DNA of 64,000 nucleotides, taken from contig CAZMIM010000003.1 in assembly GCA_964566505.1 (NCBI GenBank), forward strand, positions 16,463 through 80,462, read 5' to 3'. The DNA comes from an uncultured Candidatus Saccharibacteria bacterium. Lineage in GTDB: Bacteria; Patescibacteriota; Minisyncoccia; Phycocordibacterales; PCTT01. The position numbers and the translations under genes were made by a program. The notes below the pieces were generated by a model. The model was given only the letters and a program-made list of their open reading frames with translations, did not search any database and was not told the origin of the DNA. Each line of letters begins with the position of its first letter. Positions within the stretch are counted from its first letter, which is position 1. This document shows, in pieces, positions 1 to 64,000 of the stretch.

Positions 1-409
1 TTATGATACTTTCAAAAATGAGCCCTTGTTCAAGTGGTGTAAGCAAAAATAGTGCGTTTTCCATTGCTGCAAATCCAAGCGCTGCAGTAATTAGATAAAT
101 AATAGGGTCGATAGGCTCATTATTTGCTCTACTGTGAAGCCCTGCAAAATAAGAGGCAATGTATTTAAATAACTCTTCTGCAAATGCCCAAAGTAGTACA
201 AGCATTGTTATGTTTGCACCAATAAGGCCCTTTATTGCTTTTTCTACAGGCAAAACAGCTAGCGTTGAAAGCATTCCCAAAACAAATGTTGCGATGATGC
301 GCCCTCGGGGCTCAGGTCGTTTTTTGTCTTGGTGAAGCCAAAACCACAACCACAAAAGAGCAGGAAGTACTCCGCCAAGTAGTGCCCAAAATAGTGGATT
401 TGAAAACAT
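1..409 (-). CDS. PrsW-family intramembrane protease, partial (C-terminus lies beyond window start)
   Basis: Minus-strand ATG at 407-409; reading frame stays open to position 1 (136 codons plus 1 nt). Translation MFSNPLFWALLGG...AEELFKY...GFAAMENALF carries the PrsW E-E-x-x-K and F-A-x-x-E-N motifs and several TM helices. Confidence 0.6.
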   Translation of the reverse strand, partial: MFSNPLFWALLGGVLPALLWLWFWLHQDKKRPEPRGRIIATFVLGMLSTLAVLPVEKAIKGLIGANITMLVLLWAFAEELFKYIASYFAGLHSRANNEPIDPIIYLITAALGFAAMENALFLLTPLEQGLIFESII

Positions 410-535
410 AATAGTTAGTATATAGTATTTGGTATTTGGTATGTAGGGATAAAGCTATCTATCAATAGCAGACTTTATTAAGCCAGTTAATAATTTTCCA
501 ACAGTTTCTGACTTGTTTGTATAATCTATAAATTG

Positions 536-820
536 TTAATTTGTTATATATTGCAAATCATTTGCAATAGCAATTTGACTATCTAATTCTAATAGAGATC
601 CTTTTGAAATTGTATAAAAATGTCTTTTATCTTTTGAGGTAGATCTTCCAAAACCTTCCGCAATATTTGAAGTTATTGATATTGCAGCCCTTCTCATTTG
701 GGTATTTAAAGCAAAAAGCTCAGTTTTAGGGAAACTGTCTGTTATTTTGTATATAAACAAAACAAGATTATGTGCTTGTTGCCATGCAGTAAGATCTTTG
801 AATGTTTGTATTTTAGTCAT
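536..820 (-). CDS. four-helix-bundle protein (23S rRNA intervening-sequence protein family, TIGR02436-like)
   Basis: 94 aa: FKDLTAWQQAHNLVLFIYKIT..FPK.ELFALNTQMRRAAISITSNIAEGFGR matches the conserved four-helix-bundle signature. Confidence 0.8.
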   Translation of the reverse strand: MTKIQTFKDLTAWQQAHNLVLFIYKITDSFPKTELFALNTQMRRAAISITSNIAEGFGRSTSKDKRHFYTISKGSLLELDSQIAIANDLQYITN

Positions 821-851
821 GGCCTATATACAAAATACTACATACTAAATA

Positions 852-3050
852 CTACTTTGGCCATTTCTCCACAAGAAGAAGTTTCTTGTTTGCGATAGGA
901 AGATGCTCCCATACCTCTTCCGTAATATATGGCATAAATGGATGAAGCATTTTTGTGATTGTTTCAAGTATATATACAAGTGTCCACACTGCACTCCGAG
1001 TATCACCCGATGTTCCTTCTTGAAGGCGCTCTTTGCTTTCCTCAAGTATTACATCTGCAAATCTATGCCATGCATAGTGGTATAGTTTTTCTCCCGCAAG
1101 ATGTAGACGGTATTCTTCAATATCTCTTGTTACATCCTTAACAAGTTTGTGTAGTTCATCAATATATGTTTGGTCAACAGGTTTTATTTCTGGTTTGTGT
1201 TCATAAATAAATGTTTCAGGAATATTTGAAAGAACAAATCGGGTTATGTTCCAAAGTTTGTTAGAGAAGTGTCGGTACGCCTTTACTTTGGCATCTCCAA
1301 TAGAATTGTCAGCACCCGGCCCAACACCTACAATAAGCGCCATTCTGAGTGCATCTGCCCCATATTTTTCTATGTATTCAAGTGGGTCCACAATGTTTCC
1401 AAGCGATTTGGACATTTTTCGTCCTTTTTCGTCACGCACAAGACCATGTAGATATACTGTTTTAAAAGGGATATCACCAAGTAGGAATCCGCTCATTAAA
1501 ATCATTCGTGCCACCCAGAAAAATATAATGTCGTATCCGGTTTCAAGTAGGTTTGTGGGGTGGTATGTGTTTAGGTCGTCTGTTTGCTCAGGCCATCCAA
1601 GTGTTGAGAATGTCCAAAGACCTGAAGAGAACCATGTATCAAGTGTGTCAGGGTCTTGTGTCCATCCATTCTCATCAGGCGCATCTACACCAACGTGTAT
1701 TTCACTTCCTTTGTACCAAACTGGTATTTGGTGTCCGTACCATATTTGTCGTGAAATATTCCAATCACGAAGATTATCAATCCATTGGAAATATGTTTTT
1801 TCAAAACGATCAGGAATAATCTCGATATGCTTATCGCGCACAACATGCTGCATGATATTTTTGAGTGTTGTTTGTGAGCCACTTTCAATTCCAGGAATGT
1901 TTGAGTGAGGAAGTGTGAATTCTTTATTTACGTTTACAAACCACTGGTTGAGTATTTGCGGTTCGATGATTCCACCACCTCGTGAGTTTGTGGCTATTTT
2001 GTTTGTGTATTCATCATCAATCTTTACTACCAAACCTTTTTCATCAAGTTTTTTAATGATTTCTTCTCGAGCAACCTTTATCTTTTGCCCCTCAAACTCT
2101 TTTGCCACTGGAAGAAGCTTTCCGTAAAGGTCTATGATTTGCTCTTTATCAAGGTCGTATTTCTCTGCCAGCTCAAAGTCAGCAACAGAGTGCCAAGGTG
2201 TAATAGTCATAACACCTGTACCAAAGTCCATATCAATCATTTCATCTTTTATGATTGTTGTAGTGATTGGTCCATTTATCCATTCAATTTCGAGCTCTTG
2301 TCCGTGCTCGTACTTTTTATATCGAGGATCTTCTGGGTGCATTACCACATATTTATCACCAAACTTTGTTTCAGGTCGTGCAGTACCAATTACAAATGGG
2401 CCGTATTGTAGATAATAAAATGGAGTTGTTTGCTCCATATACTCTATCTCATCGTCAGACACGGTTGTTTGCATCTTTGGGTCCCAGTTTACGATTCGCT
2501 CTCCTCGATAAATAAGGCCTGCTTCATACATGCGAGTAAATGCTGTGCGTACTGCAAACTCTCGTTCTCCATCGAGGGTGTATGCCTCTCGAGACCAGTC
2601 GACAGATGCTCCCATTTGAGCGACTTGAGACACTATTGTGTCATGGCTTTCTTGTGCAAACTTTTCAACTCGCTTGAGGAATTCATCACGCCCAAGGTCG
2701 TGCCTGTTTTTCTTTTCTTTTTTATACAACTCTTTTTCTACCTTTGACTGTGTTGCAATGGCTGCGTGGTCTGTACCAGGTATCCAAAGTGTTTTCTTTC
2801 CGTTCATTCTCTGGTATCGCACTACGATATCTTCAATCGCAAGCATGCTAGCGTGGCCAGTGTGTAGTGTACCCGTAACATTTGGTGGTGGAAGTACGAT
2901 AGAAAAAGCTTCTGCGTCAGCTTTTGTGACACCTTTTTCTACGCATATATCTGGGTTAAAAAACCCACTGTTTTTCCAGAGGGAATATATTCGTCCTTCT
3001 GTTTCATTAAAATCGTAGGGAGATAGGAATTTTTCTGGTATTTCTCTCAT
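852..3050 (-). CDS. valS: valine--tRNA ligase (class I; short form lacking C-terminal coiled coil)
   Basis: PPPNVTGTLHTGHA HIGH-region and KMSKSLGN motif; ValRS-type N-terminus PYDFNETEGRIY..W. Confidence 0.88.
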   Translation of the reverse strand: MREIPEKFLSPYDFNETEGRIYSLWKNSGFFNPDICVEKGVTKADAEAFSIVLPPPNVTGTLHTGHASMLAIEDIVVRYQRMNGKKTLWIPGTDHAAIATQSKVEKELYKKEKKNRHDLGRDEFLKRVEKFAQESHDTIVSQVAQMGASVDWSREAYTLDGEREFAVRTAFTRMYEAGLIYRGERIVNWDPKMQTTVSDDEIEYMEQTTPFYYLQYGPFVIGTARPETKFGDKYVVMHPEDPRYKKYEHGQELEIEWINGPITTTIIKDEMIDMDFGTGVMTITPWHSVADFELAEKYDLDKEQIIDLYGKLLPVAKEFEGQKIKVAREEIIKKLDEKGLVVKIDDEYTNKIATNSRGGGIIEPQILNQWFVNVNKEFTLPHSNIPGIESGSQTTLKNIMQHVVRDKHIEIIPDRFEKTYFQWIDNLRDWNISRQIWYGHQIPVWYKGSEIHVGVDAPDENGWTQDPDTLDTWFSSGLWTFSTLGWPEQTDDLNTYHPTNLLETGYDIIFFWVARMILMSGFLLGDIPFKTVYLHGLVRDEKGRKMSKSLGNIVDPLEYIEKYGADALRMALIVGVGPGADNSIGDAKVKAYRHFSNKLWNITRFVLSNIPETFIYEHKPEIKPVDQTYIDELHKLVKDVTRDIEEYRLHLAGEKLYHYAWHRFADVILEESKERLQEGTSGDTRSAVWTLVYILETITKMLHPFMPYITEEVWEHLPIANKKLLLVEKWPK

Positions 3051-3083
3051 ATGTAAAGAAATAATACCATTTTTAGCGCTATT

Positions 3084-4244
3084 TTAAAGGCGTGTATTAC
3101 CATTTGCCTTTAGAGCATCTGGATTTTCCAAAGAGTTTTCAATATGTGATAGTCCTGCTATTCCTATCATGATTGCATTGTCTCCTTGGATGTCTTTTTC
3201 TGGAGATAGAAATGTAACTCCACTTTCTTTGCAAAGATTTTCTAGTGTTTTTTGTATATGTTTGTTTGCACTTACTCCACCACCGAGAATTAGTGTTGAA
3301 GGATTGTATTGTGTGATTGCATGCTTTACCTTTTTCTCTAGTACATCACTTACAGCATTTTCAAACTCAAGTGATATTTCTCCCACCAAATCTTCATTTA
3401 TAGAATCGTGCTTTTTGAGCTCATATAGTACTGCTGTCTTGAGTCCTGAAAATGAGAAGTCCAAATTATCATAATGAAGCATCGGGCGGGGTAGTAAGAT
3501 ATTTGGTGTAACATTATTTTCTCGAGCATTTTGGGCATGTTTTGAAATTTCTGGCCCACCAGGGTATGAGAGCCCTAGCATGCGAGCAACTTTATCAAAA
3601 CTTTCTCCCACGGCATCATCGCGCGTCTCTCCAATGATTTCGTATTCACCCCAGTTTTTTACTAGTACAAGCTGGGTGTGTCCACCAGATATAAGAAGAG
3701 AGAGGAGGGGGAATTCTACTTCTGGAATCTCAAACTGATTCTCTTTTTTAAATACAGAAAAGATATGCCCTTCCATATGATTTACAGGGATGATAGGAAT
3801 ATCCCACAGAGCAGATATTGCTTGAGCAGTAGTTACGCCCACCCATAGCGCTGGCTCAAGACCAGGCCCATATGTGATGGCAATGTGGTCTATGTCAGGC
3901 TTTTTTATTTGAGATGAAAGTGTGATGAGAGCTTCAGCAAGCTCTGGTTCTCTAGATAAAAATTCTCTTACTTTTTCTTTTTTCTCCTCAGATACATTTT
4001 CAACTTCTGCAGAACTTGAGGACATGTCTGCATCGGTTAGAGCTTTTGCAAGGAGAGGAATAATGTTTTTTGCATGCTCTCGCTTTGCGATAGTAGGGTA
4101 GACACCTCCATACTCTTTGTGGAGTTCTATTTGAGAATTAAGTGCATGCGAAAGCACCTCACCCTCTATTTTAGGGCTTGTTTCTCCTTTAAGTATTGCT
4201 ATAGATGTCTCATCACAGCTTGTTTCTATTGCAAGTATGTTCAT
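3084..4244 (-). CDS. tsaD: tRNA N6-adenosine threonylcarbamoyltransferase TsaD (Kae1/Gcp family)
   Basis: MNILAIETSCDETSIAI N-terminus typical of TsaD. Start placed at the ATG at 4242-4244 because the longer ORF would run into the tRNA gene at 4245-4319. Confidence 0.85.
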   Translation of the reverse strand: MNILAIETSCDETSIAILKGETSPKIEGEVLSHALNSQIELHKEYGGVYPTIAKREHAKNIIPLLAKALTDADMSSSSAEVENVSEEKKEKVREFLSREPELAEALITLSSQIKKPDIDHIAITYGPGLEPALWVGVTTAQAISALWDIPIIPVNHMEGHIFSVFKKENQFEIPEVEFPLLSLLISGGHTQLVLVKNWGEYEIIGETRDDAVGESFDKVARMLGLSYPGGPEISKHAQNARENNVTPNILLPRPMLHYDNLDFSFSGLKTAVLYELKKHDSINEDLVGEISLEFENAVSDVLEKKVKHAITQYNPSTLILGGGVSANKHIQKTLENLCKESGVTFLSPEKDIQGDNAIMIGIAGLSHIENSLENPDALKANGNTRL

Positions 4245-4319
4245 TGGCGACCCCACGGGGAATCGAACCCCGATTTCCACCGTGAAAGGGTGATGTCCTA
4301 GCCGTTAGACGATGGGGCC
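4245..4319 (-). tRNA. tRNA-Glu (anticodon UUC), CCA encoded
   Basis: Minus-strand read GGCCCCATCGTCTAACGGCTAGGACATCACCCTTTCACGGTGGAAATCGGGGTTCGATTCCCCGTGGGGTCGCCA. Acceptor 7 bp, anticodon stem TCACC/GGTGG, loop CTTTCAC giving anticodon TTC, T-loop TTCGATT. Confidence 0.85.
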
Positions 4320-4566
4320 AAAATCGGTAACTAAGAATATACCATGTTATTGAAAAATATGAAGTAATAGTTATTTCTATCCACATAAGAACCTATATAT
4401 TTCGTGGTACTCTTTTAATAATGAACCCCGTAGTATAAATTAGTTCGTTAAAGTAGTGCTAACTACTTTAACAGAGATTAATTAGACCTACTGGGGTAAT
4501 AAGAGATAAATTTGGTTTTATTGAAATCACTTTGTCTAATTAATCAAACTAATTTTTTACTACGGG

Positions 4567-5742
4567 ATGAAACTCAAGCTCCTCGACTACGACAAGGTTA
4601 GTTTTAATGCAAACATAATACACCTCTACCTAAACCGGCTGTTGATGCAGATTGGTATTGGTATTTTTGGTATTTTTGGAACTATTTTCTTTTATGAGAA
4701 GTTTGGAAACTCAATATTGAAAGTGCTCGTTCTGTATGCGCTACACTATTTCCTTTTTGTGATTGTGACTCATGTTGGTGCAAAGCTTATAGGTCGTATA
4801 GGAATGAAGAAAATGATGATTATTGCTGTTCTTTTCTTCACTCTTTCTGTGGTATCTAGGTTTATGTGGGAAGGAAATCCTGCATTGTGGCTCGTAGTAT
4901 TTTTCTTTGCATTTGCTGTATATAAGATGCTGTATTGGATACCGTATCATGTTGAATTTGCATCCTTTACAGATAAGAAAATGCGCGGAAAACAAATGGC
5001 AGTATTTTCAAATGTATCGCAAGGAGTTCTAGCGCTCACTCCACTTATTGGTGGATTTATTCTATCTATTAGCGGGTATGAAATGCTTTTTCTTATTGCT
5101 TCTGTGATTATATTTATTTCTGTTATACCGCTTTTTTATATAAAAGAAACAAAAGAGAAATATGTTTGGAGTGCACCAAAGCTAGTGGAGAAAATGCTCA
5201 GCAGAAAATATCGTGGAGTTGTGGTTTCAGAGATAGGGAATGGAGTACAAAACGCGGTTGGTTCTGTGGTGTGGCCTATATTTATATTCTTGGTTCTTGA
5301 TGGAGACTATCTATCAGTCGGTGCTATTTCTTCTATCACAATTGTTGCGATTATTGCACTTGGGTTTGTGGTAGGAACATTAATTGATAAGTGGGGAAGA
5401 GCACGAGTACTTAAAATTGGCTCAGCTCTATATACCACGGGTTGGATATTTAAGGTGTTTGTAGGAACCGGATTTGGTGTATTTCTTTCTGATATATATC
5501 ACAACTTTGGAAAGGTGGTGAATAAGCTTTCGTTTGATACATCTGTTTATGATCATGCTGCAGATGAAGGGCACTTTATAGATGAAATCACTGTGCTAAA
5601 GGAGACATCACTTCTGCTTGGAAAAGGGGCGATGTTTATTGCATCTATATTTATTATTTCGATGCTTGGTATTACAGCAACATTCCTATTTGCAGCTATC
5701 GCTAGCATCTTCATGACCCTCATTACTCGGGAGGCAAAATAA
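4567..5742 (+). CDS. multi-pass membrane transporter, probably MFS family
   Basis: 391 aa with about 12 predicted hydrophobic helices and two 6-helix halves; no specific substrate motif recognised. Confidence 0.5.
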   Translation: MKLKLLDYDKVSFNANIIHLYLNRLLMQIGIGIFGIFGTIFFYEKFGNSILKVLVLYALHYFLFVIVTHVGAKLIGRIGMKKMMIIAVLFFTLSVVSRFMWEGNPALWLVVFFFAFAVYKMLYWIPYHVEFASFTDKKMRGKQMAVFSNVSQGVLALTPLIGGFILSISGYEMLFLIASVIIFISVIPLFYIKETKEKYVWSAPKLVEKMLSRKYRGVVVSEIGNGVQNAVGSVVWPIFIFLVLDGDYLSVGAISSITIVAIIALGFVVGTLIDKWGRARVLKIGSALYTTGWIFKVFVGTGFGVFLSDIYHNFGKVVNKLSFDTSVYDHAADEGHFIDEITVLKETSLLLGKGAMFIASIFIISMLGITATFLFAAIASIFMTLITREAK

Positions 5743-5772
5743 AACAGCTCAAGATTGAGCCGTTTTATTTTT
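5743..5772. terminator. intrinsic terminator hairpin (ACAGCTCAA-GAT-TTGAGCCGT) with T-run, bidirectional
   Basis: 9-bp stem with one mismatch followed by TTTTATTTTT. Sits between the convergent MFS (+) and trxB (-) genes. Confidence 0.6.
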
Positions 5773-6691
5773 ACTTTGCTTTGAGGTAGAGATATATATC
5801 CTCGAGTGCTTTTACAGCATCTCCTGCGGCAATATTGTTTTGATGGTATAGTCCGTCTGTTACATCACCAGCTGCCCATATTCCTTCTATAGAAGTGCGT
5901 TGTGTCCGCGGGTCTACAACAATTTGTCCGTATTGTGTGGTTTCTACAATATCTTTTACAAACTCGCTTGTTGGCACAGCACCAATCTCTACAAACACAC
6001 CAGTTACATCAAGTTTGTGTTCTTCTCCAGAAACTTTATCTTTGTATGAAATACCGTCTACCATGTTTTCTCCATGTACTTCTGTAACTTCTGCATTAAG
6101 TATTCCTGTCATGTTCTCATGCGCGAGCACTTTCTCTACTGTTACTGGATCTGCTTTGTATGCATCATTTCGATGAAGGAGAGTTACGCTTTTTGCGTAT
6201 GCAAGTAGTTGTGAAGCGCTTTCAAATCCTGCATTTCCTCCACCGACTACCACTACATCTTGTCCGCTAAATAGTGGGCCATCACATGTAGCGCAATATG
6301 TAAGTCCTTTGTGTTCTAGTCGGTCAGCGCCAGGAACGTTCATCTTTCTTCGGTGGCTTCCTGTTGTTACAAGCACTGCTTGTGCATCATATGAGTCTTT
6401 TCCTGTAGTTACCTTAAATCCGCCATCAATCTTTTCTACTTTCTCTACAAGCTCTCCATCTTTTACCTCGAGTACTTCTCCTTGATATTTCTCTACATGA
6501 TTTCGGAATGATTTTGCCAAATCAGCACCAGAAATAGAAGGGAAGCCAATCCAGTTTTGGATGTCTGGAGACACAACAGACTGCCCGCCAAATTCTCCGG
6601 TAATAAGAAGTGTTTTAAGTTGTTTTCGGGCTGCATATACTGCTGCTGATGAGCCTCCAGGCCCCGCTCCGATGATTATAAGGTCGTACAT
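5771..6691 (-). CDS. trxB: thioredoxin-disulfide reductase
   Basis: IIGAGPGG FAD motif, redox-active CATCDG, second GGGNAG NADPH motif; 306 aa. Confidence 0.88.
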   Translation of the reverse strand: MYDLIIIGAGPGGSSAAVYAARKQLKTLLITGEFGGQSVVSPDIQNWIGFPSISGADLAKSFRNHVEKYQGEVLEVKDGELVEKVEKIDGGFKVTTGKDSYDAQAVLVTTGSHRRKMNVPGADRLEHKGLTYCATCDGPLFSGQDVVVVGGGNAGFESASQLLAYAKSVTLLHRNDAYKADPVTVEKVLAHENMTGILNAEVTEVHGENMVDGISYKDKVSGEEHKLDVTGVFVEIGAVPTSEFVKDIVETTQYGQIVVDPRTQRTSIEGIWAAGDVTDGLYHQNNIAAGDAVKALEDIYLYLKAK

Positions 6692-6746
6692 ATACGTTTT
6701 AATTATTATTGAATCCTAGTATAACACGGAAAACTAAACTAAAAGA

Positions 6747-6776
6747 AAACCCCGCGGATGCGGGGTTTTTGCTATT
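6747..6776 (-). terminator. intrinsic terminator downstream of ftsZ
   Basis: AAAACCCCGCGGATGCGGGGTTTTTGC hairpin with flanking T/A runs. Confidence 0.55.
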
Positions 6777-7983
6777 TAAGCTTGCTTCGTCTTAGGAACG
6801 CTGGAACCGCGTCCCATTCATCGTCGTCATCCTTTTTATCCTCTTCTTTCTTGTCTTTTCGCTCTACTTTTCCTTTTGTGACTTTCTCTACTGCGTCATA
6901 CATGTCTTTTTTCTTTTTGTCTTCTTTGGTTTCTTCTTCCTCTTTTTTCTCCTCTTTTTCGTCATTTGCGGCAATAGTTGAGCCAAAGAGTGGTTGGCTA
7001 TTTCCTGTGCCGTGGATTACTGCTCCTTCAGGGAATCCTGATGCGATTACAGTAACCTTAACCTCATTCTTCTTGAGCTTCTCATCCTTAATAGCACCAA
7101 AGATAACTTTTGCATTTGGATCGATTGATTCAGTAATAATCTTTGCAGCTTCTTGGATTTCGTGCATCGCAAGATCTTCACCTCCAGCGATGGCAAATAG
7201 TACTCCTTTAGCTCCATCGATTGATACGTCAAGTAATGGTGATGAGATTGCCATTTGCGCAGCCTCTGTTGCTCGGTTGTCTCCATTTGCTTTTCCGATA
7301 CCCATGAGAGCAGAACCTGCATTTTCCATAACAGAACGGATGTCTGCGAAGTCCACGTTAATGATACCTGGAGTAGTGATAAGGTCAGAGATTCCTTCTA
7401 CGGCCTCTCGTAGTACCTCATCTGCCATTGCAAATGCTTCTGTTGCAGTAGTTTCCTTCTTTACAGTTTGAAGTAGTCGGTCGTTTGGAATAACGATAAG
7501 TGCGTCCACTTCTCTTTGGAGTGCCTCGAGTCCCGCTGTTGCGATACGCATTCTTTGTGTTCCTTCAAAGAAGAATGGCTTTGTCACTACACCAACAGTA
7601 AGTGCTCCAAGCTCCCGTGCTGTCTTTGCAACCACAGGGCTTGCTCCAGTACCAGTACCACCTCCCATTCCGGCTGTGATAAATACCATGTCAGCACCTT
7701 TGAGTGCTCCTTGGATTTCTTCTTTTGTTTCTTCTGCTGCTCGTTGTCCGAGCTCTGGGTTCATACCAGTACCAAGCCCTTTGGTAAGGTTTTTACCGAT
7801 ATGAATTTTCTTTTTAGCTTTTGAGTGATGCAGGTCTTGTGCATCTGTATTAACCGCGATGAATTCAACACCTCCAACTTTTGAACGCACCATGTGGTTT
7901 ACGGCATTACCTCCAGAACCACCGTTTCCTACGACTTTGATTCGTGCAAATGTTTCAACTGCGGGTTCGATTTTTTTGGACAT
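6772..7983 (-). CDS. ftsZ: cell division GTPase FtsZ
   Basis: GGGTGTG tubulin signature and NTDAQ motif; K/E-rich linker and conserved C-terminal peptide [12 protein letters not shown]. Confidence 0.95.
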
Positions 7984-8111
7984 GAAAACGTCTTTTACTA
8001 CCTAATAATCTGAATATAAGAGGCTATTTCTCCACTTCTTATTTGTATCTAGACGATACCACAAAAGCGCTCTGTTACGCACTTGACAGGTACAGTAAAG
8101 GAGTTCTGTAC

Positions 8112-9272
8112 TTACGGCAGAAGCCGTTTTAGGAGTGACATTACCCCTTCTTTTGCATTGCCAGGGATAAATGAAGGGCCATCGTCTTGGGTGCTTACAC
8201 CAATTAGCGCAAGTCCGTAGGCTACTGCCCATGTTGCGTCTTGTACATAGTTTCCATTATGGATATGTACACGACCTACTTCTGAAGGAAGGTTGAGTGT
8301 TGCTTTGGCCAAATCAGCAATTGTTGTTACTCCTGAGCCTCCTCCGGTCATAATGATTCCTGCAGGGAGCATTGCTTGTTTTTGGATATCTTTTAGGTAC
8401 GAATCGATAAGTTCAAAAATATTTTTCAGTCTCTTTACTACAATCTCATCAAGTTTTTGTCGTGAGAAGTCTGCTCCAGTGATACCACCAAGTTTTATCT
8501 GCTCTGCTTCTTCTAGTGGGACCTTTAGTCCGAGCGCAATGTCATTTGTAATATCTGTTGCACCTGTTTGGAATACCTTAAGTGCAATAGGAATATTATT
8601 TTCAAATACCACAAGTGATACTGTCTCAGAACCAATGTTTGCAAGCACACATCCAGCGATTTTTTGTGCTTTTGAAAGAGTTACGATACTTGCTGCAAGA
8701 GGACTTGCTATCACATCGCGCACCTTGATGCCTATATTTTCTACAGCTTCTACCAAGTCATTGAGGTGTTGCTCAAGACATGTGATAAAAAGCGTCTCAA
8801 CCTCTAGCTTTACGCCTTTCATTCCAGCAGGTCGTCCAAGGATTTCGCGCCCATCAATACTGTATCGAAGTGGTACAGCTGTGAGGATTTTTCTGTTTAC
8901 AATTGCTGGTTTTGGGATAGCGTCTTCTGAAGCTTCTCCAGCTTTTTCTACATCAAGACCTGTGATTTCGTTGTCGCCACGAGATATGATAGCTGAACCT
9001 TTTGCTCGTACAGACTCAAGGCTCACGCCTCCAATAGAAACATGAGCTTCTTTTATTGAAACACCCGATGTTTTCTCTGCTTGCTCAATAGCACGCTTGA
9101 GTGAGCGTGATACATCGGCTGTGTTGATGATGTACCCATAGCGAAGACCGCGCGATTCTGCGTATCCTTTGCCGATAATCTTTGGGTGTGGATACTCTTT
9201 ACTGCGCTCAGCAACAGCAACTTTGATTTGATATGTTCCAATATCTATACCAACTGCGATGTTTTTACCCAT
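8112..9272 (-). CDS. ftsA: cell division protein FtsA
   Basis: Actin-like ATPase; GIDIGTYQIKVAV N-terminus and GGGSGV phosphate-2 motif. Lies directly upstream of ftsZ. Confidence 0.9.
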   Translation of the reverse strand: MGKNIAVGIDIGTYQIKVAVAERSKEYPHPKIIGKGYAESRGLRYGYIINTADVSRSLKRAIEQAEKTSGVSIKEAHVSIGGVSLESVRAKGSAIISRGDNEITGLDVEKAGEASEDAIPKPAIVNRKILTAVPLRYSIDGREILGRPAGMKGVKLEVETLFITCLEQHLNDLVEAVENIGIKVRDVIASPLAASIVTLSKAQKIAGCVLANIGSETVSLVVFENNIPIALKVFQTGATDITNDIALGLKVPLEEAEQIKLGGITGADFSRQKLDEIVVKRLKNIFELIDSYLKDIQKQAMLPAGIIMTGGGSGVTTIADLAKATLNLPSEVGRVHIHNGNYVQDATWAVAYGLALIGVSTQDDGPSFIPGNAKEGVMSLLKRLLP

Positions 9273-9320
9273 AATAATTAGAATAAGAGAAAACCATCTA
9301 CACCGCTTGGTGTGTTATGG

Positions 9321-9719
9321 CTATATATGAAAAAGTGTTCTCACTTTTTCTTCCTCAGATTCCATTGTACTACCATGGTCAAACCCTTTCAAATGGAAAA
9401 GTCCGTGTATAAATAGGTATCCTGCAAATTTATCTTCTTCGCGTTCGAAGTCTCTTGCTTCGCGCTCGAGAGCATCTACATTTATAAAAATCTCTCCTGA
9501 TGTCTCAGAAAGCGGGAAAGAAAGCACATTAGTAGGGTAGTCTTTTTCGCGATATTCACGGTTGAGCTTTTGGCACTCATCGTCATCTACAAAAACAAGA
9601 CTTAGTTCGTACTCCTCACCAAGAATATGGTTTTTAATATCAAGAAATGGCACGCTGTCAAAAGAGAGCGTGCCGGGATCTGTGCGAGTTATTGAAAATG
9701 TCTCACTATTTCTTGTCAT
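9321..9719 (-). CDS. ybeY: rRNA maturation endoribonuclease YbeY
   Basis: TNVLSFP motif and H-x3-H-x5-H zinc site (IHGLFHLKGFDH). Confidence 0.85.
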   Translation of the reverse strand: MTRNSETFSITRTDPGTLSFDSVPFLDIKNHILGEEYELSLVFVDDDECQKLNREYREKDYPTNVLSFPLSETSGEIFINVDALEREARDFEREEDKFAGYLFIHGLFHLKGFDHGSTMESEEEKVRTLFHI

Positions 9720-9978
9720 TAGATAGAGTAGTAAGTGCGTAGTGTCGCTTGTTGTCTTTTAGTTTTCCAAGCTTGATGAGCTTTTCAGCTGCGTTTTGCT
9801 TTTTGATAGAACGAAGCGCTTGCTTTTTCTTCATATTAGAAGAAAGCTCTCGGCTTCGGTATCGCAATGACTTTGCCTTTCGCACCACACCTGATGAACG
9901 TGCGTGTCGAGAAAATCGCCGCATTACGCTTGCGGTGCTTTCATTGCTTTTTGCTTGTATATCGCTATTTACTGCCAT
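9706..9978 (-). CDS. rpsU: 30S ribosomal protein S21
   Basis: ESTASVMRRFSRHARSSGVVRKAKSLRYRS aligns with the bS21 core [31 protein letters not shown]. Start set at the internal Met (MAVNSD). Confidence 0.6.
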   Translation of the reverse strand: MAVNSDIQAKSNESTASVMRRFSRHARSSGVVRKAKSLRYRSRELSSNMKKKQALRSIKKQNAAEKLIKLGKLKDNKRHYALTTLSNDKK

Positions 9979-10018
9979 AGTAGAGCACAGATTACTATAC
10001 TTATACAAAGGACGCAAG

Positions 10019-11215
10019 CTACATTTTGCGCTCAATCCTTCGTAGGTATGTGAGGAGCTTTGGTATTGGCACGCTGTCTTGGTGGCGTGTTTCTACATTT
10101 CGTACAATTACTGCATTATCTTTCACTTCTTTTACACCCAAAATAATAGTATATGGAATCTCAAGCTTGTGTGCACGCTCGATCTGGTCTGTGAGACCAT
10201 CATGTACGAGCGATTGAGCTATAGAGATATTATTTTTTCTAAGAAGCTCAAGTAGGGTAAGGCTCATTCGCTTTGCCTCTGTGCCAAGGTGAATCAGATA
10301 GAAGTTTGGCACAGATACCTTTTTCATGTTGAGCTCTTTGTATGTCTCACTCTTTGTTCCAGAAAGATCAATATTTGCGCATACTGTAGGAATGTTTTTT
10401 CTACTTTGTTTGTTGTATACAAATCGGTTGAACCTCTCTCCACGAGCGACAACGCGCTCTTTCATGTTTTGACCTTTTCCTATTTGCTCTTTTATTACAA
10501 AAAGTGTTTGTGTTCCAAATTGTGGATTCTCTCCGATGAGGTCGCAATTTATCCTATATGGAGCATCAATCACTTCCATATACTCGAGAACATTTTTGAA
10601 ATGCTCACGACCTGCTTCTGAGAGATAGTTTATTGTGCGAGGTGCTTCATTTCGTACATGTGAACATGGTTCTTGGCCACACTCAGGCAGAATACTCAAA
10701 TCATTTTTCATTCGAGTGCGACAACAGTCTCCGATGGTGGTGATGTGTTTTCGGAAGTGTCCTCCATAATCGCGAAGAAAGTTTTTGTACGAAGCTCTGT
10801 CTCCAAGTGAGTTGATGTCGACTACCAAATTTTTCTTTCCATACTCACGAAGAGTTGAGAGCGCTGTTTGTATTATAAGAGCTTCTGCAATACCGCGTTT
10901 GCTTCCTATGATAAACAGATTCAGTCCACCATCTCCTTTTCTTTGGGCGCCTATTGTTTGGCATGCCATCAGTGGTTTTTGTGGAGAGTATGACTCGTTC
11001 TCTAGCTGCATATGACACACAGTCTTGTGCACAGGGTCTACATAAAACTCTTGGTGATATGTTTCTCTTTTTGAAAACTCCTTTCGTACTTCCTTTGGTA
11101 CACGAGGTGGTTTGATAAGAGCAAAGCCGTAGTGAGTCGCCACATCAACAGCATTTTTGTAAGGCCCTTTGTATGAATAGAGTGTATCTAGTGGATGTAG
11201 GTCTTCGTATCCCAT
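10019..11215 (-). CDS. class II aminoacyl-tRNA synthetase-like protein, HisRS-like with degenerate catalytic motifs
   Basis: C-terminal HGPT-type anticodon-binding domain (IPYTIILGVKEVKDNAVIVRNVETRHQ). N-terminal part is loosely HisRS-like (GERFN at the GGRYD position) but motif 2 arginines are not recognisable. Confidence 0.45.
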   Translation of the reverse strand: MGYEDLHPLDTLYSYKGPYKNAVDVATHYGFALIKPPRVPKEVRKEFSKRETYHQEFYVDPVHKTVCHMQLENESYSPQKPLMACQTIGAQRKGDGGLNLFIIGSKRGIAEALIIQTALSTLREYGKKNLVVDINSLGDRASYKNFLRDYGGHFRKHITTIGDCCRTRMKNDLSILPECGQEPCSHVRNEAPRTINYLSEAGREHFKNVLEYMEVIDAPYRINCDLIGENPQFGTQTLFVIKEQIGKGQNMKERVVARGERFNRFVYNKQSRKNIPTVCANIDLSGTKSETYKELNMKKVSVPNFYLIHLGTEAKRMSLTLLELLRKNNISIAQSLVHDGLTDQIERAHKLEIPYTIILGVKEVKDNAVIVRNVETRHQDSVPIPKLLTYLRRIERKM

Positions 11216-11219
11216 AGCG

Positions 11220-11789
11220 CTACTCTGTTATGTGTTTACCTGGTCTTAGACCAATATCTTTTGGAGGAAGAAGGCGAACGAGCGGTGTGCCAACAATATA
11301 TTTCTCAGCAAGTGGTCCCCATAGTCGTGAGTCAGAGCTTCCGGCTCTGTTGTCTCCAAGTACGAAGTACTCTTTTTCTGAGAGTGTTTCTTCTACAGTG
11401 TCTTTGTGAGTGTGTGTTACATATGGTTCGTCGAGTGTGATTATAGAACCGTCTACTTTTATGACACGAACAACTCCATCAGTGATTTGTACTGTTTCTC
11501 CAGGTAGTCCTATGACTCTTTTGATAAAGTATTTAGATGTGTCCTTTGGATATTTAAAAATCACCACATCAAGACGCTCTGGCGCGTGTGTTCTGTATGA
11601 GATTTGATCGATTATTAGGTAGTCTCCGTTTTCAAATGTCGGATCCATTGATGCGCCACTCACAATAAACGGCTGTGCAATGAAAATCCGGATAGGGATG
11701 ACAACAAGAAGTGCAATGAGAAGCACTTTGACGAGTTCATTAAAAAATGAATCACCAGATTGAGTGTCATTACGTGGAGTTTGAAACAT
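11220..11789 (-). CDS. lepB: signal peptidase I
   Basis: GASMDPTF (catalytic Ser), KRVIGLPGE (catalytic Lys) and GDNRAGSSDSR boxes. Start set at the internal ATG (MFQTP). Confidence 0.88.
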   Translation of the reverse strand: MFQTPRNDTQSGDSFFNELVKVLLIALLVVIPIRIFIAQPFIVSGASMDPTFENGDYLIIDQISYRTHAPERLDVVIFKYPKDTSKYFIKRVIGLPGETVQITDGVVRVIKVDGSIITLDEPYVTHTHKDTVEETLSEKEYFVLGDNRAGSSDSRLWGPLAEKYIVGTPLVRLLPPKDIGLRPGKHITE

Positions 11790-11899
11790 TGGACATATTG
11801 TATTACACAAATTCTTTGATACAAAATTTTTTCTACATATCACCACACAGATTTTAAAACTCAAACACGCACATCATGTACTGGGGTATAATAAAGAAT

Positions 11900-12460
11900 A
11901 TGTTTTTAGTGGTAGGACTTGGAAATAAAGGAACGCGTTATGAAAATACCAGACACAATGCTGGGTTTATTGTCGTGGATGAAATACAAAAAGGAAAAAC
12001 ATGGGAGCACTCGAGCACATGCAACCTCATGTATAGCTGGGATGGAAGTACGGAGTACATAAAACCACTGACAATGATGAATCTTTCAGGTGAGGCAGTG
12101 TCGTGTGCGATGCGAAAGCACGATATTTATTCCGAGGAGGTGATTGTAGTGTATGACGATATTGATTTGCCTTTTGGAGAGTGGAAGATTTCTTTTGCAC
12201 GAAGTAGTGGGGGACACAATGGGGTGAAATCGGTGGAAGAGATGCTTGATACAAATAGGTTTGTACGGATTAGGGTAGGTATTGCACCCACAACTCTTTT
12301 TGGAAAAAAGAAAAAGCCGTCGGTAGTAGATAGATATGTTCTCGGACCATTTCCAAAAGGGAAGGTGAAAGCACTTCAAAAGATGGCGCCCGAGATACAA
12401 GAGGCGATAGAGACTATTATCAAAGACGGGCGAGAGGTCGCGATGAATAAATATAATTAA
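11900..12460 (+). CDS. pth: peptidyl-tRNA hydrolase
   Basis: VVGLGNKGTRYENTRHNAGF signature. Start at the ATG giving MFLVVGLGN. Confidence 0.88.
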   Translation: MFLVVGLGNKGTRYENTRHNAGFIVVDEIQKGKTWEHSSTCNLMYSWDGSTEYIKPLTMMNLSGEAVSCAMRKHDIYSEEVIVVYDDIDLPFGEWKISFARSSGGHNGVKSVEEMLDTNRFVRIRVGIAPTTLFGKKKKPSVVDRYVLGPFPKGKVKALQKMAPEIQEAIETIIKDGREVAMNKYN

Positions 12461-13189
12461 ATGCTCGACACAATATTGGCTGATGTCATTCCTGTTCCTA
12501 AGGAAAGTGACGATTATATTGTCAGAAGTAAGTGGCATAAAAAAAGTGACTCAGATACTCTGTATGTGATTGTTCCTCCCTGGAGGGGAAGCAAGGACTA
12601 TTTTAAAAATATACGTCATGAGATTTTAGAGGAGAAAAAGGCCTCTATTATTCAGTATGATTTTTCATCAAAAATATTAAGTGAAGATGTTGAAGGTACG
12701 GTGAAATATTTTCATTTTGTTGCGGATACTTTAAGTACAGAGATAAATTCTTTGGTAAATGAATATAAATTTAAAAATGTTGTTATTTTAGGAATTAGCC
12801 TTGGGGCTGTGTCCGCCTCAATGATTGCTGGGTGCAATGAGAATATTAAAAAAATTATTTTAGTTTTACCTGGAGCTAGTCTTGCTGAGTCATTATGGAA
12901 TGGGGAAAGGACACAAAATCTTAGGAATAGCCTTGTTGAGAAAGGCGTTACATTAGAGCAACTAAAAAAAGCTTGGCAGTTACTTGCTCCAGAAGAATAT
13001 GTAGAAGAATTTAAAGGAAAAGAAGTTGTGATACATCTGAGTAAGGCGGACAAAATAATACCTTATTCTTTAGGAAAGAGATTGGTGGATAAAATAAGAA
13101 ATACAGGAACAGAAGTAACCTTAATTGAAAATTCATTTTTGGGACACTATTTGACTGTTTTAAAATTTTTTCTGTTTCCAAAAATCTGA
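12461..13189 (+). CDS. alpha/beta-hydrolase fold protein (esterase-like)
   Basis: GISLG nucleophile elbow (G-x-S-x-G); about 240 aa with alternating hydrophobic beta strands. Confidence 0.45.
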   Translation: MLDTILADVIPVPKESDDYIVRSKWHKKSDSDTLYVIVPPWRGSKDYFKNIRHEILEEKKASIIQYDFSSKILSEDVEGTVKYFHFVADTLSTEINSLVNEYKFKNVVILGISLGAVSASMIAGCNENIKKIILVLPGASLAESLWNGERTQNLRNSLVEKGVTLEQLKKAWQLLAPEEYVEEFKGKEVVIHLSKADKIIPYSLGKRLVDKIRNTGTEVTLIENSFLGHYLTVLKFFLFPKI

Positions 13190-13290
13190 ACGGCTCATTT
13201 TCAAAATGAGCCATTGGAAATGGCTACAAAGAGCCATATAAAAACTCAACGGCTCAACTTCTAGAAGTTGAGCCGTTGAAAGTTTTTGTT
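13189..13290. terminator. bidirectional terminator cluster: three hairpins including perfect AACGGCTCAACTTC-TAGA-GAAGTTGAGCCGTT
   Basis: Hairpins at 13189-13212, 13221-13236 and 13247-13278, with an A-run on the left and a T-run (TTTTTGTT) on the right. Sits between the convergent hydrolase and rpsA genes. Confidence 0.75.
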
Positions 13291-13302
13291 TAATTGAGAA
13301 TC

Positions 13303-14424
13303 TTATTCTGATTTCTTTGGAGCATTCTCGTATGAGAGTGCCATTTTTCTCTCGTTTGGTTCAAATAGAGAGATGGTAAATGGATAGCTCTTTCCGAGCT
13401 CGAGTGCTTCGCGAAGCGCCTCTTCTGTTCCAAACTCACTTACATGCACAAGTCCGGCAACACCTTCCTCGATACTTGCAAGCGCACCATGTTTGTTGAA
13501 CTTGATAATCACACCAGTAACTTCTTGTCCCTTGGCATATTTATCTTGTGCATCCTTCCATGGATTTTCTTTGAGTGCTTTCACAGATAGAGAAATCTTT
13601 CCGTCTTTCACTTCAATAATTTTTGCTTTTACCTTTTCTCCAACTTTGAAGAGTTGTTTTGGATCTTCTACAAGACCCCAGTCAAGCTCTGAGATGTGCG
13701 CAAGACCTTCTAGACCTTCTTCAATCTTGATGAATACTCCGAAGTCCACAATACCAGTGATTGAACCTTCAACGGTGTCACCAACATTGTATTGTCGTGC
13801 AATCTCAGTCTGCTCTTTCTTGTCAGAGCTCTTCTCTGAGAAGATAAGCTTTCCTTCTTTTGGAGATGCTGTGATGATAGATACAGAGATTTTTTGCCCC
13901 ACAAGCTCTTTGAGCTCCATAAGGATTTTGTCTTTGTCTCCATCTTCTACGCGAGGGTAGTGCTCAGGCTTTAGCTGTGATGCTGGAAGGAATCCGCTCA
14001 CACCTTGCCACTCCATCATAAGACCACCTTTGTTTGCTTCTTTAACCACAAGATCAAATGTAGTTCCTGATTTGATAGCTTCTTCTGCCTCTCCCCAAAT
14101 AATCGCTTGTCGAGCTTCCTTGAGTGATAGCTCTATATATCCGTCCTCATTTTCAAGATCAACCACCTTAGCAGCGATTGTATCTCCAATATTTATGTTT
14201 CGGATAATGTCACGAGCAGCGATAAACTCTCGTCCATAGATGATTCCGGTACCATGCGGTGCAAGGTCAATATAAATACTTGCTTTGTCGATGGCGATAA
14301 CTGGTCCTTCAACCATTTCACCAACTGCTGGTGGAATCTTTGATTCGCTAAAGAAGCTTCCCATTACGGTTTTTGCTTTCTTTGCTACTGAATCAACCTC
14401 TTTTGTATTTGTTGTTTCTGACAT
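13303..14424 (-). CDS. rpsA: 30S ribosomal protein S1 (four S1 domains)
   Basis: Repeated S1 OB-fold motifs (G.V.G.V..I..FG.FV.L, HISE). Confidence 0.85.
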   Translation of the reverse strand: MSETTNTKEVDSVAKKAKTVMGSFFSESKIPPAVGEMVEGPVIAIDKASIYIDLAPHGTGIIYGREFIAARDIIRNINIGDTIAAKVVDLENEDGYIELSLKEARQAIIWGEAEEAIKSGTTFDLVVKEANKGGLMMEWQGVSGFLPASQLKPEHYPRVEDGDKDKILMELKELVGQKISVSIITASPKEGKLIFSEKSSDKKEQTEIARQYNVGDTVEGSITGIVDFGVFIKIEEGLEGLAHISELDWGLVEDPKQLFKVGEKVKAKIIEVKDGKISLSVKALKENPWKDAQDKYAKGQEVTGVIIKFNKHGALASIEEGVAGLVHVSEFGTEEALREALELGKSYPFTISLFEPNERKMALSYENAPKKSE

Positions 14425-14840
14425 ATATGAAAAAAGAATATATGTTCACATACGCGCCATTTGCTTTCGTTTGCGTGCATATGAGGGTTACATATACCTC
14501 GTTTTCTAGTAATAAGCACATATATAATGTGCGAAGGTGAGTATAGCACAAGGCAAGCCAAATACAATACTATATATATGAAGGGTTACTATTCCACATT
14601 TTGTGTTGAAAACGCTTGTTTTTTCTAAAAATACATGTATACTGTGCGACAAGAAGATTTAGAAAAAGATTGAGTTGAGGAACAGTCTTTTAAAGCCCAT
14701 TTGTAGGTGTGGGTGCAGCTCGTATATTTTCTATATAAGGCGGGGTGTAAAAAACTACTTTTTTATAAATCACAAAATGAGAGGAGACAGAGCCTTTGAG
14801 GGTATCTGTGTCGTTTCTTTTTTACAAAGAACACAAATAT

Positions 14841-17800
14841 ATGCAACAAAAAGTGTTTTCGCGGTACAAAAAACCGCTGACTTCGTATCCTAACTTTGTT
14901 GAAAACCAGCTCAGTTCATACACTGACCTTGTGGAGAAAGGTATTGCAGACCTTTTCCGAGAGTTTTCACCAATCGAGGACTATTCAGGGAAGAAATTCC
15001 TTTTCGAATTCAAAAGCATTGAGCTAGGAGAGCCAAAGTTTGATGAATTCTACGCAAAGCGTGAGCAACTTACATATGACGCACCGCTTCGCGCAAAGGT
15101 AAAGCTTACAAATAAGCAACTAGGGACAGAGAAAGAGCAAGAAATCTTTATTGCCGACTTCCCAATGCAGACAGACCACGGAACGTTCATTATCAATGGT
15201 ATTGAGCGTGTAATCGTGCCACAGCTTATCCGTTCATTCGGAGTACTTTTCAATATTAATGAAGTACGTGGAAAGCGAAAATTTGGTGCAAAGATTATTC
15301 CTGCACGGGGTGCATGGGTAGAGTTTGAGACCGATCACAACGACGCAATGTTTGTTCGTATCGATCGAAAGCGAAAATTCCCAATCACATCATTTTTGCG
15401 AATCTTTGGAGTAGATAGCGTGGAAGACATGAAGAAACTCTTCAAAGGAAATGACGATGTTCTAAAAACACTCGAGGCTTCACTCGAGCGAGACACTGCA
15501 GAATCAACAGAAGATGCATATGTAGAGGTGTACCGAAAACTTCGAGAAGGAGATATTGTGTCACCTGCAAACGCAAAAGAGTACATCGATGGACTCTTCA
15601 GCGAAGAACGATACGATCTATCAGAGGTAGGACGGTTCCGATTCAACCAACGATTTGGACGAGGAACAGAGAAGAAGGATCTCAACAAGCGAATCGTTGA
15701 TATTGAAGATATCAAGGAGATTATCGCCAACATCGTAAAGCTCAACAACACTCCAGGAGCAACAGAGGATGATATTGATCACCTTGGTTCACGACGAGTA
15801 CGGTTTGTAGGAGAGCTTCTAGAGCAAAGAATGCGTGTTGGTATGACACGAATGAAGCGAAACCTTCAGGACCGAATGTCTACTATCGACTCAGAGACAA
15901 CGCTCCCAATCCAATTCATTAACCCACGACCACTCCAAGCTGCAATCAAGGAGTTCTTTGCAACAAACCAACTTTCACAGTTCATGCAACAAGACAACAC
16001 TCTCCAAGAGATTGAGCACCTACGAACACTTTCAGCTCTTGGGCCAGGAGGTCTTACACGAGAGCGAGCTGGGTTTGAGGTACGAGACGTACACCCATCT
16101 CACTACGGACGAGTATGTCCAATCCACACACCAGAAGGTCCAAACATTGGACTTGTACTTCACCTTGCAACATATGCACGGGTAAATCATTTTGGAATGA
16201 TTGAGACACCATATGCGAGAGTAAAGAATGGAAAAGTTACAGACGAGATTGTGTACATGAACGCATACGAAGAAGAAGACAAAAAGATTGCACACGCAGC
16301 AACACCATATGATGACAGCGGTAAAATCACTGTTGATTTGGTAGAGGTGCGATACCAAGGTGCTCCACGAGTATTTCCTAAAAAGGATGTTGATTTTATT
16401 GATGTGGCTACAAATCAGGCCTTTTCAGTAGCAACATCTATGATTCCATTTCTTAACCACGACGACGCGGCTCGAGCACTCATGGGGTCAAACATGCAAA
16501 AACAAGCAACGCCATGTATCGTGCCAAGCGCACCATTGGTGGCAACAGGTATTGAAGAGCAAGCTGCTCGAGATACAGGACGACTTGTATATGCAAAGAA
16601 TCCAGGAAAGGTAACAGCAGTAGACGCACGAAAGGTTGTTGTAAAAAATACTAAAGGAAAAGACGACACATATAACCTTGTAAACTTTTCAAGAACAAAC
16701 GCAGCTAGCGCATTCCACCAACGACCAGTAGTAAATGTTGGAGACTCAGTAAAGAAAGGTGATCTACTTGCGGACACATCATCTTCAGATAAAGGACAAA
16801 CAGCGATTGGTCAAAACCTTCGCGTTGCCTTTATGACATGGAATGGAGCAAACTACGAGGACGCGATTATTATTTCACAGCGACTTGTAAAAGACTCAAC
16901 ACTCACATCTATTCATGTTGAGGAGTTTACTGTAAACGTTCGAGACACAAAGCTTGGGCCGGAAGTAACGACTCATGACATTCCAAACGTAGGAGAGAGC
17001 AAGCTCAAAAACCTAGACGAAGACGGAATTGTACGAATCGGAGCAGAGGTACGACCTGGAGATATTCTTGTTGGAAAGATTACTCCAAAGGGAGAGACAC
17101 AGCTCACTCCAGAGGAGCGACTTCTTCGTTCTATCTTTGGTGAAAAAGCACGAGACGTAAAAGACTCTTCACTTCGAATGGAGAACGGAAAGCAAGGACG
17201 TGTAATCGGTGTAAAGGTATTTTCTCGAGACAATGGAGACAACCTACAATCAGGAATCATCAAAAAGATTCATATTGAAGTTGCACAGCTTCGAGCTATC
17301 TCTGTAGGAGACAAGCTTGCTGGACGACACGGAAACAAGGGAGTTATCTCAACAATACTTCCTGAGGAGGACATGCCATACATGGAAGACGGAACTCCAA
17401 TCGATATTATTTTGACACCACTTGGAGTGCCAAGCCGAATGAACCTTGGACAGATTCTTGAGCTTCACCTTGGACTTGCAGCACACACACTCAACTATCA
17501 AGCAGTAGTACCACCATTTGTTGGTGCTCAAGATGTTGAGATTGCTGATGAGCTTGAAGAAGCTGGATACCCACGAGACGGAAAGGTAACACTATTTGAC
17601 GGACGAACAGGACGGGCATTTGATCAGCGAATCTCAATGGGGTACATGTACATGCTCAAGCTTCACCACATGGTAGAAGACAAGATTCACCAACGATCAA
17701 TTGGTCCATACTCACTCATTACTCAGCAACCTCTCGGAGGACGAGCACAAAACGGAGGACAACGATTTGGAGAAATGGAGGTGTGGGCACTATTGGGATA

Positions 17801-17996
17801 CGGAGCGGCATACACACTGCGAGAAGTTTTGACAATCAAATCAGATGACATCTTGGGACGTTCAAGCGCCTTTGATTCAATCGTAAAGGGTCGAGATATT
17901 AAACACTCTAATATTCCTGCTTCATTCAATGTGCTTCTAAACAACTTGCGAGCACTTGCGCTCAATGTAGAGCTCAAAGAAACAGCAAACGACTAA
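14841..17996 (+). CDS. rpoB: DNA-directed RNA polymerase subunit beta
   Basis: Conserved beta blocks ([46 protein letters not shown]-like region; C-terminal [13 protein letters not shown]). Start taken at MQQKVFS. Confidence 0.95.
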   Translation: [1051 protein letters not shown]

Positions 17997-18025
17997 GCAT
18001 TTAAAGGAAGCACTAAGAAACTATT

Positions 18026-21000
18026 ATGACTCAAACATATTCACAACCAGGTATGAAGAATCCAGAGGACTTCGACATGATGACAATCAAGCTCGCGTCT
18101 CCTGAGAAGATTCTTGAATGGTCACACGGAGAGGTGACAAAGCCTGAAACAATCAACTACCGAACACAACGAAGTGAAAAGAACGGTCTCTTTGATGAGA
18201 AAATCTTTGGACCAGGGAAAGACTACGAGTGTTACTGTGGAAAATATCGAGGCATCCGATACAAAGGAATCACATGTGAGAAGTGTGGTGTAGATGTAAC
18301 TCGTTCTATTGTTCGACGAGAGCGAATGGGGCACATTGCACTAGCATCTCCTGTGTCACATGTATGGTTCCTACGAAGCATTCCATCACGAATGGCTCTT
18401 GTTCTAGGAGTAACATCATCAGCTCTTGAAAAGGTGATTTACTTTGCGGGGTACATCGTTACAGAAGTAAAAGAGGATGAGCGAGCACGAATCCTAAAAG
18501 AGCTTGCTTCTGAGTACAAGACAAAGCTAAAAACACTTAAAGACGACAAGTCAAAAGATGCACTAAAAGAAGCGTATCTTTCTACAAAGCGAGAAATTGA
18601 AAGTATTCAAAAAGGCTCAATCATTGGAGACACAGAGTACGGACGCTTTGAGATGAAGTATGGAACAATGTTTTCTGCAGATATTGGAGCAGAAGCAATT
18701 TACAATATTTTTAAAGGTATCGACCTTTCAGCTCTTATTACAGAACTTGAGACTCGATATGAAAAAGCAGGAAAGGGAGAGCGAGAGAAAATCAACAAAA
18801 GACTAACGCTTCTTCGTTCAATGCACAAAGCAGGAATTCGTCCTGAATGGATGTTCCTACAACATATTCCGATTCTACCGCCAGCGCTTCGGCCAATGGT
18901 GGCTCTTGATGGTGGACGACACGCTACATCAGATGTAAACGATCTTTATCGTCGTGTAATCAACCGAAACAATCGACTGAAAAAGCTTCAGGCAATCAAT
19001 GCACCGCATGTGATTTTGCGAAACGAGAAGCGAATTCTTCAAGAGGCAGTTGATGCTCTTATCGACAACTCTATCAGACGACGAACTGGTTCATATATGT
19101 CAGGACCTGGTTCTCGACGACCACTTAAGTCACTTTCTGACAACCTAAAAGGAAAGCAGGGAATCTTCCGACAAAACCTACTTGGAAAGCGAGTAGACTA
19201 CTCAGGACGTTCTGTGATTGTGGTTGGTCCGGATCTAGAGCTTGATGAGTGTGGACTTCCAAAGCACATGGCACTTGAGTTATTCCGACCATTTATTATT
19301 TCAGAGCTTCTAGAGCGAGAGCTTGCTTACAACATTCGAGGTGCGAACCGACTTATCGACGAGGGTATTCCAGAAGTATGGGCAATCCTTGAAGATGTGA
19401 TTAAAGACAAGTATGTGCTTCTAAACCGAGCACCAACACTTCACCGACTTGGTATTCAGGCATTCCGACCAGTTCTTATTGAAGGTCTTGCTATTCAAGT
19501 ACACCCACTTGTATGTACAGCCTTTAACGCGGACTTCGACGGTGACCAGATGGCCGTTCACGTACCACTTTCAAAAGAGGCACAGCTCGAGGCCAAGGAA
19601 ATCATGGCTTCTGACAAAAACATTCTAAAGCCAGGAGATGGACGACCAGTGCCATCTGCAAAGATGCTCGATATTCTTTTGGGATGTTATTGGATGACAA
19701 AGATGGTTCCAGGTAAAAAGGGAGAAGGAAAGATTTTCCCAGATCCAAACCACGCTATTTCTGCATTTGATTATGGAGAGGTAGACTTCCGAGCATCAAT
19801 CAAGGTGATGGCAACACATCACAAAAAGTACGAGCAATTCGAAGGAGGACTATTTGAAACAACAGTAGGACGACTTCTATTCAACAGTGTGCTTCCAAAA
19901 GACTTCCCATACATCAACAAAGAAATCGACAAATCACTTATGCATAGTGTGGTTGACGAGCTGATTGAGGTATATGGAACACAGCGTCTTCCAAAGATTC
20001 TCGACAAGATTAAAAACTTTGGATTCAAGTACGCAACATTTGCTGGTATTACATGGGGGCTTGATGATATTCAGGCGCCAGAAGAAAAAGAAAAGATTAT
20101 TGCTGACGCACGAAAGAAAGTAGACGAAGTAGTTGAGCAATTCAACGAAGGTCTTCTATCATCAGATGAGCGAAAGCGAAAGAGTGTTGAGATTTGGCAC
20201 AAGGTAAAGGATGATATTGAGGAGCTTATTCCAAATACACTTGATGACAACGGTTCAGTATATGACATGTGGAAGTCAGGTGCTCGAGGTTCTCTTTCAC
20301 AAATTACTGCTATGGCAGGAATGAAGGGACTTATTGCAAACAACAAGGGAGAAACTATTGAGTTCCCAATTACAACATCTTCAAAAGAAGGACACACACC
20401 TATTGAGTACTTTATTACAACTCACGGTTCACGAAAGGGTCTTACAGACACCGCTCTTAACACAGCGCACGCCGGATATCTTACTCGACGACTGTTTGAC
20501 GTGTCACAAGATGTTGTTGTTACAGAAGATGACTGTAAGAGTAAAGATTCAGTTACAGTACGAGAAGAAAATCTATCAGGTATTACAGTTCCACTTTCAA
20601 AGAATGCTTCAGGACGATTCCTTGCAGCAGACGTAAAAGACGCGAAAGGAAATACTCTATTTAAGAAAGGAGACTTCCTTACAAAGACAGATGCTCTTGC
20701 AATTGAAGAAGCAGGTGTTGAAGAGGTAGAAGTACGTTCACCAATCACATGTGCTACAAAGCAAGGTGTATGTCGTTTATGTTACGGAGTTGACCACGGA
20801 ACAAACGAGCCAGTAGAGCTCGGAGAGGCAGTGGGAACAGTAGCTGCTCAAGCTATTGGAGAGCCTGGAACACAGCTTACTATGCGTACCTTCCACGCCG
20901 GAGGTGCAGCGTCAGTAGGAGGTGACATTACTATGGGTCTTCCACGTGTGGTTGAAATCTTTGAGCGACGAATTCCAAAGAACCCAGCAGTTATCTCACA

Positions 21001-21715
21001 TGTTTCAGGAACAGTGGCTGATATTAAAGACGCAGGTCGCGGAGGAAAGATTATCGAGATTATTCCAGACGAGGAGTACAAGAAAAAGAAACTCAAAAAA
21101 GACGAGAGCGAGATGTACCAGTACCCAGTAAACCTACGACGAATGGTTCTTATCAAGAAGGGAGACCAAGTAGAAAAGGGTCAGATGCTTACTGACGGTT
21201 CTGCTGACCTCAAAGAACTATTCAAGTTTGCAGGAAAAGAGGCAACACAAAACTACATCATTCATGAGATTGGAAAGATTTATGAGGTGCAAGGTGCGCC
21301 AGTATCACGAAAACACATTGAGGTGATTATTCGACAAATGTTCTCACGAGCAAAAGTCAAAAACGCAGGTGATACAGACTTCTCAATCGGACAGGTTGTA
21401 GAAAATGCTGTACTAGAGCGAGTAAACACTAATGCAAAGGATGCAGGTCTAACTCCAGCAAAAGCAGACCCACTGATTATGGGAATTACAGAGGTTGCTC
21501 TGACACGACAAAGTTTCCTATCTGCAGCATCATTCCAGCACACTACTCGTATCCTTATCGATGCAGCAACAAGAGGAACAAAGGATCCACTAAATGGATT
21601 GAAAGAAAATATTATTATCGGACGATTGATTCCTGCAGGAACAGGATTTGAAGGAAGTCAGAAAGCGTCAATGATTGACGAACTGCACCAAGAAGCAGAA
21701 GAGAACGAAGAATAA
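18026..21715 (+). CDS. rpoC: DNA-directed RNA polymerase subunit beta prime
   Basis: N-terminal Zn finger CYCGKYRG..CEKCGV, catalytic NADFDGDQMAVH, trigger loop and bridge helix regions. Confidence 0.95.
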   Translation: MTQTYSQPGMKNPEDFDMMTIKLASPEKILEWSHGEVTKPETINYRTQRSEKNGLFDEKIFGPGKDYECYCGKYRGIRYKGITCEKCGVDVTRSIVRRERMGHIALASPVSHVWFLRSIPSRMALVLGVTSSALEKVIYFAGYIVTEVKEDERARILKELASEYKTKLKTLKDDKSKDALKEAYLSTKREIESIQKGSIIGDTEYGRFEMKYGTMFSADIGAEAIYNIFKGIDLSALITELETRYEKAGKGEREKINKRLTLLRSMHKAGIRPEWMFLQHIPILPPALRPMVALDGGRHATSDVNDLYRRVINRNNRLKKLQAINAPHVILRNEKRILQEAVDALIDNSIRRRTGSYMSGPGSRRPLKSLSDNLKGKQGIFRQNLLGKRVDYSGRSVIVVGPDLELDECGLPKHMALELFRPFIISELLERELAYNIRGANRLIDEGIPEVWAILEDVIKDKYVLLNRAPTLHRLGIQAFRPVLIEGLAIQVHPLVCTAFNADFDGDQMAVHVPLSKEAQLEAKEIMASDKNILKPGDGRPVPSAKMLDILLGCYWMTKMVPGKKGEGKIFPDPNHAISAFDYGEVDFRASIKVMATHHKKYEQFEGGLFETTVGRLLFNSVLPKDFPYINKEIDKSLMHSVVDELIEVYGTQRLPKILDKIKNFGFKYATFAGITWGLDDIQAPEEKEKIIADARKKVDEVVEQFNEGLLSSDERKRKSVEIWHKVKDDIEELIPNTLDDNGSVYDMWKSGARGSLSQITAMAGMKGLIANNKGETIEFPITTSSKEGHTPIEYFITTHGSRKGLTDTALNTAHAGYLTRRLFDVSQDVVVTEDDCKSKDSVTVREENLSGITVPLSKNASGRFLAADVKDAKGNTLFKKGDFLTKTDALAIEEAGVEEVEVRSPITCATKQGVCRLCYGVDHGTNEPVELGEAVGTVAAQAIGEPGTQLTMRTFHAGGAASVGGDITMGLPRVVEIFERRIPKNPAVISHVSGTVADIKDAGRGGKIIEIIPDEEYKKKKLKKDESEMYQYPVNLRRMVLIKKGDQVEKGQMLTDGSADLKELFKFAGKEATQNYIIHEIGKIYEVQGAPVSRKHIEVIIRQMFSRAKVKNAGDTDFSIGQVVENAVLERVNTNAKDAGLTPAKADPLIMGITEVALTRQSFLSAASFQHTTRILIDAATRGTKDPLNGLKENIIIGRLIPAGTGFEGSQKASMIDELHQEAEENEE

Positions 21716-21763
21716 GGTTCTTGGAAAAGCCGTGGTAGCACTACCACATCAAAAGATTGTGTA

Positions 21764-23503
21764 ATGTCTGACGTAGATCGTATAAAAGAACGACTCAGTA
21801 TTGTTGATGTGCTTTCCTCATATATAACGCTTGAAAAGGCGGGAATGGGATATAAAGCACGATGCCCTTTTCATGCTGAAAAAACTCCGTCATTTCACAT
21901 ATCTGCAGACCGTGGACTCTACTACTGTTTTGGGTGTGGTGCGAAGGGTGATATTTTCAGCTTCGTACAAGACTATGAAAGCACAGACTTTCAGGGAGCA
22001 CTTAAGATACTTGCGGACAAGGCGGGCATAGAGCTTTCAGGAGGACGCTCAGATGGAACAAGCAAAGACGAGCGAGACAGAATGCATAATGTGCTCGAGC
22101 GAGCGACATTGTTCTTTGAATCAAATATACGCGACAACAAAGTAGTACAAGACTATCTTCAGTCTCGTGGTATTAAACCTGATGCTGTTTCAAATTTCAG
22201 GATTGGATACGCGCCTGACTCATGGGATGCTCTGTATGAGCACTTGCTTAAAGAGGGTGTTATAGAGAAAGACATGGAGACAGTTGGTCTTATAAAGAGA
22301 AAGGAGAAGCAGACGGATAATTCTCGGGGGTATTATGATCGGTTTCGTAACCGTATTATGTTCCCAATCACTGATTCGAGCGGGCGAGTTGTTGGATTTT
22401 CTGGTAGAACACTTGATAAAAGCGACTCAGTTCCAAAATACATAAACTCACCAGAGACACCTCTTTATAACAAGTCTGATGTGCTCTTTGGTTACGACAA
22501 AGCGCGCGAGCATATCAAAAAGGCCAAGCAATGTATTTTGGTAGAAGGTCAGATTGATTTGGTACTTCTGCATCAAGAAGGCTTCCCATACTCTGTGGCA
22601 GTATCTGGTACAAGCTTTACCGGCTCTCACTTGAAAAAGATTATGAGACTTGCGAATACGCTGGTGCTCGCATTTGATAGAGACAGGGCAGGAGTGGCAT
22701 CAATGATGCGTTCTGCTACGCTAGCACTTTCAATGGGTATGGATGTAAAGACGCTTATATTTCCAGAGAAGAGTGACCCAGCAGATATTGTGAGCTCTGA
22801 CATTGAGAAGTGGAAGAAGATTCACAGAGAGGCGCTTCATGTAATAGATGTATTGCTTAGAGAAATAAGAGTTCGCGCATCAAGCGAGCGTGACTATTGG
22901 CTCCGTGTTTCAAAGCATGTACTTCCGCTTATCGCGGTAATGCCAAATGCAATTGATCGCTCACACTTTATAAAGAGAGTGCGTGAAGAGACAGATATAC
23001 CAGAAGATGCGGTAGCAAGTGAGATAGAGAAGCTTATGAAGGGCGCTGTACAAAAGGAAAAAGTAGAGGCGCCACAGAATGCTACTCAAAAACCTTTTGT
23101 TTCTAGAAAAGAATCTATTCTAAAGACACTACACGCTATTATTCTTTGGCAAGACACATCAAAGGAAGGCAGTATTGACACAAAGGTTCTTGTAAATAAT
23201 ATTCAAGAGATTGTAGGTGAGGGAGCTTCGGCACCACCGTCTGAAGAAGAACTTAATGAATATGTTTTTAGGGCAGAGCAGTTTTATGAAAACAATGATT
23301 CATTAGAGAAAGATGTAGAAGAGCTAGTTCTTGGACTTAGGGAAGAATCTATCACAGAGCGTTTAGGAGAGCTTACAAAGGAAATACGTTCTGCTGAGAA
23401 AGATAAAAATATTGAATTGAAGAAGCAATTATTAGCTAATTACCAAGAATTATCAGTCTCATTAGAGAATGTAAAACAAGAGATAAAAAGTCGAATTATT
23501 TAA
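21764..23503 (+). CDS. dnaG: DNA primase
   Basis: CHC2 zinc finger (CPFHAEKTPSF...YYCFGCGAKGD), TOPRIM domain (ILVEGQIDLV); C-terminal helical region. Confidence 0.9.
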   Translation: MSDVDRIKERLSIVDVLSSYITLEKAGMGYKARCPFHAEKTPSFHISADRGLYYCFGCGAKGDIFSFVQDYESTDFQGALKILADKAGIELSGGRSDGTSKDERDRMHNVLERATLFFESNIRDNKVVQDYLQSRGIKPDAVSNFRIGYAPDSWDALYEHLLKEGVIEKDMETVGLIKRKEKQTDNSRGYYDRFRNRIMFPITDSSGRVVGFSGRTLDKSDSVPKYINSPETPLYNKSDVLFGYDKAREHIKKAKQCILVEGQIDLVLLHQEGFPYSVAVSGTSFTGSHLKKIMRLANTLVLAFDRDRAGVASMMRSATLALSMGMDVKTLIFPEKSDPADIVSSDIEKWKKIHREALHVIDVLLREIRVRASSERDYWLRVSKHVLPLIAVMPNAIDRSHFIKRVREETDIPEDAVASEIEKLMKGAVQKEKVEAPQNATQKPFVSRKESILKTLHAIILWQDTSKEGSIDTKVLVNNIQEIVGEGASAPPSEEELNEYVFRAEQFYENNDSLEKDVEELVLGLREESITERLGELTKEIRSAEKDKNIELKKQLLANYQELSVSLENVKQEIKSRII

Positions 23504-23512
23504 TATATACAA

Positions 23513-24940
23513 ATGGCAAAAGCAAAAACAACCACAAAAAAGAATACTAAGTCTAAAGCAAAAAAATCTACAAAGACTACTAAAAAAGCGGTCAAAACCC
23601 GCCTGAAACGACGCGTAGTCGGGCAGGAAACCGTAAAGAAGGTAGCAAAAAAGTCTAGCAAAAAAGCTACGCCAAAGAAAAAAACAACCATAAAAAAGAA
23701 AGCTACACCAAAAAAGAAGGTAGCTAAGAAAAAAACAACAACTAAGAAAAAGAGTGTTACAAAAAAAGCTGTGAAAAAGACAGCTAAAGCGGCTACACCA
23801 AAAAAGAAAGTTGCAAAAAAGACAGCAACTAAAAAGGAAAAAGTTTTAACACCAAAACAAAAGCGTGCTGAACGAAGAAAGAAAGAGAAAATCAAACTTC
23901 TAACTGGAATGGGGCAGGAGAGAGGCTTTGTTACATACGATGAGATTCTAAAAGTATTTAATACTATTGAGGATGATATTGTTCTTCTTGAAGAAATATA
24001 TGAGACATTCAATGAAGTAGGTATTGATGTTATTGAAGGAGGAGGACTTCTTTCTCTTGGAAATGAAGATGATGATAGTTCTAGTCCATATAAATCAAAA
24101 GGTTCGTCTGTACATGACTCTATTCAGATGTATTTAAAGGAGATTGGTAAGTATGAGCTCATTGATGCAGATATGGAGAAAGATCTTGCGCGTCGTATTG
24201 AGGCGGGAGATGAAGAGGCAAAGAATGTTTTGGCACGAGCAAACCTTCGTCTTGTGGTATCTATTGCAAAGAAATATGCATCTCGAAGCTCAAACCTAAC
24301 ACTTCTTGATCTTATCCAAGAAGGTAACCTAGGACTCTTTAAAGCGGTAGATAAATTCGACTATTCTCGAGGATTTAAATTCTCAACATATGCTACATGG
24401 TGGATTCGCCAAGCTATCACTCGGGCGCTTGCAGACCAGTCACGAACTATTCGTATTCCTGTTCACATGGTGGAGACGATTGCAAAATACAAAAGAGTGG
24501 TGCGACAGCTATCACAAGACCTTGGACGCGACCCGCTTCCTGAGGAGATTGCAATGGAGATGGGGCTTGATATCAAGAAGATTCACACCATTGAAAAGAT
24601 TAAGCAAAACACAGTATCACTTGAAACTCCCGTAGGAGACGCAAGCGACGACAGCTCAACTCTAGGGGACTTTATTGCGGATGAGCATTTGGACTCACCA
24701 GACAAAGAAGCATCACACAGAATTCTTCAAGAGCATGTAACGCAGATTCTTGATGATCTTACGCCAAAAGAGCGAAAGATTCTCGAGATGCGCGTTGGAC
24801 TTACTGACGGTATCTCTCACACACTTGAAGAGGTAGGTAAAGAATTCTCAGTGACTCGTGAGCGTATCAGACAGATTGAAGCAAAGGCCCATGAAAAAAT
24901 AAGACAACACGAAAAATCTCAGTGGCTTAAGAACTTTTAA
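23513..24940 (+). CDS. rpoD: RNA polymerase sigma factor (sigma-70/RpoD family) with lysine-rich N-terminal extension
   Basis: Regions 1.2-4.2 present ([67 protein letters not shown]). The first 120 or so aa are AKK/PKK repeats instead of an acidic region 1.1. Confidence 0.88.
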
Positions 24941-24944
24941 GGTA

Positions 24945-24980
24945 AAAACGGCTCATCTTCTAGAAGATGAGCCGTTTGTT
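24945..24980 (+). terminator. intrinsic terminator hairpin AAACGGCTCATCTTC-TAGA-GAAGATGAGCCGTTTGTT
   Basis: Perfect 15-bp stem plus T-rich tail immediately after the rpoD stop codon. Member of the dispersed GCTCA..TGAGC hairpin family. Confidence 0.75.
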
Positions 24981-24985
24981 ATAAT

Positions 24986-27979
24986 GTGTATATGAGTAAT
25001 TCAGGGGTGTTTACAAAACTCTATAATGGCCTCAACAAAGCCCAAAAGAAAGCCGTTGATACCATAGATGGTCCTGTGATGGTGGTTGCTGGGCCTGGAA
25101 CAGGTAAAACTACTGTTTTAACGCTTCGTATAGCAAATATACTTTTGCAAACAGATACAGCGCCTGAGCAGATTATCGCGCTTACATTTACAGAATCAGG
25201 AGTAGTGTCGATGCGTAAAAAACTCTATTCAATAATTGGAGCTGACGCATACAGAGTGCATATTCATACATTCCATAGTTTTTCTAATGAGGTAATAGGG
25301 AGGTTTCCTGATTATTTTCCACGTATTATTGGTTCACGTCCTGCAACAGAAATAGACACTATTCGTATTGTAGAAGAGGTTTTGGAAAATGGAACTTTTG
25401 AAAAACTGCGACCATATGGAGATAGTTCATATTATGTACGACCGATTCTCTCTGCAATATCACACCTAAAGCGTGATGCTGTTACTCCTGATGCTTTTTC
25501 TGAAATAACAAAAGAAGAAAAAGAAGCCTTTGAATCAACGCCAGATCTATATTATGAAAGCGGTGTTCATGTTGGGAAAATGCGTGGAAAATATACTCGT
25601 CAGGCAAAATATATCGAAAAAAACGAAGAGCTTGAGGTGGTGTATCGTGAATATGAAGACGCTCTCCAAAGACAAAGCCTCTATGACTTTGACGACATGA
25701 TTCTTGAGGTAATAAAGAAAATGGAATCAGACGATGAGTTTAAACTTGTTCTCCAAGAGGAGTATCAATATGTTTTGGCTGATGAGCATCAAGACGCAAA
25801 CAATTCACAAAATACACTACTAGAGCTTTTGTGCGACTTTTATGAAAGACCGAATCTATTTATTGTGGGAGATGAGAAGCAAGCTATTTTCCGCTTTCAA
25901 GGCGCATCGCTTGAGAACTTTTTATACTTTAAAGATCGCTATGAAGATGTAGAGCTTATTGCGCTTACTCACAACTATCGCTCTACACAAACTGTATTGG
26001 ACAGTGCTCATGAGCTAATACAAAACAACAAAGAGCTTGATCATGTTCCTTTGGTGAGTGCTAAATCTCTTTTAGAGCAAGACATACGGCTTTCTATTTA
26101 TCCGCATGTACACGATGAATACGCGGGTCTTGTGTCTAATATATTGGAGCTTCAGGAAAAAGGAGTACAGCTAGATGAGATTGCTGTTTTGTTTCGAGAC
26201 AACAAAGAAGCACTTATGATTGCCCCATATTTTGATAGAGCAGGCATCACATACTCTGTGGCTGGTGATATGGCGCTCTTTTCAAATGAAGATATAACAA
26301 AGCTGGTAACAATTATTCGTGCAGTTTCTGCAGGAAATGATGAACGGCTACTACTAGAGATGCTATCTGTAGATTTTCTTGGCGTGCATCATATAGATGT
26401 ATATAAAGCGCTTGAATATGCGAGAAAGGATAAAAAGACTCTTCTTGAGGTGCTTCTTGATAAAAAACTTCTTTCGCGCGCTAACGTTAAGGATGTAGAT
26501 ACTATTTGTGGTGTGGCAGAGCTTTTTGATAGGTTTGTTTCAAAAGCAAAAAACAAATCACTTCTTTCTGTTTTGGAGCTTATCGCTCGAGAGTCTGGAT
26601 TTATTGATAGCCTTTTGGGTAATAGTGGTTCTGTGGAGAGGTTGAAGTTTGTGGATGGTTTGTATCGCGAGGCAGAGAATGTTTCAAAGAGCAACGAAGA
26701 AGCAAAGCTTGCTGATTTTGTGGAGTATATAGACATGCTTGGTGCGTACAATATACGCCCAACGGTTTCATCTCCACGTACAGATGGAGTAAGGCTTATG
26801 ACCGCACACAAATCAAAAGGATTAGAGTTTGATTATGTTTTCATTTCAGGACTTGTGGACGGTGTATGGGGAGGAAGACGTTCTAGAACACTTTTTGAAA
26901 CCACTGATTCTCGTGTCGCTCTCTCATCATCTACAGAAGACGATGATGAGCGCAGGCTCCTTTATGTAGCGCTCACACGAGCACGACAAGGTGTGTATTT
27001 GAGCTATCCGCTACAAGATGGAGATAGTAGAGATAGAATCGCTTCTCGGTTTATTGGAGAGCTCAAAGATGAGCTTATAGACTCTGTAGAGATAGAGGCT
27101 GATACCAAAACAATTGAAAAGAAATATCATAAGCGTGTTGATACGCGAGCAAGCGTATATGAAAAAGAATATGTACAAAAGCGTTTCTTAGAACGAGGTC
27201 TTTCTGTAACGGGTATAAACAACTACTTATCATGTCCGTGGAAATATTTTTATCAAAATATTGTTCGTATTCCTACTCCTCAAAATAAGTTTTTGATATT
27301 TGGTACGGCAGTGCATAAGGCGCTTCGGTACTATTTTGACGCACACAAAGAGGGGAAAGATATCTCACCTGAAGATGCATATAAATATTTTGTGGATGTT
27401 CTGCCAAGCTATCTTATGTCACGAACAGATTATCGCGAGCTAAAAACAAAAGGAGAAAAGGCAATCATTGGGTATCTACAATCAGCAAAAGAAGGTTGGG
27501 AAAAGGATATACATAATGAGCTTCGTATCAATGGAATTATGCTTCCTGTGAAATATAAAAAGGAGAATTTTGAAGTGCCACTTACTGGTGCTCTTGATAA
27601 AGTTGTAGTAGGGGATGATGGTCTGCGTGTGGTTGACTATAAGACAGGAAAGCCAAAGTCACGAAATGACATAGAAGGTAAAACAAAATCATCTAATGGG
27701 GACTATAAAAGACAGCTTGTCTTTTATAAACTTCTTCTTGATGAGTACAGAAATGGGAAGTTTAATATGACAGAGGGTGAGATTTCTTTTGTAGAGCCTG
27801 ACCCCAAGGGAGAGTATAGACATGAGGTATTTGAAGTTACTTCTGATGAGGTTCGGGAGCTTAAAGAGCAAGCACAAGAAGTGGCTGGAGAGATATATAC
27901 GCTAGCCTTTTGGAATAAGCGATGCGATGACAAAGATTGTGATTTTTGTGCACTTCGTAACAAAACAATTCAAAAATAA
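24986..27979 (+). CDS. UvrD/PcrA-type superfamily 1 helicase fused to a C-terminal PD-(D/E)xK nuclease with an Fe-S cysteine cluster (AddA/AddB-like)
   Basis: Walker A AGPGTGKTT, UvrD motifs through 26.9 kb. C-terminal VDYKTGKPK, QLVFYKLL (QhxxY) and CPWKY...CDDKDCDFC form a Cas4/AddB-like 4-Cys nuclease module. The ATG at 24992 is the probable true start. Confidence 0.75.
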   Translation: MYMSNSGVFTKLYNGLNKAQKKAVDTIDGPVMVVAGPGTGKTTVLTLRIANILLQTDTAPEQIIALTFTESGVVSMRKKLYSIIGADAYRVHIHTFHSFSNEVIGRFPDYFPRIIGSRPATEIDTIRIVEEVLENGTFEKLRPYGDSSYYVRPILSAISHLKRDAVTPDAFSEITKEEKEAFESTPDLYYESGVHVGKMRGKYTRQAKYIEKNEELEVVYREYEDALQRQSLYDFDDMILEVIKKMESDDEFKLVLQEEYQYVLADEHQDANNSQNTLLELLCDFYERPNLFIVGDEKQAIFRFQGASLENFLYFKDRYEDVELIALTHNYRSTQTVLDSAHELIQNNKELDHVPLVSAKSLLEQDIRLSIYPHVHDEYAGLVSNILELQEKGVQLDEIAVLFRDNKEALMIAPYFDRAGITYSVAGDMALFSNEDITKLVTIIRAVSAGNDERLLLEMLSVDFLGVHHIDVYKALEYARKDKKTLLEVLLDKKLLSRANVKDVDTICGVAELFDRFVSKAKNKSLLSVLELIARESGFIDSLLGNSGSVERLKFVDGLYREAENVSKSNEEAKLADFVEYIDMLGAYNIRPTVSSPRTDGVRLMTAHKSKGLEFDYVFISGLVDGVWGGRRSRTLFETTDSRVALSSSTEDDDERRLLYVALTRARQGVYLSYPLQDGDSRDRIASRFIGELKDELIDSVEIEADTKTIEKKYHKRVDTRASVYEKEYVQKRFLERGLSVTGINNYLSCPWKYFYQNIVRIPTPQNKFLIFGTAVHKALRYYFDAHKEGKDISPEDAYKYFVDVLPSYLMSRTDYRELKTKGEKAIIGYLQSAKEGWEKDIHNELRINGIMLPVKYKKENFEVPLTGALDKVVVGDDGLRVVDYKTGKPKSRNDIEGKTKSSNGDYKRQLVFYKLLLDEYRNGKFNMTEGEISFVEPDPKGEYRHEVFEVTSDEVRELKEQAQEVAGEIYTLAFWNKRCDDKDCDFCALRNKTIQK

Positions 27980-27982
27980 AAA

Positions 27983-28010
27983 AGACACTCATTTCTGAGT
28001 GTCTTTTTTA
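27983..28010. terminator. bidirectional intrinsic terminator AGACACTCA-TTTC-TGAGTGTCT with T-run
   Basis: Perfect 9-bp stem with an A-run before and a T-run after. Sits between the convergent helicase and dsbA-like genes. Confidence 0.75.
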
Positions 28011-28018
28011 TGAGAATA

Positions 28019-28813
28019 TTATTGCTCTCTGTCTATCAATAGCTCAATTATTGATATAACAGCGCTTCTTTGAAGTCCTCCACTAAATGAGATTCGCATT
28101 CTGTCGTCTGAGATTTGAACAGAGTTTGGTGGGAACTGTGAACGAATGTCTTGAAGCTCTGTAAATACTTCTTCTGAGAAAGGCTCTTTTACAGTAAACA
28201 CATTGAACGGAGTTCCTCGTCCTCCTGCATCTATTGCGTCTTCAAGGTGTGCATCAACAAAATCATTGTGTCGTCCACTGTCTTGGCACTCATTGAATGC
28301 ATCTACATCAAGCCCTACGTATTCTGCAATCTCTGGAAGTAGGTCGAGATCAAGTCCGTTGTTTCCTGGTGTAATCTCAAAGAGCCGGTCTGAGTATGCC
28401 CAGAATGCTTCGTTTCCTCCTTGCTCATATGCACATTCAGCTGCATGCGCTTCCCGTACTGCTTTTGGATGAATATTTTTAAGTGGGAAGTGTCGGAACA
28501 CCCATGCAAAATCATTTGTTCCTTCGTATTGCTCCACAACCTCCATAAGTGTTGAGTGGAATTGCTTACAGAAAGGACACTCGAAGTCTGAGTACTCTAC
28601 TAGCACCACCGATGCATCCATGTTTCCAACAATTCGGTCATTTTCTGTAACTGGTTCAATAGAAAGAGCTACTGTGCCAGATGGACTTGTGTTATTGTCT
28701 GGATTTCCTCCATTGTCTGGATTTGAAAATATTGTTCCAAGCGCAATAAGTGCACCTGCCACTACAATCGCTCCGGCGATAAGATATGTATTTGTCTGTT
28801 GATTACTGTTCAT
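28019..28813 (-). CDS. DsbA-family thiol:disulfide oxidoreductase, membrane-anchored
   Basis: CPFC active site within a thioredoxin fold; N-terminal TM helix; 264 aa. Confidence 0.75.
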   Translation of the reverse strand: MNSNQQTNTYLIAGAIVVAGALIALGTIFSNPDNGGNPDNNTSPSGTVALSIEPVTENDRIVGNMDASVVLVEYSDFECPFCKQFHSTLMEVVEQYEGTNDFAWVFRHFPLKNIHPKAVREAHAAECAYEQGGNEAFWAYSDRLFEITPGNNGLDLDLLPEIAEYVGLDVDAFNECQDSGRHNDFVDAHLEDAIDAGGRGTPFNVFTVKEPFSEEVFTELQDIRSQFPPNSVQISDDRMRISFSGGLQRSAVISIIELLIDREQ

Positions 28814-28855
28814 AAAAGGCTATTATGTTTATAGTATTCTAAATATATCACAATT

Positions 28856-29473
28856 ATGGATTCCAAAGATAACAACAACATAAACAAAAAGTACGAAGTT
28901 TCCTTTGTAAAGGGTGTTATTGGCGATGATGAAATAATTGGCTCTGATATACCACAAATTGCTTTTGTGGGTCGTTCAAATGTAGGGAAATCAAGCACTA
29001 TTAATGCTCTATTGGGAGAAAAAGTTGCGTATCCTAGCAACACTCCAGGAAAGACAAGCGAAATAAACTATTTCTCTGTTACAGAAGGGGAGAATCATTG
29101 GTATGTAGTGGACCTTCCAGGATATGGGTTTGCACGTGTTAGCCAAAAAGCAGCAGAGAAATTCCGAAAAAGAATCATTTGGTATATCGCCGAGTCCGGA
29201 GCACGACCGGAGTATGTTGTCTTGGTTGTAGATTCGCGCAGAGGCATCACAGACCTTGACGCTGATATGCTCGAGATTCTTCGCGATGAGGGACATAATG
29301 CTGTTGTGGTGCTAAATAAAGTAGACAAGCTCAATCAAAAAGAGCGCGTAGTGCTTTTGCGAGACGCGGGGCATGAGCTCGAGTCGCTTGCTATGAGCAA
29401 CATTCCACTATTTGAGTGTTCAGCCCAAAATGGAAAGGGAATAGACAAACTAAAAACCTTCCTCTTCTCCTAA
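28856..29473 (+). CDS. engB: ribosome biogenesis GTPase EngB/YsxC/YihA
   Basis: G1 GRSNVGKSS, G3 DLPGYG, G4 NKVDK. Confidence 0.85.
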   Translation: MDSKDNNNINKKYEVSFVKGVIGDDEIIGSDIPQIAFVGRSNVGKSSTINALLGEKVAYPSNTPGKTSEINYFSVTEGENHWYVVDLPGYGFARVSQKAAEKFRKRIIWYIAESGARPEYVVLVVDSRRGITDLDADMLEILRDEGHNAVVVLNKVDKLNQKERVVLLRDAGHELESLAMSNIPLFECSAQNGKGIDKLKTFLFS

Positions 29474-29571
29474 AACCCCACACATAATTGTAAATTATAG
29501 AGTGGGAGAGTCAGACTCTCACACTCTAGTTTGGGGAAGTCTGACTCTCCCAAACAAAGAAAAACCACCCT

Positions 29572-29784
29572 TTAAGTGGTTTTTCTAAAAGGGTGGTAGA
29601 TTGAACCCAACATATAGATGATTGCTCCAAAAAATAGCGCAAATCCAATTTTCGGGTTTGAAAACATAAGACCATCAACGGCATTTCGGTAGTACTCAAT
29701 CTCATAGAATGGATTGAGATCTGACATGTTCAAAAGAACAAATGCGCAAAGGGTAAGGAAGAATCCGTGCAAAATTGCTTTCAT
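29572..29784 (-). CDS. small membrane protein, hypothetical
   Basis: 70 aa, two hydrophobic helices; no recognisable motif. Confidence 0.35.
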   Translation of the reverse strand: MKAILHGFFLTLCAFVLLNMSDLNPFYEIEYYRNAVDGLMFSNPKIGFALFFGAIIYMLGSIYHPFRKTT

Positions 29785-29840
29785 GATGGTCCGGTTTTAT
29801 TTGAAGGAGTTTCTAATATTTAATGTAGCATTTTCTAAAA

Positions 29841-29870
29841 AGAAAAACCACCGAAGTTATTTTTCGGTGG
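29841..29870 (-). terminator. intrinsic terminator (CCACCGAA-GTTATTT-TTCGGTGG) for the membrane-protein gene at 29879-30220
   Basis: 8-bp stem preceded on the plus strand by an A-run, which is a T-run on the minus strand. Confidence 0.6.
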
Positions 29871-29878
29871 TTGGGCTT

Positions 29879-30220
29879 TTATTCAAATGTGACTTCTACA
29901 TCAGTGTCTCCTAACATCATAAATTTGGTAATGAAGTAAGGACCAGCCATTCCAACTAATGCAGAAATTACTGATGGGAAGAAATAAATGAGTGCTGCAC
30001 AGAGAACCCATATAACAGCAATTAAAGCTGTTTCAACTCCCGACGGCCGATTTTTTTGAGGGGTAACCACAAACAATTTGATGTTGTAGTAGGCAACAAA
30101 AATTCCGACAATAATAACCAATAGTGCTGGTGCACTATTTATGATTAAGCCGATGCCGAGCATTGCTGCAATAATTGCTATAAGGTTAACACCTTGGATT
30201 GGTTCTCGGGTAACTTCCAT
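29879..30220 (-). CDS. membrane protein, hypothetical
   Basis: 113 aa, three or four TM helices. Confidence 0.4.
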   Translation of the reverse strand: MEVTREPIQGVNLIAIIAAMLGIGLIINSAPALLVIIVGIFVAYYNIKLFVVTPQKNRPSGVETALIAVIWVLCAALIYFFPSVISALVGMAGPYFITKFMMLGDTDVEVTFE

Positions 30221-30353
30221 AAGTGGTTTCTGTTTTTTTGAAAATGGTGCGAAACTATCAGGATAATACCATTAATTTTAGTTTATGAAAAGGGTAGGAT
30301 AGTCTAGTTTTCACATCTTTCCAAAGAAAGAAAAACCACCTGAATGGGTGGTT

Positions 30354-30932
30354 TTAGAATTGAAGGGTGGGTGTGATGGATATGTCGTCTGTGTTGTCCC
30401 AATCTGATGTGTCTACTGGTATAGTACGCACCTCGCCTGTAATGTCTTTGTACTTTACCTCTTTATGTTCGCGCATGTGATCAAATAGACTTTTAGTCAC
30501 TTTTACATCTTGAATACAATAATCCACCACCTTTTGCTTTTCACCTTGTCGCCACCACTCTACTGCCTGAAGCCCGTGTGCGCTTTTTGCTGTGCCAAGA
30601 GTTGCGCCAGCAACAGCATCAAGACCAATTCGTCGTCCTAATGAATTTTGTATTGTTTTCATAAGGTCTATGCTCTTAAAAGAGAATAGGTCGCCTGAGT
30701 AATATTTGTTGAGAAGCGGTATATCAAAGTGGTCTGAGTTATACCCCACAATAGCATCAGTATTCTCAAGTATTGGCCATAGGTCAGCAAGGTCTTCTTG
30801 GAAAAAGCTTTTGTATTCATCTGTTTTTGAGTCGTATATACAAATAACCGCAAGGTCTAATAATGCCGGGTCATTTTTCCCGACATCTTGAAAAATATTA
30901 GATGTTTCAATGTCAAAAACTACAAAATTCAT
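30354..30932 (-). CDS. DEDD-family 3'-5' exonuclease (DnaQ-like fold, DEDDy variant)
   Basis: Exo I FDIETS, Exo II YNSDHFDIPLL, Exo III YCIQDV (Y-x3-D). Confidence 0.6.
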   Translation of the reverse strand: MNFVVFDIETSNIFQDVGKNDPALLDLAVICIYDSKTDEYKSFFQEDLADLWPILENTDAIVGYNSDHFDIPLLNKYYSGDLFSFKSIDLMKTIQNSLGRRIGLDAVAGATLGTAKSAHGLQAVEWWRQGEKQKVVDYCIQDVKVTKSLFDHMREHKEVKYKDITGEVRTIPVDTSDWDNTDDISITPTLQF

Positions 30933-31007
30933 AAGGGATTTTTAGTAGAGCTATTGTAACATCAAATAAAGCCTTTCAGAACCAGATTTTTCTGGTAGAG
31001 TCTATGT

Positions 31008-31766
31008 ATGATTATTTCATATAAACATATAGGAGAAACTCCGCTTGATGTAATAAAGCGACTACAAAACAGTAATACAGAATTAAAAGAGACGACACTT
31101 TCATATGCTGGGCGTCTGGACCCGCTTGCAGAAGGTGTCATGCTTATACTTTCTGGAGAAAAAGAGAATCAAGAAAGAGAAAAATACCTAAGTTTGCCAA
31201 AGGTGTACGAGAGCAAGATTGTTTTTGGACTTTCTACTGATAGCTATGATGTTCTTGGTGTACTAGAAGAAAATATCAATGATATAGAGGAGAAGTTTGA
31301 TGAGGTGAAGCTATCTACTGCTCTTAAGACATTTTCTGGCGTGTATGAGCAGGCCTATCCTCCTTTTTCTTCAAAAACGATTGATGGTACTCCGCTTTGG
31401 AGACTTGCCCGTGACGGAAAGCTTTCTGGAGTAACACTACCTCGACATGATGTTGAGATTGTATCTCTTGAAACAATAGACTCACCAGAAATGTCAGGAA
31501 ATGATTTGTATGAATATGCTGACCATATGGTCAATCAGGTTGATGGAGATTTTCGGCAAAAAGAAATATTAAAATCATGGGAGCAGTTGAAAGGGGACGA
31601 GACTATGTATCCTACACTTACAATACGACTCTCGGTTTCGAGTGGATTTTATGTACGAAGTTTTGCTCATGAGCTTGGAGAAAAAATTGGTTTGCCAGCT
31701 ATGGCGCTTTCTATTAAACGAACACATGTTGGAGAATACACACAAGGAGATATTACTCATCGATAA
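31008..31766 (+). CDS. divergent TruB-family pseudouridine synthase paralog
   Basis: AGRLDPLAEGVMLI (catalytic Asp retained, His of the GH.G.LD box missing), TIDGTPLW, SGFYVRSFAHELGEKIG blocks line up with TruB. Confidence 0.6.
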   Translation: MIISYKHIGETPLDVIKRLQNSNTELKETTLSYAGRLDPLAEGVMLILSGEKENQEREKYLSLPKVYESKIVFGLSTDSYDVLGVLEENINDIEEKFDEVKLSTALKTFSGVYEQAYPPFSSKTIDGTPLWRLARDGKLSGVTLPRHDVEIVSLETIDSPEMSGNDLYEYADHMVNQVDGDFRQKEILKSWEQLKGDETMYPTLTIRLSVSSGFYVRSFAHELGEKIGLPAMALSIKRTHVGEYTQGDITHR

Positions 31767-32400
31767 ATCCAAAGGCATCACATCTTTTGATGTTATTAGG
31801 GAGCTTCGGAATATATTGGGAATAAAAAAGATGGGACACGCAGGAACTCTAGATCCTCTTGCTACAGGTCTTTTGATTGTGGGAGTAGAGGGTGGAACAA
31901 AAAAGATGGAGGAGTATCTTGGTTTGGACAAAGTGTATGAAGCAGAGGTGCTTATAGGAGAGAAGAGAACCACTGGTGATATGGAAGGGGAAGTGATTGA
32001 TAAAAAAGATGTGTCCTGTGAATATGTTGAGGAAAAAATAGAGTCGGTTCTCTCATCTCTTGTGGGTGAGGTGGAGCTTTCCGTGCCGATATATTCTGCG
32101 ATTAAGGTAGATGGAAAACCGCTTTACTGGTATGCGCGCAACAACAAAGAAGTGGAGGTGCCCAAAAAGATAATGCGGATTCTTGATATTTCATATGGCG
32201 GTATTACAAAACACGAGCGAGGGTGTGTTATAACATTTTCTATACATGTAGGAAGTGGCGCATATATCCGCTCTATTGCAGAAGAAATAGGGGAAAGGCT
32301 AGGGCTACCCGCAGTACTTTTTGGACTTCGAAGAACTCGTATAGGAGATTTTGATATAAAAGATGCTAGCACACTTGAGGAGCTTAAAAAGGCTCTATAA
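31726..32400 (+). CDS. truB: tRNA pseudouridine(55) synthase TruB
   Basis: Canonical LLIDKSKGITSFDVI...MGHAGTLDPLATGLL, YSAIKVDGKPLYWYAR, GAYIRSIAEEIGERLG. Start at the ATG at 31726, which overlaps the upstream paralog by 41 nt. Confidence 0.8.
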   Translation: MLENTHKEILLIDKSKGITSFDVIRELRNILGIKKMGHAGTLDPLATGLLIVGVEGGTKKMEEYLGLDKVYEAEVLIGEKRTTGDMEGEVIDKKDVSCEYVEEKIESVLSSLVGEVELSVPIYSAIKVDGKPLYWYARNNKEVEVPKKIMRILDISYGGITKHERGCVITFSIHVGSGAYIRSIAEEIGERLGLPAVLFGLRRTRIGDFDIKDASTLEELKKAL

Positions 32401-32518
32401 AGCGTTCTGAGAGCCAAATGCAAATCATTTGCATTTGGGAAATGTAGTAAAATATGTGCGTGATATAATAGAGGGTGTCTTTGAGACATCGATGTTATTA
32501 GATAAAATACGTATTTTT

Positions 32519-32845
32519 ATGAAAAATAATTGTAATTGTGGAAATGGCGGACCTGCTTTCCATGTAGCGCTCGCACTTGTTGTGATTGGTGCTATCAATT
32601 GGGGACTTGTTGGTGCGTTTAATTTCGATCTTGTAAGTGCAATCTTTGGAGACGGAGGCGTTCTTACTCGAATCATTTTCGTACTCGTAGGTATTTCAGG
32701 ACTTTGGTCAATCAAGCTGTTCAAGGGATGCCGAGGTTCAAAGGGGGCTTCATCAGATATGTCACATTCAAATGACATGTCACATGAGTCATCACATGAG
32801 CCAATGGGCGGACACGATGACAGAAATGACGGAGACGATATGTAA
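32519..32845 (+). CDS. DUF378-family small membrane protein
   Basis: ALALVVIGAINWGLVGAFNFDLV...VLVGISGLW is characteristic of DUF378. Acidic and His-rich C-terminal tail. Confidence 0.6.
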   Translation: MKNNCNCGNGGPAFHVALALVVIGAINWGLVGAFNFDLVSAIFGDGGVLTRIIFVLVGISGLWSIKLFKGCRGSKGASSDMSHSNDMSHESSHEPMGGHDDRNDGDDM

Positions 32846-32852
32846 TCAAAAA

Positions 32853-32886
32853 AATTCCCCCGCATATGCGGGGGAATTTTTTATTT
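32853..32886. terminator. bidirectional terminator AATTCCCCCGC-ATAT-GCGGGGGAATT with T-run
   Basis: Perfect 11-bp GC-rich stem, A-run upstream and T-run downstream, between convergent genes. Confidence 0.8.
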
Positions 32887-33075
32887 GTTGAGTCGATATC
32901 CTTTGTAGGCCATAAATGCTAGAAGAAGCACAACAAGTGCGCTAACCCACGCAGGTATTAGGGTTGACCCAATATAGATGTCCCAACCATTAACGAGTCT
33001 CCATGCATGCAAGAGCCCTGCAAATACAAAGATAAGTGATGCAAGTGAGATATACGTTGATTTTTTAATGTCCAT
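32881..33075 (-). CDS. small two-helix membrane protein, hypothetical
   Basis: 64 aa, two TM helices. Confidence 0.4.
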   Translation of the reverse strand: MDIKKSTYISLASLIFVFAGLLHAWRLVNGWDIYIGSTLIPAWVSALVVLLLAFMAYKGYRLNK

Positions 33076-33185
33076 AACAAAATGTGGTTATGATATGCAA
33101 TGATTATAGCATTTGTGCAATTGATTTTAGGTGGGGCTATAGTGGATAATAAAATACGTTATTATTAGCCTTATAATAGATTCGC

Positions 33186-33566
33186 ATGGATATCGCATTT
33201 TTAATTGGACGTATTCTTTTTGGAATGTATTTTGTAATGTCAGGAATTCAACATTTTCGACATCTTCAAAACATGACAGGATATGCTTCCTCAAAGAAGG
33301 TACCAGCACCTAAGTATTCTGTAATGCTTGCGGGGGTAGTTATTGTTTTTGCTGGACTTGGAGTAGTGCTTGGTGTGTACACAACTATTTCACTAATTGC
33401 GCTTGCAGTATTTTTGGTCGTTGTGGCATTTTGGATGCACGATTTTTGGAGAGCAGAAGATCCAAATGAAAAGATGGCAGAGATGCATCAGTTCCTGAAG
33501 AACATTGCACTTGCCGGAGGTGCGCTCATGGCACTTATGATTGGAGATTGGCCAATGTCACTCTAA
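33186..33566 (+). CDS. DoxX-family membrane protein
   Basis: 126 aa, four TM helices; ILFGMYFVMSGIQHF and AGGALMAL pattern typical of DoxX. Confidence 0.6.
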   Translation: MDIAFLIGRILFGMYFVMSGIQHFRHLQNMTGYASSKKVPAPKYSVMLAGVVIVFAGLGVVLGVYTTISLIALAVFLVVVAFWMHDFWRAEDPNEKMAEMHQFLKNIALAGGALMALMIGDWPMSL

Positions 33567-33640
33567 ACATTTGAGTTTAAAAAACAGCCAGAAGCTCGTA
33601 AAGCTTCTGGCTGTTTGCTTTTTGGGAAATATTAGGTGTT

Positions 33641-34138
33641 TTATTTATGATTAAGTTCTGCAATTAGCCCCAAAATCAAAGACGCTAAGCAAAAAATCAA
33701 AACAATTACTGTGAATGTTTTAATGAATAAAGGCAAAATCTGAATTAAAGAATAACCAATGTCCCAGTTAAGTATTCTTATAAGTACTGAAACAACTATT
33801 CCAATGATTGCTCCCGATAAGGGGCCGTAGTAAAGGCCCTCTATCCATAGATTTAAAGAGCCATCTTCCTCAAAGTGTGCAAGTTGTTTATATATTTTTG
33901 TTGCACAAGCTGCTGTTACTCCCAAAAAAATATAAATATTAATAGGAATCCATAATAGAGAAATTTTTCCTATCTCTATATTCATAGGATTTAAGGAAAA
34001 TATTTCTTTGAGGTTTGCCCAGAAATAGCTTTCAAATGTTGAAAACCAAATCAATAAGCTTAAAATAAGTGAAATGAGGCCCCAAAATCTATTTTTAGGG
34101 ATTGTAATGTAGAAATTAGCAGAGTAATTGTCTGACAT
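33641..34138 (-). CDS. membrane protein, hypothetical
   Basis: 165 aa, four to five TM helices. Confidence 0.4.
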   Translation of the reverse strand: MSDNYSANFYITIPKNRFWGLISLILSLLIWFSTFESYFWANLKEIFSLNPMNIEIGKISLLWIPINIYIFLGVTAACATKIYKQLAHFEEDGSLNLWIEGLYYGPLSGAIIGIVVSVLIRILNWDIGYSLIQILPLFIKTFTVIVLIFCLASLILGLIAELNHK

Positions 34139-34247
34139 TTTTTACACCATGTTTTTTGTTAATGTTCGATTCAAAAACACTATATAACAATAATACTGTA
34201 TGGTCAATATAAACAAAAACAGCCCGTACGGGCTGTTTTTTAGTTGG

Positions 34248-34670
34248 TTATATTTGCGAACCACAGAATTTACATTTTGTAGCCTTGATTGAGATTTTTG
34301 AAATACAGTGTGAGCACTCTTTCTCTGTTGGTTTTTCGGGCGCATCCTCATCGTACATATCACGAATTCGATTCATTGCTTTTACGAGCATAAATACTGA
34401 GAACGCAACAATAATAAAGCTGATGAGGTTGTTTATAAATAGACCATAACCAAGCACTACTGCTTCTGAACCTTCTGTAGCTTCTTTAAGAGTCCATGCG
34501 AGGTTTGAAAAGTCTACACCTCCAAGAAGCACCCCAATTGGTGGCATGATTACATCTTTTACAAGAGAAGAAACGATTGTACCGAAAGCACCACCAATGA
34601 TGATACCAACGGCCATGTCCACAACGTTTCCTTTAAGTGCAAATGATTTAAATTCTTCAATAAATTTCAT
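34248..34670 (-). CDS. mscL: large-conductance mechanosensitive channel MscL with C-terminal Cys4 zinc-ribbon tail
   Basis: [30 protein letters not shown]...IMPPIG N-terminus; unusual C-terminal [22 protein letters not shown]. Confidence 0.85.
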
Positions 34671-34680
34671 ATTTTTATAG

Positions 34681-35469
34681 TTATAAGAGACCGGCAATAA
34701 TAGCGAGTACTCCAAATATAATAACAAAATACCCGAAATTTACTTTTTCTGCCAGTTTCATCAATCCTTTAATAGTGAGAAGCCCAAAAACAAATGACGC
34801 AACAAGACCCAAGACAGATGCAGTTGTGATAAGGGCACCGTTTATGTTGAGTACTATATTTCCAGCAAGAACAATAGGTATGCTCATAAGAAATGAGAGT
34901 TGTAGTGATGTGGCTTTGTCATATCCTCGTAGTAGCAGTGTTGATACTGTAAGCCCAGAGCGAGAAAAGCCAGGAAGTACCGCAAACCCTTGGATGATTC
35001 CAAGAAGCACGCTGTCGCTTGTTGTCACCTCTGTACGTTTTGATTGTGTCTTTTCTGCAGAAAGCTGGAGTACACCAGTTATTATCAAAAGAATACCAAT
35101 CACAAGTGTTACCGCCACACCTGATGATGCTAGTGCGGGCTCTATCATATCAATAAGCCCTAAGAAAATAATACCCATACCACCGCTTATGAGTGTTGAG
35201 ATAATCAGGAACCGAAGCACCTTTCTGTCGTGTGATGAGCTTTCGTGTGCATGAAATAGTGTATGGCACAGTCGTTTTATGTCGTTCCAGAAATATACCA
35301 AAGCAGCTAATAGTGTTCCAAAATGAAGAAGGAGCGCGCCCTTAAGTATCGTCTCAAGACTTCCTCCACCTAGAATATTTTCATGAATCAATACAAGAAC
35401 AGCCTCCGAGCTGACCGGAAGCCATTCTGTGATTCCTTGTATTGCGCCAAGTATTAGCTGTTCAATCAT
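34681..35469 (-). CDS. uppP: undecaprenyl-diphosphatase (BacA/UppP)
   Basis: [16 protein letters not shown] and ...PGFSRSG motifs; 8 TM helices. Confidence 0.85.
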
Positions 35470-35509
35470 TACTTTTTATTATAGCGCGTTTATAAATAGG
35501 GTGGTGTGC

Positions 35510-36157
35510 CTATTTATTTTCTGTGTGTATTACAGCCTTGAGCACCACTTCTTCATCTACATCTGCAAGAAACGGAAGATCTGGGACTGTTAGGTTGAAG
35601 TCTTTGTATAAAATAGTAGCTTTAATATCTGCTTTCAGCGTTTCGTCTGCTTCTAGTGTTCCTTCAAATGTTACAGGGTTTGTAACTCCTGAGACTGTCA
35701 TGTCACCATCGATAGTAATAGCGCTTCCAACAAGTTCTACATTTGTTGGCTCAAAAACAATAAACTCATTTTCATCATCATTTGACTTAAGAACCATGTT
35801 TACAACTGCGTTGTCTCGATTTACTTTATCTGTTTTGAATGTTCTTGCATTGATGCGGATTGCTCCGATTTGAATATCGCTTGGGTTGCTTTGATTATAT
35901 GCGATTTCTCCACCAACTTCATTTGTCTCTCCCACAACAGTTACCGGCTCTCCGTTAAGAAGCTCTCCTATAGAGTATGAAACCACAGACTCATCTGTGA
36001 TGGTGTATATCATTTTCTCACCTCCAGTATCCTCTAGAACATCTGTTACTCCAGCGTTTACGTCTTCGCTAGGTGCTTCTGGTGTACGAGTAATGTAGAA
36101 ATATCCAATAAGTAATACGAGAATAACAAGAGCTGCGCTCAGAATAGTATTTTTCAT
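35510..36157 (-). CDS. secreted YceI-like domain protein (tentative)
   Basis: Signal anchor plus beta-rich domain with the YceI-like spacing VVSYSIGELLNGE...TFEGTLEADE...ADIKATI. Confidence 0.4.
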   Translation of the reverse strand: MKNTILSAALVILVLLIGYFYITRTPEAPSEDVNAGVTDVLEDTGGEKMIYTITDESVVSYSIGELLNGEPVTVVGETNEVGGEIAYNQSNPSDIQIGAIRINARTFKTDKVNRDNAVVNMVLKSNDDENEFIVFEPTNVELVGSAITIDGDMTVSGVTNPVTFEGTLEADETLKADIKATILYKDFNLTVPDLPFLADVDEEVVLKAVIHTENK

Positions 36158-36211
36158 GATTTAATATTTATGATTAATTACGCTGAATTGTAGCACAGCC
36201 GACTATCCACA

Positions 36212-37261
36212 CTATTTGACTATTGTTTCTAACTCTTGTGGAGCTTTAAATGAAATAGAAAATGTTTTTCTCCCAATAAGTTGCCCACGCGTAGTGCGCA
36301 CATCTACGCGCCATAACCCTTCTTGTGTCATACTGCTTCTGCTGTATCCTCGGTATCCTTCGCCTCGTCCTCCAGATATATCAAATGCAATTTGTGAACG
36401 AGTCACCCAGCCATTGTCAGTTTTGTGGCTCCATACGTGCGTGATGGTTTGGTCGAGGTTTGTGGGTGCAAAAACTGCACTATATACATAGAGTTCTTGA
36501 GGCTCTGATATATGAAAATCTTTTGTAAATGGTTTTTGCCACCAAGGAAGCTTTTCTTGCGTGAGTATGTATTGGTTTTCTGTGCGCTCTAGACTATATG
36601 AGACAGCAATGTCTTTGAGTGACAGAGGAATTGGCGGGATGATTCGAGAAAAATAAAGTGTGTTTATTAGAAGTGTAATAATAATCACCATAATATATAT
36701 CTGGTTTCTTTTATCCTCTGCTCGTGTTTTTGATGAGCGCTCGATAATTTTTGTGAGCCCTGCGATTGCGAGAATGCTTGCTATACCAGAGAGTATAAAT
36801 ACTAGGTCACCCATATGTGCGATAAGTACTGGGATGAAAAATATAAAGAATAAATAGAGAGCAATAAAATACACACTCATTCGGAAGACATATTTCTCAT
36901 ATCGCTCTTTGAATGTTTCGTTTCCAATGAGTAGATATAGGAGCGTTATGATAAATGGCCAACTCGTTGCAAGCGAACCACTTCGTGTATAGAGAATAAA
37001 GAACCCAGAGAATAGACCTCCAAACGCATACTGAAGCAGGTAGGGAAGAAAGAGCCTTATGCGAGACTCATCCTTTAGGTAGTGGAATAGGGTAATAGAA
37101 AGTCCTGCAATAAGCAGATATGCGATGAAAATAGCGTTATCGAGCTTCTGGTCAATGCGAGTGAGGGTGAGACTGTCGACTGTAAAACCGAGTGCGAGTG
37201 CACCAAAGGATAGTGAGCGCTCGTGGCGGAGCACAAAGGCCTTTATTTGAGAAAATGTCAT
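36212..37261 (-). CDS. polytopic membrane protein with C-terminal extracytoplasmic domain, hypothetical
   Basis: About 8 TM helices, then a roughly 130-aa soluble tail. Confidence 0.4.
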   Translation of the reverse strand: MTFSQIKAFVLRHERSLSFGALALGFTVDSLTLTRIDQKLDNAIFIAYLLIAGLSITLFHYLKDESRIRLFLPYLLQYAFGGLFSGFFILYTRSGSLATSWPFIITLLYLLIGNETFKERYEKYVFRMSVYFIALYLFFIFFIPVLIAHMGDLVFILSGIASILAIAGLTKIIERSSKTRAEDKRNQIYIMVIIITLLINTLYFSRIIPPIPLSLKDIAVSYSLERTENQYILTQEKLPWWQKPFTKDFHISEPQELYVYSAVFAPTNLDQTITHVWSHKTDNGWVTRSQIAFDISGGRGEGYRGYSRSSMTQEGLWRVDVRTTRGQLIGRKTFSISFKAPQELETIVK

Positions 37262-37414
37262 AGTAATATCATATACTATTTTGAGCGAGAAATCAGCAAA
37301 AAATGGCTTATTTTGGGGATATTTTCAATATTGACACAGTATTTATTTGCTTGTGTTGTATTGACAGGGAATACCTAATGTGTTATTATACATACACATA
37401 GGTTATATGACCTA

Positions 37415-37987
37415 TTGTACATACATATGAGTAATATCTTTAATTTAGCCCTATTGGGTGTTTTTCTTTTCTCAGGAGTTTCCGGCGTTTCAGTGCCGTC
37501 TCCAGTAGTTGATGCGGAGATTATGCCAGTTAATTCTGCCACAATCTCATCACTGAAGCTGACTGGATACAACGCTGTACCCGAGCAAACAAATGAGGAT
37601 CCGCACATTACCGCATCAGGTGCACGATCTAACCACGAGGTTGTGATCGCTCGTTCTAGAGACTTGGCCGGTGATCTTCCATACGGAACTATTGTTGCTC
37701 TCAGCGCAGGTTCTTACAAGGAATCATGTGGATTTGAACAAGTAGAACATCTTATTGGTTATCGTGTGGTAGCAGACACTATGCACCCACGAAAAACGCG
37801 TCAGGTTGATGTCATGTTTGGAACCAACGACACAGTTCGTCTAGGTAAAAAGCATCTCAATCCAGCAATCGTAATGGGAATTTGTGAAGTGTCAGTGGAT
37901 GTCGTAGGTCATATTAGCATCTCCGATATTCCCGATACCCAATATGAACTTGCGATGATGGTAGAAGATCATCTGGCAATGCGATAA
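37415..37987 (+). CDS. secreted 3D-domain (RlpA/MltA-like double-psi beta-barrel) protein
   Basis: Signal peptide; ITASGARSNHEVVIARSRDLAGDLPYGTIVAL resembles the 3D-domain Asp-rich motif. Confidence 0.45.
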   Translation: MYIHMSNIFNLALLGVFLFSGVSGVSVPSPVVDAEIMPVNSATISSLKLTGYNAVPEQTNEDPHITASGARSNHEVVIARSRDLAGDLPYGTIVALSAGSYKESCGFEQVEHLIGYRVVADTMHPRKTRQVDVMFGTNDTVRLGKKHLNPAIVMGICEVSVDVVGHISISDIPDTQYELAMMVEDHLAMR

Positions 37988-38036
37988 AAATTATAATAAT
38001 CACAAAAACACACCGCCAAGGCGGTGTGTTTTTGTT

Positions 38037-38420
38037 TTATTTCTTTTCTTTAAAATCAAGAGAGCATGAGTTGATACAGAATCTTTTTCCTGTAGTTTCT
38101 TCTGGTCCATCATCAAAAACATGACCAAGATGTGCTCCACAGTACGCACAAGAGACTTCTTTTCTTTTCATTCCGTGCGATAGATCTTCTGAGAGTGTGA
38201 TGTTTTCTGTATTTTCAGGTTTATCAAAGCTAGGCCAACCTGTGTGTGAATCAAACTTTGAATCAGAAGAAAAGAGTTCTCTGCCACATACGACACATGT
38301 ATACATACCAGACTCTTTGTGTTTGTAGTATTTGCCCGTGTATGCTGGCTCGGTGCCTTTGTTTTGAGTTACTTCGTATTGCTCGGGTGTGAGCTTTTCT
38401 TTTAGTTCGTCTTTATTCAT
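38037..38420 (-). CDS. msrB: peptide-methionine (R)-S-oxide reductase MsrB
   Basis: CVVCGRELF..GWPSF..RKEVSCAYCGAHLGHVFDDGP has both CxxC pairs and the catalytic Cys. Start at MNKDEL. Confidence 0.88.
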   Translation of the reverse strand: MNKDELKEKLTPEQYEVTQNKGTEPAYTGKYYKHKESGMYTCVVCGRELFSSDSKFDSHTGWPSFDKPENTENITLSEDLSHGMKRKEVSCAYCGAHLGHVFDDGPEETTGKRFCINSCSLDFKEKK

Positions 38421-38442
38421 ATATACATTGTATAATAAAAAC

Positions 38443-39567
38443 ATGAGATTATTTTCAAAACTAGTAATAGTGGCATTTTTATTTGCGCCATTTCTAACAA
38501 GCGCACAGGCACTACACCAAGACACACAAGGTGTGTGGCGTGCACAAGTTGTTGAGGCCACTGAGTCTGAAGAAGTTATTTTGGATGGCCTAGGTTTTTC
38601 TTCAGAGAAGCAGACAATAACAGCTCGTATATTAGAAGGGGAAAGAGAAGGGGATGAAGTTGTTTTTGAAAATGACTATATACAGCTTAAAAAAGGGGAT
38701 CGATTTTACCTGAATTATTTGGTAACAATTCAGGGAAGTGAGATTTATTCTGTTCGTGAAAAAGACAGGGCTTTTGAAATGTATGCACTTTTTGCACTTT
38801 TTGTATTGGTAGTCATTTTCTTTGGGGGTAAGCAAGGTTTTCGCTCACTTTTGTCACTTGTTGGTAGTATTTTTGTAGTTTTGTATTTTTTGGTTCCTGG
38901 TTTGGTATCGGGCTATTCGCCAGTTCTATTGAGCGTTCTGGTGGCGGGTGGAGTGCTATTCTTTGCAATTTTTGTGACCCATGGTTTCAATAGACGCTCA
39001 TTGATAGCATTCGTGGGTACATTTTCTGCCGTTGTTATAACAGGTATTATTGCGCTTGTTTCTATAAAGACCACAGGACTTACTGGTTTTTCAACAGACG
39101 AGAGTGTGTATCTAAACATTAGTACTGGTGGGAGTCTTAATTTTGTAGGTCTTTTGCTTGCTGGAGTGATTATTGGTTCTCTGGGAGCACTTGATGATAT
39201 TGCTGTAACTCAAGTTGCTGTGGTGCGAGAGCTCTTTGCTGCAAACAAAAAAATAAATCCAAAAGAGGTATACGAGAGAGCAATGCGCGTAGGTAAAGAG
39301 CATGTGGGAGCGCTTGTGAACACACTTGTTCTTGCATACACAGGAGCATCTTTGCCACTACTTCTTTTGTTTTCACTTTCTGAGTCTTCATCTTTGATGA
39401 TTATGAACAGTGAAATATTTGCAGCTGAAATTGTTCGCTCTCTTGTGGGAAGCATAGGTCTTGTACTTACAGTACCTATCACAACACTCCTTGCTGTAAT
39501 GTTTCTTAAAAACAAAGACCTAAAACCACTTTCTGATGACCACGGACACCATCATCACCATCACTAA
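38443..39567 (+). CDS. YibE/F-like membrane protein with natural poly-His C-terminus
   Basis: Signal peptide, extracytoplasmic N-domain, then about 8 TM helices; ends DDHGHHHHHH. Confidence 0.5.
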   Translation: MRLFSKLVIVAFLFAPFLTSAQALHQDTQGVWRAQVVEATESEEVILDGLGFSSEKQTITARILEGEREGDEVVFENDYIQLKKGDRFYLNYLVTIQGSEIYSVREKDRAFEMYALFALFVLVVIFFGGKQGFRSLLSLVGSIFVVLYFLVPGLVSGYSPVLLSVLVAGGVLFFAIFVTHGFNRRSLIAFVGTFSAVVITGIIALVSIKTTGLTGFSTDESVYLNISTGGSLNFVGLLLAGVIIGSLGALDDIAVTQVAVVRELFAANKKINPKEVYERAMRVGKEHVGALVNTLVLAYTGASLPLLLLFSLSESSSLMIMNSEIFAAEIVRSLVGSIGLVLTVPITTLLAVMFLKNKDLKPLSDDHGHHHHHH

Positions 39568-39570
39568 TTC

Positions 39571-40065
39571 ATGAGTATAGAGTACGAAAAAGCAGTATTT
39601 GCAGGAGGATATTTCTGGGGCATGGAAGAGCTTTTCAGGAAGCTTCCCGGTGTTGTTGATACACAAACTGGATATGCAGGTGGAGACAATACCGACCCAA
39701 CATATGAGAATCATCCTGGTCATGCAGAAGCTCTAGAGATTACTTACGACTCAGAAAAGATTTCATACAAAGAGCTCTTAGACTTTTTCTTTCGTATACA
39801 CAATCCTACCACTAAAAATCAGCAAGGAAACGATATTGGCGAGTCGTACCGTTCTGCTATTTTCTATTCTAATGAAGAAGAAAAAAATGAAGCACAAGCT
39901 TTTATTGAGATAGTGAATGCGTCTGGTCGATGGAAAGACAAGGTGGTAACTACGCTCGAGCCACTTGGAGATTTTCATGAAGCAGAAGAGTATCACCAAG
40001 ATTATCTCCAGAAAAATCCGGGAGGATATACATGTCATGCAGTATTTTTCGACACATATCTATAG
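39571..40065 (+). CDS. msrA: peptide-methionine (S)-S-oxide reductase MsrA homolog (catalytic Cys replaced by Tyr)
   Basis: [12 protein letters not shown] vs canonical GCFWG; the rest ([24 protein letters not shown]) is strongly MsrA. Confidence 0.8.
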
Positions 40066-40107
40066 CATGTTATAGTAGTAACCGATTATTCACTAACTCA
40101 TATTGCT

Positions 40108-40578
40108 ATGAATGAAAAAGTTGCAAAAAAGGTAGGGGAGGCTTATGCCTTTTCTCAAATTCTTAACAATCTATATAGTGACTACCCTGCGGTAGTGGAG
40201 GAACTTTTGGAAGACAAAAGTACCGATATAGAAAATAAAACTTCTGGGCACATAAGCGGTCTTGAGCGAGTTGCTCAAGAGCTTGAGATGCACGAGGTTG
40301 TTGTTACAAAAGCAGAAAAAACTGTCTCAAAGATTACTGGAATGGGAGAAACATATGTTGGTGACGAGTGGGATAACCCTGTGGAGGTACTAGAGTGGAT
40401 GAGCTTCTTTCTTGGGGCTGCAATTATTCACTGGAACCTTATCCTAGGAAGCGCACAAGAGATGGGGCACGATGATTTTGCTTCAGTGGCTGGTGATGGG
40501 CTTTCATATTTTCAAGAACTATTTCAAGCACTTACTGACAAGTCAGAAGAGGTAGGAAAGGCACGCGCACAAGGATAA
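40108..40578 (+). CDS. hypothetical protein
   Basis: 156 aa, acidic, helical; no motif recognised. Confidence 0.35.
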   Translation: MNEKVAKKVGEAYAFSQILNNLYSDYPAVVEELLEDKSTDIENKTSGHISGLERVAQELEMHEVVVTKAEKTVSKITGMGETYVGDEWDNPVEVLEWMSFFLGAAIIHWNLILGSAQEMGHDDFASVAGDGLSYFQELFQALTDKSEEVGKARAQG

Positions 40579-40694
40579 AGCGGGTTTTCTTGTACACATA
40601 GACATTTACCGTTTTTGGTTGTGTTATTTCTAAGTTACAGTATACTTACACACATTGCCTTTATTATCAGATTAAAACGGGGCAAGAAAATTAC

Positions 40695-40976
40695 ATGGAA
40701 GAAAGAAAAATGTTTTCAGGTGATTGGAGCTGTGCAAGCTGTGACACCAAAATTAGCGAGTTACCATTTGAGCCTCGTGATACAAGTAATCTCCTTTGTC
40801 GAGATTGTCATCGCGCACAGAGAGCTGACCGACCACGAAAAGAGCGCACTATGTTCCAAGGATCATGGACATGCGCAGGGTGTAACGGAGCTATCACTGA
40901 ACTCCCATTCCAACCTCGAGATGAGAGTAACCTTAAGTGTCGCGATTGTTTCAAGAAAGAAAAGGGATTTGTTTAA
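40695..40976 (+). CDS. tandem CxxC-x18-CxxC zinc-ribbon protein
   Basis: Two internal repeats of MF.G.W.CA.C...ITELPF.PRD.SNL.CRDC. The overlapping 136-aa ORF in another frame is taken as spurious. Confidence 0.6.
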   Translation: MEERKMFSGDWSCASCDTKISELPFEPRDTSNLLCRDCHRAQRADRPRKERTMFQGSWTCAGCNGAITELPFQPRDESNLKCRDCFKKEKGFV

Positions 40977-40988
40977 AGCAAAACAAAA

Positions 40989-41019
40989 AACCACTCATGT
41001 GAGTGGTTTTTTGTTTTTT
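40989..41019. terminator. bidirectional terminator AACCACTCA-TGT-GAGTGGTT with T-run
   Basis: A-run, 9-bp stem, T12 run; between convergent genes. Confidence 0.75.
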
Positions 41020-41032
41020 GAATAAGCGGATA

Positions 41033-41938
41033 TTATTTGAATATTGCAGAACCAGAATCAAATTTGAGATCAAAAATCAGGTTTCCTTTACTGGTGAAGA
41101 AAAATGACTGTATTTCAGACAATAGAGACACAAATTCGTTTTCTTGAGAGTCAGCACAATACTTTTTTGTCATAGCTATATTTTCGTCAAAAGAAATAGT
41201 ATTTTCATTGCTAGTGTATGAACCGCTTAGAAGGTTACAGTCTGTGGTTGCAGAAAATGTACCATCTTCATTAAAAGTGATGGTAAATGCGTCAATATCG
41301 TTTGGGGTAACTACCGTATCGTTGTTGTATTGTGTTTCTAGCCACGTCCATGATTTCATTGAGATTGTCATGATGTTTGTGTCTGCTTCTCCTTCAAAAT
41401 TGGGTTCTACAATAGCCCACTGCATACTTTCTGGGTCGAGCTTGAGATATGCACTTTTGCCTATAGAAGGTTGTGTCGCCATTGATTCACTTGGAGCACG
41501 GTCTGCGTAATTTATAACAACTACATTTTTATGCTGCGGGTTTTGACTTAGGTTTGTGCTTTGTGGAGCGATTCTGTCACCAAGAAAATATCCATCTGAT
41601 CCAACATATCCATTTTCTGTATTGAGCGCAGCAACTGCGTAATAGAATGTACCACTTCCGCCAGTTTGTTGTGTAAGGAGAAATACAACATCCTCTCTAT
41701 CATCATTGTTTAAATCAGTGAAAAGTTCATTTCCGAAGTATGTAGTTATTATTGAAGCAGATGAATTTTCTGTATGGGTTTCCGATACTCCATTTTTTAG
41801 GATAACTTCGTTTTCCTCGATAAGATATGCGGTGTTTTTGTAATCCTGTGCCTGTGTATCTGGCTTACCAAAGTGCCACAACAGTAGGCCAAACAAAACA
41901 ATAATAAGTACTGATACCAGCATTTTTTGATTTTTCAT
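41033..41938 (-). CDS. secreted protein with C-terminal META (HslJ-like, DUF306) domain
   Basis: N-terminal signal anchor; C-terminal ...TTDCNLLSGSYTSNENTISFDENIAMTKKYCADSQENEFVSLLSEI fits the META domain pattern. Confidence 0.45.
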   Translation of the reverse strand: MKNQKMLVSVLIIVLFGLLLWHFGKPDTQAQDYKNTAYLIEENEVILKNGVSETHTENSSASIITTYFGNELFTDLNNDDREDVVFLLTQQTGGSGTFYYAVAALNTENGYVGSDGYFLGDRIAPQSTNLSQNPQHKNVVVINYADRAPSESMATQPSIGKSAYLKLDPESMQWAIVEPNFEGEADTNIMTISMKSWTWLETQYNNDTVVTPNDIDAFTITFNEDGTFSATTDCNLLSGSYTSNENTISFDENIAMTKKYCADSQENEFVSLLSEIQSFFFTSKGNLIFDLKFDSGSAIFK

Positions 41939-41941
41939 ATT

Positions 41942-42169
41942 TTATTTTTTGTATATATCAATAATTCGGTATACGACAATCGGGAGCCATACTAAAAAGC
42001 TTGCAAGTCCTATGATGAAGAATGTTGCGGTTGCTTTATAAAAGTTTTCTGCCTCGTGCATAAACCAGATTGAAACCAAGAGAGACAGCGCGCACAAAAG
42101 CATAAAAGAGAGAAACATTCGAAGTGATATTCTCTCTATCTTTTGTATTTTTTCACTCAATTTAATCAT
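41942..42169 (-). CDS. small membrane protein, hypothetical
   Basis: 75 aa, two TM helices. Confidence 0.35.
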   Translation of the reverse strand: MIKLSEKIQKIERISLRMFLSFMLLCALSLLVSIWFMHEAENFYKATATFFIIGLASFLVWLPIVVYRIIDIYKK

Positions 42170-42243
42170 GTGTGTATTATAACAAAAAAAGAAAACCCCC
42201 AGGATAGGGGGTAAAAATTTTTAGTCGTAATAGGAACTAATTA

Positions 42244-42366
42244 CTATTTTCGTTTCTTTTTCTCTGCTTTTTTCGCAAGCATTTCTCTTTTTGCAGCAAG
42301 TCTTTTTGCCGTCTTTTTTGATCGTGGCTTACTTCTTTTTCCAAGACCTGTACTTCTTTTTGCCAT
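42244..42366 (-). CDS. very basic 40-aa protein (MAKRSTGLGKRSKPRSKKTAKRLAAKREMLAKKAEKKKRK), ribosomal-protein-like
   Basis: Not in the ORF track because it is under 60 aa. Has its own terminator hairpin (CCCCC-AGGATA-GGGGG plus T-run on the minus strand) at 42191-42225 and lies upstream of csp. Confidence 0.35.
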   Translation of the reverse strand: MAKRSTGLGKRSKPRSKKTAKRLAAKREMLAKKAEKKKRK

Positions 42367-42439
42367 AATTATTTATTATTTCTTTTGTAAAAATATATAT
42401 TAACAAATAAAAGCAGTTATAGAACTGCTTTTATTTACT

Positions 42440-42640
42440 TTATGCTCGACTTACTTTTACTGCGTTTGGTCCTTTTGGACCATCTGCAACTTCAAATGTT
42501 ACTTCATCTCCTGTGTTCAACTCATCGAATGATACTCCATCAAGTTCGTTTGAGTGAAAGAAAAGGTTTTTATCAAAACCTTCTCGAGAAATGAATCCGT
42601 AACCTTTGTCTGTAAGGCCGTCAATTACTCCTTTTTCCAT
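42440..42640 (-). CDS. cold-shock domain protein (CspA family)
   Basis: KGYGFISREG (RNP1-like), FFHSNEL (RNP2-like), GPKGPNAVKV tail. Confidence 0.8.
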   Translation of the reverse strand: MEKGVIDGLTDKGYGFISREGFDKNLFFHSNELDGVSFDELNTGDEVTFEVADGPKGPNAVKVSRA

Positions 42641-42850
42641 TGTTTTAGAACTAAATTAATAAAATTTCAAACAAAACCAGAAATTAAACTAAAAAGCTCT
42701 AACCAAGTTGTTATTTGAGGTTGTATAATACGACGAACTATTTTAATAGTCAAGATTATTTATTTTGAACATTGGTTAAATATGTTGACTTGTTTTCTAT
42801 AGATATGTAGTATTTTGTTGAGTTTTTGTACCACCAAACTAAATACAATA

Positions 42851-43312
42851 ATGGAAAAGACCAAAATACAGTGGCGCAAGCCTGCTGAGAAGCTCATCAT
42901 GACATTGGTCGCGTTGTGGCTAATGACATGGTTCCCCGGGTATCTTGCGAACACTTCACTGGTTGAGTCTGCGGTAGAAGACGCTGTTGCTTGGGCAGCT
43001 CCTGAAGAGGAGATGGCTGAAGCTCGGGTAGAAATACCGCTTGCAGACAGCTCATTTTTGGGCCGTACCAGGCGTATGGCAGAGAATGCATGGAATGCTA
43101 CAAGCGAGACTCTTGAGAGCGGTGTAGAGGCTGTGCATAGGGGAACATACTCGGGTATGGAGATACTGCTTCGCGGAATTCTCAAGATGCTCGTTTTTGC
43201 AACAGCATTTGTGGGACTTCTGTTGGTTGCGTATCTCAATGCGCAAGAGTTCATCCCATCGTTTTTCTTGGACTTTCTATTTTCTATTTTCAAGAGAGCT
43301 TTTGTCGGCTAG
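42851..43312 (+). CDS. membrane protein, hypothetical
   Basis: Two TM helices flanking a soluble loop. Confidence 0.35.
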   Translation: MEKTKIQWRKPAEKLIMTLVALWLMTWFPGYLANTSLVESAVEDAVAWAAPEEEMAEARVEIPLADSSFLGRTRRMAENAWNATSETLESGVEAVHRGTYSGMEILLRGILKMLVFATAFVGLLLVAYLNAQEFIPSFFLDFLFSIFKRAFVG

Positions 43313-43388
43313 CTTACAAAAACCCCGCTGAATTCAAATGAATTCAGCGGGGTTAAGCATTGGTCGTAAAATATAGTATAGTTGTTAT

Positions 43389-44162
43389 ATGAAAAAAATA
43401 CTTATTTATACATTTATCACATCGCTTTTCTTTATTTCGGTTCAAAATGTAGAAGCAGAAGAATATGAGATTGGTAAATATACAGTGATTATCGAAGAGA
43501 GTTGTGATCGTTCTATTTATATTATGACCGATGTTGTAAGAGACAGCTCTGGTTCAGATACGTGGCGTATTGTGTGTGAGCTTCATAAAGATGGAGAGGC
43601 TCATAAGGGAATAAATATATTTAATCTAGAAGAAATAATTCAAGCAAAAGAGAAAAGCGAAAAAGGTTGGTCACAAAAGAATGAAACAGAGGAAACAGAA
43701 GATGTAGAAGAAGAGAAAGTAGAAGAAGGGGGATTTTCTATCTGGATACAAGACATGACAACAGGTGTATCTTCTTTTATTTCAGGAGAAATATTGTGTA
43801 AAAATGAAGCCTCAAAACAACCACAAAAGGGGAGTATTGTCTCAATGAGCGGTGATATTTTTATCACAAGAGGTATAAAAATATTCCCTGCGACAGGAAG
43901 CGATGCACTTATTGGTGGAGATATTCTTACAATAAGAGATGAGTCAACAGCTACAATTTTGCTAAATGATACAGGTCAGCTAAAAATAAGTCAGAAAACA
44001 AGGTTTCAGATTCCAAGAGAGCCTTATACATGCGCTCGAAACAAAGCAATCTTTGGAATAAAAAATGGAATCGGAAGTATATGGAATGCACTCAAAGACA
44101 ACCTGAAGGGAGAGAGTTATGAAATAAAAACCCCATCAGGTACTCCAGGCGTAAGAGGGTAG
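43389..44162 (+). CDS. secreted protein with FecR-like C-terminal domain
   Basis: Signal peptide; GDIFITRG...GGDILTIRDESTATILLNDTGQLKISQKTRFQI resembles the FecR domain. Confidence 0.4.
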   Translation: MKKILIYTFITSLFFISVQNVEAEEYEIGKYTVIIEESCDRSIYIMTDVVRDSSGSDTWRIVCELHKDGEAHKGINIFNLEEIIQAKEKSEKGWSQKNETEETEDVEEEKVEEGGFSIWIQDMTTGVSSFISGEILCKNEASKQPQKGSIVSMSGDIFITRGIKIFPATGSDALIGGDILTIRDESTATILLNDTGQLKISQKTRFQIPREPYTCARNKAIFGIKNGIGSIWNALKDNLKGESYEIKTPSGTPGVRG

Positions 44163-44257
44163 AGATACTAGAGTTATACTTCTACTCAAGAGTCGCTTTT
44201 GAGAATATTACATGAAATGTTTTGCAGTATATTACCGCCGTGCCATATAATATATTT

Positions 44258-44833
44258 ATGATAAATAAAATAACAGCAACAAGCTTATTAATAGGTGTCT
44301 TAATTGGTGTTGGAATTGTTTTTTTAAAAAACGATAATCAAATTGATAAAAATAATAAATCATCACAATTAAATAAAGATAATTGTTTATCAGAAGATTG
44401 TTTAATAGTAGATGATTTAGAATATCCAGCCAGCCAACTACCAGCAGACGTTGAACAAGCTCTGTATGAGGCAATTCAAGACGAGTATAAAGCAAGGACT
44501 TTATATGAAGTAACGATAGATAAATTTGGTGCAGTAAGACCTTTTTCAATGATTGTTAGGGCAGAGGAACAACACATAAGTTCTTTAAAATCTATTTATG
44601 ATAAATATGGTTTAGATATTCCTGATCCAGAAAATATATCACTATCTATGCCAGATAAATTATCAGAGGTTTGTCAGATTGGAGTAGATGCTGAAATTGC
44701 AAATGTTAATTTGTACAAAAATGAACTTTTATCAAAGGTTTATGAGTATCCAGATATAACTTCTGTATTCAACAACTTAATGAATGCATCACAGGAAAAA
44801 CATCTCCCAGCTTTCGAGAGATGCGCAAAATAG
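44258..44833 (+). CDS. DUF2202-like ferritin-fold protein, membrane-anchored
   Basis: EALYEAIQDEYKARTLYE...VRAEEQHISSLKSIYDKYG paired E-x-x-H-like helices; markedly AT-rich codon usage. Confidence 0.5.
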   Translation: MINKITATSLLIGVLIGVGIVFLKNDNQIDKNNKSSQLNKDNCLSEDCLIVDDLEYPASQLPADVEQALYEAIQDEYKARTLYEVTIDKFGAVRPFSMIVRAEEQHISSLKSIYDKYGLDIPDPENISLSMPDKLSEVCQIGVDAEIANVNLYKNELLSKVYEYPDITSVFNNLMNASQEKHLPAFERCAK

Positions 44834-44988
44834 ATACTCAATCTTTCTTTCTAGCGCACATACCGTTGAAGGAGTTGTGTTTTGTTGTGAAGCAAAGCTT
44901 CTACTATGGGGTTAGAACTTGTTTCGTGTAAAAGAAAACCGCCCATCCGAAGACGAGCGGTCTTCGAAGAGGGCGGTGTGATTGAATC

Positions 44989-45543
44989 TCACATGTAGTG
45001 TCGGTCTGCGGGTGTCAATTTACGAGACCTTTCATTTACAGGGATTTCTGTCATGTGGTTTCGGATGAAATCCCTTTTGATATCCATTGACCTTGAACGA
45101 ATTTTATCTTCATCCAAGTTTCTACCACCAAGCACTGTTGCAAGAAGACCAAGAGCCTGAGATTCTAATTGTCTTCCGTAGAGATTGTCGTCGAGTCTGG
45201 CTCGATCTCGTGACTCTTGATGAACCAATGGTTCTTTGCAGTCGAGTGCCCAGAACCTTTCCATTGCAACAATGAATGAAGATGCGGACAAGTCTTCAAG
45301 GCTATTTACAAATCTGACAAAATTTGTAGCCTCGGATTCTCCTACATCTTTTTTTATCCCGAGATATATCATCTCGAGAATTTTTGAATTCAGGTCTCCC
45401 AAAGAGGGTGGACGGCCTGCGTAAAATCCACTACGGAACAGGAATTTCCCTTCTGTCCATTCAAGAGAGGCTTCCATTAAAGGCTTGTTCATTGAAATAC
45501 CTTTGATTGTGAGTTGTACAAATTCATGGATATGATACCACAA
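44989..45543 (-). CDS. orphan hypothetical protein in accessory islet (probable start at 45492, MNKPLMEAS)
   Basis: Own promoter-like TAGACA-17-TATCAT upstream and own large terminator hairpin at 44935-44985 on the minus strand; no recognisable domain. Confidence 0.45.
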   Translation of the reverse strand: MWYHIHEFVQLTIKGISMNKPLMEASLEWTEGKFLFRSGFYAGRPPSLGDLNSKILEMIYLGIKKDVGESEATNFVRFVNSLEDLSASSFIVAMERFWALDCKEPLVHQESRDRARLDDNLYGRQLESQALGLLATVLGGRNLDEDKIRSRSMDIKRDFIRNHMTEIPVNERSRKLTPADRHYM

Positions 45544-45680
45544 TATTGTACTTTTGTCTAGCTCCGATGGGTGAGGGAAGTTTATCCCGCGTTTGCGGGG
45601 TTAGAACTTATTTAATAGAAAAAGCCCCTTGATGTTATCTCGGGGCTTCATCCGATTATGTATACCAAATCGGGAAATCT

Positions 45681-45908
45681 TCACTTACAAGCCAAATCCT
45701 TGATACGTCTTTCCTCTTCGTGGGAGACCCCGTCGATAAAGACGACATACATGCCTTGTTTGTAGAGCTTTATGAAGGCCCTCGCGGCACAGAAGAGGCT
45801 TGAGAATCTGCGCTCAAAGTTAGAGCACAGATCGTCGTATCCAAAAACTTTGTACATGACAGTTGTCCTTGTTTGAGTTAATCTGGAAGTCTCCTTATAT
45901 AGTATCAT
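45681..45908 (-). CDS. orphan small hypothetical protein (58-75 aa)
   Basis: Followed on the minus strand by the terminator AGCCCCGAGATAACATCAAGGGGCT plus T-run at 45622-45650; no motif recognised. Confidence 0.35.
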   Translation of the reverse strand: MILYKETSRLTQTRTTVMYKVFGYDDLCSNFERRFSSLFCAARAFIKLYKQGMYVVFIDGVSHEEERRIKDLACK

Positions 45909-45991
45909 AATATATAGTATGTGTCAAGAATTAGGTTCTAACTCCCAATTGGGGTATAAAAAATAACCGCCTTGTTAAGCGATTATTTTCT

Positions 45992-46330
45992 TGGCTCCGC
46001 GGGCGGGATTCGAACCTGCAACCTACCGGTTACACGTATCCTAATATTTCTAAAAGGGGTGGACTATATCATCATCCTCTGAATATTCAGGAGGATGCAA
46101 GGCGCTTCCCAATGTTACGTAATCTGTTACGTAACAAGAGTACTCCCAAAAGGGATAGTCTCTGAACCTTCTTACCTAAATAGGTAAGCTTGGCTGCTGA
46201 TTACCCACGACTTTACGTTTGGGCTTCCAGACAATTCACCTTGTTTTCGACCTACATTTCTGTAGGAAGCTGCTATTTGAAACGAAGTTTCGTGTTACAG
46301 CCGGTTGCTCTACCATTGAGCTACCGCGGA
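45992..46330 (-). tRNA. tRNA gene interrupted by a group I intron in the anticodon loop (intron about 46033-46296); identity Asn(GUU) favoured, Thr(UGU) possible
   Basis: 5' exon TCCGCGGTAGCTCAATGGTAGAGCAACCGGCT(GT) and 3' exon (TAA)CCGGTAGGTTGCAGGTTCGAATCCCGCCCGCGGAGCCA form a full cloverleaf with discriminator G and encoded CCA. The intervening roughly 264 nt carries group I core elements R-like GTTCAGAGACTAT and S-like GATATAGTCC. Confidence 0.8.
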
Positions 46331-46548
46331 ATATTTTTTATCCGCGGTAGCTCAATGGCATCACGGAATATAAAAAGATCACGAACCAATAATGATTCGT
46401 GGGGAAATAGTATCAAAAAAAAGTGGATATTGGAAGCGTGATATAATAGGTACATAACAAGAGTATGTTTTTGGTTTTTGAAAATTTAAACATTTAAAAT
46501 TGTTTAGAAATTAAAAATTGAAAATTAGAAATTGGAACAAAGTGACTT

Positions 46549-46773
46549 ATGTACGTTAAGGTGAGAGTTTATCCAAAAAGCAAGAAAGAAAAAATAGAAG
46601 AAACAGGAGAGAATCGTTTTGATGTGCATGTGAAAGAGCTGGCAAAAGATAATAGAGCAAATGAAAGAATGATAGAAATGATGGCGCGCCACTTTTCAGT
46701 AAATAAAAGTGCCATACGAATTATTAATGGGCATCACAGCCCCTCGAAGTTATTAAGTGTTACTAGCTCATAA
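46549..46773 (+). CDS. DUF167 (YggU/UPF0235) family protein
   Basis: VKVRVYPKSKKEKIEE.G.NRFDVHVKELAKDNRANERMIEMMARHFSV.KSAIRIINGHHSPSKL matches the DUF167 pattern. Confidence 0.65.
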   Translation: MYVKVRVYPKSKKEKIEETGENRFDVHVKELAKDNRANERMIEMMARHFSVNKSAIRIINGHHSPSKLLSVTSS

Positions 46774-46784
46774 CAATATTTACA

Positions 46785-47159
46785 ATGACAAATTTCAATA
46801 TAAAAACTACAAATATCGAAATGACAGACGCAATTAGCTCTTATCTAGACAAGCGTCTTTCAAAGCTTGATAAATTTATGAAAAAGGATGAGCCAGCAGT
46901 AGGGCAGGTAGAGATTGGAACCATTACTCGCGGTCAAAATTCAGGAGATATTTTCCGCGCAGAGATAAACCTTTCTCTTGGTGGACACTCATTCAGAGCT
47001 GAGTCTGAGAAAGATGATTTATATAAGGCAATAGATGATGCACAAGATGAGATGATACGACAGCTTAAGTCATTTAAAAACAAACAACGCTCAATGGAGA
47101 GAAAAGGAGGATATCAGCTAAAGAAACTTCTAAAGTTTAGAGGACGTAAACTTCGTTAA
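46785..47159 (+). CDS. hpf: ribosome hibernation promoting factor (HPF/RaiA/YfiA family)
   Basis: MTNFNIKTTNIEMTDAISSYLDKRLSKLDKF is the typical HPF beta-alpha start; 124 aa. Confidence 0.8.
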   Translation: MTNFNIKTTNIEMTDAISSYLDKRLSKLDKFMKKDEPAVGQVEIGTITRGQNSGDIFRAEINLSLGGHSFRAESEKDDLYKAIDDAQDEMIRQLKSFKNKQRSMERKGGYQLKKLLKFRGRKLR

Positions 47160-47160
47160 T

Positions 47161-47790
47161 ATGTTAGAGAAAGGGAATACAACACTATATGTTATTATCA
47201 GCCTTTTGATTATTGCGGTTGTTGCTGGTGGAGTATGGCTTTTCACACGAGACAAGGGGCAAACCGATGAGGTGGTAGATGATACCGATATTACAATTGA
47301 TATAAACAGTAACACTATGATATTGCATACAAATAAGGGGAAAATAGTTTTGGAGCTATTTAGAGATAACGCTCCAAACACAGTAGAGAACTTTGAAGAG
47401 CTTTCAAAAGCCGGATTTTATGATGGAACACGATTCCACCGAGTTGTTGATGGGTTCATGATTCAAGGTGGTGATCCATTTTCAAAAGATATTTCACTAC
47501 AAGACAGGTGGGGGACAGGAGGCCCAGGATACACATTTGATGATGAGATTTATCCAGAGAACAACAATGCCAGAGGAACTATCTCAATGGCTAATGCTGG
47601 CCCAAACACAAATGGTTCACAATTCTTTATAAACACTGCAGACAACACATTTCTCAATCCAAAGCACACAGTATTTGGGCGAGTAGTAGAGGGAATGGAT
47701 GTAGTAGAAGCTATTAGTAAGTCAGACACCGACCCAGCAGATCGGCCACTCCAAGAAGTAGTAATAGAGAGAGTAGAAGTAGTGCAATAA
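47161..47790 (+). CDS. ppiB: cyclophilin-type peptidyl-prolyl cis-trans isomerase, membrane-anchored
   Basis: HRVVDGFMIQGGDP, GTISMANAGPNTNGSQFFI, and HTVFGRVVEGMDVV motifs; N-terminal TM helix. Confidence 0.88.
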   Translation: MLEKGNTTLYVIISLLIIAVVAGGVWLFTRDKGQTDEVVDDTDITIDINSNTMILHTNKGKIVLELFRDNAPNTVENFEELSKAGFYDGTRFHRVVDGFMIQGGDPFSKDISLQDRWGTGGPGYTFDDEIYPENNNARGTISMANAGPNTNGSQFFINTADNTFLNPKHTVFGRVVEGMDVVEAISKSDTDPADRPLQEVVIERVEVVQ

Positions 47791-47794
47791 AAAA

Positions 47795-47852
47795 AGGACC
47801 AAATCTTACAGGATTTGATCCTCCTTGAAAGCGCTTTCAGAGCGTTTTTTTG
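47795..47852 (+). terminator. tandem hairpins downstream of ppiB (GGACCAAATC-TTACA-GGATTTGATCC; GAAAGCGCTTTC...T7)
   Basis: Imperfect 10-bp stem followed by a palindrome and a T7 run. Confidence 0.5.
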
Positions 47853-48180
47853 GAATCGTGAGCTCTTACGAGGGCAGTTCAAGTTTTTGATGTAGCAAAC
47901 TTCGTGGGTGCTTACTTGAGTGTGGGTGTCGTGTGCACATGGCAGACGATCTTACACCACCTTTTTGTCCTTACGAGACTTGCTACTGTCTCCATGAGTT
48001 TAGTTGGGCAATCGCGTCTGTGTTACCAGCGCGGATGTGTGGCTAATCTCCGGGCATATGAGTATAATAGCATATACTTCATATTTGTCAATACTTTATA
48101 TATTGTCCAACGGCTCAACTTTTTGTATAGCCGCCTGCCTGCCGGCAGGCAGGTTGAAAAGGGCCTTATAGGGCCCTTTT

Positions 48181-48999
48181 TTAGTTTTTATATTCTTGCT
48201 CTTTTTTACCCTCAGGAATAACTTTTTTAATAACAAGTTCTCCGTCTTTCATTTCAGCCTCGGTAATAATGATTCGTTTATTGTTCTCATCAAAGAAATA
48301 TGCTCTAGGCCACTCACTATACGCTCTTATTTTAAGAAGGTTTTTATATGCGTCATCAGAGAGGTTTATCTCTGCATCCTCTTTTTTAATCTTTGTACAA
48401 AATGTTGCTTGTTCATGGTCTTGCTCCTGTGGCTCTAGCGCTCCTTCAACCCACTCTGTGATAGTTCTACATAATAGCTCTCCACCAGATTCTGCGAGCA
48501 ATGTACGAAGCTCGTTTGCACGCATTGGCCAATATGGAGTATCGACTACTTCTTGCTCAAGTATTGGACCGTGGTCCATTTTCTCATCCATAAGCATAAT
48601 AGTGACACCCGCAAACTCTTCGTCATTTAAAATCTGTGCCTCTATAGGAGAAGCTCCACGCCATTTTGGAAGTAGGGAAGGATGAACATTAAGTGTTTTG
48701 TGTTTTGGCACATAAAGCACTTCTTTTGGCATTATTTTTCCATATGATGCCACCACAGCTATGTCGGGACTATATTCGCTATATTTTGAAAGAAAATCTG
48801 CATCAAGAGATTCTGGTTGCCACACCTCTATATTATTTTTTTCTGCCCACACTTTTACATCAGGTGATTGAAGTTCAAGTCCACGACCGGCTTTTCTGTC
48901 GGGCATTGTTATTACAAGAAATGGCGCCAGGTCATATTCATGAAGTTTTTCTAAAATATTTACAGAGAAATCATCTGTTCCAAAAAATACTAATTTCAT
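48181..48999 (-). CDS. fmt: methionyl-tRNA formyltransferase
   Basis: MKLVFFGTDDFSV, PDRKAGRG, NVHPSLLPKWRGASPI (SLLP motif); C-terminal domain present. Confidence 0.88.
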   Translation of the reverse strand: MKLVFFGTDDFSVNILEKLHEYDLAPFLVITMPDRKAGRGLELQSPDVKVWAEKNNIEVWQPESLDADFLSKYSEYSPDIAVVASYGKIMPKEVLYVPKHKTLNVHPSLLPKWRGASPIEAQILNDEEFAGVTIMLMDEKMDHGPILEQEVVDTPYWPMRANELRTLLAESGGELLCRTITEWVEGALEPQEQDHEQATFCTKIKKEDAEINLSDDAYKNLLKIRAYSEWPRAYFFDENNKRIIITEAEMKDGELVIKKVIPEGKKEQEYKN

Positions 49000-49033
49000 T
49001 TTTGTATTATCATTTTTATTCATAATATACTTT

Positions 49034-49300
49034 TTATTCCAAAGTTCTGCAGAACTTGAGAGCTCGGTTTCCAAGTTTTGTTAGTTTGTATCTAACACTA
49101 TGACCCTCGTTCCTTTTCATAACTAATCCAGTAAGTGTGAGCTTTCTCATGTGTTCTCCAGTGGTTCTAAAGTCTATATTTAATTTTTCTGCGATTTCAA
49201 TATTGGATAATTCGGGTGTTTTGGCGAGCAGGCTCATGACTTCTATTCTCCTATGGTTTGCGAATCCTTTTATTATTTTTTCTATATTTTTGTATCGCAT
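49034..49300 (-). CDS. ArsR/SmtB-like winged-helix transcriptional regulator
   Basis: 88 aa; HTH in ELSNIEIAEKLNIDFRTTGEHMRKLTLTGLV; located between def and fmt. Confidence 0.55.
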   Translation of the reverse strand: MRYKNIEKIIKGFANHRRIEVMSLLAKTPELSNIEIAEKLNIDFRTTGEHMRKLTLTGLVMKRNEGHSVRYKLTKLGNRALKFCRTLE

Positions 49301-49332
49301 ATTTAATCCTAGGTTCTGCAGAAATTGAGAAG

Positions 49333-49842
49333 TTATTCTTTTGGCGGATCATACTCCTCAAGGTCATTTGCTTTGTCTACAAAAAGAATCCCATCGAGGT
49401 GGTCTATTTCATGTTGAAATATTTGAGCCACAAGCCCACTACCTCCCATTTGAAATTTCTCTCCATTCTCATCAAGCGCTTCTACTGTGGCTTGCTTGGC
49501 TCGGTCTACTTTTCCATACCACCAGCGCACCGAGAGACATCCTTCTTCCATCGGAACCTTTTCTTTTGACTGGTTTGTAATTTCTGGATTTATAAAAACC
49601 TTACTTTTTGTGTAGTCATATAGCTCTTCTTCTTTTTTGAGTACTTTGTGTGATATTACAAAAATTCTCACTGACTCATTGATTTGAGGTGCAGCAATAG
49701 CCACCCCATCCTCTTGTCCGTGGAGTGTTTCTTTCATTTCATGTATTACACCTTGGATGTAGTCGCTCTTTATCTCATCAGGAGATACAACTCTTGCTAC
49801 TTCTCTTAGTGTTTCGTGTCCTTTTTGAATAATCTCTTTCAT
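49333..49842 (-). CDS. def: peptide deformylase
   Basis: GVAIAAPQI (motif 1), EGCLS (motif 2), QHEIDHLDG (motif 3). Confidence 0.9.
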   Translation of the reverse strand: MKEIIQKGHETLREVARVVSPDEIKSDYIQGVIHEMKETLHGQEDGVAIAAPQINESVRIFVISHKVLKKEEELYDYTKSKVFINPEITNQSKEKVPMEEGCLSVRWWYGKVDRAKQATVEALDENGEKFQMGGSGLVAQIFQHEIDHLDGILFVDKANDLEEYDPPKE

Positions 49843-49861
49843 TTACTCTATTCTACGTTGT

Positions 49862-49978
49862 GGCGGGATAAAAACAAAGCGCCCGGGCCGTTTTCCTATC
49901 TCCTCTTTGAAGATTCAGAAACGACGCGGGCGCTTGCGTGGAACGGGACTTTCCCGCCTTAAGCCACAGTCACGCATC
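49862..49978. ncRNA. candidate structured RNA: GC-rich roughly 115-nt nested hairpin immediately upstream of def
   Basis: GTGGCGGGA...TCCCGCC..GCCAC outer stem and AAGCGCCCG/CGGGCGCTT inner stem. GC content far above the surrounding AT-rich DNA; no ORF. Confidence 0.4.
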
Positions 49979-50026
49979 ATGAGCATGACGAACTTACTTT
50001 AAATTATAAACAAGGTCTGTCAATAC

Positions 50027-50293
50027 TTATTGCTTTAGGAGCCAATTGAAAAGCGCTTGAGGGTTTTTGCCAGACTGAGCTTTTTTTATAAGGCTGTGCA
50101 TATCTTTTGGTGAATATTTTTTAAGCCGTCCGTTCCAGTATTTGTAACGCACTTTTGATTTTGAAGTTTCTTTTTTGTATGGCTCACCCATAAATGCCAT
50201 AACTGCATGTATCGCTTCTTGGCGTTCGTTCTCGATAGAGATTTTTCGCTTTTTCTCTAAATATTCTTCTGGGCTTGGTAGATCCATATACAT
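50027..50293 (-). CDS. hypothetical protein
   Basis: 88 aa, basic C-terminal half; no motif recognised. Confidence 0.3.
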   Translation of the reverse strand: MYMDLPSPEEYLEKKRKISIENERQEAIHAVMAFMGEPYKKETSKSKVRYKYWNGRLKKYSPKDMHSLIKKAQSGKNPQALFNWLLKQ

Positions 50294-50367
50294 ATTATAT
50301 AGACATAGAGTACAAGAAAAAACAACATATATTTGCGTTCCTTTTAAAACGCAATTACTATATATTC

Positions 50368-51381
50368 ATGTCTTTTTTCTCAAAGCAACTTGGAATTGAT
50401 CTTGGTACTGCAAACACACTCGTGTTTTCACCAGGAGAGGGAATAATACTAAATGAGCCATCAGTAGTGGCGGTATCGCTCGATGACAATAAAGTGGTGG
50501 CGGTAGGTCTTGAAGCAAAACAAATGGTTGGGCGAACCCCTGACAACATCGTGGCGTACAGGCCTATGAAAGATGGAGTTATAGCTGACTATCGTGTGAC
50601 CGAGGCTATGCTTTCGTACTATATAAATAAAGCACTTGGTAAGTGGAACTTTTTCAAACCAGAAGTGCTCGTGTCGGTGCCAGCGGGAGTAACATCTACA
50701 GAGCGACGTGCGGTGGTAGAGGCGGCCATAAAGGCGGGTGCAAAAAATGCATATATTGTAAAAGAGCCTATTCTTGCAGCTATTGGCGCTGGTGTACCTA
50801 TTCATGAAGCGCAGGGGCACATGATTGTTGATATTGGCGGAGGTACTACAGATGTTGCGGTGATTTCGCTTGGAGGGATTGTTGCATCAACATCTGTGAA
50901 ATGTGCTGGAACACGAGTGGATCATGCGATTATGGATTATGTAAAGAAAACATTTAACCTATCTATAGGAGAGAAAACAGCAGAGCATATAAAAATCACA
51001 GTAGGTTCTGCGGTGTCCATGGACGAAGAGCTTGTAATGAAAATAAAAGGACGAGACTTTGTTACAGGGCTTCCGCGTACTACAGAAATCACTACAAATG
51101 AAATAGTAAAAGCTATACGAAAAGAGCTTCGTGAAATGATAAAGGCCATAAAAGACGTGCTTCAAGACACTCCACCAGAGCTTGCATCAGATATTATCGA
51201 CATAGGAATTCTGATGACAGGAGGTTCTTCTCAACTTCGCCACTTCCCAGAGCTCGTATACAGACGAACAGGCGTGCGGGCACGACTCGCAAAAGATCCT
51301 CTTTATTGTGTAGTGAAGGGGACGGGTGTTGCTCTTGAGCATCTTGATACATACAAGAAGAGCATCGTAGCTAAACGGTAA
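50368..51381 (+). CDS. mreB: rod-shape determining protein MreB (copy 1)
   Basis: GIDLGTANTLVF, actin-fold phosphate motifs DIGGGTTD, GGSS.L; 337 aa. Confidence 0.9.
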   Translation: MSFFSKQLGIDLGTANTLVFSPGEGIILNEPSVVAVSLDDNKVVAVGLEAKQMVGRTPDNIVAYRPMKDGVIADYRVTEAMLSYYINKALGKWNFFKPEVLVSVPAGVTSTERRAVVEAAIKAGAKNAYIVKEPILAAIGAGVPIHEAQGHMIVDIGGGTTDVAVISLGGIVASTSVKCAGTRVDHAIMDYVKKTFNLSIGEKTAEHIKITVGSAVSMDEELVMKIKGRDFVTGLPRTTEITTNEIVKAIRKELREMIKAIKDVLQDTPPELASDIIDIGILMTGGSSQLRHFPELVYRRTGVRARLAKDPLYCVVKGTGVALEHLDTYKKSIVAKR

Positions 51382-51382
51382 T

Positions 51383-52051
51383 ATGAATATAAACACAGAC
51401 AGCCTCCATCACGCATATCTTCTCGAGGGCGATATTTCGTATACACGCAATCAGGTGCGTGATTTTTTAAAAAATAAACTTGAAATGGATGTCTTGGGGA
51501 ATGCAGATGTGCGAGACGAACATATCGACACACTCACAATCGATAAGGCGCGGGAAATTGCTACTGCACAACAAAGAAAATCATTTAACTCTCGTTATGT
51601 ATTTGTGCTCTCGTTTGCACAAGCGACCACCGAAGCACAAAATGCACTACTTAAAACATTTGAAGAGCCAGCAGTAGATACACACTTTTTTGTGATTGTG
51701 CCATCTGTTTCTGTTTTGATACCTACACTTCAGTCACGTCTTGTATATGTGGAGTCTGGTATTGGAGACTCAGAAGAGAAAGATACAGTAGCTAAGTTTA
51801 TAAAATCTTCTACAAAAGAGCGTATGGATATTGTGGGTGGACTACTCGAAGAGAAAAGGAAAGAGAGATATGTCGCATTTGTGCAAGAGCTTCAAAGATG
51901 CATATATGATTCTCATAAAAAAAGCAGAGACACAAAAAATATTCACAACCTTGAACTTACACACAACACTCTCTCATACCTATCTGATAGAGGGGCTTCT
52001 CCCAAAATACTACTCGAGCGTCTGGCCGTGTCGTTTGAGAATATGGTATAG
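51383..52051 (+). CDS. DNA polymerase III delta-prime-like protein lacking the N-terminal ATPase core
   Basis: AQNALLKTFEEPAVDTHFFVIV...IPTLQSRL corresponds to the HolB sensor-1 and box VII region; no Walker A. Confidence 0.5.
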   Translation: MNINTDSLHHAYLLEGDISYTRNQVRDFLKNKLEMDVLGNADVRDEHIDTLTIDKAREIATAQQRKSFNSRYVFVLSFAQATTEAQNALLKTFEEPAVDTHFFVIVPSVSVLIPTLQSRLVYVESGIGDSEEKDTVAKFIKSSTKERMDIVGGLLEEKRKERYVAFVQELQRCIYDSHKKSRDTKNIHNLELTHNTLSYLSDRGASPKILLERLAVSFENMV

Positions 52052-52077
52052 TAGCCACCATATAACACATACAATAT

Positions 52078-52626
52078 ATGACATCAATAAATACATTAGA
52101 TACCAAAATAGATGAGGTGCGTGATTGGCTCACAAAAGAGTTTTCAGCAGTTCGTTCAGGGCGCGCAAGCGTGGCGCTTCTTGATTCTGTTCGCGTTGAC
52201 TCATATGGTTCAAAGGTTCCTCTAAACCAGGTAGGAAATATTACTGTAGAGGACGCACGAACTATTCGTGTGGTGCCTTGGGATACAAGCTTGATTGCAG
52301 AGATTGAAAAGGGTGTAGAGCGCGCAGATCTTGGTGTTTCATCTTCTTCAGATGAAAAAGGTGTACGAATTGCATTTCCAGCACTTACAGAGGAGACACG
52401 AGGAAATATCATTAAGATTGCTAAAGGCAAGCTGGAGCAGGGACGCATTTCTCTTAGAAGTCTTCGAGATGATGTATGGGGTGAGATACAGAACCAAGAA
52501 AAGAATGGGGATATTTCAGAAGACGAAAAATTCCGACTCAAAGAAGAGATGGAAAAGAAAATAAAAAAAGCACAAGACGATTTTGATGCACTCTATGCTA
52601 AAAAAGAGGCTGAAATCGCAGGCTAA
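52078..52626 (+). CDS. frr: ribosome recycling factor
   Basis: 182 aa; RSGRASVALLDSVRVDSYG and IRVAFPALTEETR blocks. Confidence 0.9.
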   Translation: MTSINTLDTKIDEVRDWLTKEFSAVRSGRASVALLDSVRVDSYGSKVPLNQVGNITVEDARTIRVVPWDTSLIAEIEKGVERADLGVSSSSDEKGVRIAFPALTEETRGNIIKIAKGKLEQGRISLRSLRDDVWGEIQNQEKNGDISEDEKFRLKEEMEKKIKKAQDDFDALYAKKEAEIAG

Positions 52627-52635
52627 TACACAACT

Positions 52636-53742
52636 ATGACAATTATTATATTTATTATAGTCCTCGCAGTTTTGATTATTGTTCACGAGCTAGGACACTT
52701 TCTATTTGCAAAAACGCGAGGTATTCGTGTAGATGAGTTTGGTCTTGGATTTCCTCCTCGTATTTGGGGTTACAAACCAAAAGGTGGTGAGACTCTTTAC
52801 TCACTAAACAGTATTCCTTTTGGAGGTTTTGTAAGAATATTTGGAGAAAATCCACTTGAGGCGGATGAGATTTCTGGTGCAGACAAAAAGCGAAGCTTTG
52901 CGCACAAGTCACGATGGACACAGGCGTCTGTTTTGTTTGGTGGAGTTTTGTTTAATTTTATTTTTGCATGGCTACTGTTTTCTCTTGGGTTTCTTTCAGG
53001 TTTACCATATGCAGAGACGGGGCGGTATGCAGATAGGGTAGAAGAGCCTCGAGTTCTTATAACAAATGTTTTAGCAGATTCACCGGCAGCACAAGTAGGA
53101 TTTTTGCCAGGTGATGAGATTCTATTTGTTGAATCAAAAACATCATCACTTCAAGACGGAGAGCTGTCAGTTCCAAATATTGTTGGCGCAATACAGAGAA
53201 GTCAGGGGAATCCACTTACTATTTTAGTACGACGCGGAGACACTACATTTAACGGCACACCAACACCCGAGGTGGGTATAGTGGGAGAAGAGTATGGTAT
53301 TGGTATCGCGATGACAAAAGCAGGTACACTGCAGTTGCCCGTACATCACGCTATTGCAGAAGGATTTCGACTTACGGTTTCAATGACGAAGGATGTAACA
53401 GTTGGTTTGTTTGGGGTTATTTATGATGCAGTAAGTGGTAATGGAGGACTTTCAAACCTTACAGGCCCTGTGGGGGTTGCTGGCTTGGTGGGCGATGCGT
53501 CACGGCTTGGCTTTGTACATCTTCTTTCATTCACTGCATTTATCTCTATTCACCTTGCGGTTCTAAACCTTATTCCGTTTCCAGCGCTTGATGGAGGACG
53601 ACTACTATTTTTGGCAATAGAAGGTGTTCGAAGAAGGCGAATTTCACCGAAAGTATTTGCGGTAGTAAATACAATTGGCTTTGCACTTCTGATGATGCTA
53701 CTCTTGGTGGTTACATATAAAGATATTGCGAGACTACTTTAA
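52636..53742 (+). CDS. rseP: RIP site-2 zinc metalloprotease RseP
   Basis: HELGHF (HExxH) in TM1, PDZ domain, and C-terminal LNLIPFPALDGG motif. Confidence 0.88.
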   Translation: MTIIIFIIVLAVLIIVHELGHFLFAKTRGIRVDEFGLGFPPRIWGYKPKGGETLYSLNSIPFGGFVRIFGENPLEADEISGADKKRSFAHKSRWTQASVLFGGVLFNFIFAWLLFSLGFLSGLPYAETGRYADRVEEPRVLITNVLADSPAAQVGFLPGDEILFVESKTSSLQDGELSVPNIVGAIQRSQGNPLTILVRRGDTTFNGTPTPEVGIVGEEYGIGIAMTKAGTLQLPVHHAIAEGFRLTVSMTKDVTVGLFGVIYDAVSGNGGLSNLTGPVGVAGLVGDASRLGFVHLLSFTAFISIHLAVLNLIPFPALDGGRLLFLAIEGVRRRRISPKVFAVVNTIGFALLMMLLLVVTYKDIARLL

Positions 53743-53744
53743 AT

Positions 53745-53812
53745 TAAAAACAGCTCATATATGAGCTGTTTTTTTATATAAAAAAGCGGAGGTCCAAGTT
53801 TTGGACCTCCGC
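53745..53812. terminator. two adjacent hairpins (ACAGCTCAT-ATA-TGAGCTGTT plus T-run; GCGGAGGTCCAA-GTTT-TGGACCTCCGC)
   Basis: Perfect stems at the boundary between the rseP operon and the GC-rich island. Confidence 0.7.
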
Positions 53813-53836
53813 GTGGCGGAATGTAGTTTTCCGAGG

Positions 53837-54163
53837 TTACGTAGGGTGTGTTCTGAAAGACCATCGTATTGGCGTAGGTCTCCAGAACACAATACCGACA
53901 ACTATCTGCTGAATTGCATTCCAGATACGTTGAAGCTGTTCCTGGGCTGTGATTCGTTTGTGCAGAGGCAGTAACGCTTGATAGTTTACAGCGCCGTCGA
54001 AACGGTCGTCCGTACCATTTGTTAATGCCGCATCAAAAGAGACCAGGTAGATCTCATACGTATCTGGATAGGCCGTGTCTTCCGACATGAGCCGTTCGTA
54101 TTCAGATAATAGGTCGATTCCTCCGTGAACCCCAGGTAGTAGCAGTGCGAGCGTCGCAAGCAT
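53837..54163 (-). CDS. hypothetical protein encoded in GC-rich island
   Basis: 108 aa ORF with GC-rich codon usage unlike the host genes; no motif. Confidence 0.3.
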   Translation of the reverse strand: MLATLALLLPGVHGGIDLLSEYERLMSEDTAYPDTYEIYLVSFDAALTNGTDDRFDGAVNYQALLPLHKRITAQEQLQRIWNAIQQIVVGIVFWRPTPIRWSFRTHPT

Positions 54164-54283
54164 ATACCGTGTGGGCTTTTGGTTTTCCGGTAAAAGAACA
54201 TTCGACCAAAAGACATCTGACGCAGTAATGCATCTCTTAGGGTCGGACTATCTAATATACAAAAAAGAATAAAATAATGCAAC

Positions 54284-54335
54284 AAAAAAGCGGGGCTCAG
54301 AACTGAAACTGTGTTCAGAACTGAACCCCGCAAGA
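54284..54335 (-). terminator. intrinsic terminator for the island secreted-protein gene
   Basis: GCGGGGTTCAGTTCTGAACACAGTTTCAGTTCTGAGCCCCGC hairpin plus TTTTTTGTT on the minus strand. Confidence 0.65.
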
Positions 54336-54407
54336 TTCATGTAATGCCCAATTACCCTAGACTTTCAAGGGGTGGTGGTTACGGAAGACTCGGCCGAGAA
54401 CCAGGAG

Positions 54408-55289
54408 CTACAGCAACTGGTTGAAGGCCGGGTCGTCGTCTGCGTGAACGGGTACCGTCGTAAGGGCCATCGCGTTCGCCATGCAAGAAGGCGTCATGAT
54501 ATGCGATCGGTCCTTGTCGTCCGCGGTTCGTGCCTGTTGGGTGGTCGTACGTGCAATAGCGTCCCCAATCGTGGAATTCGCGTAGTCCGTACCTACTGCA
54601 TCGTCGGTCAGCTGACCGGTCGGTGTCGTAATCTCCGAGACTGCATCCTGCTTCATGCCGGATTGCTGTCCCTGGGTCGTCATGGCTTGACCGCCAGAGT
54701 CGATGATCACCGCAGCGTAGTTACCCGTCGTTGGGTTGTCGATGTATTCCTGGATCGTAACGGGTTGTCGACAAGTGCTGACCACAAGCTCGTCGTTGTC
54801 CAGAGTACCACCGGCACTCTTGTCCATCGTGGCGCCCTCGAAGTTGCTTTTGGTGCCAATGAACTCTCCGCCGGAGAATTCGTCGACCTCGGCAACATGG
54901 GTGCTGTAGTCACGCACGCCGACCGAAGTCGTCGGGTGTACGATGGCGTCGGACGGAACTGGGTTGATGTCAAATACAGAAGTATTCAGAGTGAAGGATG
55001 CCGGCCAGTTGGTATGGGCGAAGCCCAACACCTCCATGGACGTATCGTCCATCTTTACCGCATGAACCGTAGCGACGAACTCGACCGACATGTTGAAGTC
55101 AGTCGTACCGGACATGACTACTCCCGATGATGCAGGAACGATGGCCGTAGACGTGGTATGAACCTCTCCGTTGGTGAACACCGTACCGGTGTCATAATCG
55201 AAGGTGTACGCAAGTGTGGTCGTGGGTCCGAATGCCGTCAGCATTAGGACCGCCAGACACGGAAGGATCAGCAGGGAGCGGATCTTCAT
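54408..55289 (-). CDS. Thr/Ser-rich secreted protein in GC-rich island (start at MKIRSLLILPCLAVL)
   Basis: Signal peptide, then a low-complexity T/S/G/D-rich sequence. GC-rich third positions contrast with neighbouring genes. Confidence 0.55.
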   Translation of the reverse strand: MKIRSLLILPCLAVLMLTAFGPTTTLAYTFDYDTGTVFTNGEVHTTSTAIVPASSGVVMSGTTDFNMSVEFVATVHAVKMDDTSMEVLGFAHTNWPASFTLNTSVFDINPVPSDAIVHPTTSVGVRDYSTHVAEVDEFSGGEFIGTKSNFEGATMDKSAGGTLDNDELVVSTCRQPVTIQEYIDNPTTGNYAAVIIDSGGQAMTTQGQQSGMKQDAVSEITTPTGQLTDDAVGTDYANSTIGDAIARTTTQQARTADDKDRSHIMTPSCMANAMALTTVPVHADDDPAFNQLL

Positions 55290-55503
55290 GTGATACACCA
55301 TTTGTTGGGTGAAAAGAACGTGGAATGGTACGCATACTTCTAGGAAAAACCGAGTTGTAGTACGTATTAGGGAAAATGATATCAAAAAATAGTATTTTGT
55401 CAAACAATATTTGTGGAGAGGTGTCAAGATTTGTAAAAATAGCCTCTTTTGACCCTGTATCTGCTTTCAAGTACAATTACCATACATTAAAGAGAGGCTA
55501 AAA

Positions 55504-56739
55504 ATGAGACAATCACAACTACTTACTAAAACACGAAAAGAAGCACCATCTGACGAGGTTTCAAAAAACGCTCAGTTACTTATTCAGGGCGGGTTTATTC
55601 ACAAAGAAATGGCAGGAGTATACGCACTTCTTCCACTTGGTGTTCGTGTGATAAAGAATATAGAAGAGATAATTCGCCAAGAAATGAATGCTGTTGGAGG
55701 GCAGGAGATTCAAATGACAGCACTTCAAGATCCAGAGCCATGGGAAAAGTCTGGTAGGTGGAGCAATGAAGTTATGGATGTTTGGTTTAAAACAGAGCTT
55801 CAGTCTGGTGGGTCTCTAGGGCTTGCACCTACTCATGAAGAGCCACTTACAAAGCTCCTCACAAACCATATAAACTCTTACAAAGACCTACCAGTGTATC
55901 CGTACCAGTTTCAAACGAAGTTTAGAAATGAGCTTCGTGCAAAGAGCGGTATTATGCGCGGACGAGAGTTTCTAATGAAAGACCTTTACTCATTCTCTTT
56001 GAACGAAGAGCAACACAATGATTTTTATGAAGAGATGAAAGTTGCTTATACAAATGTTTTTAATCGCCTAGGTCTTGGAGATATTACATATCTTACATAC
56101 GCATCAGGTGGCTCATTCTCACCATTTTCACATGAGTTTCAAACATTAACTGATGCTGGAGAGGATATTATTCATATTTGTAATCAGTGTAAGGTGGCTG
56201 TAAATGAGGAGATAATCGAGACACACAATACATGTCCAGAGTGTGATGCAAATGATTTGCAAAAAGAAAAAGCTGTTGAGGTTGGAAACATTTTCTCTCT
56301 TGGTACAAAATTCTCTGATGCACTTTCACTCACATACACAGACTCAGACGGAGCGCATAAAAAGGTTGTGATGGGGAGCTATGGAATTGGACTTGGGCGC
56401 GTAATGGGAACAGTGGTGGAGACTCTTTCTGATGATAATGGAATAGTGTGGCCAGAAGAGATTGCACCATTTAGAGTTCACCTTATTTCACTTGGACAAA
56501 ACGAAGAAGCAGAAAAGCTTTATGATGAGCTAACTTCAAGAGGGGTAGAAGTTCTATATGACGATAGGGATTGTTCTGCTGGAGAGAAGTTTTCTGACTC
56601 TGACCTGCTTGGTATTCCATGCAGAGTAGTTATAAGTGCAAAGACGCTTGAGAAAGATGCACTTGAAGTAAAGAGAAGAGACTCAAGCGATGCAGAGTTT
56701 ATTAAGGATACAGAACTATTTAACAGACTGAAGGCATGA
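55504..56739 (+). CDS. proS: proline--tRNA ligase, short form without INS editing domain
   Basis: N-terminal QLLTKTRKEAPSDEVSKNAQLLIQGGFIHKEMAGVYALLPLG, class II motifs, C-terminal anticodon-binding domain; a CNQC..CPEC insertion. Confidence 0.85.
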   Translation: MRQSQLLTKTRKEAPSDEVSKNAQLLIQGGFIHKEMAGVYALLPLGVRVIKNIEEIIRQEMNAVGGQEIQMTALQDPEPWEKSGRWSNEVMDVWFKTELQSGGSLGLAPTHEEPLTKLLTNHINSYKDLPVYPYQFQTKFRNELRAKSGIMRGREFLMKDLYSFSLNEEQHNDFYEEMKVAYTNVFNRLGLGDITYLTYASGGSFSPFSHEFQTLTDAGEDIIHICNQCKVAVNEEIIETHNTCPECDANDLQKEKAVEVGNIFSLGTKFSDALSLTYTDSDGAHKKVVMGSYGIGLGRVMGTVVETLSDDNGIVWPEEIAPFRVHLISLGQNEEAEKLYDELTSRGVEVLYDDRDCSAGEKFSDSDLLGIPCRVVISAKTLEKDALEVKRRDSSDAEFIKDTELFNRLKA

Positions 56740-57815
56740 TAGGAAGATATTATAGAGATTTGCATAAAAAAGTATCTCCGCTTCTTTCTAATGATATTGG
56801 TATTGATTTAGGAACAGCAAATACGCTTTTGTATGTGCGTGGAAAAGGAATTGTTCTCAACGAGCCCTCAGTTGTAGCACTTAACCAAAAGACAGGACAA
56901 ATCGTAGATATTGGTTTAGGAGCCAAAGAAATGCTTGGTCGTACACCTGGGCATATTGTTGCCATAAAACCTCTTGTTGATGGTGTGGTGTCTGACTATG
57001 AGGTAACAGAGGAGATGCTTGCATATCTTCTCAACCGTGCACAAGAGCATGTGTCTAGAAAAATTGTGGGCCCACGAGTGATTGTGGGTGTGCCTTCGGG
57101 TATCACCAATGTTGAGCGTCGCGCAGTACGAGACGCTGCAAAAGGCGCAGGAGCACGAGAGGTATACATAGTAGAGGAGCCAATGGCATCTGCTGTAGGT
57201 ATTCGTCTGCCTATTTATGAGCCAGTTGGTTCTATGGTGGTAGACATTGGTGGAGGTACTACAGACATTGCCATCATCTCACTCGGCGGTTTGGTAGTTT
57301 CAAAAAATCTTACTATCGCAGGAGATAGATTCAACAAAGACATCATTAGCTATGTGCGTGATGAGTTTAAAATTTTGATAGGGGAGAAAACTGCCGAGTA
57401 TCTAAAACTCACAACTACATCTATTACTGTTCCAGAAAAGCCAATCGAGACCATAGTGAAGGGAAGAGACTTGGTTACTGGTTTGCCACGAGAGATTACT
57501 GTTACTGATGCTGATATACGAGAAGCTCTATCACACTCCATTGATGCGCTCATTGAAGCGATTAAGGCGGTGATGGAAAGTGCACCACCTGAAATTCTTG
57601 GTGATGTTATGCAAAGAGGAATGTTTTTGGTAGGAGGTGGCTCACTGTTGCGCGGACTTTCTGAGTTTTTGACTGACTGGCTTAAGATACCGGTATATCA
57701 AAGTGATGAGCCACTAACTGCAGTTGCTCGTGGTACGGGTATTATTTTGGAGAATCTAGAGAATTATCAGGATGTTTTGATAGAAGACGATGAAGAGATT
57801 CCTATCCACAGCTAA
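56736..57815 (+). CDS. mreB: rod-shape determining protein MreB (copy 2, in mreBCD cluster)
   Basis: GIDLGTANTLLYV, DIGGGTTDIAI, LVGGGSLL. Its ATG overlaps the proS stop (ATGA). Confidence 0.88.
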   Translation: MIGRYYRDLHKKVSPLLSNDIGIDLGTANTLLYVRGKGIVLNEPSVVALNQKTGQIVDIGLGAKEMLGRTPGHIVAIKPLVDGVVSDYEVTEEMLAYLLNRAQEHVSRKIVGPRVIVGVPSGITNVERRAVRDAAKGAGAREVYIVEEPMASAVGIRLPIYEPVGSMVVDIGGGTTDIAIISLGGLVVSKNLTIAGDRFNKDIISYVRDEFKILIGEKTAEYLKLTTTSITVPEKPIETIVKGRDLVTGLPREITVTDADIREALSHSIDALIEAIKAVMESAPPEILGDVMQRGMFLVGGGSLLRGLSEFLTDWLKIPVYQSDEPLTAVARGTGIILENLENYQDVLIEDDEEIPIHS

Positions 57816-58611
57816 AAGAAATAAGTTTTCTCGAAGAAAGAAGCTTTCACTCCGAACTCGGATTATTTCCGGGTTTGTTTTGGTGATTGTTTTTATATCA
57901 CTTGTTGCGCCTAGGTTTATGAGCAATGTCACACATGCAATTGGTGGTCCTTTGTGGAAATTTAAAACACAGCGAATAGACAACTCAGTTATGGCGAGCA
58001 TTGTTTCATATTTTGGTTCAAAGAGTGGTTTAGAAAAAGAAAACAAACAGCTAAAGGATAAAGTTTCAGAGCTTGAAATGAAGCTTGTGGATTATGATGT
58101 AATAAAAAGTGAAAATGATTCTCTTCGAACATCGCTTGGTATGAGAAGCATAAATGACGATGTTGTGTTTGCGTATGTTTTGAAAAGACCTTCTGCTACT
58201 CCGTATGACACGCTAGTGCTTGGTGCTGGTATTACAGAAGGGGTTCGTGTCGGTGATGGAGTAAGAGTAGGCGGCACACAATACATAGGTACTATTACGA
58301 GAGTAAACAACAATACATCTATTGCAACACTGTATTCTACTCCAGAAAATACACATGAGGTTGTGATTGCAGATATTCTTAGCGGAACAGCGGAAGGTAT
58401 TGGAAATGGAAACTTTTTGATTACTCTTCCTCGTGATATTTCAGTTTCAGAGGGGATGTCTGTGCGACTTTCTTCTTTCCCTCGAACACTTCTAGGGTTT
58501 ATTGAATCAGTAGAGAAAGAGCCGTCTGAATCATTCCAAGATATTTTAGTAAGAAGTCCAATACGTATCCAAACACTTAACCATGTATTTATCACTCGAT
58601 CGTCACAATAA
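57790..58611 (+). CDS. mreC: rod-shape determining protein MreC
   Basis: N-terminal TM helix, coiled coil (KENKQLKDKVSELEMKL), beta-rich C-domain; position after mreB. Confidence 0.75.
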   Translation: MKRFLSTAKRNKFSRRKKLSLRTRIISGFVLVIVFISLVAPRFMSNVTHAIGGPLWKFKTQRIDNSVMASIVSYFGSKSGLEKENKQLKDKVSELEMKLVDYDVIKSENDSLRTSLGMRSINDDVVFAYVLKRPSATPYDTLVLGAGITEGVRVGDGVRVGGTQYIGTITRVNNNTSIATLYSTPENTHEVVIADILSGTAEGIGNGNFLITLPRDISVSEGMSVRLSSFPRTLLGFIESVEKEPSESFQDILVRSPIRIQTLNHVFITRSSQ

Positions 58612-58870
58612 ATGGGTTCGTATTATATTTGATGCCTGTGTGCTCTTGAGCGCATTTATGCTTTCTTGGTGGTTTACGGCCATTTTGGCAATCATAGGGG
58701 TGCTATGGTTTGAAAACTTTTATGAGCTCTTGCTCGTAGGGCTTTTGATCGATCTCTTGTATGGAGCCAGTCTTTCGATAAAACCCTTTACTCTTTGGTT
58801 TACATTTTTTGGAGTATTGCTATTTTCTCTGTCGCGACCAATCAAAAAACAACTTAGATATTATTCATGA
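58583..58870 (+). CDS. mreD: MreD-like small membrane protein
   Basis: 95 aa, three TM helices; sits between mreC and the PBP2 gene. Confidence 0.55.
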   Translation: MYLSLDRHNKWVRIIFDACVLLSAFMLSWWFTAILAIIGVLWFENFYELLLVGLLIDLLYGASLSIKPFTLWFTFFGVLLFSLSRPIKKQLRYYS

Positions 58871-60546
58871 GAAAGCGTTTTCGAAAATTTTCATATAGAG
58901 ATATTGCTCCTGATGAAATTTTTCTTGATGCACGAAATGCCCCTCGTTTTGATAAACATCAGCTCGAAGGTCGTCTGGAAAAGCCTATATCAGAGCGAAC
59001 ACCCCGAATGGTAGGAGGCCTCTTTTTGTTGGTGGTACTTATTTTCTCAGGACAACTATTTTTGCTTCAGGTAAAAAATGGAGATGCATACCTTGATCAA
59101 AGTGAGAACAATTCTCTTCGGCACGATGTTTTGTTTGCAGATAGGGGAATAATATATGACAGAAATGGAGTTGAGCTTGCGTGGAATGAGCCAAACACAG
59201 AAGACGAGTACTCTCTTCGAAAATATAATTCGCTCTCAGGTCTTGCTCATGTACTCGGATATGTTACATATCCACAAAAAGATGAGCGAGGATACTATTT
59301 CCAACAGGAATATGTTGGAACAACAGGAGTAGAAGAAGGGTATGAGGAGTTGCTTTCCGGTGAGAATGGTATTCGTATTCGTGAGCGCGATGTATTTCTT
59401 GATGTAGTTTCAGAAAGCACCATTAATGAGCCACACAATGGAGATGATGTGATTCTCACAATAGATGCTCGAGTACAACACAATCTTTATGAATTTATAC
59501 GCGATTTGGCTCTTCGTACTGGCTTCCAAGGGGGCGCTGGTGTTTTGATGGACATTCACACAGGAGAGATAATTGCGCTTACGAGCTATCCAGAATATTC
59601 GCCACAAGTAATGACAGATGGAGACGACAGAGAAAGAATAAACAGATATCTTGAAAACCAATACACCCCGTTTCTGAACAGGGCAACAAATGGTCTTTAT
59701 ACACCAGGGTCTATAGTGAAGCCTTTTGTGGCACTTGGTGCACTCAATGAGGAGGTAATAACTCCTGAGAAAACTATTTTAAGTACTGGCAGTATACGAC
59801 TACCAAATCCATACAATCCAGAGCTTTTCTCAATTTTTACCGACTGGAAGGCCCATGGAAATGTAAATGTAAAAGATGCGCTTGCTGTGTCTTCTAATAT
59901 TTATTTCTATGAAGTTGCAGGGGGGTATGAAGACCAGATAGGTATTGGTATTACAAAACTCGAAGAATACATACGAGCATTTGGGGTGGGAGAGAGAACA
60001 AATATAAAAGGAATTAGTGAAGTAGATGGTGTTGTGCCAAATCCAGACTGGAAGGAAGAAAATTTTGAAGATGGTGTTTGGCGTGTGGGAGATACATATA
60101 ACACAGCTATTGGTCAGTATGGTTTTCAAGTTACGCCAATTCAGATGGCTCGAGCAGTTGCAGGAATTGCTTCAGGAGGAGAGCTTGTTCGCCCTAAAAT
60201 AAATCTAAATGAAAAAACACAAAAATCATCAGTATCTATAAATGTTTCATCTGAACATCTAGAGACTGTACAAGATGGAATGCGTCTTGGTGTAACTGCT
60301 GGTATTGCACAAGCACTCAATGTTCCTTTTGTAAAAGTTGCTGCAAAAACAGGTACTGCAGAGCTTGGTGTATCTAAAAAGCTTGTAAACTCATGGATTA
60401 CAGGGTTTTATCCTTACCTTGATCCCCAGTATGCTTTTGCTGTAGTGATGGAGCGTGGTCCTAGCACAAACCTCACTGGCGCAGTGTTTGTGATGAGGAA
60501 TTTGCTTGAGTGGATGGCACTTGAGGCACCTGAGTATCTAGAGTAG
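58867..60546 (+). CDS. mrdA: penicillin-binding protein 2 (elongasome transpeptidase)
   Basis: N-terminal TM helix and dimerisation domain; transpeptidase motifs S-x-x-K (SIVKPF), SSN (VSSNIYF) and KTG (KTGTAE). Confidence 0.85.
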   Translation: MRKRFRKFSYRDIAPDEIFLDARNAPRFDKHQLEGRLEKPISERTPRMVGGLFLLVVLIFSGQLFLLQVKNGDAYLDQSENNSLRHDVLFADRGIIYDRNGVELAWNEPNTEDEYSLRKYNSLSGLAHVLGYVTYPQKDERGYYFQQEYVGTTGVEEGYEELLSGENGIRIRERDVFLDVVSESTINEPHNGDDVILTIDARVQHNLYEFIRDLALRTGFQGGAGVLMDIHTGEIIALTSYPEYSPQVMTDGDDRERINRYLENQYTPFLNRATNGLYTPGSIVKPFVALGALNEEVITPEKTILSTGSIRLPNPYNPELFSIFTDWKAHGNVNVKDALAVSSNIYFYEVAGGYEDQIGIGITKLEEYIRAFGVGERTNIKGISEVDGVVPNPDWKEENFEDGVWRVGDTYNTAIGQYGFQVTPIQMARAVAGIASGGELVRPKINLNEKTQKSSVSINVSSEHLETVQDGMRLGVTAGIAQALNVPFVKVAAKTGTAELGVSKKLVNSWITGFYPYLDPQYAFAVVMERGPSTNLTGAVFVMRNLLEWMALEAPEYLE

Positions 60547-60607
60547 GTTTGATTTGACTTTCAAGTACTGGTCGCTTATAGTATGTGCTTAATAACCACC
60601 CCAAAAC

Positions 60608-61078
60608 ATGCCAGAAGAAGAGCAATATATTACAAAAGAAAAGAAAGAACAGCTTCAAGAGGAGCTTGTTTATCTCACCACAAAGCGACGAAAAGAAGTT
60701 GCAGAGCAACTTGATTATGCAAAGTCACTAGGAGATCTTTCTGAGAACGCTGAATATCATCAGGCTCGACAAGACCAAGCTATGCTAGAAGATAGAATTC
60801 GAGAAATCGAAGGAATGCTTAAATATGCTCAAGTTATTGATCACAAGAAATCTGATGTGGTAGAGGTTGGTTCTACTGTAGAGATTCGAAAATCTCGAGA
60901 ACGAAAGACACGAGAGTTTACTATTGTAGGAAAAGAAGAGTCAGACATGGCCACTGCTCGTATTTCAAATCTATCACCGCTTGCACAAGCTATGCTTGGC
61001 AAGAAGAAGGGAGAGAAGTTTACATTCAAAACACCAGCCGGTGAGGATGTTACCTATACGATAGAGAAGGTTAAGTAG
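60608..61078 (+). CDS. greA: transcription elongation factor GreA
   Basis: N-terminal coiled coil with acidic tip (DLSENAEYHQARQDQ), C-terminal FKBP-like domain. Confidence 0.9.
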   Translation: MPEEEQYITKEKKEQLQEELVYLTTKRRKEVAEQLDYAKSLGDLSENAEYHQARQDQAMLEDRIREIEGMLKYAQVIDHKKSDVVEVGSTVEIRKSRERKTREFTIVGKEESDMATARISNLSPLAQAMLGKKKGEKFTFKTPAGEDVTYTIEKVK

Positions 61079-61081
61079 GAT

Positions 61082-61155
61082 TTAGCCACTAGCGACTAGG
61101 GGCTAAGAAAACCAACGGCTCAACTTATAGAAGTTGAGCCGTTGGTTTTTGTTTG
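61082..61155 (+). terminator. double hairpin terminator after greA (TTAGCC..GGCTAA; CCAACGGCTCAACTT-ATAG-AAGTTGAGCCGTTGG plus T-run)
   Basis: Second hairpin is a 17-bp perfect stem of the GCTCA..TGAGC family followed by TTTTTGTTT. Confidence 0.8.
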
Positions 61156-61241
61156 GGAGAACCATGTTATCTCAAACATTGACAGAATAGAAAGTTATGA
61201 TATTATATCTATGAGTAGAACCTTAATAAACGGAGAATCAA

Positions 61242-61649
61242 ATGACTCTCAAGGAAAAACTTGAAAGCTGGTCGCAGTGGCAGTACTCAGTATTGGTGAC
61301 CTTGTTCATTTTTTCTGTGTATTCTGTTATGTTGTATGCTACACATAATACTCAAACAGCAGCACTAGGAGTATTTTCCGTGTCGGCATTGGCAACAATA
61401 GCGGTTTTAATCGTATCGATCGAGGGAGTGCTAGCAGGAGTCGTAGCATTCTTAGTAGGTTTCATAGCAATGGCGGAAGGAGTAATTTTAGAAATCGTAG
61501 TAGTAATAGTTGTAATAGTGTTACTTGCAACAGTCGTTGCAAGTGAAAAAGAAACCTCAAGGTTATGGGTCACTACTACGGCAATTGTTCAAGCTGTTGT
61601 CATGTACGGACTCTTTGAGCTAGCAAATCACTTAATCTTGAAAGCTTAG
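61242..61649 (+). CDS. small membrane protein with internal hydrophobic repeats, hypothetical
   Basis: 135 aa, four TM helices. Confidence 0.35.
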   Translation: MTLKEKLESWSQWQYSVLVTLFIFSVYSVMLYATHNTQTAALGVFSVSALATIAVLIVSIEGVLAGVVAFLVGFIAMAEGVILEIVVVIVVIVLLATVVASEKETSRLWVTTTAIVQAVVMYGLFELANHLILKA

Positions 61650-61743
61650 ACGCTTTTCAAGAAACAAACCCCACTCACCGTTGGTGATATGGGGTTTTGT
61701 TTTATACTAGATACTAAATACCACATACTATATACTATTTAAT

Positions 61744-63210
61744 ATGGCATCACTTGAAGAGCTTCGCCAAGAGCGAATAAAAAAGATGAAAACACTCCAA
61801 GAGAAAGGGATAGATGTATATCCTGCGCGAACTAATCGCACTCTTTATATTGATGAATTTCTAAAAGATTTCCAAAAACATGAAGAGGCTAAAGATTCTC
61901 ATTGGCTTGTGGGGCGCGTAATGTCTGTAAGGGGGCATGGTGGCTCTGCGTTCGTAGATATATTCGATGGAACAGAGAAAATCCAGTGTTTCCTAAAAGA
62001 GGACAACATGGATAGCGATGCATTCGCACTTTTTATGGAAACGATTGATATGGGAGATTTTATAGAATGTTCTGGAACCGCATTTACAACCAAAAAAGGA
62101 CAACCGTCTCTTTTAGTAGAAAAATGGAACATTCTTTCAAAGAGCTTGCGACCACTTCCAGAGAAGTGGCATGGCCTTGTGGATGAGGAGGAGCGTTTCC
62201 GAAAGCGATATCTTGATATGCTTACCAACTCAGAAGTGAGAGGTATGGTATACAAAAGATCAAAGTTTTGGAATGCTACACGACAATTTTTGATGGATAA
62301 AGGTTTTCTAGAGGTAGAGACTCCAGTACTTGAGGCAACAGCAGGAGGTGCTGATGCACGACCTTTTGAGACACACCACAATGCGCTTGATATGGATGTG
62401 TATCTTCGTATTTCAGCAGGGGAGCTATGGCAGAAAAAGCTTATGGTTGCAGGATTTCCGAAAGTATTTGAAATTGGACGAATTTTTAGAAATGAAGGTA
62501 TGTCACATGAACACCTTCAAGACTACACACAGCTTGAGTTTTATTGGGCATATGCAGATTATCAAATGGGAATGGATTTGGTGCGCGATATGTATAGCTT
62601 CATAGCAGAAGAAACAATAGGAACACAGCAATTTAGTGTAGGAGATTTTGAGATAGATCTTTCAAAAGAGTGGGAGATATTTGACTACAGAGATACGATA
62701 AAGCGTTTTACTGATGTAGATATAGATAAGGCAGAATTTGGTGAGCTTACAGAAAAGCTCGACGAGCTGGGGGTATCATATGACAAAGATGGTTTTAATG
62801 AGGTGCGAGCAATAGATACACTATGGAAGTATTGTCGTAAACAAATAGCTGGTCCTGGATTTTTGGTAAACATTCCAAAAGAAGTATCACCACTTGCCAA
62901 AACAAGTCGTGATGATATGCGTGTGGTGGAGCAGTTTCAGCCAATTATTGCTGGCTCAGAGGTAGGGAAGGGATATAGCGAGCTAAATGACCCAATAGAC
63001 CAAGACGATCGTTTTAAAGCACAGCAAGCTCTTCGAGATGCAGGTGACGACGAGGCTCAGATGCACGACCACAGCTTTGTAGAGGCTCTTGAGTACGGTA
63101 TGCCACCTACTTGTGGCTTTGGTATGAGTGAGCGATTCTTTGCATTTTTGATGGATAAATCAGTGCGTGAGACACAGCTATTTCCACTCATGAGACCAAA
63201 AGAAGAATAG
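61744..63210 (+). CDS. lysS: lysine--tRNA ligase (class II)
   Basis: N-terminal OB anticodon-binding domain; motif 2 FRNEGMSHEHLQDYTQLEFY, motif 3 GFGMSERF. Confidence 0.9.
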   Translation: MASLEELRQERIKKMKTLQEKGIDVYPARTNRTLYIDEFLKDFQKHEEAKDSHWLVGRVMSVRGHGGSAFVDIFDGTEKIQCFLKEDNMDSDAFALFMETIDMGDFIECSGTAFTTKKGQPSLLVEKWNILSKSLRPLPEKWHGLVDEEERFRKRYLDMLTNSEVRGMVYKRSKFWNATRQFLMDKGFLEVETPVLEATAGGADARPFETHHNALDMDVYLRISAGELWQKKLMVAGFPKVFEIGRIFRNEGMSHEHLQDYTQLEFYWAYADYQMGMDLVRDMYSFIAEETIGTQQFSVGDFEIDLSKEWEIFDYRDTIKRFTDVDIDKAEFGELTEKLDELGVSYDKDGFNEVRAIDTLWKYCRKQIAGPGFLVNIPKEVSPLAKTSRDDMRVVEQFQPIIAGSEVGKGYSELNDPIDQDDRFKAQQALRDAGDDEAQMHDHSFVEALEYGMPPTCGFGMSERFFAFLMDKSVRETQLFPLMRPKEE

Positions 63211-63227
63211 TTATAAAAAAGAAATAA

Positions 63228-63262
63228 AAACACCTCGCGATTTTTCGCGGGGTGTTTTGTGT
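63228..63262 (+). terminator. intrinsic terminator after lysS
   Basis: CACCTCGCGA-TTTTT-CGCGGGGTG hairpin followed by TTTTGTG. Confidence 0.6.
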
Positions 63263-63267
63263 AAGGA

Positions 63268-63296
63268 TTGACTTTTAGCTTTAAATATGGTAATAA
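63268..63296 (+). promoter_or_regulatory. putative sigma-70 promoter TTGACT-17-TAATAA for the downstream secreted-protein gene
   Basis: Consensus-like -35 and AT-rich -10 with 17-nt spacing, about 60 nt before the ATG at 63359. Confidence 0.35.
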
Positions 63297-63358
63297 TAGC
63301 TCCGGTAATCAATGAACTTTTCAAAACAAATGCCCCATATGGGGCGGAGTAAATACTC

Positions 63359-64000
63359 ATGAAACGCTTTATTGCGTCTTTCGTGCTTCTGCTCCTGTTC
63401 TCTACAGGGAGTGCGTTGGGGCAGAACAAGCAGGCAAAGATCGTGTCTCCGGCGCAAGCCGATGAGATTGATCTGACTGCAAACGGAAAAGTTTTCTTCG
63501 TCGATGCTGAGCCTGTGGTTTGGCGAGAAGAGGACTACGGTATTCGTGTGTTTTTTGGCGATGGCTCTGAGCTTTTCGTTAAAACGCAAACGGTTCTTGC
63601 ATCCGGAAAATCTGGATGTGGAGCACTCCCTGATCCTTATATCACGTTTTCACCAGCTACGGCTGTGTCGAGTTCGCGGTATGAGTTTTCACAGGATATC
63701 GGATCTGTACAGCGTGGTAACGGTGACTTCACCGTAACTGCGTATCGGTATACGTCTGCTACCACAACGGTGGCAGAAAGTCCGTCTGTTGTGTACTTCC
63801 AGTATAGTACGGCTTCGGCCGGCACTAGATTGGTTGCTATTGCAAACTACACAGATCCTTCTGTTGCTGGTTCACAGTGTCGTGCAACACAAACGACCCT
63901 GTATTCCAACATTCAGAACGGTTCTGGTGGTGGAAACACAGCACCGGTATTCACCAGTACTCCACCTAATGCCAACTTGGATGTAGGAGATTCTTACTCC
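63359..64000 (+). CDS. secreted Thr/Ser-rich protein, partial (continues past window end)
   Basis: ATG at 63359, signal peptide MKRFIASFVLLLLFSTGSALG. Frame stays open for 214 codons to the window end. GC-richer than the host genes, and not in the ORF track because there is no stop codon. Confidence 0.5.
   Translation, partial: MKRFIASFVLLLLFSTGSALGQNKQAKIVSPAQADEIDLTANGKVFFVDAEPVVWREEDYGIRVFFGDGSELFVKTQTVLASGKSGCGALPDPYITFSPATAVSSSRYEFSQDIGSVQRGNGDFTVTAYRYTSATTTVAESPSVVYFQYSTASAGTRLVAIANYTDPSVAGSQCRATQTTLYSNIQNGSGGGNTAPVFTSTPPNANLDVGDSYS

Follow-up and report, generated by a model that had tools for sequence, protein, structure and literature searches.

The gene under study belongs to the genome of an uncultured bacterium of the Patescibacteria (Paceibacteria/Parcubacteria). 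It lies within a window of 64,000 nucleotides, the whole stretch of DNA analysed here, and occupies positions 23513-24940 of the plus strand, where one ORF encodes a sigma factor of 475 residues. The segment to which the initial annotation had drawn attention (23513-23900) is the 5' end of this same ORF. The surrounding genes follow the order rpoB-rpoC-dnaG-rpoD, after which comes a UvrD/PD-(D/E)XK helicase-nuclease gene. The order rpoC-dnaG-rpoD-uvrD is kept in the loci of three relatives (L079, L080 and L081), and the linkage of dnaG with rpoD provides the housekeeping genomic context of a group 1 sigma factor. The features of the locus are collected in Table 1.

Table 1. Features at the dnaG-rpoD junction and along the sigma factor gene (window positions; aa, residues of the sigma factor)
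Feature	Positions	Strand	Evidence
dnaG (primase)	21764..23503	+	Pfam DnaG domains; TAA stop 9 nt 5' of the sigma ATG, same frame
AT-rich 12 nt 5' of the start codon, TAATATATACAA	23501..23512	+	Sequence; no Shine-Dalgarno
Polycationic N-terminal extension, aa 1-110, predicted disordered	23513..23842	+	Composition; pLDDT ~40; present in relatives; no family or PDB match
Sigma region 1.1, aa 111-176	23843..24040	+	Pfam PF03979; B. subtilis SigA alignment; NF006666; AlphaFold2 helices; charges
Disordered acidic/serine-rich linker between regions 1.1 and 1.2, aa 177-201	24041..24115	+	pLDDT <50; NEDDDSSS motif
Sigma regions 1.2, 2, 3 and 4 with stop codon	24116..24940	+	Pfam; PDB sigma matches to E 5e-104

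Domain searches offer a detailed view of the sigma body. Pfam places region 1.2 at aa 202-235 and region 2 at aa 240-312 (PF00140, PF04542), followed by region 3 at aa 321-398 and region 4 at aa 413-465 (PF04539, PF04545), all of them above the gathering cutoffs. The alignment of residues 128-475 with B. subtilis SigA (371 residues; 7ckq_F, E 5e-104) reaches from SigA residue 18 to 369 and has no large gaps, and the Firmicute-type RpoD model of NCBIfam, NF006666, is matched by aa 116-475 over profile positions 5-368 of 370. The best NCBIfam matches are RpoD models, although all matches remain below their cutoffs (434 bits for NF006666, against a strict equivalog cutoff of 572), as can be expected because the phylum is divergent. 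Taken together, the Pfam regions, the SigA alignment, the coverage of NF006666 and the genomic context identify the predicted product as a complete and compact primary sigma factor (RpoD/SigA) of the Firmicute-type group 1, carrying about 110 extra residues at its N-terminus. The original assignment as a primary sigma factor thus stands, with every sigma-70 region found by Pfam and alignment to B. subtilis SigA.

In the usual description, region 1.1 is an acidic mimic of DNA by which free sigma is kept away from DNA, and the initial annotation had proposed that a lysine-rich tail replaces this acidic region and directly precedes region 1.2. Region 1.1 is, in fact, recognised by Pfam at aa 123-178 (PF03979, 44 bits vs a cutoff of 22.5, E 2e-11). 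An AlphaFold2 model, built with a 60-sequence alignment, displays a helical domain at aa 114-174 with a pLDDT of ~90 and helices at aa 114-137, 142-148 and 156-169. The charges of the region are divided between a basic first helix (aa 111-137, net +7) and an acidic remainder (aa 138-176, net -10). Across the 47 residues aligned to region 1.1 of B. subtilis, the net charge, counted by hand, is -8 here and -9 in Bacillus. This similarity and the acidic character of aa 138-176 indicate that the canonical acidic module is present and that the tail is an addition before it. When the linker is counted together with the acidic part of region 1.1 (aa 138-201), the net charge amounts to -12, and beyond the linker the modelled sigma body is normal. 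Replacement of region 1.1 is therefore refuted by PF03979, the SigA alignment, NF006666, the modelled helices and the acidic aa 138-176; nor does the tail adjoin region 1.2, since region 1.1 (aa ~111-176) and the linker intervene. The acidic N-terminal domain is retained, with the tail attached ahead of it.

The composition of the added segment sets it apart from everything else in the window. Lysine accounts for 47 of residues 1-110 (43%), and the net charge of this segment is +48; extended to residue 122, it holds 49 K, 6 R and 3 E with no D, corresponding to a pI of 11.9. A strongly basic, lysine-rich N-terminus, as first described, is thereby confirmed. The accompanying label of poly-Lys/Ala/Pro is inaccurate, since the tail is composed of K, T, A and V, with 24% serine plus threonine, 13% alanine and only 3% proline. 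In the other 41 ORFs of the window lysine makes up 6.9% of residues (binomial P ~1e-25 for the tail), and the second-richest 110-residue stretch holds 23 K. The highest net charge over 30 residues reaches +16 in the tail and at most +12 in the other ORFs of the window, the next most basic of which attain +11 to +12. No lysine tail was found on RpoB, RpoC, DnaG, UvrD, FtsZ or any other ORF of the window, and a proteome-wide habit of adding such tails was rejected, there being no second tail of this kind among the window ORFs. Clusters of KK or KKK recur every 3-6 residues, as judged from the sequence rather than by the pattern of Strzalka et al. 2017. AlphaFold2 assigns aa 1-110 a pLDDT of ~40 and no secondary structure.

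At the DNA level, the segment encoding the tail consists of 54% A and has a GC content of 35%, with twelve A-runs of 6-7 nt; per 2-kb block the GC content of the window is 36-49%, mostly ~40%. A unit translated as ATPKKK, encoded by GCTAC(A/G)CCAAA(A/G)AA(A/G), occurs three times, at 23666, 23702 and 23792, so that successive copies start 36 and 90 nt apart. Tandem Repeats Finder (TRF) reports a single array in the tail DNA, of period 18 with 4.3 copies and 63% matches, and the remaining repeats are dispersed and imperfect. On these grounds a clean, slippage-prone tandem repeat was rejected. The earlier view of an imperfect tandem of AAG/AAA-rich DNA holds for the A-richness and for the imperfect repeats, whereas the tandem arrangement is weak.

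The tail had been placed within the sigma ORF, and a single continuous frame does run from the ATG at 23513. Across 122 codons frame 1 has no stop, in contrast to frames 2 and 3, in which stops are numerous. Start-like codons in this frame and 5' of region 1.2 are limited to the ATG of aa 1, a GTG at aa 87 and an ATG at aa 133. The last of these falls within helix 1 of region 1.1, which its use would truncate, indicating that translation starts upstream of ~aa 111. None of the three is preceded by a Shine-Dalgarno sequence. An internal start with a ribosome-binding site and a frameshifted, separate ORF, either of which the initial annotation had named as speaking against its own view, were both looked for and neither holds; the separate ORF was rejected in view of the one continuous frame and the closed frames 2 and 3. 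An antisense ORF at 23500-24012 (170 aa, F/L-rich) was set aside as a mirror artefact of the lysine codons, and three minus-strand terminator-like hairpins inside the sigma gene were treated likewise.

Signals 5' of the gene were considered as well. The hexamer TAATAT, which agrees with TATAAT at 4/6 positions and is weaker than the 5/6 threshold, ends 6 nt 5' of the sigma ATG, and a promoter scan called no canonical rpoD promoter. TATAAT-like hexamers (at least 5/6) located 6-10 nt before an ATG accompany 10 of 39 gene starts in the window vs 3 of 224 internal ATGs, an excess that points to frequent use of leaderless mRNAs in this genome. A leaderless sigma transcript, or else coupling to dnaG, is possible because a Shine-Dalgarno sequence is missing and TAATAT lies 6 nt before the ATG.

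The tail could in principle be an annotation artefact, with the real start further downstream (e.g. at the GTG of aa 87) and the greater part of the K-rich stretch forming an untranslated, A-rich spacer. The ATG at 23513 lacks a Shine-Dalgarno sequence and has only a weak -10-like hexamer before it, and the tail is known from sequence alone, all of which would suit such an artefact. However, the majority of the window genes likewise lack a Shine-Dalgarno sequence, and the signals at the GTG of aa 87 and at the ATG of aa 133, which lies within region 1.1, are no better. The open frame is improbable by chance, being preserved in only 26 of 20,000 mononucleotide (base-composition) shuffles of the tail, and the orthologues show the same pattern, with an ATG exactly where the K-rich stretch begins. 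We therefore regard an artefact as highly improbable. The strongest argument for translation of the tail is the comparative one, namely the in-frame K-rich tails of relatives. Judged from these sequence features, translation from the ATG at 23513 is well supported, and a shorter isoform starting at the GTG of aa 87 is possible. The automatic start-codon annotation of such sigma genes is apparently right.

MAGs of Patescibacteria supply the 120 best homologues in the database, under source names that include Campbellbacteria, Wolfebacteria, Parcubacteria and Paceibacterota. With the start of region 1.1 as anchor, an in-frame K-rich N-terminal tail of 30-118 residues is present in 114 of the 119 full-length close homologues. 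These tails have median values of 62 residues for length, +27 for net charge and 0.44 per residue for charge density, contain 40% K on average, and display a close correlation between length and charge (r = 0.87); a [ST]PKK motif occurs in only 24 of the 114. GTDB species representatives labelled Kaiser-, Adler-, Taylor-, Zambryski- and Nomurabacteria as well as Paceibacterota also carry the tail, usually in a gene just 3' of dnaG. Variation in length, which had been raised as a possibility between strains, emerged when tail presence and length were compared across related genomes, with a range from 7 to 118 residues between species. With nearly all relatives tailed, the tail is, by these sequence comparisons, a lineage-wide add-on of the primary sigma factors of Paceibacteria/Parcubacteria.

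The nearest relatives, P0002 (L079) and P0004 (L081), both with the rpoC-dnaG-rpoD-uvrD order, allow for a comparison of the two parts of the protein. Between the sigma factor studied here and that of L079, the cores are identical at 312 of 364 positions (86%), whereas the tails share 39 of 99 (39%) and their alignment contains 17 gapped columns. Composition, position and frame are kept, while sequence and length are not, which is the pattern expected of a functional disordered region. Selection appears to keep the charge density (~+0.44 per residue) and the disorder of the tail, leaving its sequence and length to drift freely.

Five close homologues (P0007, P0009, P0042, P0105 and P0108) are tail-less: only 7-11 neutral residues precede region 1.1 in them. 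Acidity is also higher in their sigma cores, where the net charge averages -16 vs -7.4. P0108 and the tail-less locus L024 come from the MAGs 'Parcubacteria group bacterium SW_4_46_8' and 'SW_6_46_9', a naming series that we take to denote a salt-crust metagenome, and L024 encodes the most acidic DnaG orthologue of 64 loci (pI 4.99). These observations, which involve one named lineage and four further sequences, would fit a scenario in which the tail was lost where electrostatic binding is screened by a high salt content of the cell. Both the acidic cores of the tail-less homologues and the acidic DnaG of L024 would also be consistent with an electrostatic role of the tail.

Several known systems display partial likeness to this arrangement. 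The N-terminal region of sigma A from M. smegmatis is experimentally disordered, its first 60 residues carry a positive charge and an acidic stretch follows (PMC11656743), and it stands in for the folded region 1.1 (PMC11656743). As in this mycobacterial region (sigma A-N, of M. smegmatis and M. tuberculosis), where the basic part extends over ~60 residues, the extreme N-terminus studied here is basic and disordered and is followed by an acidic segment: aa 1-110 have a net charge of +48 and a pLDDT of ~40, and aa 138-201 are acidic. Both are lineage-specific additions to a group-1 sigma factor. In contrast to sigma A-N, which is unfolded as a whole and lacks a folded region 1.1, the present protein keeps a folded region 1.1 like that of B. 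subtilis, and its basic part is about twice as long and far more charged. The wholly unfolded N-terminus of the actinobacterial type was consequently ruled out by the predicted folded region 1.1, the Pfam match and the SigA match.

Lysine repeats have been reported in the primary sigma factors HrdB of Streptomyces and RpoD of B. pertussis, where they were grouped with DNA-binding proteins (PMC5714199). The same study (Strzalka et al. [quoted passage not shown] HrdB and B. pertussis RpoD resemble the protein studied here in having a lysine-repeat stretch within a primary sigma factor, and the tail, as a low-complexity stretch with several short clusters of lysine on a protein that handles DNA, is of the type defined in that work. 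The association with high GC does not extend to this locus, where the window has ~40% GC and the tail DNA less, and a lysine tail in a low-GC lineage contradicts the published suggestion. The lysine repeats of HrdB are located between regions 1.1 and 1.2 and are not N-terminal. The acetylation site K259 of HrdB was rejected as a parallel, as it lies between regions 1.2 and 2 and is not part of a lysine repeat.

Outside the sigma factors, the lysine repeats of Streptomyces TopA and HupS bind DNA (PMC5714199). Like the tail described here, the tails of actinobacterial TopA, HupS and HupB are disordered and K-rich, and there they endow a protein acting on DNA with nonspecific affinity for it or with processivity. 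Unlike it, they are C-terminal and A/P-rich (PAKKA-type), belong to a topoisomerase or HU rather than to sigma, and share no sequence homology with it. In Streptomyces DdbA, an H1-like lysine-rich domain is fused to a DksA-like RNAP-binding domain, and the protein binds and condenses DNA (PMC3643593). DdbA is thus similar in joining an N-terminal lysine-rich segment to a protein that acts on RNA polymerase; it differs in that its DksA-like partner works at the secondary channel and its repeats are S/T-A-A-K-K pentapeptides, whereas here the partner is the initiation factor sigma. The C-terminal domain of eukaryotic H1 and the chlamydial Hc1 and Hc2 share with the tail a lysine content of ~40%, disorder and S/TPKK-type motifs (three TPKK here), but the tail is rich in threonine and poor in proline, and only a minority of the homologue tails contain such a motif. 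A Pfam search with the tail alone returned no family at E<=10, histone H1 and Hc1 included, and a PDB search with the tail alone gave no meaningful match, its one hit being a spurious one to a de novo designed protein (E 0.5). On this basis, the tail is not regarded as a homologue of H1, of Hc1 or of any protein of solved structure. The initial term 'histone-H1-like' is therefore justified for the charge and not for the sequence, as it describes charge rather than ancestry. A literature search covering part of the journals found no published description of sigma tails in Patescibacteria/CPR.

We propose that this locus encodes a complete sigma factor with a disordered polycationic tail of ~110 residues, translated from the ATG at 23513, which acts as an electrostatic DNA-binding arm, a reading to which we would give about an even chance. 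The tail would be a sequence-nonspecific arm that binds polyanions, most likely DNA, and would raise the affinity of sigma or of the holoenzyme for the nucleoid and for promoter-flanking DNA. Higher affinity, in turn, may help retention on DNA, promoter search or the stabilisation of early promoter complexes, while region 1.1 would still perform its usual gatekeeping of the DNA channel. We infer DNA binding from the composition of the tail and from analogy with lysine-repeat tails; the proposal is made because such tails stabilise TopA-DNA and HU-DNA complexes and because sigma works on DNA. By the same analogy, nucleoid tethering or DNA binding by the tail is plausible. For a tail with a charge of +48, RNA, polyphosphate and acidic protein surfaces are equally conceivable partners. 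In M. smegmatis sigma A, the basic stretch formed by the first 60 residues is dispensable for the sole partner tested, which counts against a DNA arm (PMC11656743).

The charge of the tail could also be directed at the sigma factor itself or at RNA polymerase. As a regulatory element acting in cis or on RNA polymerase, the tail would contact either the linker and the acidic portion of region 1.1, by folding back, or acidic patches on beta/beta'. Such contacts would adjust how sigma binds core, how region 1.1 is placed in the DNA channel or ejected from it, or how stable sigma is. The tail is directly joined to region 1.1, and aa 138-201 offer an acidic surface of net -12, both of which fit such an element. 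The local charges are, however, far from balanced (+48 vs ~-12), and a length range of 30-118 residues without a conserved motif is a poor fit to a specific docking site, so that we consider this mechanism unlikely. Binding of RNA, ribosomes or polyphosphate, or the formation of condensates that concentrate the transcription machinery in very small cells, would make similar use of the high charge density of the tail. In other bacterial proteins, lysine-rich disordered regions bind RNA and polyphosphate, with polyphosphate-binding proteins and the disordered regions of the RhlE helicase as reported examples. Yet nothing links the tail specifically to RNA or polyphosphate, the substrate of sigma is DNA, and no other RNA-handling protein in the window has a tail of this kind, which leaves binding to these other partners quite improbable.

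Finally, the tail might be a neutral, tolerated low-complexity expansion, generated by slippage in A-rich DNA and serving no selected function. Its fast divergence in sequence and length points in this direction, as do the twelve A-runs, the dispersed repeats and the existence of tail-less relatives whose sigma is otherwise normal. Against this stands its occurrence in 114 of 119 full-length close homologues and across several candidate lineages, always in frame, N-terminal and K-rich and at a similar charge density; drift would not be expected to hold a frame open or to keep composition constant at such divergence. We regard a neutral origin as very unlikely. The DNA-binding arm can, on the other hand, be extended to a bolder and in our estimation doubtful conjecture, in which the primary sigma factor of Paceibacteria would be a histone-like, nucleoid-coating protein. 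The arm would keep sigma or the holoenzyme permanently on DNA and, in these reduced genomes with few transcription factors and nucleoid proteins, would take over part of the work of such proteins. Its loss would be limited to lineages in which charge screening defeats it, salt-in halophiles being possible examples.

Primary sigma factors with a basic or lysine-repeat N-terminal region have precedents in Actinobacteria and Bordetella. What is new here is the extreme N-terminal position before a kept, folded region 1.1, the occurrence in a low-GC uncultured radiation, and the unusual length and charge. A very large uncultured radiation thus puts an arm of +30 to +50 directly before region 1.1. 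Were this arm to bind DNA, free sigma might fail to keep away from it, and both the search for promoters and the cycling of sigma could depart from the E. coli/Bacillus model. The homologues, whose nearly identical cores carry tails ranging from 7 to 118 residues, constitute a natural series for studying how a disordered polycation tunes RNA polymerase.

The distribution of such extensions beyond the close homologues was viewed with the tail-less core as query and 150 representatives of 50%-identity clusters. Among the matches listed, strongly basic N-termini are found in a substantial minority as well, indicating that basic N-terminal extensions of primary sigma factors are not confined to this clade. 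One of the 50%-identity clusters includes MAGs labelled Bacilli and Clostridia.

The primase gene dnaG and the sigma factor gene rpoD sit immediately after the genes for the large RNA polymerase subunits, rpoB and rpoC. The order rpoC-dnaG-rpoD-uvrD is kept in the two nearest relatives. Within rpoD, the DNA encoding the lysine-rich tail contains twelve A-runs of 6-7 nt; A or T runs of at least 8 nt occur only once in the whole window. At the A-runs of the tail-coding DNA, polymerase slippage could arise during transcription or replication; if it occurs, it would truncate or shift an essential sigma factor.

Relatives that lack the lysine tail are few, represented by the proteins P0007, P0009, P0042, P0105 and P0108 and by the locus L024. 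They carry more acidic sigma cores (mean net charge -16 for the five proteins vs -7.4 for tailed homologues). L024, from Parcubacteria group bacterium SW_6_46_9, also has the lowest DnaG pI (4.99) among the 64 loci compared. Loss of the tail may track acid-shifted, possibly halophilic, proteomes.

Across the window, a TATAAT-like hexamer, defined by at least five of six matches to TATAAT, ends 6-10 nt upstream of the ATG at 10 of 39 gene starts, compared with 3 of 224 internal ATGs. Few gene starts in the window show a Shine-Dalgarno motif, and many of the genome's transcripts are probably leaderless or nearly so. The UvrD-like gene likely starts at the ATG at 24992, instead of the GTG at 24986 chosen by the ORF finder.

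Features of the window and their coordinates
Feature	Position	Strand	Detail
rpoB-rpoC-dnaG-rpoD-uvrD/PD-(D/E)XK helicase-nuclease gene order	14796-27979		
Tail-coding DNA of rpoD	23513-23842	+	
Example gene starts in the hexamer survey	24992, 33186, 43389, 61744		
Example gene start in the hexamer survey	34681	-	
Group I intron together with its tRNA flanks	about 45990-46340	-	
Group I intron	46040-46295	-	Rfam RF00028, 80.9 bits, full length
124-aa ORF	46785-47159	+	strongly basic C-terminal end ...KSFKNKQRSMERKGGYQLKKLLKFRGRKLR
Probable FtsZ	6772-7983	-	mixed-charge K/D/E-rich C-terminal stretch
Poly-His ORF	38389-39567	+	six consecutive C-terminal histidines (…DDHGHHHHHH)
ORF directly after poly-His ORF	39571-40065		

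The group I intron splits a tRNA gene whose acceptor arms read TCCGCGG and CCGCGGA. This gene was missed by ARAGORN when run on the raw window; on the joined intron flanks the program returns a tRNA call, most often Tyr(GTA); both this identity and the splice junction are provisional.

The 124-aa ORF has the second most basic segment of the window, with a C-terminal net charge of +12 over 30 aa; by eye only, the protein resembles ribosome-hibernation factors of the HPF/RaiA type. The most lysine-dense 110 residues of the probable FtsZ hold 23 lysines, a count that ranks second in the window. The poly-His tail is a natural one and possibly metal-binding. The ORF that directly follows looks MsrA-like, again by eye only.

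Follow-up and report, generated by a model that had tools for sequence, protein, structure and literature searches.

Tyrosine at the catalytic cysteine position of an MsrA homologue in a Patescibacteria genome

Peptide-Met-(S)-sulfoxide reductases of the MsrA family rely on the Cys of a GCFWG motif, which is strictly conserved and essential, attacks the sulfoxide sulfur and turns into Cys-sulfenic acid (PMC6316033). In the window studied here, meaning the whole 64-kb stretch of DNA that was analysed, an otherwise ordinary-looking msrA homologue has a TAT codon for Tyr at this position, and it lies beside an msrB gene and a gene for a histidine-tailed membrane protein (Table 1). This raises the question of what the locus encodes: an MsrA that has just lost its function, a protein retained for a role other than catalysis, an enzyme that works in another way or with its neighbours, or an intact MsrA with a wrong base in its sequence. 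To answer it we examined the protein itself, the same site in related and unrelated MsrA proteins, the occurrence of the base in a second assembly, and the gene neighbourhood.

The msrA homologue and its Tyr14 site

The Pfam PMSR profile (PF01625, cut-off 23.7) matches the protein with 199.1 bits, from position 1 to position 152 of its 153, and TIGR00401 does so with 182.5 bits, well over its cut-off of 108.1. Its best solved relatives, matched over the full length, are Sinorhizobium MsrA3 (4gwb, E ~1e-59) and Mycobacterium tuberculosis MsrA (1nwa, E ~8e-56). The motif region aligns to both structures without a gap, and Tyr14 stands opposite the Cys of their AGGCFWG; the nucleophilic Cys expected of an MsrA is missing, the motif of the window protein being GYFWG. 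A preliminary description of this DNA had reported Tyr at the catalytic Cys position with the codon TAT, and both the sequence and the structural alignment bear this out, except that the codon had been placed at 39618-39620, which is 8 bases off and falls on Trp/Gly codons. The TAT codon is a single G-to-A transition away from TGT, the changed base being 39611. Among relatives, the codon at the catalytic Cys is TGT in 46 cases and TGC in 32.

The remaining hallmarks of the family are in place. Tyr45, Glu53 and Tyr93 are intact and lie in conserved columns; by motif comparison we take them to be the equivalents of E. coli Tyr82, Glu94 and Tyr134, which have roles in binding the sulfoxide oxygen (PMC6316033). 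Cys155, the sole Cys of the protein, sits in the C-terminal GY(T)C motif, where a recycling Cys is expected, and its column is conserved to 95% or more in 239 relatives. M. tuberculosis-type MsrA has one recycling Cys (PMC6316033), and from this description and the alignment to 1nwa and 4gwb, Cys155 would be its equivalent. With the two-Cys MsrAs of known structure the window protein shares the length class, the AGG-x-FWG context, the GHAE and YRSAI substrate-binding motifs and the single recycling Cys in GYTCH, but it differs from them in having Tyr for the nucleophilic Cys, which makes a sulfenic acid step on that Cys impossible. The best reading is that the gene belongs to the M. tuberculosis-type short two-Cys class, and we treat its product as an MsrA homologue and do not class it as an active MsrA enzyme. 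No second msrA was found in the 64-kb window.

Table 1 Features of the msrB, yibE/F and msrA region (positions in the window)
Feature	Position	Strand	Basis
Hairpin resembling a bidirectional terminator, placed between the ORF at 37415-37987 (+) and the msrB 3' end	38002-38035		called on both strands
msrB, Zn-type, 127 aa, complete	38037-38420	-	Pfam SelR and TIGR00357 matches
Divergent gap, 22 bp, between the msrB and yibE/F start codons	38421-38442		sequence reading
YibE/F-family membrane protein, 374 aa, ends DDHGHHHHHH	38443-39567	+	PF07907 match
Codons for the C-terminal HGHHHHHH tail of YibE/F	39541-39564	+	sequence reading
msrA homologue (PMSR domain), 164 aa	39571-40065	+	PF01625 and TIGR00401 profile matches
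TAT codon, Tyr14 (GCFWG to GYFWG), catalytic Cys position	39610-39612	+	sequence reading, PDB alignment
TGT codon, Cys155 in GGYTCH, sole Cys of the msrA protein	40033-40035	+	sequence reading

The site in relatives and in a second assembly

Tyr14 is unique to the window protein among its relatives. In the 120 best matches from a database of 5.8 billion protein clusters, query included, the query alone has Tyr and the other 119 all have Cys; these are at most 79% identical to it and come mostly from Paceibacteria/Patescibacteria. Cys was likewise present in 86 of 86 MsrA matches covering the site at 80 MsrA loci of GTDB species-representative genomes, a set that the window's own genome lies outside, and in all 238 sequences with a residue at the site in an alignment of 239 relatives. 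The preliminary description had asked whether orthologues share the Tyr, and these counts (119 of 119 and 86 of 86 with Cys) answer that they do not.

The same description had called the rest of the protein well conserved, with one C-terminal Cys left (GGYTCH), and this holds closely: the 239 relatives agree to 95% or more in 60 columns, and across these C14Y is the sole departure. At a 90% threshold the window protein departs at 2 columns, compared with 0-4 in 60 other family members. A relative-rate test placed its outgroup distance at 0.446, against 0.443-0.488 in the six nearest sisters (rank 15 of 120), and gave no acceleration, a test that does not separate a recent change from an artefact. 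There is thus no apparent sign of relaxed constraint, which suggests that the change is very recent, or an artefact, or that the fold is still under selection. The closest sister is below 80% identity among the sequences found, leaving none with which to date the change.

The base itself recurs in a second assembly. Window positions 38304-40298, Tyr codon included, reappear at 100% identity in a 1995-bp Logan contig of run SRR15635857 (SRR15635857_258488); the two ends of that contig are ~1.3 kb and ~0.7 kb away from the codon, with unbroken sequence for more than 650 bp on each side. Because this contig was built independently and has the same base, an assembler or polishing artefact is unlikely, while an error shared by the underlying reads would escape this comparison. 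The exact msrA protein is on record from NCBI, in an 83-kb contig, and from Logan. Its 90% identity cluster has one member, which indicates that the species has been sampled once and that no Cys allele is on record; when the same species or an alternative Cys allele was sought elsewhere, the identical Logan contig was the sole other contig. One further candidate for a sequence of the same species, a 45-aa co-member of the YibE/F cluster (P0122), turned out to be an unrelated sequence.

Other residues do occur at the site in MsrA at large. A degenerate DNA scan of a metagenome contig collection with the pattern [LF][AS]GGYFWGx[EQ] returned five matches, of which four lie in MsrA genes of unrelated lineages and put Tyr at the site: an MsrB-MsrA fusion (L082), an MsrA-MsrB fusion with a signal-peptide-like N-terminus (L086), a Colwellia-like MsrA (L085) and a 36-residue MsrA remnant (L083). 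The fifth (L084) is not an MsrA and matched by chance. We considered whether L085 and L083 represent a Tyr-bearing MsrA clade and dropped the idea, since among the best 120 relatives of L085 all 119 that cover the site have Cys, at identities of up to 96%. In 150 diverse representatives of 50% identity clusters the site holds Cys in 112 and Tyr, Ser and Arg in one each, all three being one nucleotide from TGY. Two of these variants look like old pseudo-enzymes that may have lost catalysis long ago: in P0450 (GGSFWG) the C to S change is joined by two more at the oxygen-binding site (E to Q, Y to F), and in P0462 (GGRFWS) C to R goes together with loss of the recycling Cys. The window protein resembles them in having the PMSR fold without the motif Cys, but they carry extra changes whereas in the window protein Cys14 alone is replaced. 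Taken together, non-Cys residues at this position appear to be sporadic mutational or technical noise, with no Tyr subfamily among them.

Neighbouring genes

The genes on either side are as the preliminary description had named them, a complete and divergent msrB and a YibE/F-like membrane protein ending in HGHHHHHH, and profile matches place the latter in the YibE/F family. The msrB product scores 174.2 bits against Pfam SelR (PF01641, cut-off 24.9) and 183.4 bits against TIGR00357 (cut-off 113), and has the residues expected of an MsrB, namely the CxxC pairs C42/C45 and C91/C94 and the catalytic Cys115 in RFCINS. It reads HTGWPSF, with no Cys at the usual recycling position before GWP, and we take it to be a form without a recycling Cys. 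The terminator-like hairpin at its 3' end has a 15-pair stem with 7 G-C pairs. In the divergent gap, TGTATAAT (38429-38436) resembles an extended -10 element 6 nt ahead of the yibE/F ATG and may be a putative promoter; a promoter scan passed over it for lack of a matching -35 element. Only 3 nt separate the yibE/F stop codon from the msrA ATG, and for this reason the two genes are probably co-transcribed.

The YibE/F protein matches PF07907 with 245.6 bits (cut-off 27.2) over residues 114-352, covering profile positions 2-240 of 241. In an AlphaFold2 model (pLDDT 88) an N-terminal helix is followed by a beta domain of ~85 aa and a bundle of membrane helices, and the His-rich tail is disordered. 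A Foldseek search of the model against the PDB gave nothing significant (best E 0.045); the weak partial matches were to helices of RND transporters and to small beta-barrel (OB-fold-like) proteins. At least 120 homologues from Patescibacteria, 52-67% identical, have the same architecture, and in 109 of 120 the last 22 residues include three or more His. We know of no function for the YibE/F family, and a literature search on it found no paper. Within its clade the window YibE/F is not distinguished, the His tail being typical, and it differs in having no Fur or ZIP neighbour in the window.

The three-gene arrangement is not conserved. YibE/F was found within ~6 kb of msrA at none of the 80 MsrA loci, where msrB and msrA adjacent on the same strand are common and msrB is directly upstream in many. 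At the loci of the nearest MsrA homologues, one has Big_5/PG_binding upstream and YgjP and zf_Tbcl_2 downstream, one has Nramp upstream and one has unannotated ORFs. From the other side, we compared six loci of the nearest YibE/F homologues, 59-67% identical to the window protein. The neighbours are a ZIP permease and a Fur-family regulator at two of them (L088, also L089; and L098) and a Fur-family regulator ~0.8 kb away at a third (L096); the others have AhpC, a CsoR-like repressor and a rhodanese close by (L090), housekeeping genes (L097), or a different 140-aa PMSR 3 kb away on the other strand (L087). None of the six has an Msr gene adjacent to YibE/F, and no Fur, ZIP or Nramp gene was found in the 64-kb window. 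Adjacency of YibE/F and Msr genes therefore does not recur at the related loci compared.

The YibE/F protein is probably a metal-homeostasis-related membrane protein unrelated to msrA, and its position between msrB and msrA would be incidental, an accident of gene order.

What the substitution most probably is, and what it would mean

The reading that we prefer, with a probability of roughly 0.62, is a recent G-to-A (TGT to TAT) loss-of-function substitution in an ordinary two-Cys MsrA with an intact MsrB alongside. On this account the msrA gene would be an ordinary, vertically inherited one of a Patescibacteria (Paceibacteria-like) genome, in which a single recent TGT to TAT transition would have swapped the nucleophilic Cys of GCFWG for Tyr. 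The sampled population would then carry a newly arisen loss-of-function allele, or incipient pseudogene, whose product does not reduce peptide-Met-(S)-sulfoxide, and repair of the R-epimer would continue through the intact msrB. The Tyr14 protein should be inactive because catalysis begins with attack by the very Cys that is missing, forming the sulfenic acid. The residue, its alignment with the catalytic Cys, its uniqueness, the intact remainder of the protein and the absence of conserved gene order are direct results, whereas the inactivity, the recency of the change and the link of YibE/F to metals are inferred. An intact, unaccelerated sequence is equally expected from a TGT artefact or from a fold selected for a non-catalytic role, and these two readings have to be weighed against the loss of function. 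The preliminary description had listed a non-catalytic copy and a TAT/TGT error among its alternatives, and these cover the two readings that are still the most plausible; a conserved non-catalytic paralogue is disfavoured relative to a recent lineage-specific substitution by the Cys found in every one of the 119 database relatives and the 86 matches from GTDB genomes, and by the lack of drift elsewhere in the protein.

The main rival is an artefact: if the real codon were TGT, the A at 39611 would have arisen during library preparation, amplification or consensus calling, or the assembler would have picked a minority allele. That a single transition at a single base stands in a gene whose remainder is perfectly conserved fits such an error well, and so does the singleton Cys-to-Tyr in another MAG (L085), whose relatives at 96% have Cys, as rare errors predict the same pattern. 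The independent Logan assembly of SRR15635857 has the same base, and a random read error is unlikely to dominate two assemblies, although an error made early in amplification, or use of one read set for both, would be compatible with their being identical; overall we hold an artefact to be unlikely, if still worth taking seriously. A selected pseudoenzyme, acting as a MetO- or peptide-binding module and possibly with the co-transcribed YibE/F or with MsrB, is in our view quite improbable. Such a role could account for a fold and substrate-binding residues kept in full with no decay and for an msrA start only 3 nt behind yibE/F, and natural MsrA-like proteins without the nucleophile exist (P0450, P0462). 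Yet no relative examined conserves the Tyr, active-site changes come as correlated sets of several in the clear natural pseudo-MsrAs where the window protein has one, and by comparison with the 80 MsrA loci the gene arrangement is unique to this contig. Structural reasoning adds that Tyr would point its side chain into the pocket for the sulfoxide, where it would more likely hinder binding than help it. Laboratory knock-outs of the catalytic Cys of MsrA reportedly include Cys-to-Ser changes at E. coli Cys51 or bovine Cys72; as in these, the nucleophile is the one residue exchanged in the window protein and the enzyme is otherwise intact, but it is a natural case with a bulky Tyr in place of the near-isosteric Ser, and residual substrate binding is less likely. 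The fuller version of the idea, in which the Tyr14 protein would be a selected, dead MetO-binding protein co-expressed with a His-tailed YibE/F metal transporter, and the first bacterial pseudo-reductase to sense or shield oxidised Met, is more improbable still.

The preliminary description had suggested a membrane-associated metal- or redox-linked MetO repair unit of msrB, yibE/F and msrA, which would hold whatever the status of Tyr14. Tight packing (the 22-bp divergent gap and the 3-nt gap), an MsrB of the Zn-binding type, the Nramp metal transporter directly upstream of one close MsrA homologue and the PMSR gene 3 kb from one YibE/F homologue (L087) would all suit it. The wider comparison speaks against it: YibE/F is near msrA at 0 of 80 MsrA loci, an Msr gene is adjacent at 0 of 6 YibE/F loci, 3 of which have a Fur-family regulator and 2 of these a ZIP permease also, and the His-rich tail is a clade-wide trait whatever the neighbours. 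The suggestion is accordingly not upheld, and we regard such a unit as very improbable. It is scarcely credible that the protein is still a reductase, in which Tyr14 would assist another nucleophile, either an external thiol or Cys155 from the flexible C-terminal tail. Cys155 is present and normally reaches the catalytic Cys for the disulfide (PMC6316033, together with the alignment to 4gwb and 1nwa), but the motif Cys is strictly conserved and essential for the reducing activity of MsrA (PMC6316033), and no relative uses such an arrangement, all 238 having Cys at the site.

The Tyr14 finding is real as a sequence feature and ordinary in kind. It would be notable solely if the Tyr were conserved in sister species or had a non-catalytic role, and nothing here points that way. 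A small point for annotation is that profile pipelines would label this msrA as active, given that it passes the Pfam and TIGR00401 cut-offs, though its nucleophile is missing. If the loss-of-function substitution is real, the locus would show gene inactivation caught at its first step in a Patescibacterium with a reduced genome, and the S-epimer branch of MetO repair would be dispensable in this lineage, with MsrB kept.

Start region of the msr locus

The divergent start codons of msrB and yibE/F are separated by 22 bp, and within this gap an extended -10-like element, TGTATAAT, precedes the yibE/F ATG by 6 nt (see table). Given this spacing, the putative yibE/F-msrA transcript may be leaderless. 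Direct reading of the sequence found no Shine-Dalgarno-like sequence ahead of msrB, yibE/F or msrA. The MsrB of the window lacks the usual recycling Cys, with HTGWPSF replacing CGWP, and carries an extra Cys119 four residues past the catalytic Cys115 (RFCINSCS), which could be an alternative resolving Cys.

Coordinates of features in the window and in homologous loci
Feature	Location	Strand	Remark
msrB	window 38037-38420	-	
msrB-yibE/F gap	window 38421-38442		
Extended -10-like element	window 38429-38436		
zf_Tbcl_2 protein	window 40695-40976	+	~0.6 kb downstream of msrA
zf_Tbcl_2 protein	L091 5735-6271		~0.5 kb downstream of msrA
tRNA gene with group I intron	window 45992-46330; intron 46040-46295	-	RF00028, 80.9 bits, full-length model
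MsrA without catalytic Cys	L082 7094-7552		
MsrA without catalytic Cys	L086 4432-4881	-	
MsrA without catalytic Cys	L085 1626-2126		
msrB, msrA and second MsrA-like ORF	L085 1150-2622		
Nramp and msrA	L092 2806-4730; L093 1468-3392		
YibE/F homologue with neighbours	L088 5001-7438		Adjoins Fur-family regulator and ZIP permease
YibE/F homologue with neighbours	L098 2579-5143		Adjoins Fur-family regulator and ZIP permease
YibE/F homologue with neighbours	L096 4001-6354		Fur-family regulator in vicinity (~0.8 kb)

An intron-split tRNA gene

Elsewhere in the window, a group I intron (Rfam RF00028) splits the anticodon loop of a tRNA gene that the standard tRNA scan did not call. With introns allowed, ARAGORN reports tRNA-Asn(GTT) and places an intron of 264 nt behind position 35, an anticodon call that hinges on precisely where splicing occurs. 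The last base of the 5' exon is U, and that of the intron is G.

MsrA homologues without the catalytic Cys

Natural MsrA homologues lacking the catalytic Cys include P0450, P0462 and P0399 besides those in the table. GGYFWG recurs in several, MsrA/MsrB fusion proteins among them. P0450 reads GGSFWG and its oxygen-binding site is also altered (E to Q and Y to F), and P0462 reads GGRFWS and has lost the recycling Cys too; some of these homologues may be true pseudo-enzymes. On the Colwellia-like contig L085, msrB is followed by the Tyr-bearing msrA and, directly 3' of it, a second, divergent MsrA-like ORF (157 aa, motif GGGCHWC).

Metal-related neighbours of msrA and yibE/F

For one MsrA homologue among the closest, at 76% identity (L092/L093), msrA is immediately preceded by a co-oriented gene for an Nramp divalent-metal transporter. 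That makes two loci in which a metal-type membrane protein is encoded 5' of msrA; with n=2, the arrangement may be coincidence. The sole hint of local synteny is a protein with the zf_Tbcl_2 domain (PF23477) downstream of msrA, both in the window, where it is small with two treble-clef zinc-finger repeats, and on the contig of the closest homologue (L091).

Fur-family regulators neighbour close YibE/F homologues in three of the six loci examined, two of these three also having a ZIP permease, and a His-rich C-terminal tail is present in most homologues of the window YibE/F (109/120). Together, these neighbours and tails hint at a link between the uncharacterised YibE/F family and metal homeostasis in Patescibacteria, the metal possibly being zinc.

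Follow-up and report, generated by a model that had tools for sequence, protein, structure and literature searches.

Behind a tRNA-Asn gene in the 64-kb stretch of DNA analysed here (the window), a 13-nt motif occurs three times in about 1.1 kb, and one of its copies is part of a hairpin that looks strikingly like a type I-E CRISPR repeat. This raises the question of what the copies are. The first-pass annotation, which had been made from the letters alone, offered a degenerate CRISPR remnant, the recombination site of a small integrated cassette, and a promoter or terminator element. We address the question through the layout of the locus, the identity of the motif, and a comparison with related genomes.

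Layout of the locus

The window covers a housekeeping region, with rpoBC, dnaG, rpoD, ftsAZ, mreBC and genes for aminoacyl-tRNA synthetases. The minus strand carries every local gene, and the order on this strand is tRNA-Asn, terminator, copy 3 of the motif (inverted), promoter, the 58-aa gene, terminator, copy 2, CGGAGCTAGACA, promoter, the 167-aa gene, terminator and copy 1 (Table 1). Past copy 1 lies an AT-rich DUF2202 gene, in convergent orientation. There are three transcription units, each closed by a strong terminator, and a copy of the motif is found at most ~12 nt beyond every one of them. This arrangement, with the motif following the terminator, is a modular cassette layout, here comprising two cassettes. 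The islet had been described as GC-richer than its surroundings, which was not borne out: its GC content is 42.3%, that of the window averages 40.4 ± 3.0%, a value as high is reached by 21% of windows of equal size, and the apparent contrast stems from the AT-rich left neighbour (30%). The islet does not show the atypical base composition of tRNA-integrated islands.

Table 1 Features of the islet and of the adjoining tRNA-Asn gene, in window positions
Feature	Position	Strand	Details
Islet	44908-45991	minus-strand genes	immediately 3' of tRNA-Asn, same strand
Motif copy 1	44908..44920	-	exact 13-mer; T-loop/T-stem-like, without hairpin; ~8 nt past the T-tail of the 167-aa gene terminator
Intrinsic terminator, 167-aa gene	44938..44977	-	-26.4 kcal/mol, z -6.3
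167-aa gene	44989..45492	-	ATG at 45492; 184-aa ORF of the first-pass annotation
CGGAGCTAGACA (45566-45555), then predicted promoter, 167-aa gene	45532..45566	-	TAGACA, 17 nt, TGnTATCAT
Motif copy 2 in composite tRNA-3'-like element	45567..45609	-	exact 13-mer 45597-45609; AAGTTCTAAC-CCCGC AAAC GCGGG-ATAAAC...
Intrinsic terminator, 58-aa gene	45613..45658	-	-18.7 kcal/mol, z -4.3
58-aa gene	45681..45857	-	ATG at 45857, start judged from homologue; 75-aa ORF of the first-pass annotation
Predicted promoter, 58-aa gene	45899..45927	-	TTGACA, 17 nt, TGnTACTAT; strong
Motif copy 3, inverted	45933..45962	+	AGGTTCTAAC-TCCCAATTGGGG-TATAAA; laid out like copy 2; directly past tRNA terminator
Intrinsic terminator, tRNA-Asn gene	45958..45991	-	-14.7 kcal/mol, z -4.8
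tRNA-Asn(GUU) 3' exon	45992..46032	-	T-arm GCAGG-TTCGAAT-CCCGC, pattern match 46005-46015, CCA encoded
Group I intron, anticodon loop, position 35/36	46033..46296	-	Rfam RF00028, 80.9 bits, match 46040-46295
tRNA-Asn 5' exon	46297..46330	-	

The tRNA gene that had been noted next to the inverted copy is indeed there, and is a tRNA-Asn(GUU) gene split by a group I intron (RF00028). ARAGORN missed the unspliced gene, while splicing at 35/36 gives a 75-nt tRNA which is called as tRNA-Asn(GUU). Patescibacteria are known to have tRNA-Asn genes with a group I intron at 35/36 that are missed by standard tRNA finders (PMC13011429), and the gene in the window fits this class. In two syntenic relatives (L009 and L010) the orthologue at precisely this locus is an intron-less tRNA-Asn. 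An 18-nt anti-tRNA leader is located at 46341-46358.

The motif as a probable piece of a tRNA T-arm

The 13-mer GGGGTTAGAACTT reads AAGTTCTAACCCC on the minus strand. It had been annotated as a direct repeat, and the repeat is exact: copy 2 is where it was placed, while copy 1 lies at 44908-44920 and not at 44907-44919. The inverted near-copy reported beside the tRNA was found on the other strand at 45933-45945, with 2 mismatches. The copies are spaced by 689 nt and 325 nt, with a single full-length unit. The repeat between copies 1 and 2 extends to 26 nt with 81% identity; beyond the core, similarity is confined to one flank, where 8/13 bases agree. The CRISPR-like hairpin of copy 2 is located at 45586-45599, within the 30-mer AGTTTATCCCGCGTTTGCGGGGTTAGAACT (45579-45608) that contains the CCCGC/GCGGG stem. 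No further copies of the motif were found elsewhere in the 64-kb window.

AAGTTCTAACCCC has the form of a tRNA T-loop followed by the 3' strand of the T-stem. The adjoining tRNA-Asn has AGGTTCGAATCCCGC in this region, so that the motif and the T-arm of the window's own tRNA-Asn agree at 10/13 positions, and copies 1 and 2 are co-oriented with the tRNA. The pattern GTTCNAAYCCC, which was defined after these two copies had been seen, has three matches in the 64 kb, which fall on the minus strand within 1.1 kb and correspond to copies 1 and 2 and to the T-arm of tRNA-Asn; 0.15 matches are expected, and three were reached in 0/100 shuffles. The same pattern has 11 matches in 97 other loci (0.97 Mb). 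Since 10 of these 11 are T-arms of ARAGORN-called tRNAs, matched in the orientation of the tRNA, the pattern is practically diagnostic of tRNA T-arms. The 11th match belongs to a remnant in L009, at the far end of a one-gene insert behind tRNA-Asn.

Local alignments to the tRNA are marginal for all copies: shuffles scored as well in 63/2000 cases for copy 2, in 65/2000 for copy 3 and in 315/2000 for copy 1. Copy 1 does not continue as tRNA sequence beyond its core. Copy 2 is part of a composite element of ~70 nt, made up of the T-arm-like GTTCKAACCCCGC, a short GC hairpin, RTAAAC and CGGAGC, which is conserved in two Paceibacterota genomes whose proteins are ~65% identical. In the window and in L009 alike, the T-stem is separated from the terminal CGGAGC by ~27 nt that no tRNA accounts for. 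A profile built from these two elements (copy 2 and the L009 remnant) weakly recovers copy 1 (nhmmer E 0.58) as well as the 3' ends of the genuine tRNA-Asn genes in the window, L025 and L026, two more distant Paceibacterota loci.

Comparison with relatives at tRNA-Asn

The closest relative according to PPIase is L009 (GCA_041601015.1), at 65% identity; the comparison covered no closer strains, and the GTDB representatives do not include the window's own genome. The window's organism is otherwise represented by a 1.7-kb Logan contig (L008) alone, and its 167-aa gene is missing from the index. L009 and the window have their right-hand synteny in common (tRNA-Asn, DUF167, HPF, PPIase, fmt, def, MreB). 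Past tRNA-Asn, L009 carries a terminator, an inverted 13-nt copy of the T-arm, a 19-nt direct repeat, a promoter, a 61-aa gene, a terminator and the remnant mentioned above. The direct repeat is an exact copy of the tRNA 3' end over 19 nt (22 nt at 95%), and the 61-aa gene, which has its own promoter and terminator, is an unrelated one. The remnant, ACAGGTTCGAACCCCGCCTCCTGCGTGGTAAAC...GGCGGAGCC, agrees in its first 17 nt with the window's tRNA-Asn T-arm at 16/17 positions, and its full length (1989-1921) can be aligned to copy 2, with 70% identity across 69 nt and an E of 4.6e-5 for the space searched. A second similarity connects the segment formed by CGGAGCTAGACA and the promoter behind it with the tRNA-end repeat and promoter of L009 (85% over 33 nt); the genes that follow are unrelated.

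In L025 and L026 the islet is absent. It is therefore variable, since these two have nothing between tRNA-Asn and the next gene. The differing contents of L009, L025 and L026 indicate that different small cassettes are found behind tRNA-Asn in different lineages, with tRNA-fragment repeats as their limits.

Origin of the repeats

We favour, with moderate confidence, the interpretation that the motif copies are att-type tRNA-fragment scars, which separate self-contained cassettes at an integration hotspot in tRNA-Asn. The three copies would be degenerate pieces of the T-arm and 3' end of tRNA-Asn, left as scars when a site-specific recombination event took place in the T-loop of the adjoining gene. 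The T-loop is said to have been described by Williams in 2002 as a sublocation of crossover sites. Recombination there would regenerate the tRNA, while the fragment that it displaces would come to lie at the distal end in the orientation of the tRNA, and repeated events would build up a tandem array, of which the islet could be a small and decayed example. Each unit would then comprise a gene with a promoter and a terminator of its own, and a repeat derived from the tRNA would follow it; the 13-nt identity of copies 1 and 2 would most simply represent a duplicated recombination core around the 689-bp cassette of the 167-aa gene. The CRISPR-like hairpin may be a by-product, the GC-rich T-stem strand CCCGC happening to precede a complementary GCGGG. 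The position and orientation of the motif, its T-arm identity, the homologous element and exact tRNA repeat in L009, and the lack of the islet in L025 and L026 are direct observations, from which we infer an integrase as the maker of the repeats and the order of these events.

Such a sequence of events is known from larger elements: a tRNA gene is split on integration and made whole again by sequence from the island, whose end can be recognised by the displaced fragment, and tandem arrays can form at one tDNA (Islander, PMC4383910). Like tRNA-integrated islands and prophage remnants, the islet directly adjoins the 3' side of a tRNA gene, has co-oriented T-loop/T-stem-like fragments downstream of it, and differs in content among relatives, one of which has the exact tRNA 3'-end repeat; its repeats, arranged in series, separate independent units. 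It differs from these islands in its extremely small size of two cassettes in ~1.1 kb without an integrase, in the degeneracy of its fragments, of which one is inverted, in the unexplained insert of the composite element, and in having a tRNA with a group I intron as its target. There is also a likeness to integron gene cassettes, which are serial single-gene units with short recombination-site-like repeats and imperfect hairpins between them. In contrast to integrons, the islet lacks intI, attI and a shared promoter, every gene being equipped with a promoter and terminator of its own, and its repeats derive from a tRNA and do not resemble attC.

A Pfam search identified no integrase or recombinase in the islet or among ~45 ORFs scanned across the window. 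If the islet is an island, it can therefore only be a decayed remnant, and since no recombinase remains, the islet would now be fixed and its repeats are probably without current function. The inversion of copy 3 is not produced by simple integration. Further points against the favoured reading are the 10/13 agreement with the window's own tRNA, the marginal local alignments, the abrupt end of the tRNA likeness in copy 1, the ~27-nt insert, and the lack of related sequences in phage, plasmid and IMG/VR collections. The 5' and 3' parts of the window's tRNA are equally diverged from their counterparts in relatives, which gives no clear indication that the tRNA was regenerated as a chimera; the sole remaining hint of this is an A.C mismatch in the T-stem. 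Of the origins proposed in the first-pass annotation, the att or recombination site of a small cassette gives the best fit, although the repeat is most likely a fragment of a tRNA T-arm and 3' end and not a co-opted CRISPR repeat. The islet is thus most likely an ordinary kind of feature in an unusual organism, a tiny degraded tRNA islet with tRNA-fragment scars. It would identify tRNA-Asn as a site of small-scale gene turnover in the ultra-small genomes of Paceibacterota, even where this tRNA contains a group I intron. If intact elements with the same core exist, they would show how gene flow works in CPR bacteria.

Alternative explanations

The copies could instead be a functional, T-arm-like cis-element, placed after terminators and before promoters and kept by selection because it helps to end transcripts, to process their 3' ends or to stabilise the RNA, or because it is an operator bound by a protein. 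We consider this unlikely, although several observations agree with it. Three consecutive terminators are each followed by a copy at close range, -35 boxes begin 5 nt downstream of copy 3 and ~36 nt downstream of copy 2, and the conserved element of L009 is again found directly past the T-tail of a terminator, despite the divergence of the two genomes. The composite element is seen in one relative, L009, and other orthologous intergenic stretches are also ~70% conserved between L009 and the window, which leaves room for a conserved function. On the other hand, no structure is common to the copies: the L009 sequence loses the hairpin when folded to its MFE, shuffled sequences fold as well as copy 3, the fold z-scores of the copies range from -2.0 to +0.35, and a two-sequence RNAalifold was unconvincing. 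Copy 1 is not followed by a promoter or gene on which it could act, and the orientation of the copies is not uniform. The element is also lacking at tRNA-Asn in L025 and L026, as well as at five further loci with homologues of the 167-aa protein. A generic, genome-wide promoter or terminator element, as had been suggested, is not supported, because the window holds no other copies, even though each of the three lies just past a terminator.

It could also be that the pairing of copies 1 and 2 is a coincidence, in which case copy 2 alone would be a meaningful tRNA-like relic and there would be no cassette boundaries; to this we assign a still lower probability. The exact 13-mer pair is in itself weak evidence, since ~1.3 such pairs within 1 kb are expected per window from block-shuffled sequence (12 exist), and the 4 matches found in the window at up to 2 mismatches are reached by 6/100 shuffles. 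The one-sided similarity of the flanks would likewise agree with chance. Against it, both copies are located in the ~8.5% of the window outside ORFs, where ~0.01 pairs are expected, and they are co-oriented and at an equal distance past the T-tail of a terminator. It is because they are both non-coding and placed alike, a few bases beyond these tails, that copies 1 and 2 stand above chance. The T-arm pattern, which in the window matches the two copies and the tRNA alone, argues in the same direction.

A more speculative possibility, which we regard as quite improbable, is that the composite element is a functional module. It could be an integron-like site, used by an integrase acting in trans to swap single-gene cassettes behind tRNA-Asn in genome-reduced CPR bacteria, or a solitary mimic of a CRISPR repeat that an episymbiont expresses.

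Resemblance to CRISPR repeats

The least probable of the explanations is that copy 2 is a degenerate or solitary CRISPR repeat of the I-E style, which would be what is left of an array since lost, or else a repeat-mimic RNA. The likeness itself is genuine as judged by shuffling: when copy 2 was aligned with the E. coli I-E repeat, GAGTTCCCCGCGCCAGCGGGGATAAACCG, none of 2000-3000 shuffles aligned as well, and the alignment takes in GTTC, the CCCGC/GCGGG stem and ATAAAC. The homologue in L009 retains CCCCGC...GCGTGGTAAAC, which 71/3000 shuffles equalled. Solitary repeat units are moreover a known phenomenon, described as RNA anti-CRISPRs (PMC10651486). Copy 2 has in common with type I-E repeats and with these units its length of 28-30 nt, GTTC, a 5-bp GC stem, a 4-nt loop and an ATAAAC tail, and like the solitary units it stands singly with no cas gene nearby.

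The alignment requires three gaps, however, one of them a 3-nt insert, and its first half is equally well explained by the T-arm, which accounts for the first 17 nt (16/17 in L009). The likeness pointed out in the first-pass annotation is real but gapped. No CRISPR-DR family of Rfam was matched even at E<=10. The annotation was right that the window has neither an array nor cas genes, as TRF found no array and a Pfam search of ~45 ORFs revealed no cas gene or Cas domain. Scans for the repeat beyond the window used exact patterns with a free loop. The stem-plus-handle pattern had 0 matches in GTDB genomes and IMG/VR and one isolated match in JGI metagenomes (L007), inside high-GC coding-like DNA, and no array of the repeat came to light in these collections. 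Solitary units of the kind described are encoded on mobile elements and mimic the repeat of a CRISPR-Cas system that they encounter, and here too copy 2 differs: the locus is chromosomal and of housekeeping character, and nothing similar to it was found in phage and plasmid collections. The idea of a degenerate CRISPR remnant is therefore not supported, a strong case against a CRISPR origin of the motif being made by the gapped likeness, the match to the T-arm, and the lack of an array, cas genes or an Rfam match in these searches.

The CRISPR likeness is incidental, and the finding is a fairly ordinary one, because the motif is most likely a leftover of tRNA-Asn. Its main value lies in the correction, in which a striking I-E repeat likeness was traced to a probable fragment of a tRNA T-arm. 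A CRISPR origin should therefore not be proposed for short GC hairpins near tRNAs until they have been compared with the tRNA itself.

The proteins encoded in the islet

The two genes had been described as orphans, which they are not. The 167-aa protein has 16 homologues in Paceibacterota metagenomes, with 45-57% identity, and a profile search extends its family to 468 clusters at 50% identity, while the 58-aa protein has one homologue (74% identity) in another genomic context. Neither protein was matched in Pfam, NCBIfam, PHROG or PADLOC, and the 58-aa protein is uncharacterised. The predicted, confident model of the 167-aa protein is all-alpha (pLDDT 91), with no fold match in the PDB, and its family is without annotation. 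Searches of phage and plasmid collections with the DNA of the islet (blastn) and with both proteins (tblastn) had no match, and a profile scan of IMG/VR showed no relative. Neither of the two suggests a function for the motif.

The motif is absent beside the homologues of the 167-aa protein in L001, L005, L094, L095 and L097. The genomic position of this family is a supporting hint for the favoured reading, as its members lie downstream of a tRNA, and co-oriented with it, in 4/6 independent contexts; the tRNAs are tRNA-Asn in the window, tRNA-Gln in L001 and L005, and tRNA-Pro in L095. This uncharacterised all-alpha family thus tends toward tRNA-proximal positions like that of the islet. In L005, an inverted 16-nt copy of the locus's own tRNA-Gln T-arm is present.

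The tRNA-Asn gene and its intron

The tRNA-Asn(GUU) gene behind which the islet lies (see the table) carries at position 35/36 a group I intron, about 264 nt long, that Rfam matches with 80.9 bits, and ARAGORN made no call of this split gene. The tRNA-Asn orthologues of the two syntenic relatives, L009 (GCA_041601015.1) and L010, have no intron. The class to which this split tRNA-Asn belongs is a recent description from Patescibacteria (PMC13011429).

Positions of the islet gene and of its neighbours in the window
Feature	Position	Strand	Remark
FecR-like 257-aa protein and DUF2202 203-aa protein	43389-44833		adjoin the islet on the left
167-aa gene, uncharacterised all-alpha family	44989-45492		AlphaFold2 model
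tRNA-Asn(GUU), intron-split	45992-46330	minus	Rfam match to the intron

In the T-stem of this tRNA-Asn (GCAGG/CCCGC; 46002-46022, minus strand), pair 51-63 is an A.C mismatch; the T-stem of the relatives, with CCTGC or CCTGT, is perfectly paired. The CCCGC variant is common to the tRNA-Asn of the window, its T-arm-like downstream fragments in the islet, and a remnant in L009 (1921-1989). This remnant, which lies farther along from the tRNA-Asn of L009, is closer to the T-arm of the window tRNA-Asn (16/17) than to that of L009 itself.

The 5' end of the tRNA-Asn recurs, inverted and without mismatch over 18 nt, 10 nt upstream of the gene (46313-46358, both copies included). In the precursor, a duplex is predicted between this inverted copy and the initial 18-20 nt of the tRNA (-42.2 kcal/mol, z -7.2), and it could compete with folding or processing of the tRNA. 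In L009 and L010, the sequence upstream of the gene has instead direct copies, also partial, of segments of the tRNA.

Extent of the variable region

Behind the tRNA-Asn of L009 there is an insert of 127 nt, flanked by a 19-nt repeat that copies the tRNA 3' end exactly (2282-2449). The insert includes the tRNA terminator and a piece of T-arm in inverted orientation, the latter broken by a hairpin. The 20-kb contig of L010 ends (position 1) 50 nt behind the tRNA-Asn, within sequence common to L009, and such a break is the outcome that strain-variable content at this site would give in a metagenome assembly. The variable region may also reach beyond the islet, further to the left, since the FecR-like and DUF2202 genes are unusually AT-rich (30-35% GC) and have no synteny to L009, which has BipA there.

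The 167-aa protein family

The family of the 167-aa protein comprises 468 clusters at 50% identity, with invariant residues including AGR, NFVR and D.SA..FIVA. Its AlphaFold2 model is confident, and the family has neither a structural match in the PDB nor a Pfam domain. Homologues are often found co-oriented with and downstream of tRNA genes (loci L001, L005, L095 and L096), at a distance of about 2.5 kb for tRNA-Gln and 125 nt for tRNA-Pro. In L005, 16 nt of the tRNA-Gln T-arm also recur, exact and inverted, at about 650 nt behind that tRNA (2078-2093).

Other features of the window

At 31008-32400, TruB_N is matched by each of two overlapping 252-aa ORFs; these may be one truB that is split or frameshifted, or a pair of adjacent paralogues. 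Within 800 nt there are three copies of the 13-mer AAAGAAAAACCAC (29556, 29839 and 30327), and the 5' part of the sigma-70 gene has 4.3 copies of an 18-nt tandem repeat (23660-23734).

Follow-up and report, generated by a model that had tools for sequence, protein, structure and literature searches.

The locus and its setting

The stretch of DNA analysed here, called the window, is 64,000 nucleotides (64 kb) long. Its setting is a Paceibacteria (Parcubacteria/Campbellbacteria-like) genome of the CPR bacteria, and the best relatives of its methionyl-tRNA formyltransferase (Fmt) belong to MAGs of that group. Two sets of genes converge at the locus. On the plus strand, the duf167-hpf-ppiB operon ends with ppiB (47161-47790), an ORF for a cyclophilin-type peptidyl-prolyl isomerase that matches PF00160 at E 5.6e-55. 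On the minus strand, fmt (48181-49023) is the last gene of def-arsR-fmt. Its product matches PF00551/PF02911 and is 100% identical to the 280 aa protein P0001.

Between them lies a non-coding gap of 390 nt (47791-48180), with ppiB as its left and fmt as its right boundary. The initial annotation of this DNA had described a non-coding region between convergent ppiB and fmt, lacking any credible ORF. Both statements hold. The genes on either side are supported by Pfam, and the 105-aa frame at 47904-48221 has no Pfam match. This frame crosses the promoter, the palindrome and the terminator described below, as well as the 3' end of fmt. About 130 nt of the region as first delimited (48058-48182) consist of the promoter and the terminator stack of fmt, and lie outside the body of the RNA proposed here.

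The region had also been called GC-rich and repetitive. The rise in GC content is only modest, at 46.6% for the gap compared with 40.4% for the whole window, with 49.8% in the segment 47855-48057. The repeat CTTACGAG does occur twice in the gap, but its frequency is at chance level (3 copies in the window against 1.2 expected, a number reached in 13 of 100 shuffles). GTGGGTG is likewise present twice; its enrichment is a property of the window (11 copies against 3.3 expected) and not of the gap.

The order of genes around the gap is well conserved. An arrangement of def-(arsR)-fmt facing (ppiB)-hpf-duf167 is kept across approximately 170 related loci. Among at least 55 relatives, the distance between the fmt side and the hpf side lies anywhere between 0 and over 700 nt, and its content depends on the lineage. 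The Fmt of the window itself is a singleton among 5.8 billion proteins, its nearest relatives being only 62% identical.

Hairpins downstream of fmt

Transcription of fmt would run into three successive hairpins (48182-48109). The first, at 48156-48182, is a bidirectional intrinsic terminator of the form AAAAGGGCC-loop-GGCCCTTTT(TT); for the minus strand its dG is -13.9 kcal/mol and its tail UUUUC. Since its pairing arms GGGCC/GGCCC lie within AAAAGGGCC/GGCCCTTTT, it is able to act both ways. Because it begins right at the stop codon of fmt, it is read as the fmt terminator. The hairpin and its T6 run had been recognized before, one nucleotide away from their true position, as a canonical terminator; the end of fmt transcription is a better reading for it than the 3' end of the RNA.

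The second hairpin is a perfect 20-nt palindrome, CCTGCCTGCCGGCAGGCAGG, at 48134-48153 (dG -18.5 kcal/mol). It is unique in the window, where 0.01 occurrences are expected, and it too had been placed one nucleotide off. Hairpins of the type CCTGCC..GGCAGG, which resemble it, are present in the gaps of relatives (L034).

The third hairpin (48109-48135, minus strand) has a dG of -11.4 kcal/mol and a z-score of -3.7. It holds a half-copy of a dispersed hairpin arm, CAACGGCTCAAC, whose real position is 48108-48119, again a shift of one nucleotide. The arm is fused straight to a TTTTTG tail of its own. Five such arms occur in the window against 0.25 expected. Near-identical full hairpins, CAACGGCTCAAC-N8-GTTGAGCCGTTG followed by a T-run, are found at 13247-13278 and 61113-61144, and these are ordinary terminators. 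The segment 48108-48119 looks like a deleted copy of such a hairpin in which the loop and the second arm were lost. To this extent the earlier suggestion of a decayed element is apt, but it does not extend to a decayed gene, as no pseudogene signal is seen. When 2474 ORF fragments from the same position in relatives were compared with the gap by tblastn, only noise was obtained, with no trace of the small protein genes found in some of them.

The window's segment has one other record, a DNA contig of 1669 nt from Logan (SRR15635848; L001). This contig starts 57 nt upstream of duf167, is identical to the window over 47791-48160, and breaks at position 48160, a point just beyond the 20-nt palindrome where the adjoining terminator hairpin starts. 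Most likely the assembly broke there at the cluster of hairpins.

A promoter on the minus strand

Beyond the three hairpins in the direction of ppiB, the minus strand carries a sigma-70-type promoter at 48064-48091. It has the form TTGACA-16 nt-TGc-TATTAT, that is, an extended -10 promoter with 11 of 12 matches plus the TG. An A/T-rich tract resembling an UP element lies upstream of it (48092-48106), and the predicted transcription start is at approximately 48057-48059.

The perfect pattern TTGACA-N16/17-TGnTAnnnT occurs at 5 sites in the 64 kb, compared with 0.21 expected. The other four of the five all lie just upstream of ORFs and in the correct orientation, so that in this genome the pattern can be taken to mark promoters reliably. 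No promoter was found on the plus strand of the gap.

The putative RNA and its terminator

The sequence that follows the promoter, the putative RNA body (47830-48057, minus strand), is about 230 nt long. Its composition is A 33%, C 28%, G 21% and U 18%, so that 61% of it is C+A, and it contains the motifs CUCGUAAG and CACCCAC twice each. Near its 5' end, a stem-loop at 47990-48055 forms from a true inverted repeat and is stable on either strand (z-scores of -3.7 for minus and -3.3 for plus). The minus-strand body as a whole folds no better than shuffled sequences (z -0.57).

At the far end of the gap, a hairpin at 47829-47789 is proposed as the intrinsic terminator of the minus-strand RNA. Its 10-bp stem GGAUCAAAUC/GAUUUGGUCC (47821-47796) encloses the loop CUGUAA and is followed by U7 (47795-47789), a run that overlaps the ppiB stop codon. 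The minus-strand hairpin has a dG of -17.1 kcal/mol and a z-score of -4.4, while its plus-strand equivalent reaches only -10.9 kcal/mol. The difference in stability comes from a U.G pair of the minus strand, whose plus-strand counterpart is an A.C mismatch. The U tail, too, is found on the minus strand only; the plus-strand tail is not U-rich. A simple terminator scanner missed this hairpin, probably because the stem reaches into the U-run.

Next to it on the plus strand is a weak hairpin, GCGCUU/GAGCGU followed by a run of U6-7 (47831-47851, dG -6.0 kcal/mol), which is the probable terminator of ppiB. The terminators of the minus-strand RNA and of ppiB stand back to back.

The gap contains, on one strand, a promoter of its own and an intrinsic terminator with no credible ORF between them, as is generally expected of a free-standing sRNA gene. 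The initial annotation had considered such a gene. It is still the best reading, although not in the form proposed, since the transcription signals are on the minus strand. From these sequence signals, the gap has a somewhat better than even chance of being a free-standing, species-specific orphan ncRNA gene on the minus strand, in the orientation of fmt. The predicted RNA would be approximately 265 nt long, starting near 48057 and ending at the 47829-47789 hairpin with its U7. From 5' to 3' it would comprise a stable stem-loop, a C+A-rich middle of weak structure with the CACCCAC and CUCGUAAG repeats, and the terminator hairpin.

A transcript from this promoter might instead encode a small protein. 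Two candidates exist on the minus strand, a 27-aa peptide, METVASLVRTKRWCKIVCHVHTTPTLK (47995-47912), and a 24-aa peptide (47940-47866), and small protein genes are found at the same position in two related loci (L007 and L174). This explanation is highly improbable. No ORF in the body exceeds 27 aa or has a Shine-Dalgarno sequence at the proper distance, whereas the other genes here have GGAG-type sites. The peptides are unlike any ORF at the same position in relatives. Furthermore, a comparable 22-codon frame in two of these relatives (L083 and L172) differs by 5 non-synonymous changes and 1 synonymous change.

Folding of the plus strand

A conflicting folding signal lies on the strand opposite to the promoter. 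Within 47855-47988, two G.U-rich hairpins, H1 (47858-47915) and H2 (47917-47959), are specific to the plus strand, with z-scores of -4.2 to -4.4 compared with -0.2 to -1.7 on the minus strand. A long-range stem that pairs 47892-47905 with 47973-47986 is an alternative to H1 and H2. The plus-strand segment 47855-48057 folds at -77.7 kcal/mol (z -3.75), and 47855-47960 has a z-score of -4.4 compared with -0.2 on the minus strand. Each of the two copies of CTTACGAG can pair with 47900-47908, so that they are alternative partners.

These values have to be read against the rest of the window. When both strands of the whole window were cut into 106-nt tiles, z-scores of -4 or below were found in 1.9% of the tiles. 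The fold signal of 47855-47988 is in the top 2% or so of the tiles and is not unique, and the region had been chosen by eye for its hairpins. The most structured tiles, at 53743-53848, 37949-38054, 42401-42506, 43143-43355 and 54273-54378, have z-scores of -5 to -11.5. These strongest-folding tiles are probably terminators between genes.

The fold could mean that the functional product is a structured plus-strand RNA. Such an RNA would be either a long 3' UTR of ppiB, made by read-through of the weak hairpin at 47831-47851, or an independent RNA that ends at 48156-48182. The segments termed a, b and e, in which the CTTACGAG repeats compete for CUUCGUGGG, would then form alternative structures, and the minus-strand promoter would serve an antisense partner. 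Besides the z-scores and the two competing repeats, the T6 terminator at 48156-48182 fits this proposal. It is nevertheless quite unlikely to be correct. The plus strand has no promoter, and two hairpins, one of them with a U-run, separate the region from ppiB. The z-scores are shared with other tiles and belong to a segment selected by eye. In relatives, the equivalent strand is unstructured (z -0.98 and -1.66) and has no promoter in that orientation.

Known RNA families

The initial annotation had pointed out that tmRNA, 6S RNA and RNase P RNA are not otherwise visible in the window, and had raised the possibility that the gap encodes one of them. The observation is correct, as none of the three is found in the 64 kb with Rfam at the gathering score. 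The possibility itself fails, because neither Rfam (E<=10) nor ARAGORN gives a match to any of them on either strand of the gap.

In the window, the only Rfam matches at the gathering score were a tRNA and a group I intron. With the threshold relaxed to E<=10, 16 matches were obtained for 47700-48300 on both strands. In the gap these are only terminator-shaped chance matches (Atu_C8, SAM-I/IV, ncr1241), and no 6S family is among the 16. The segment 47866-48088 has no match at all at this threshold. For tmRNA, ARAGORN reports only a tRNA-Glu, and the tmRNA models have no match at the gathering score or at E<=10. RNase P models (RF00010/RF00011) do not match the gap, and the roughly 230 nt of the transcribed body fall short of the 300-400 nt of that RNA. 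Models of SRP RNA have no match in the gap at E<=10 on both strands. A riboswitch or another cis-acting leader can be ruled out for the gap, since on both strands the 3' end of the convergent gene follows.

These results bear on the idea of a copy of a housekeeping RNA (6S, tmRNA, RNase P or SRP RNA) too divergent for current models to detect. A strong promoter, a length of approximately 200-270 nt and a free-standing gene would suit such an RNA, as would the fact that none of the four is found elsewhere in the 64-kb window. Even so, the idea is barely credible. The families give no match at E<=10 on both strands, ARAGORN is negative, and the RNase P model does succeed in this clade (L056, at 111.7 bits). 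The MFE and centroid folds of the gap RNA on both strands are multi-branched with unpaired ends, and do not form the rod with a central bubble that is typical of 6S RNA. Finally, the sequence is not kept even in close relatives, unlike that of an essential RNA.

Two other features lie near the locus. One is the gene for tRNA-Asn(GUU) (46330-45992, minus strand), which is split by a group I intron (46295-46040, 80.9 bits in Rfam) inserted inside the anticodon (GU|U), and which ARAGORN missed. An 18-nt perfect inverted copy of the tRNA-Asn 5' end (46358-46341) is located just upstream of the gene. The syntenic tRNA-Asn is intact in L090, L091 and L010, while that of L083 also has a group I intron, adjoined by an HNH ORF.

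The other is the leader of def-arsR-fmt (50026-49843, minus strand). It is about 180 nt long, has 54% GC and a TTGACA box, and contains GGAAAGUCC. Just before the def start codon there is an attenuator-like hairpin, AAGCGCCCG...CGGGCGCUU, followed by UGUUUUU (49937-49870). No Rfam family matches the leader at E<=1. This result gives no support to a likeness to a ZTP riboswitch or to the P4 motif of RNase P. The leader may be an uncharacterised cis-regulatory element.

The same position in related genomes

Evidence for a functional RNA can also be sought in the fmt-ppiB gaps of relatives, referred to here as the slot. In the closest of these (Fmt 58-62% identical; L083/L082, L172, L090 and L091), the slot has a promoter of the type TTGACA(AA)...TGnTAnnnT in the orientation of fmt. 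In L083, L172, L090 and L091 the promoter is followed by non-coding sequence and then by a hairpin with a U-run. L092 has an identical promoter type and orientation downstream of fmt, and its contig ends before any terminator or ppiB is reached. Under a strict definition, the promoter is found in the forward direction in 6 of 55 distinct gaps and in the reverse direction in none of the 55. All six belong to loci that contain ppiB, five of these being from the relatives with the closest Fmt (58-62% identical). The unit of the window has the same position and orientation: it lies downstream of fmt on the same strand, carries the TTGACA/extended -10 promoter and ends at the ppiB stop codon.

In one lineage the slot holds a conserved sRNA of approximately 240 nt that has a promoter and a terminator to itself. 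Its coordinates are 4947-5190 in L083 and 3441-3672 in L172, and it is also found in L082, L084, L085, L093 and L094. The Fmt proteins of L083 and L172 are 81% identical. Their RNAs are 83% identical from transcription start to terminator, compared with 61% upstream of the -35 box and 57% at third codon positions of fmt. The changes in the RNA include wobble-compatible and compensatory ones. On this evidence, the slot contains a functional RNA in at least one related lineage. As judged from this comparison of sequences, the L083/L172 RNA shows purifying selection. It has no match in Rfam.

The RNA of the window is not a recognizable homolog of it. When the putative RNA bodies of the window and of five relatives were aligned locally in pairs, the z-scores of the window were at most 1, with 0.5 against L083/L172. 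An HMM of the L083/L172 RNA (nhmmer) did not find the window RNA. A covariance model built from L083, L172 and L082 (R1) scored at most 2.5 bits in the gap with filters off, and its search of the whole window gave no match in the gap. Comparative alignment had been suggested as a check with the initial annotation. The outcome was negative: the gap body has no homolog in 176 related loci other than the identical contig L001, and blastn and nhmmer added only fragments of the promoter and palindrome. Comparison with phages and plasmids gave no match, and no paralog of the gap sequence exists in the window. The nearest Fmt is only 62% identical, and conservation is seen only in the analogous RNA of L083/L172.

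The slot has a varied content in other relatives. In some it is empty, with a gap of 0-60 nt. In L007, a TTGACA promoter precedes the gene of a hydrophobic peptide of 49 aa (approximately 4889-5038, plus strand), and in L174 the slot encodes a 123-aa Cys-rich protein (3391-3762, plus strand) without Pfam domains, in which a CxxC...W motif is repeated internally. L090 has a larger promoter-driven non-coding unit of approximately 480 nt between fmt and ppiB (3165-3650), and next to it a second sRNA-like unit of approximately 160 nt (3655-3850), where a 115-aa ORF is called on the opposite strand. The non-coding unit downstream of fmt in L092 (1330-1505) has local similarity to the L090 unit (z 4.9). 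The shared similarity includes GNRA hairpins of the GUGGGGUAAC-UCCGUAAGGAG type, with no Rfam match at the gathering score.

Four different bodies are therefore seen between fmt and ppiB, those of the window, of L083/L172, of L090 and of L091, and L092 has a further unit downstream of fmt, on a contig that stops short of ppiB. One model for this pattern is that the gap is a conserved 'sRNA slot' in a subclade of Paceibacteria. In this model the position and orientation of the promoter would be fixed, while the body would be replaced, or would diverge beyond recognition, in each lineage. The recurring promoters are consistent with it, but the model is tentative and rather doubtful. In a variant of it, both strands of the window may be expressed as a sense/antisense pair.

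Another model is that the gap is a non-functional spacer. The slot would then be a variable site that collects terminator hairpins, decayed copies and remains of lost genes, and the promoter would be a relic or a source of pervasive transcription. The wide range of gap lengths agrees with this, as do the lineage-specific contents (sRNA-like units as well as the ORFs of L007 and L174), the half-copy arm at 48108-48119 with its resemblance to a deleted terminator hairpin, and the body without homologs. The spacer model, although the foremost competitor of the sRNA gene, is nonetheless unlikely. A perfect extended -10 promoter, expected by chance only 0.21 times per 64 kb, together with a matched strand-specific terminator, would be unlikely to last unused. 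The nearest lineages show this architecture again, one of them with an RNA under purifying selection. No trace of a degraded ORF is present, and the GC content of 50% is higher than the usual intergenic level of the genome. An sRNA gene on the minus strand is thus the preferred reading of the gap.

Possible function and significance

The mode of action of the putative sRNA can be proposed from its layout. It would most likely be a trans-acting regulator, whose exposed C/A-rich repeats pair with G/U-rich segments of mRNAs. Alternately, these repeats might titrate an RNA-binding protein. A target search with RNAduplex, a crude method, covered the starts of the window's 60 genes and gave no target better than shuffled controls.

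CPR/Patescibacteria are uncultivated and have reduced genomes. To our knowledge, based also on a search of the literature, their regulatory RNAs are essentially uncharted, and we know of no sRNA targets or chaperone in CPR bacteria. Literature on CPR sRNAs and 6S RNA and on the data set SRR15635848 yielded nothing usable. The window locus is a concrete candidate for a CPR sRNA, a lead rather than a discovery. The recurring units of promoter, RNA and terminator in the slot provide a comparative handle on the origin and replacement of sRNA genes. If the slot model were true, it would provide comparative evidence for sRNA genes in CPR bacteria and for their rapid turnover, beside genes related to translation (def-fmt, hpf).

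Comparison with known systems

Stacked or bidirectional terminators of convergent genes are one system with which the gap can be compared. The segments 48109-48182 and 47789-47851 are exactly such structures, with hairpins flanked by A- and T-runs, and the dispersed CAACGGCTCAAC hairpins at 13247 and 61113 have the same role. Terminators alone, however, leave a perfect promoter and 230 nt of ORF-less sequence with 50% GC unaccounted for.

6S RNA (RF00013 and its relatives) is similar in size class, in its strong housekeeping-type promoter and in being a stand-alone gene. The window RNA differs from it in having no model match at E<=10, a branched fold with free ends, and no conservation among relatives.

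Trans-acting sRNAs of the RsaE/RoxS type in Firmicutes have their own promoter, a Rho-independent terminator and C-rich seed motifs. The window unit shares with them a free-standing gene with a promoter and a terminator. It also shares repeated C-rich motifs in poorly paired regions, which could pair with G-rich mRNAs. It differs in its motifs, which are CACCCAC and CUCGUAAG instead of UCCC, in being about twice as long, and in having no Rfam match.

A counterpart in metagenome contigs of related Paceibacteria is the sRNA of L083 (JGI Ga0210019_1000113) and L172 (GCA_964538115.1, CAZIEF010000023.1), which has the same slot, orientation and promoter design as the window unit. The common design is TTGACAAAT...TGcTAnnAT with an A-rich tract upstream. 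In both RNAs a 5' stem-loop near the start is followed by an unpaired CA-rich stretch in the middle and by a terminator, whose hairpin has a GNRA-like loop and precedes a U-run. The L083/L172 RNA has a total length of approximately 240 nt. The transcribed bodies are different in sequence and structure, so that the two RNAs are analogous by position and layout only.
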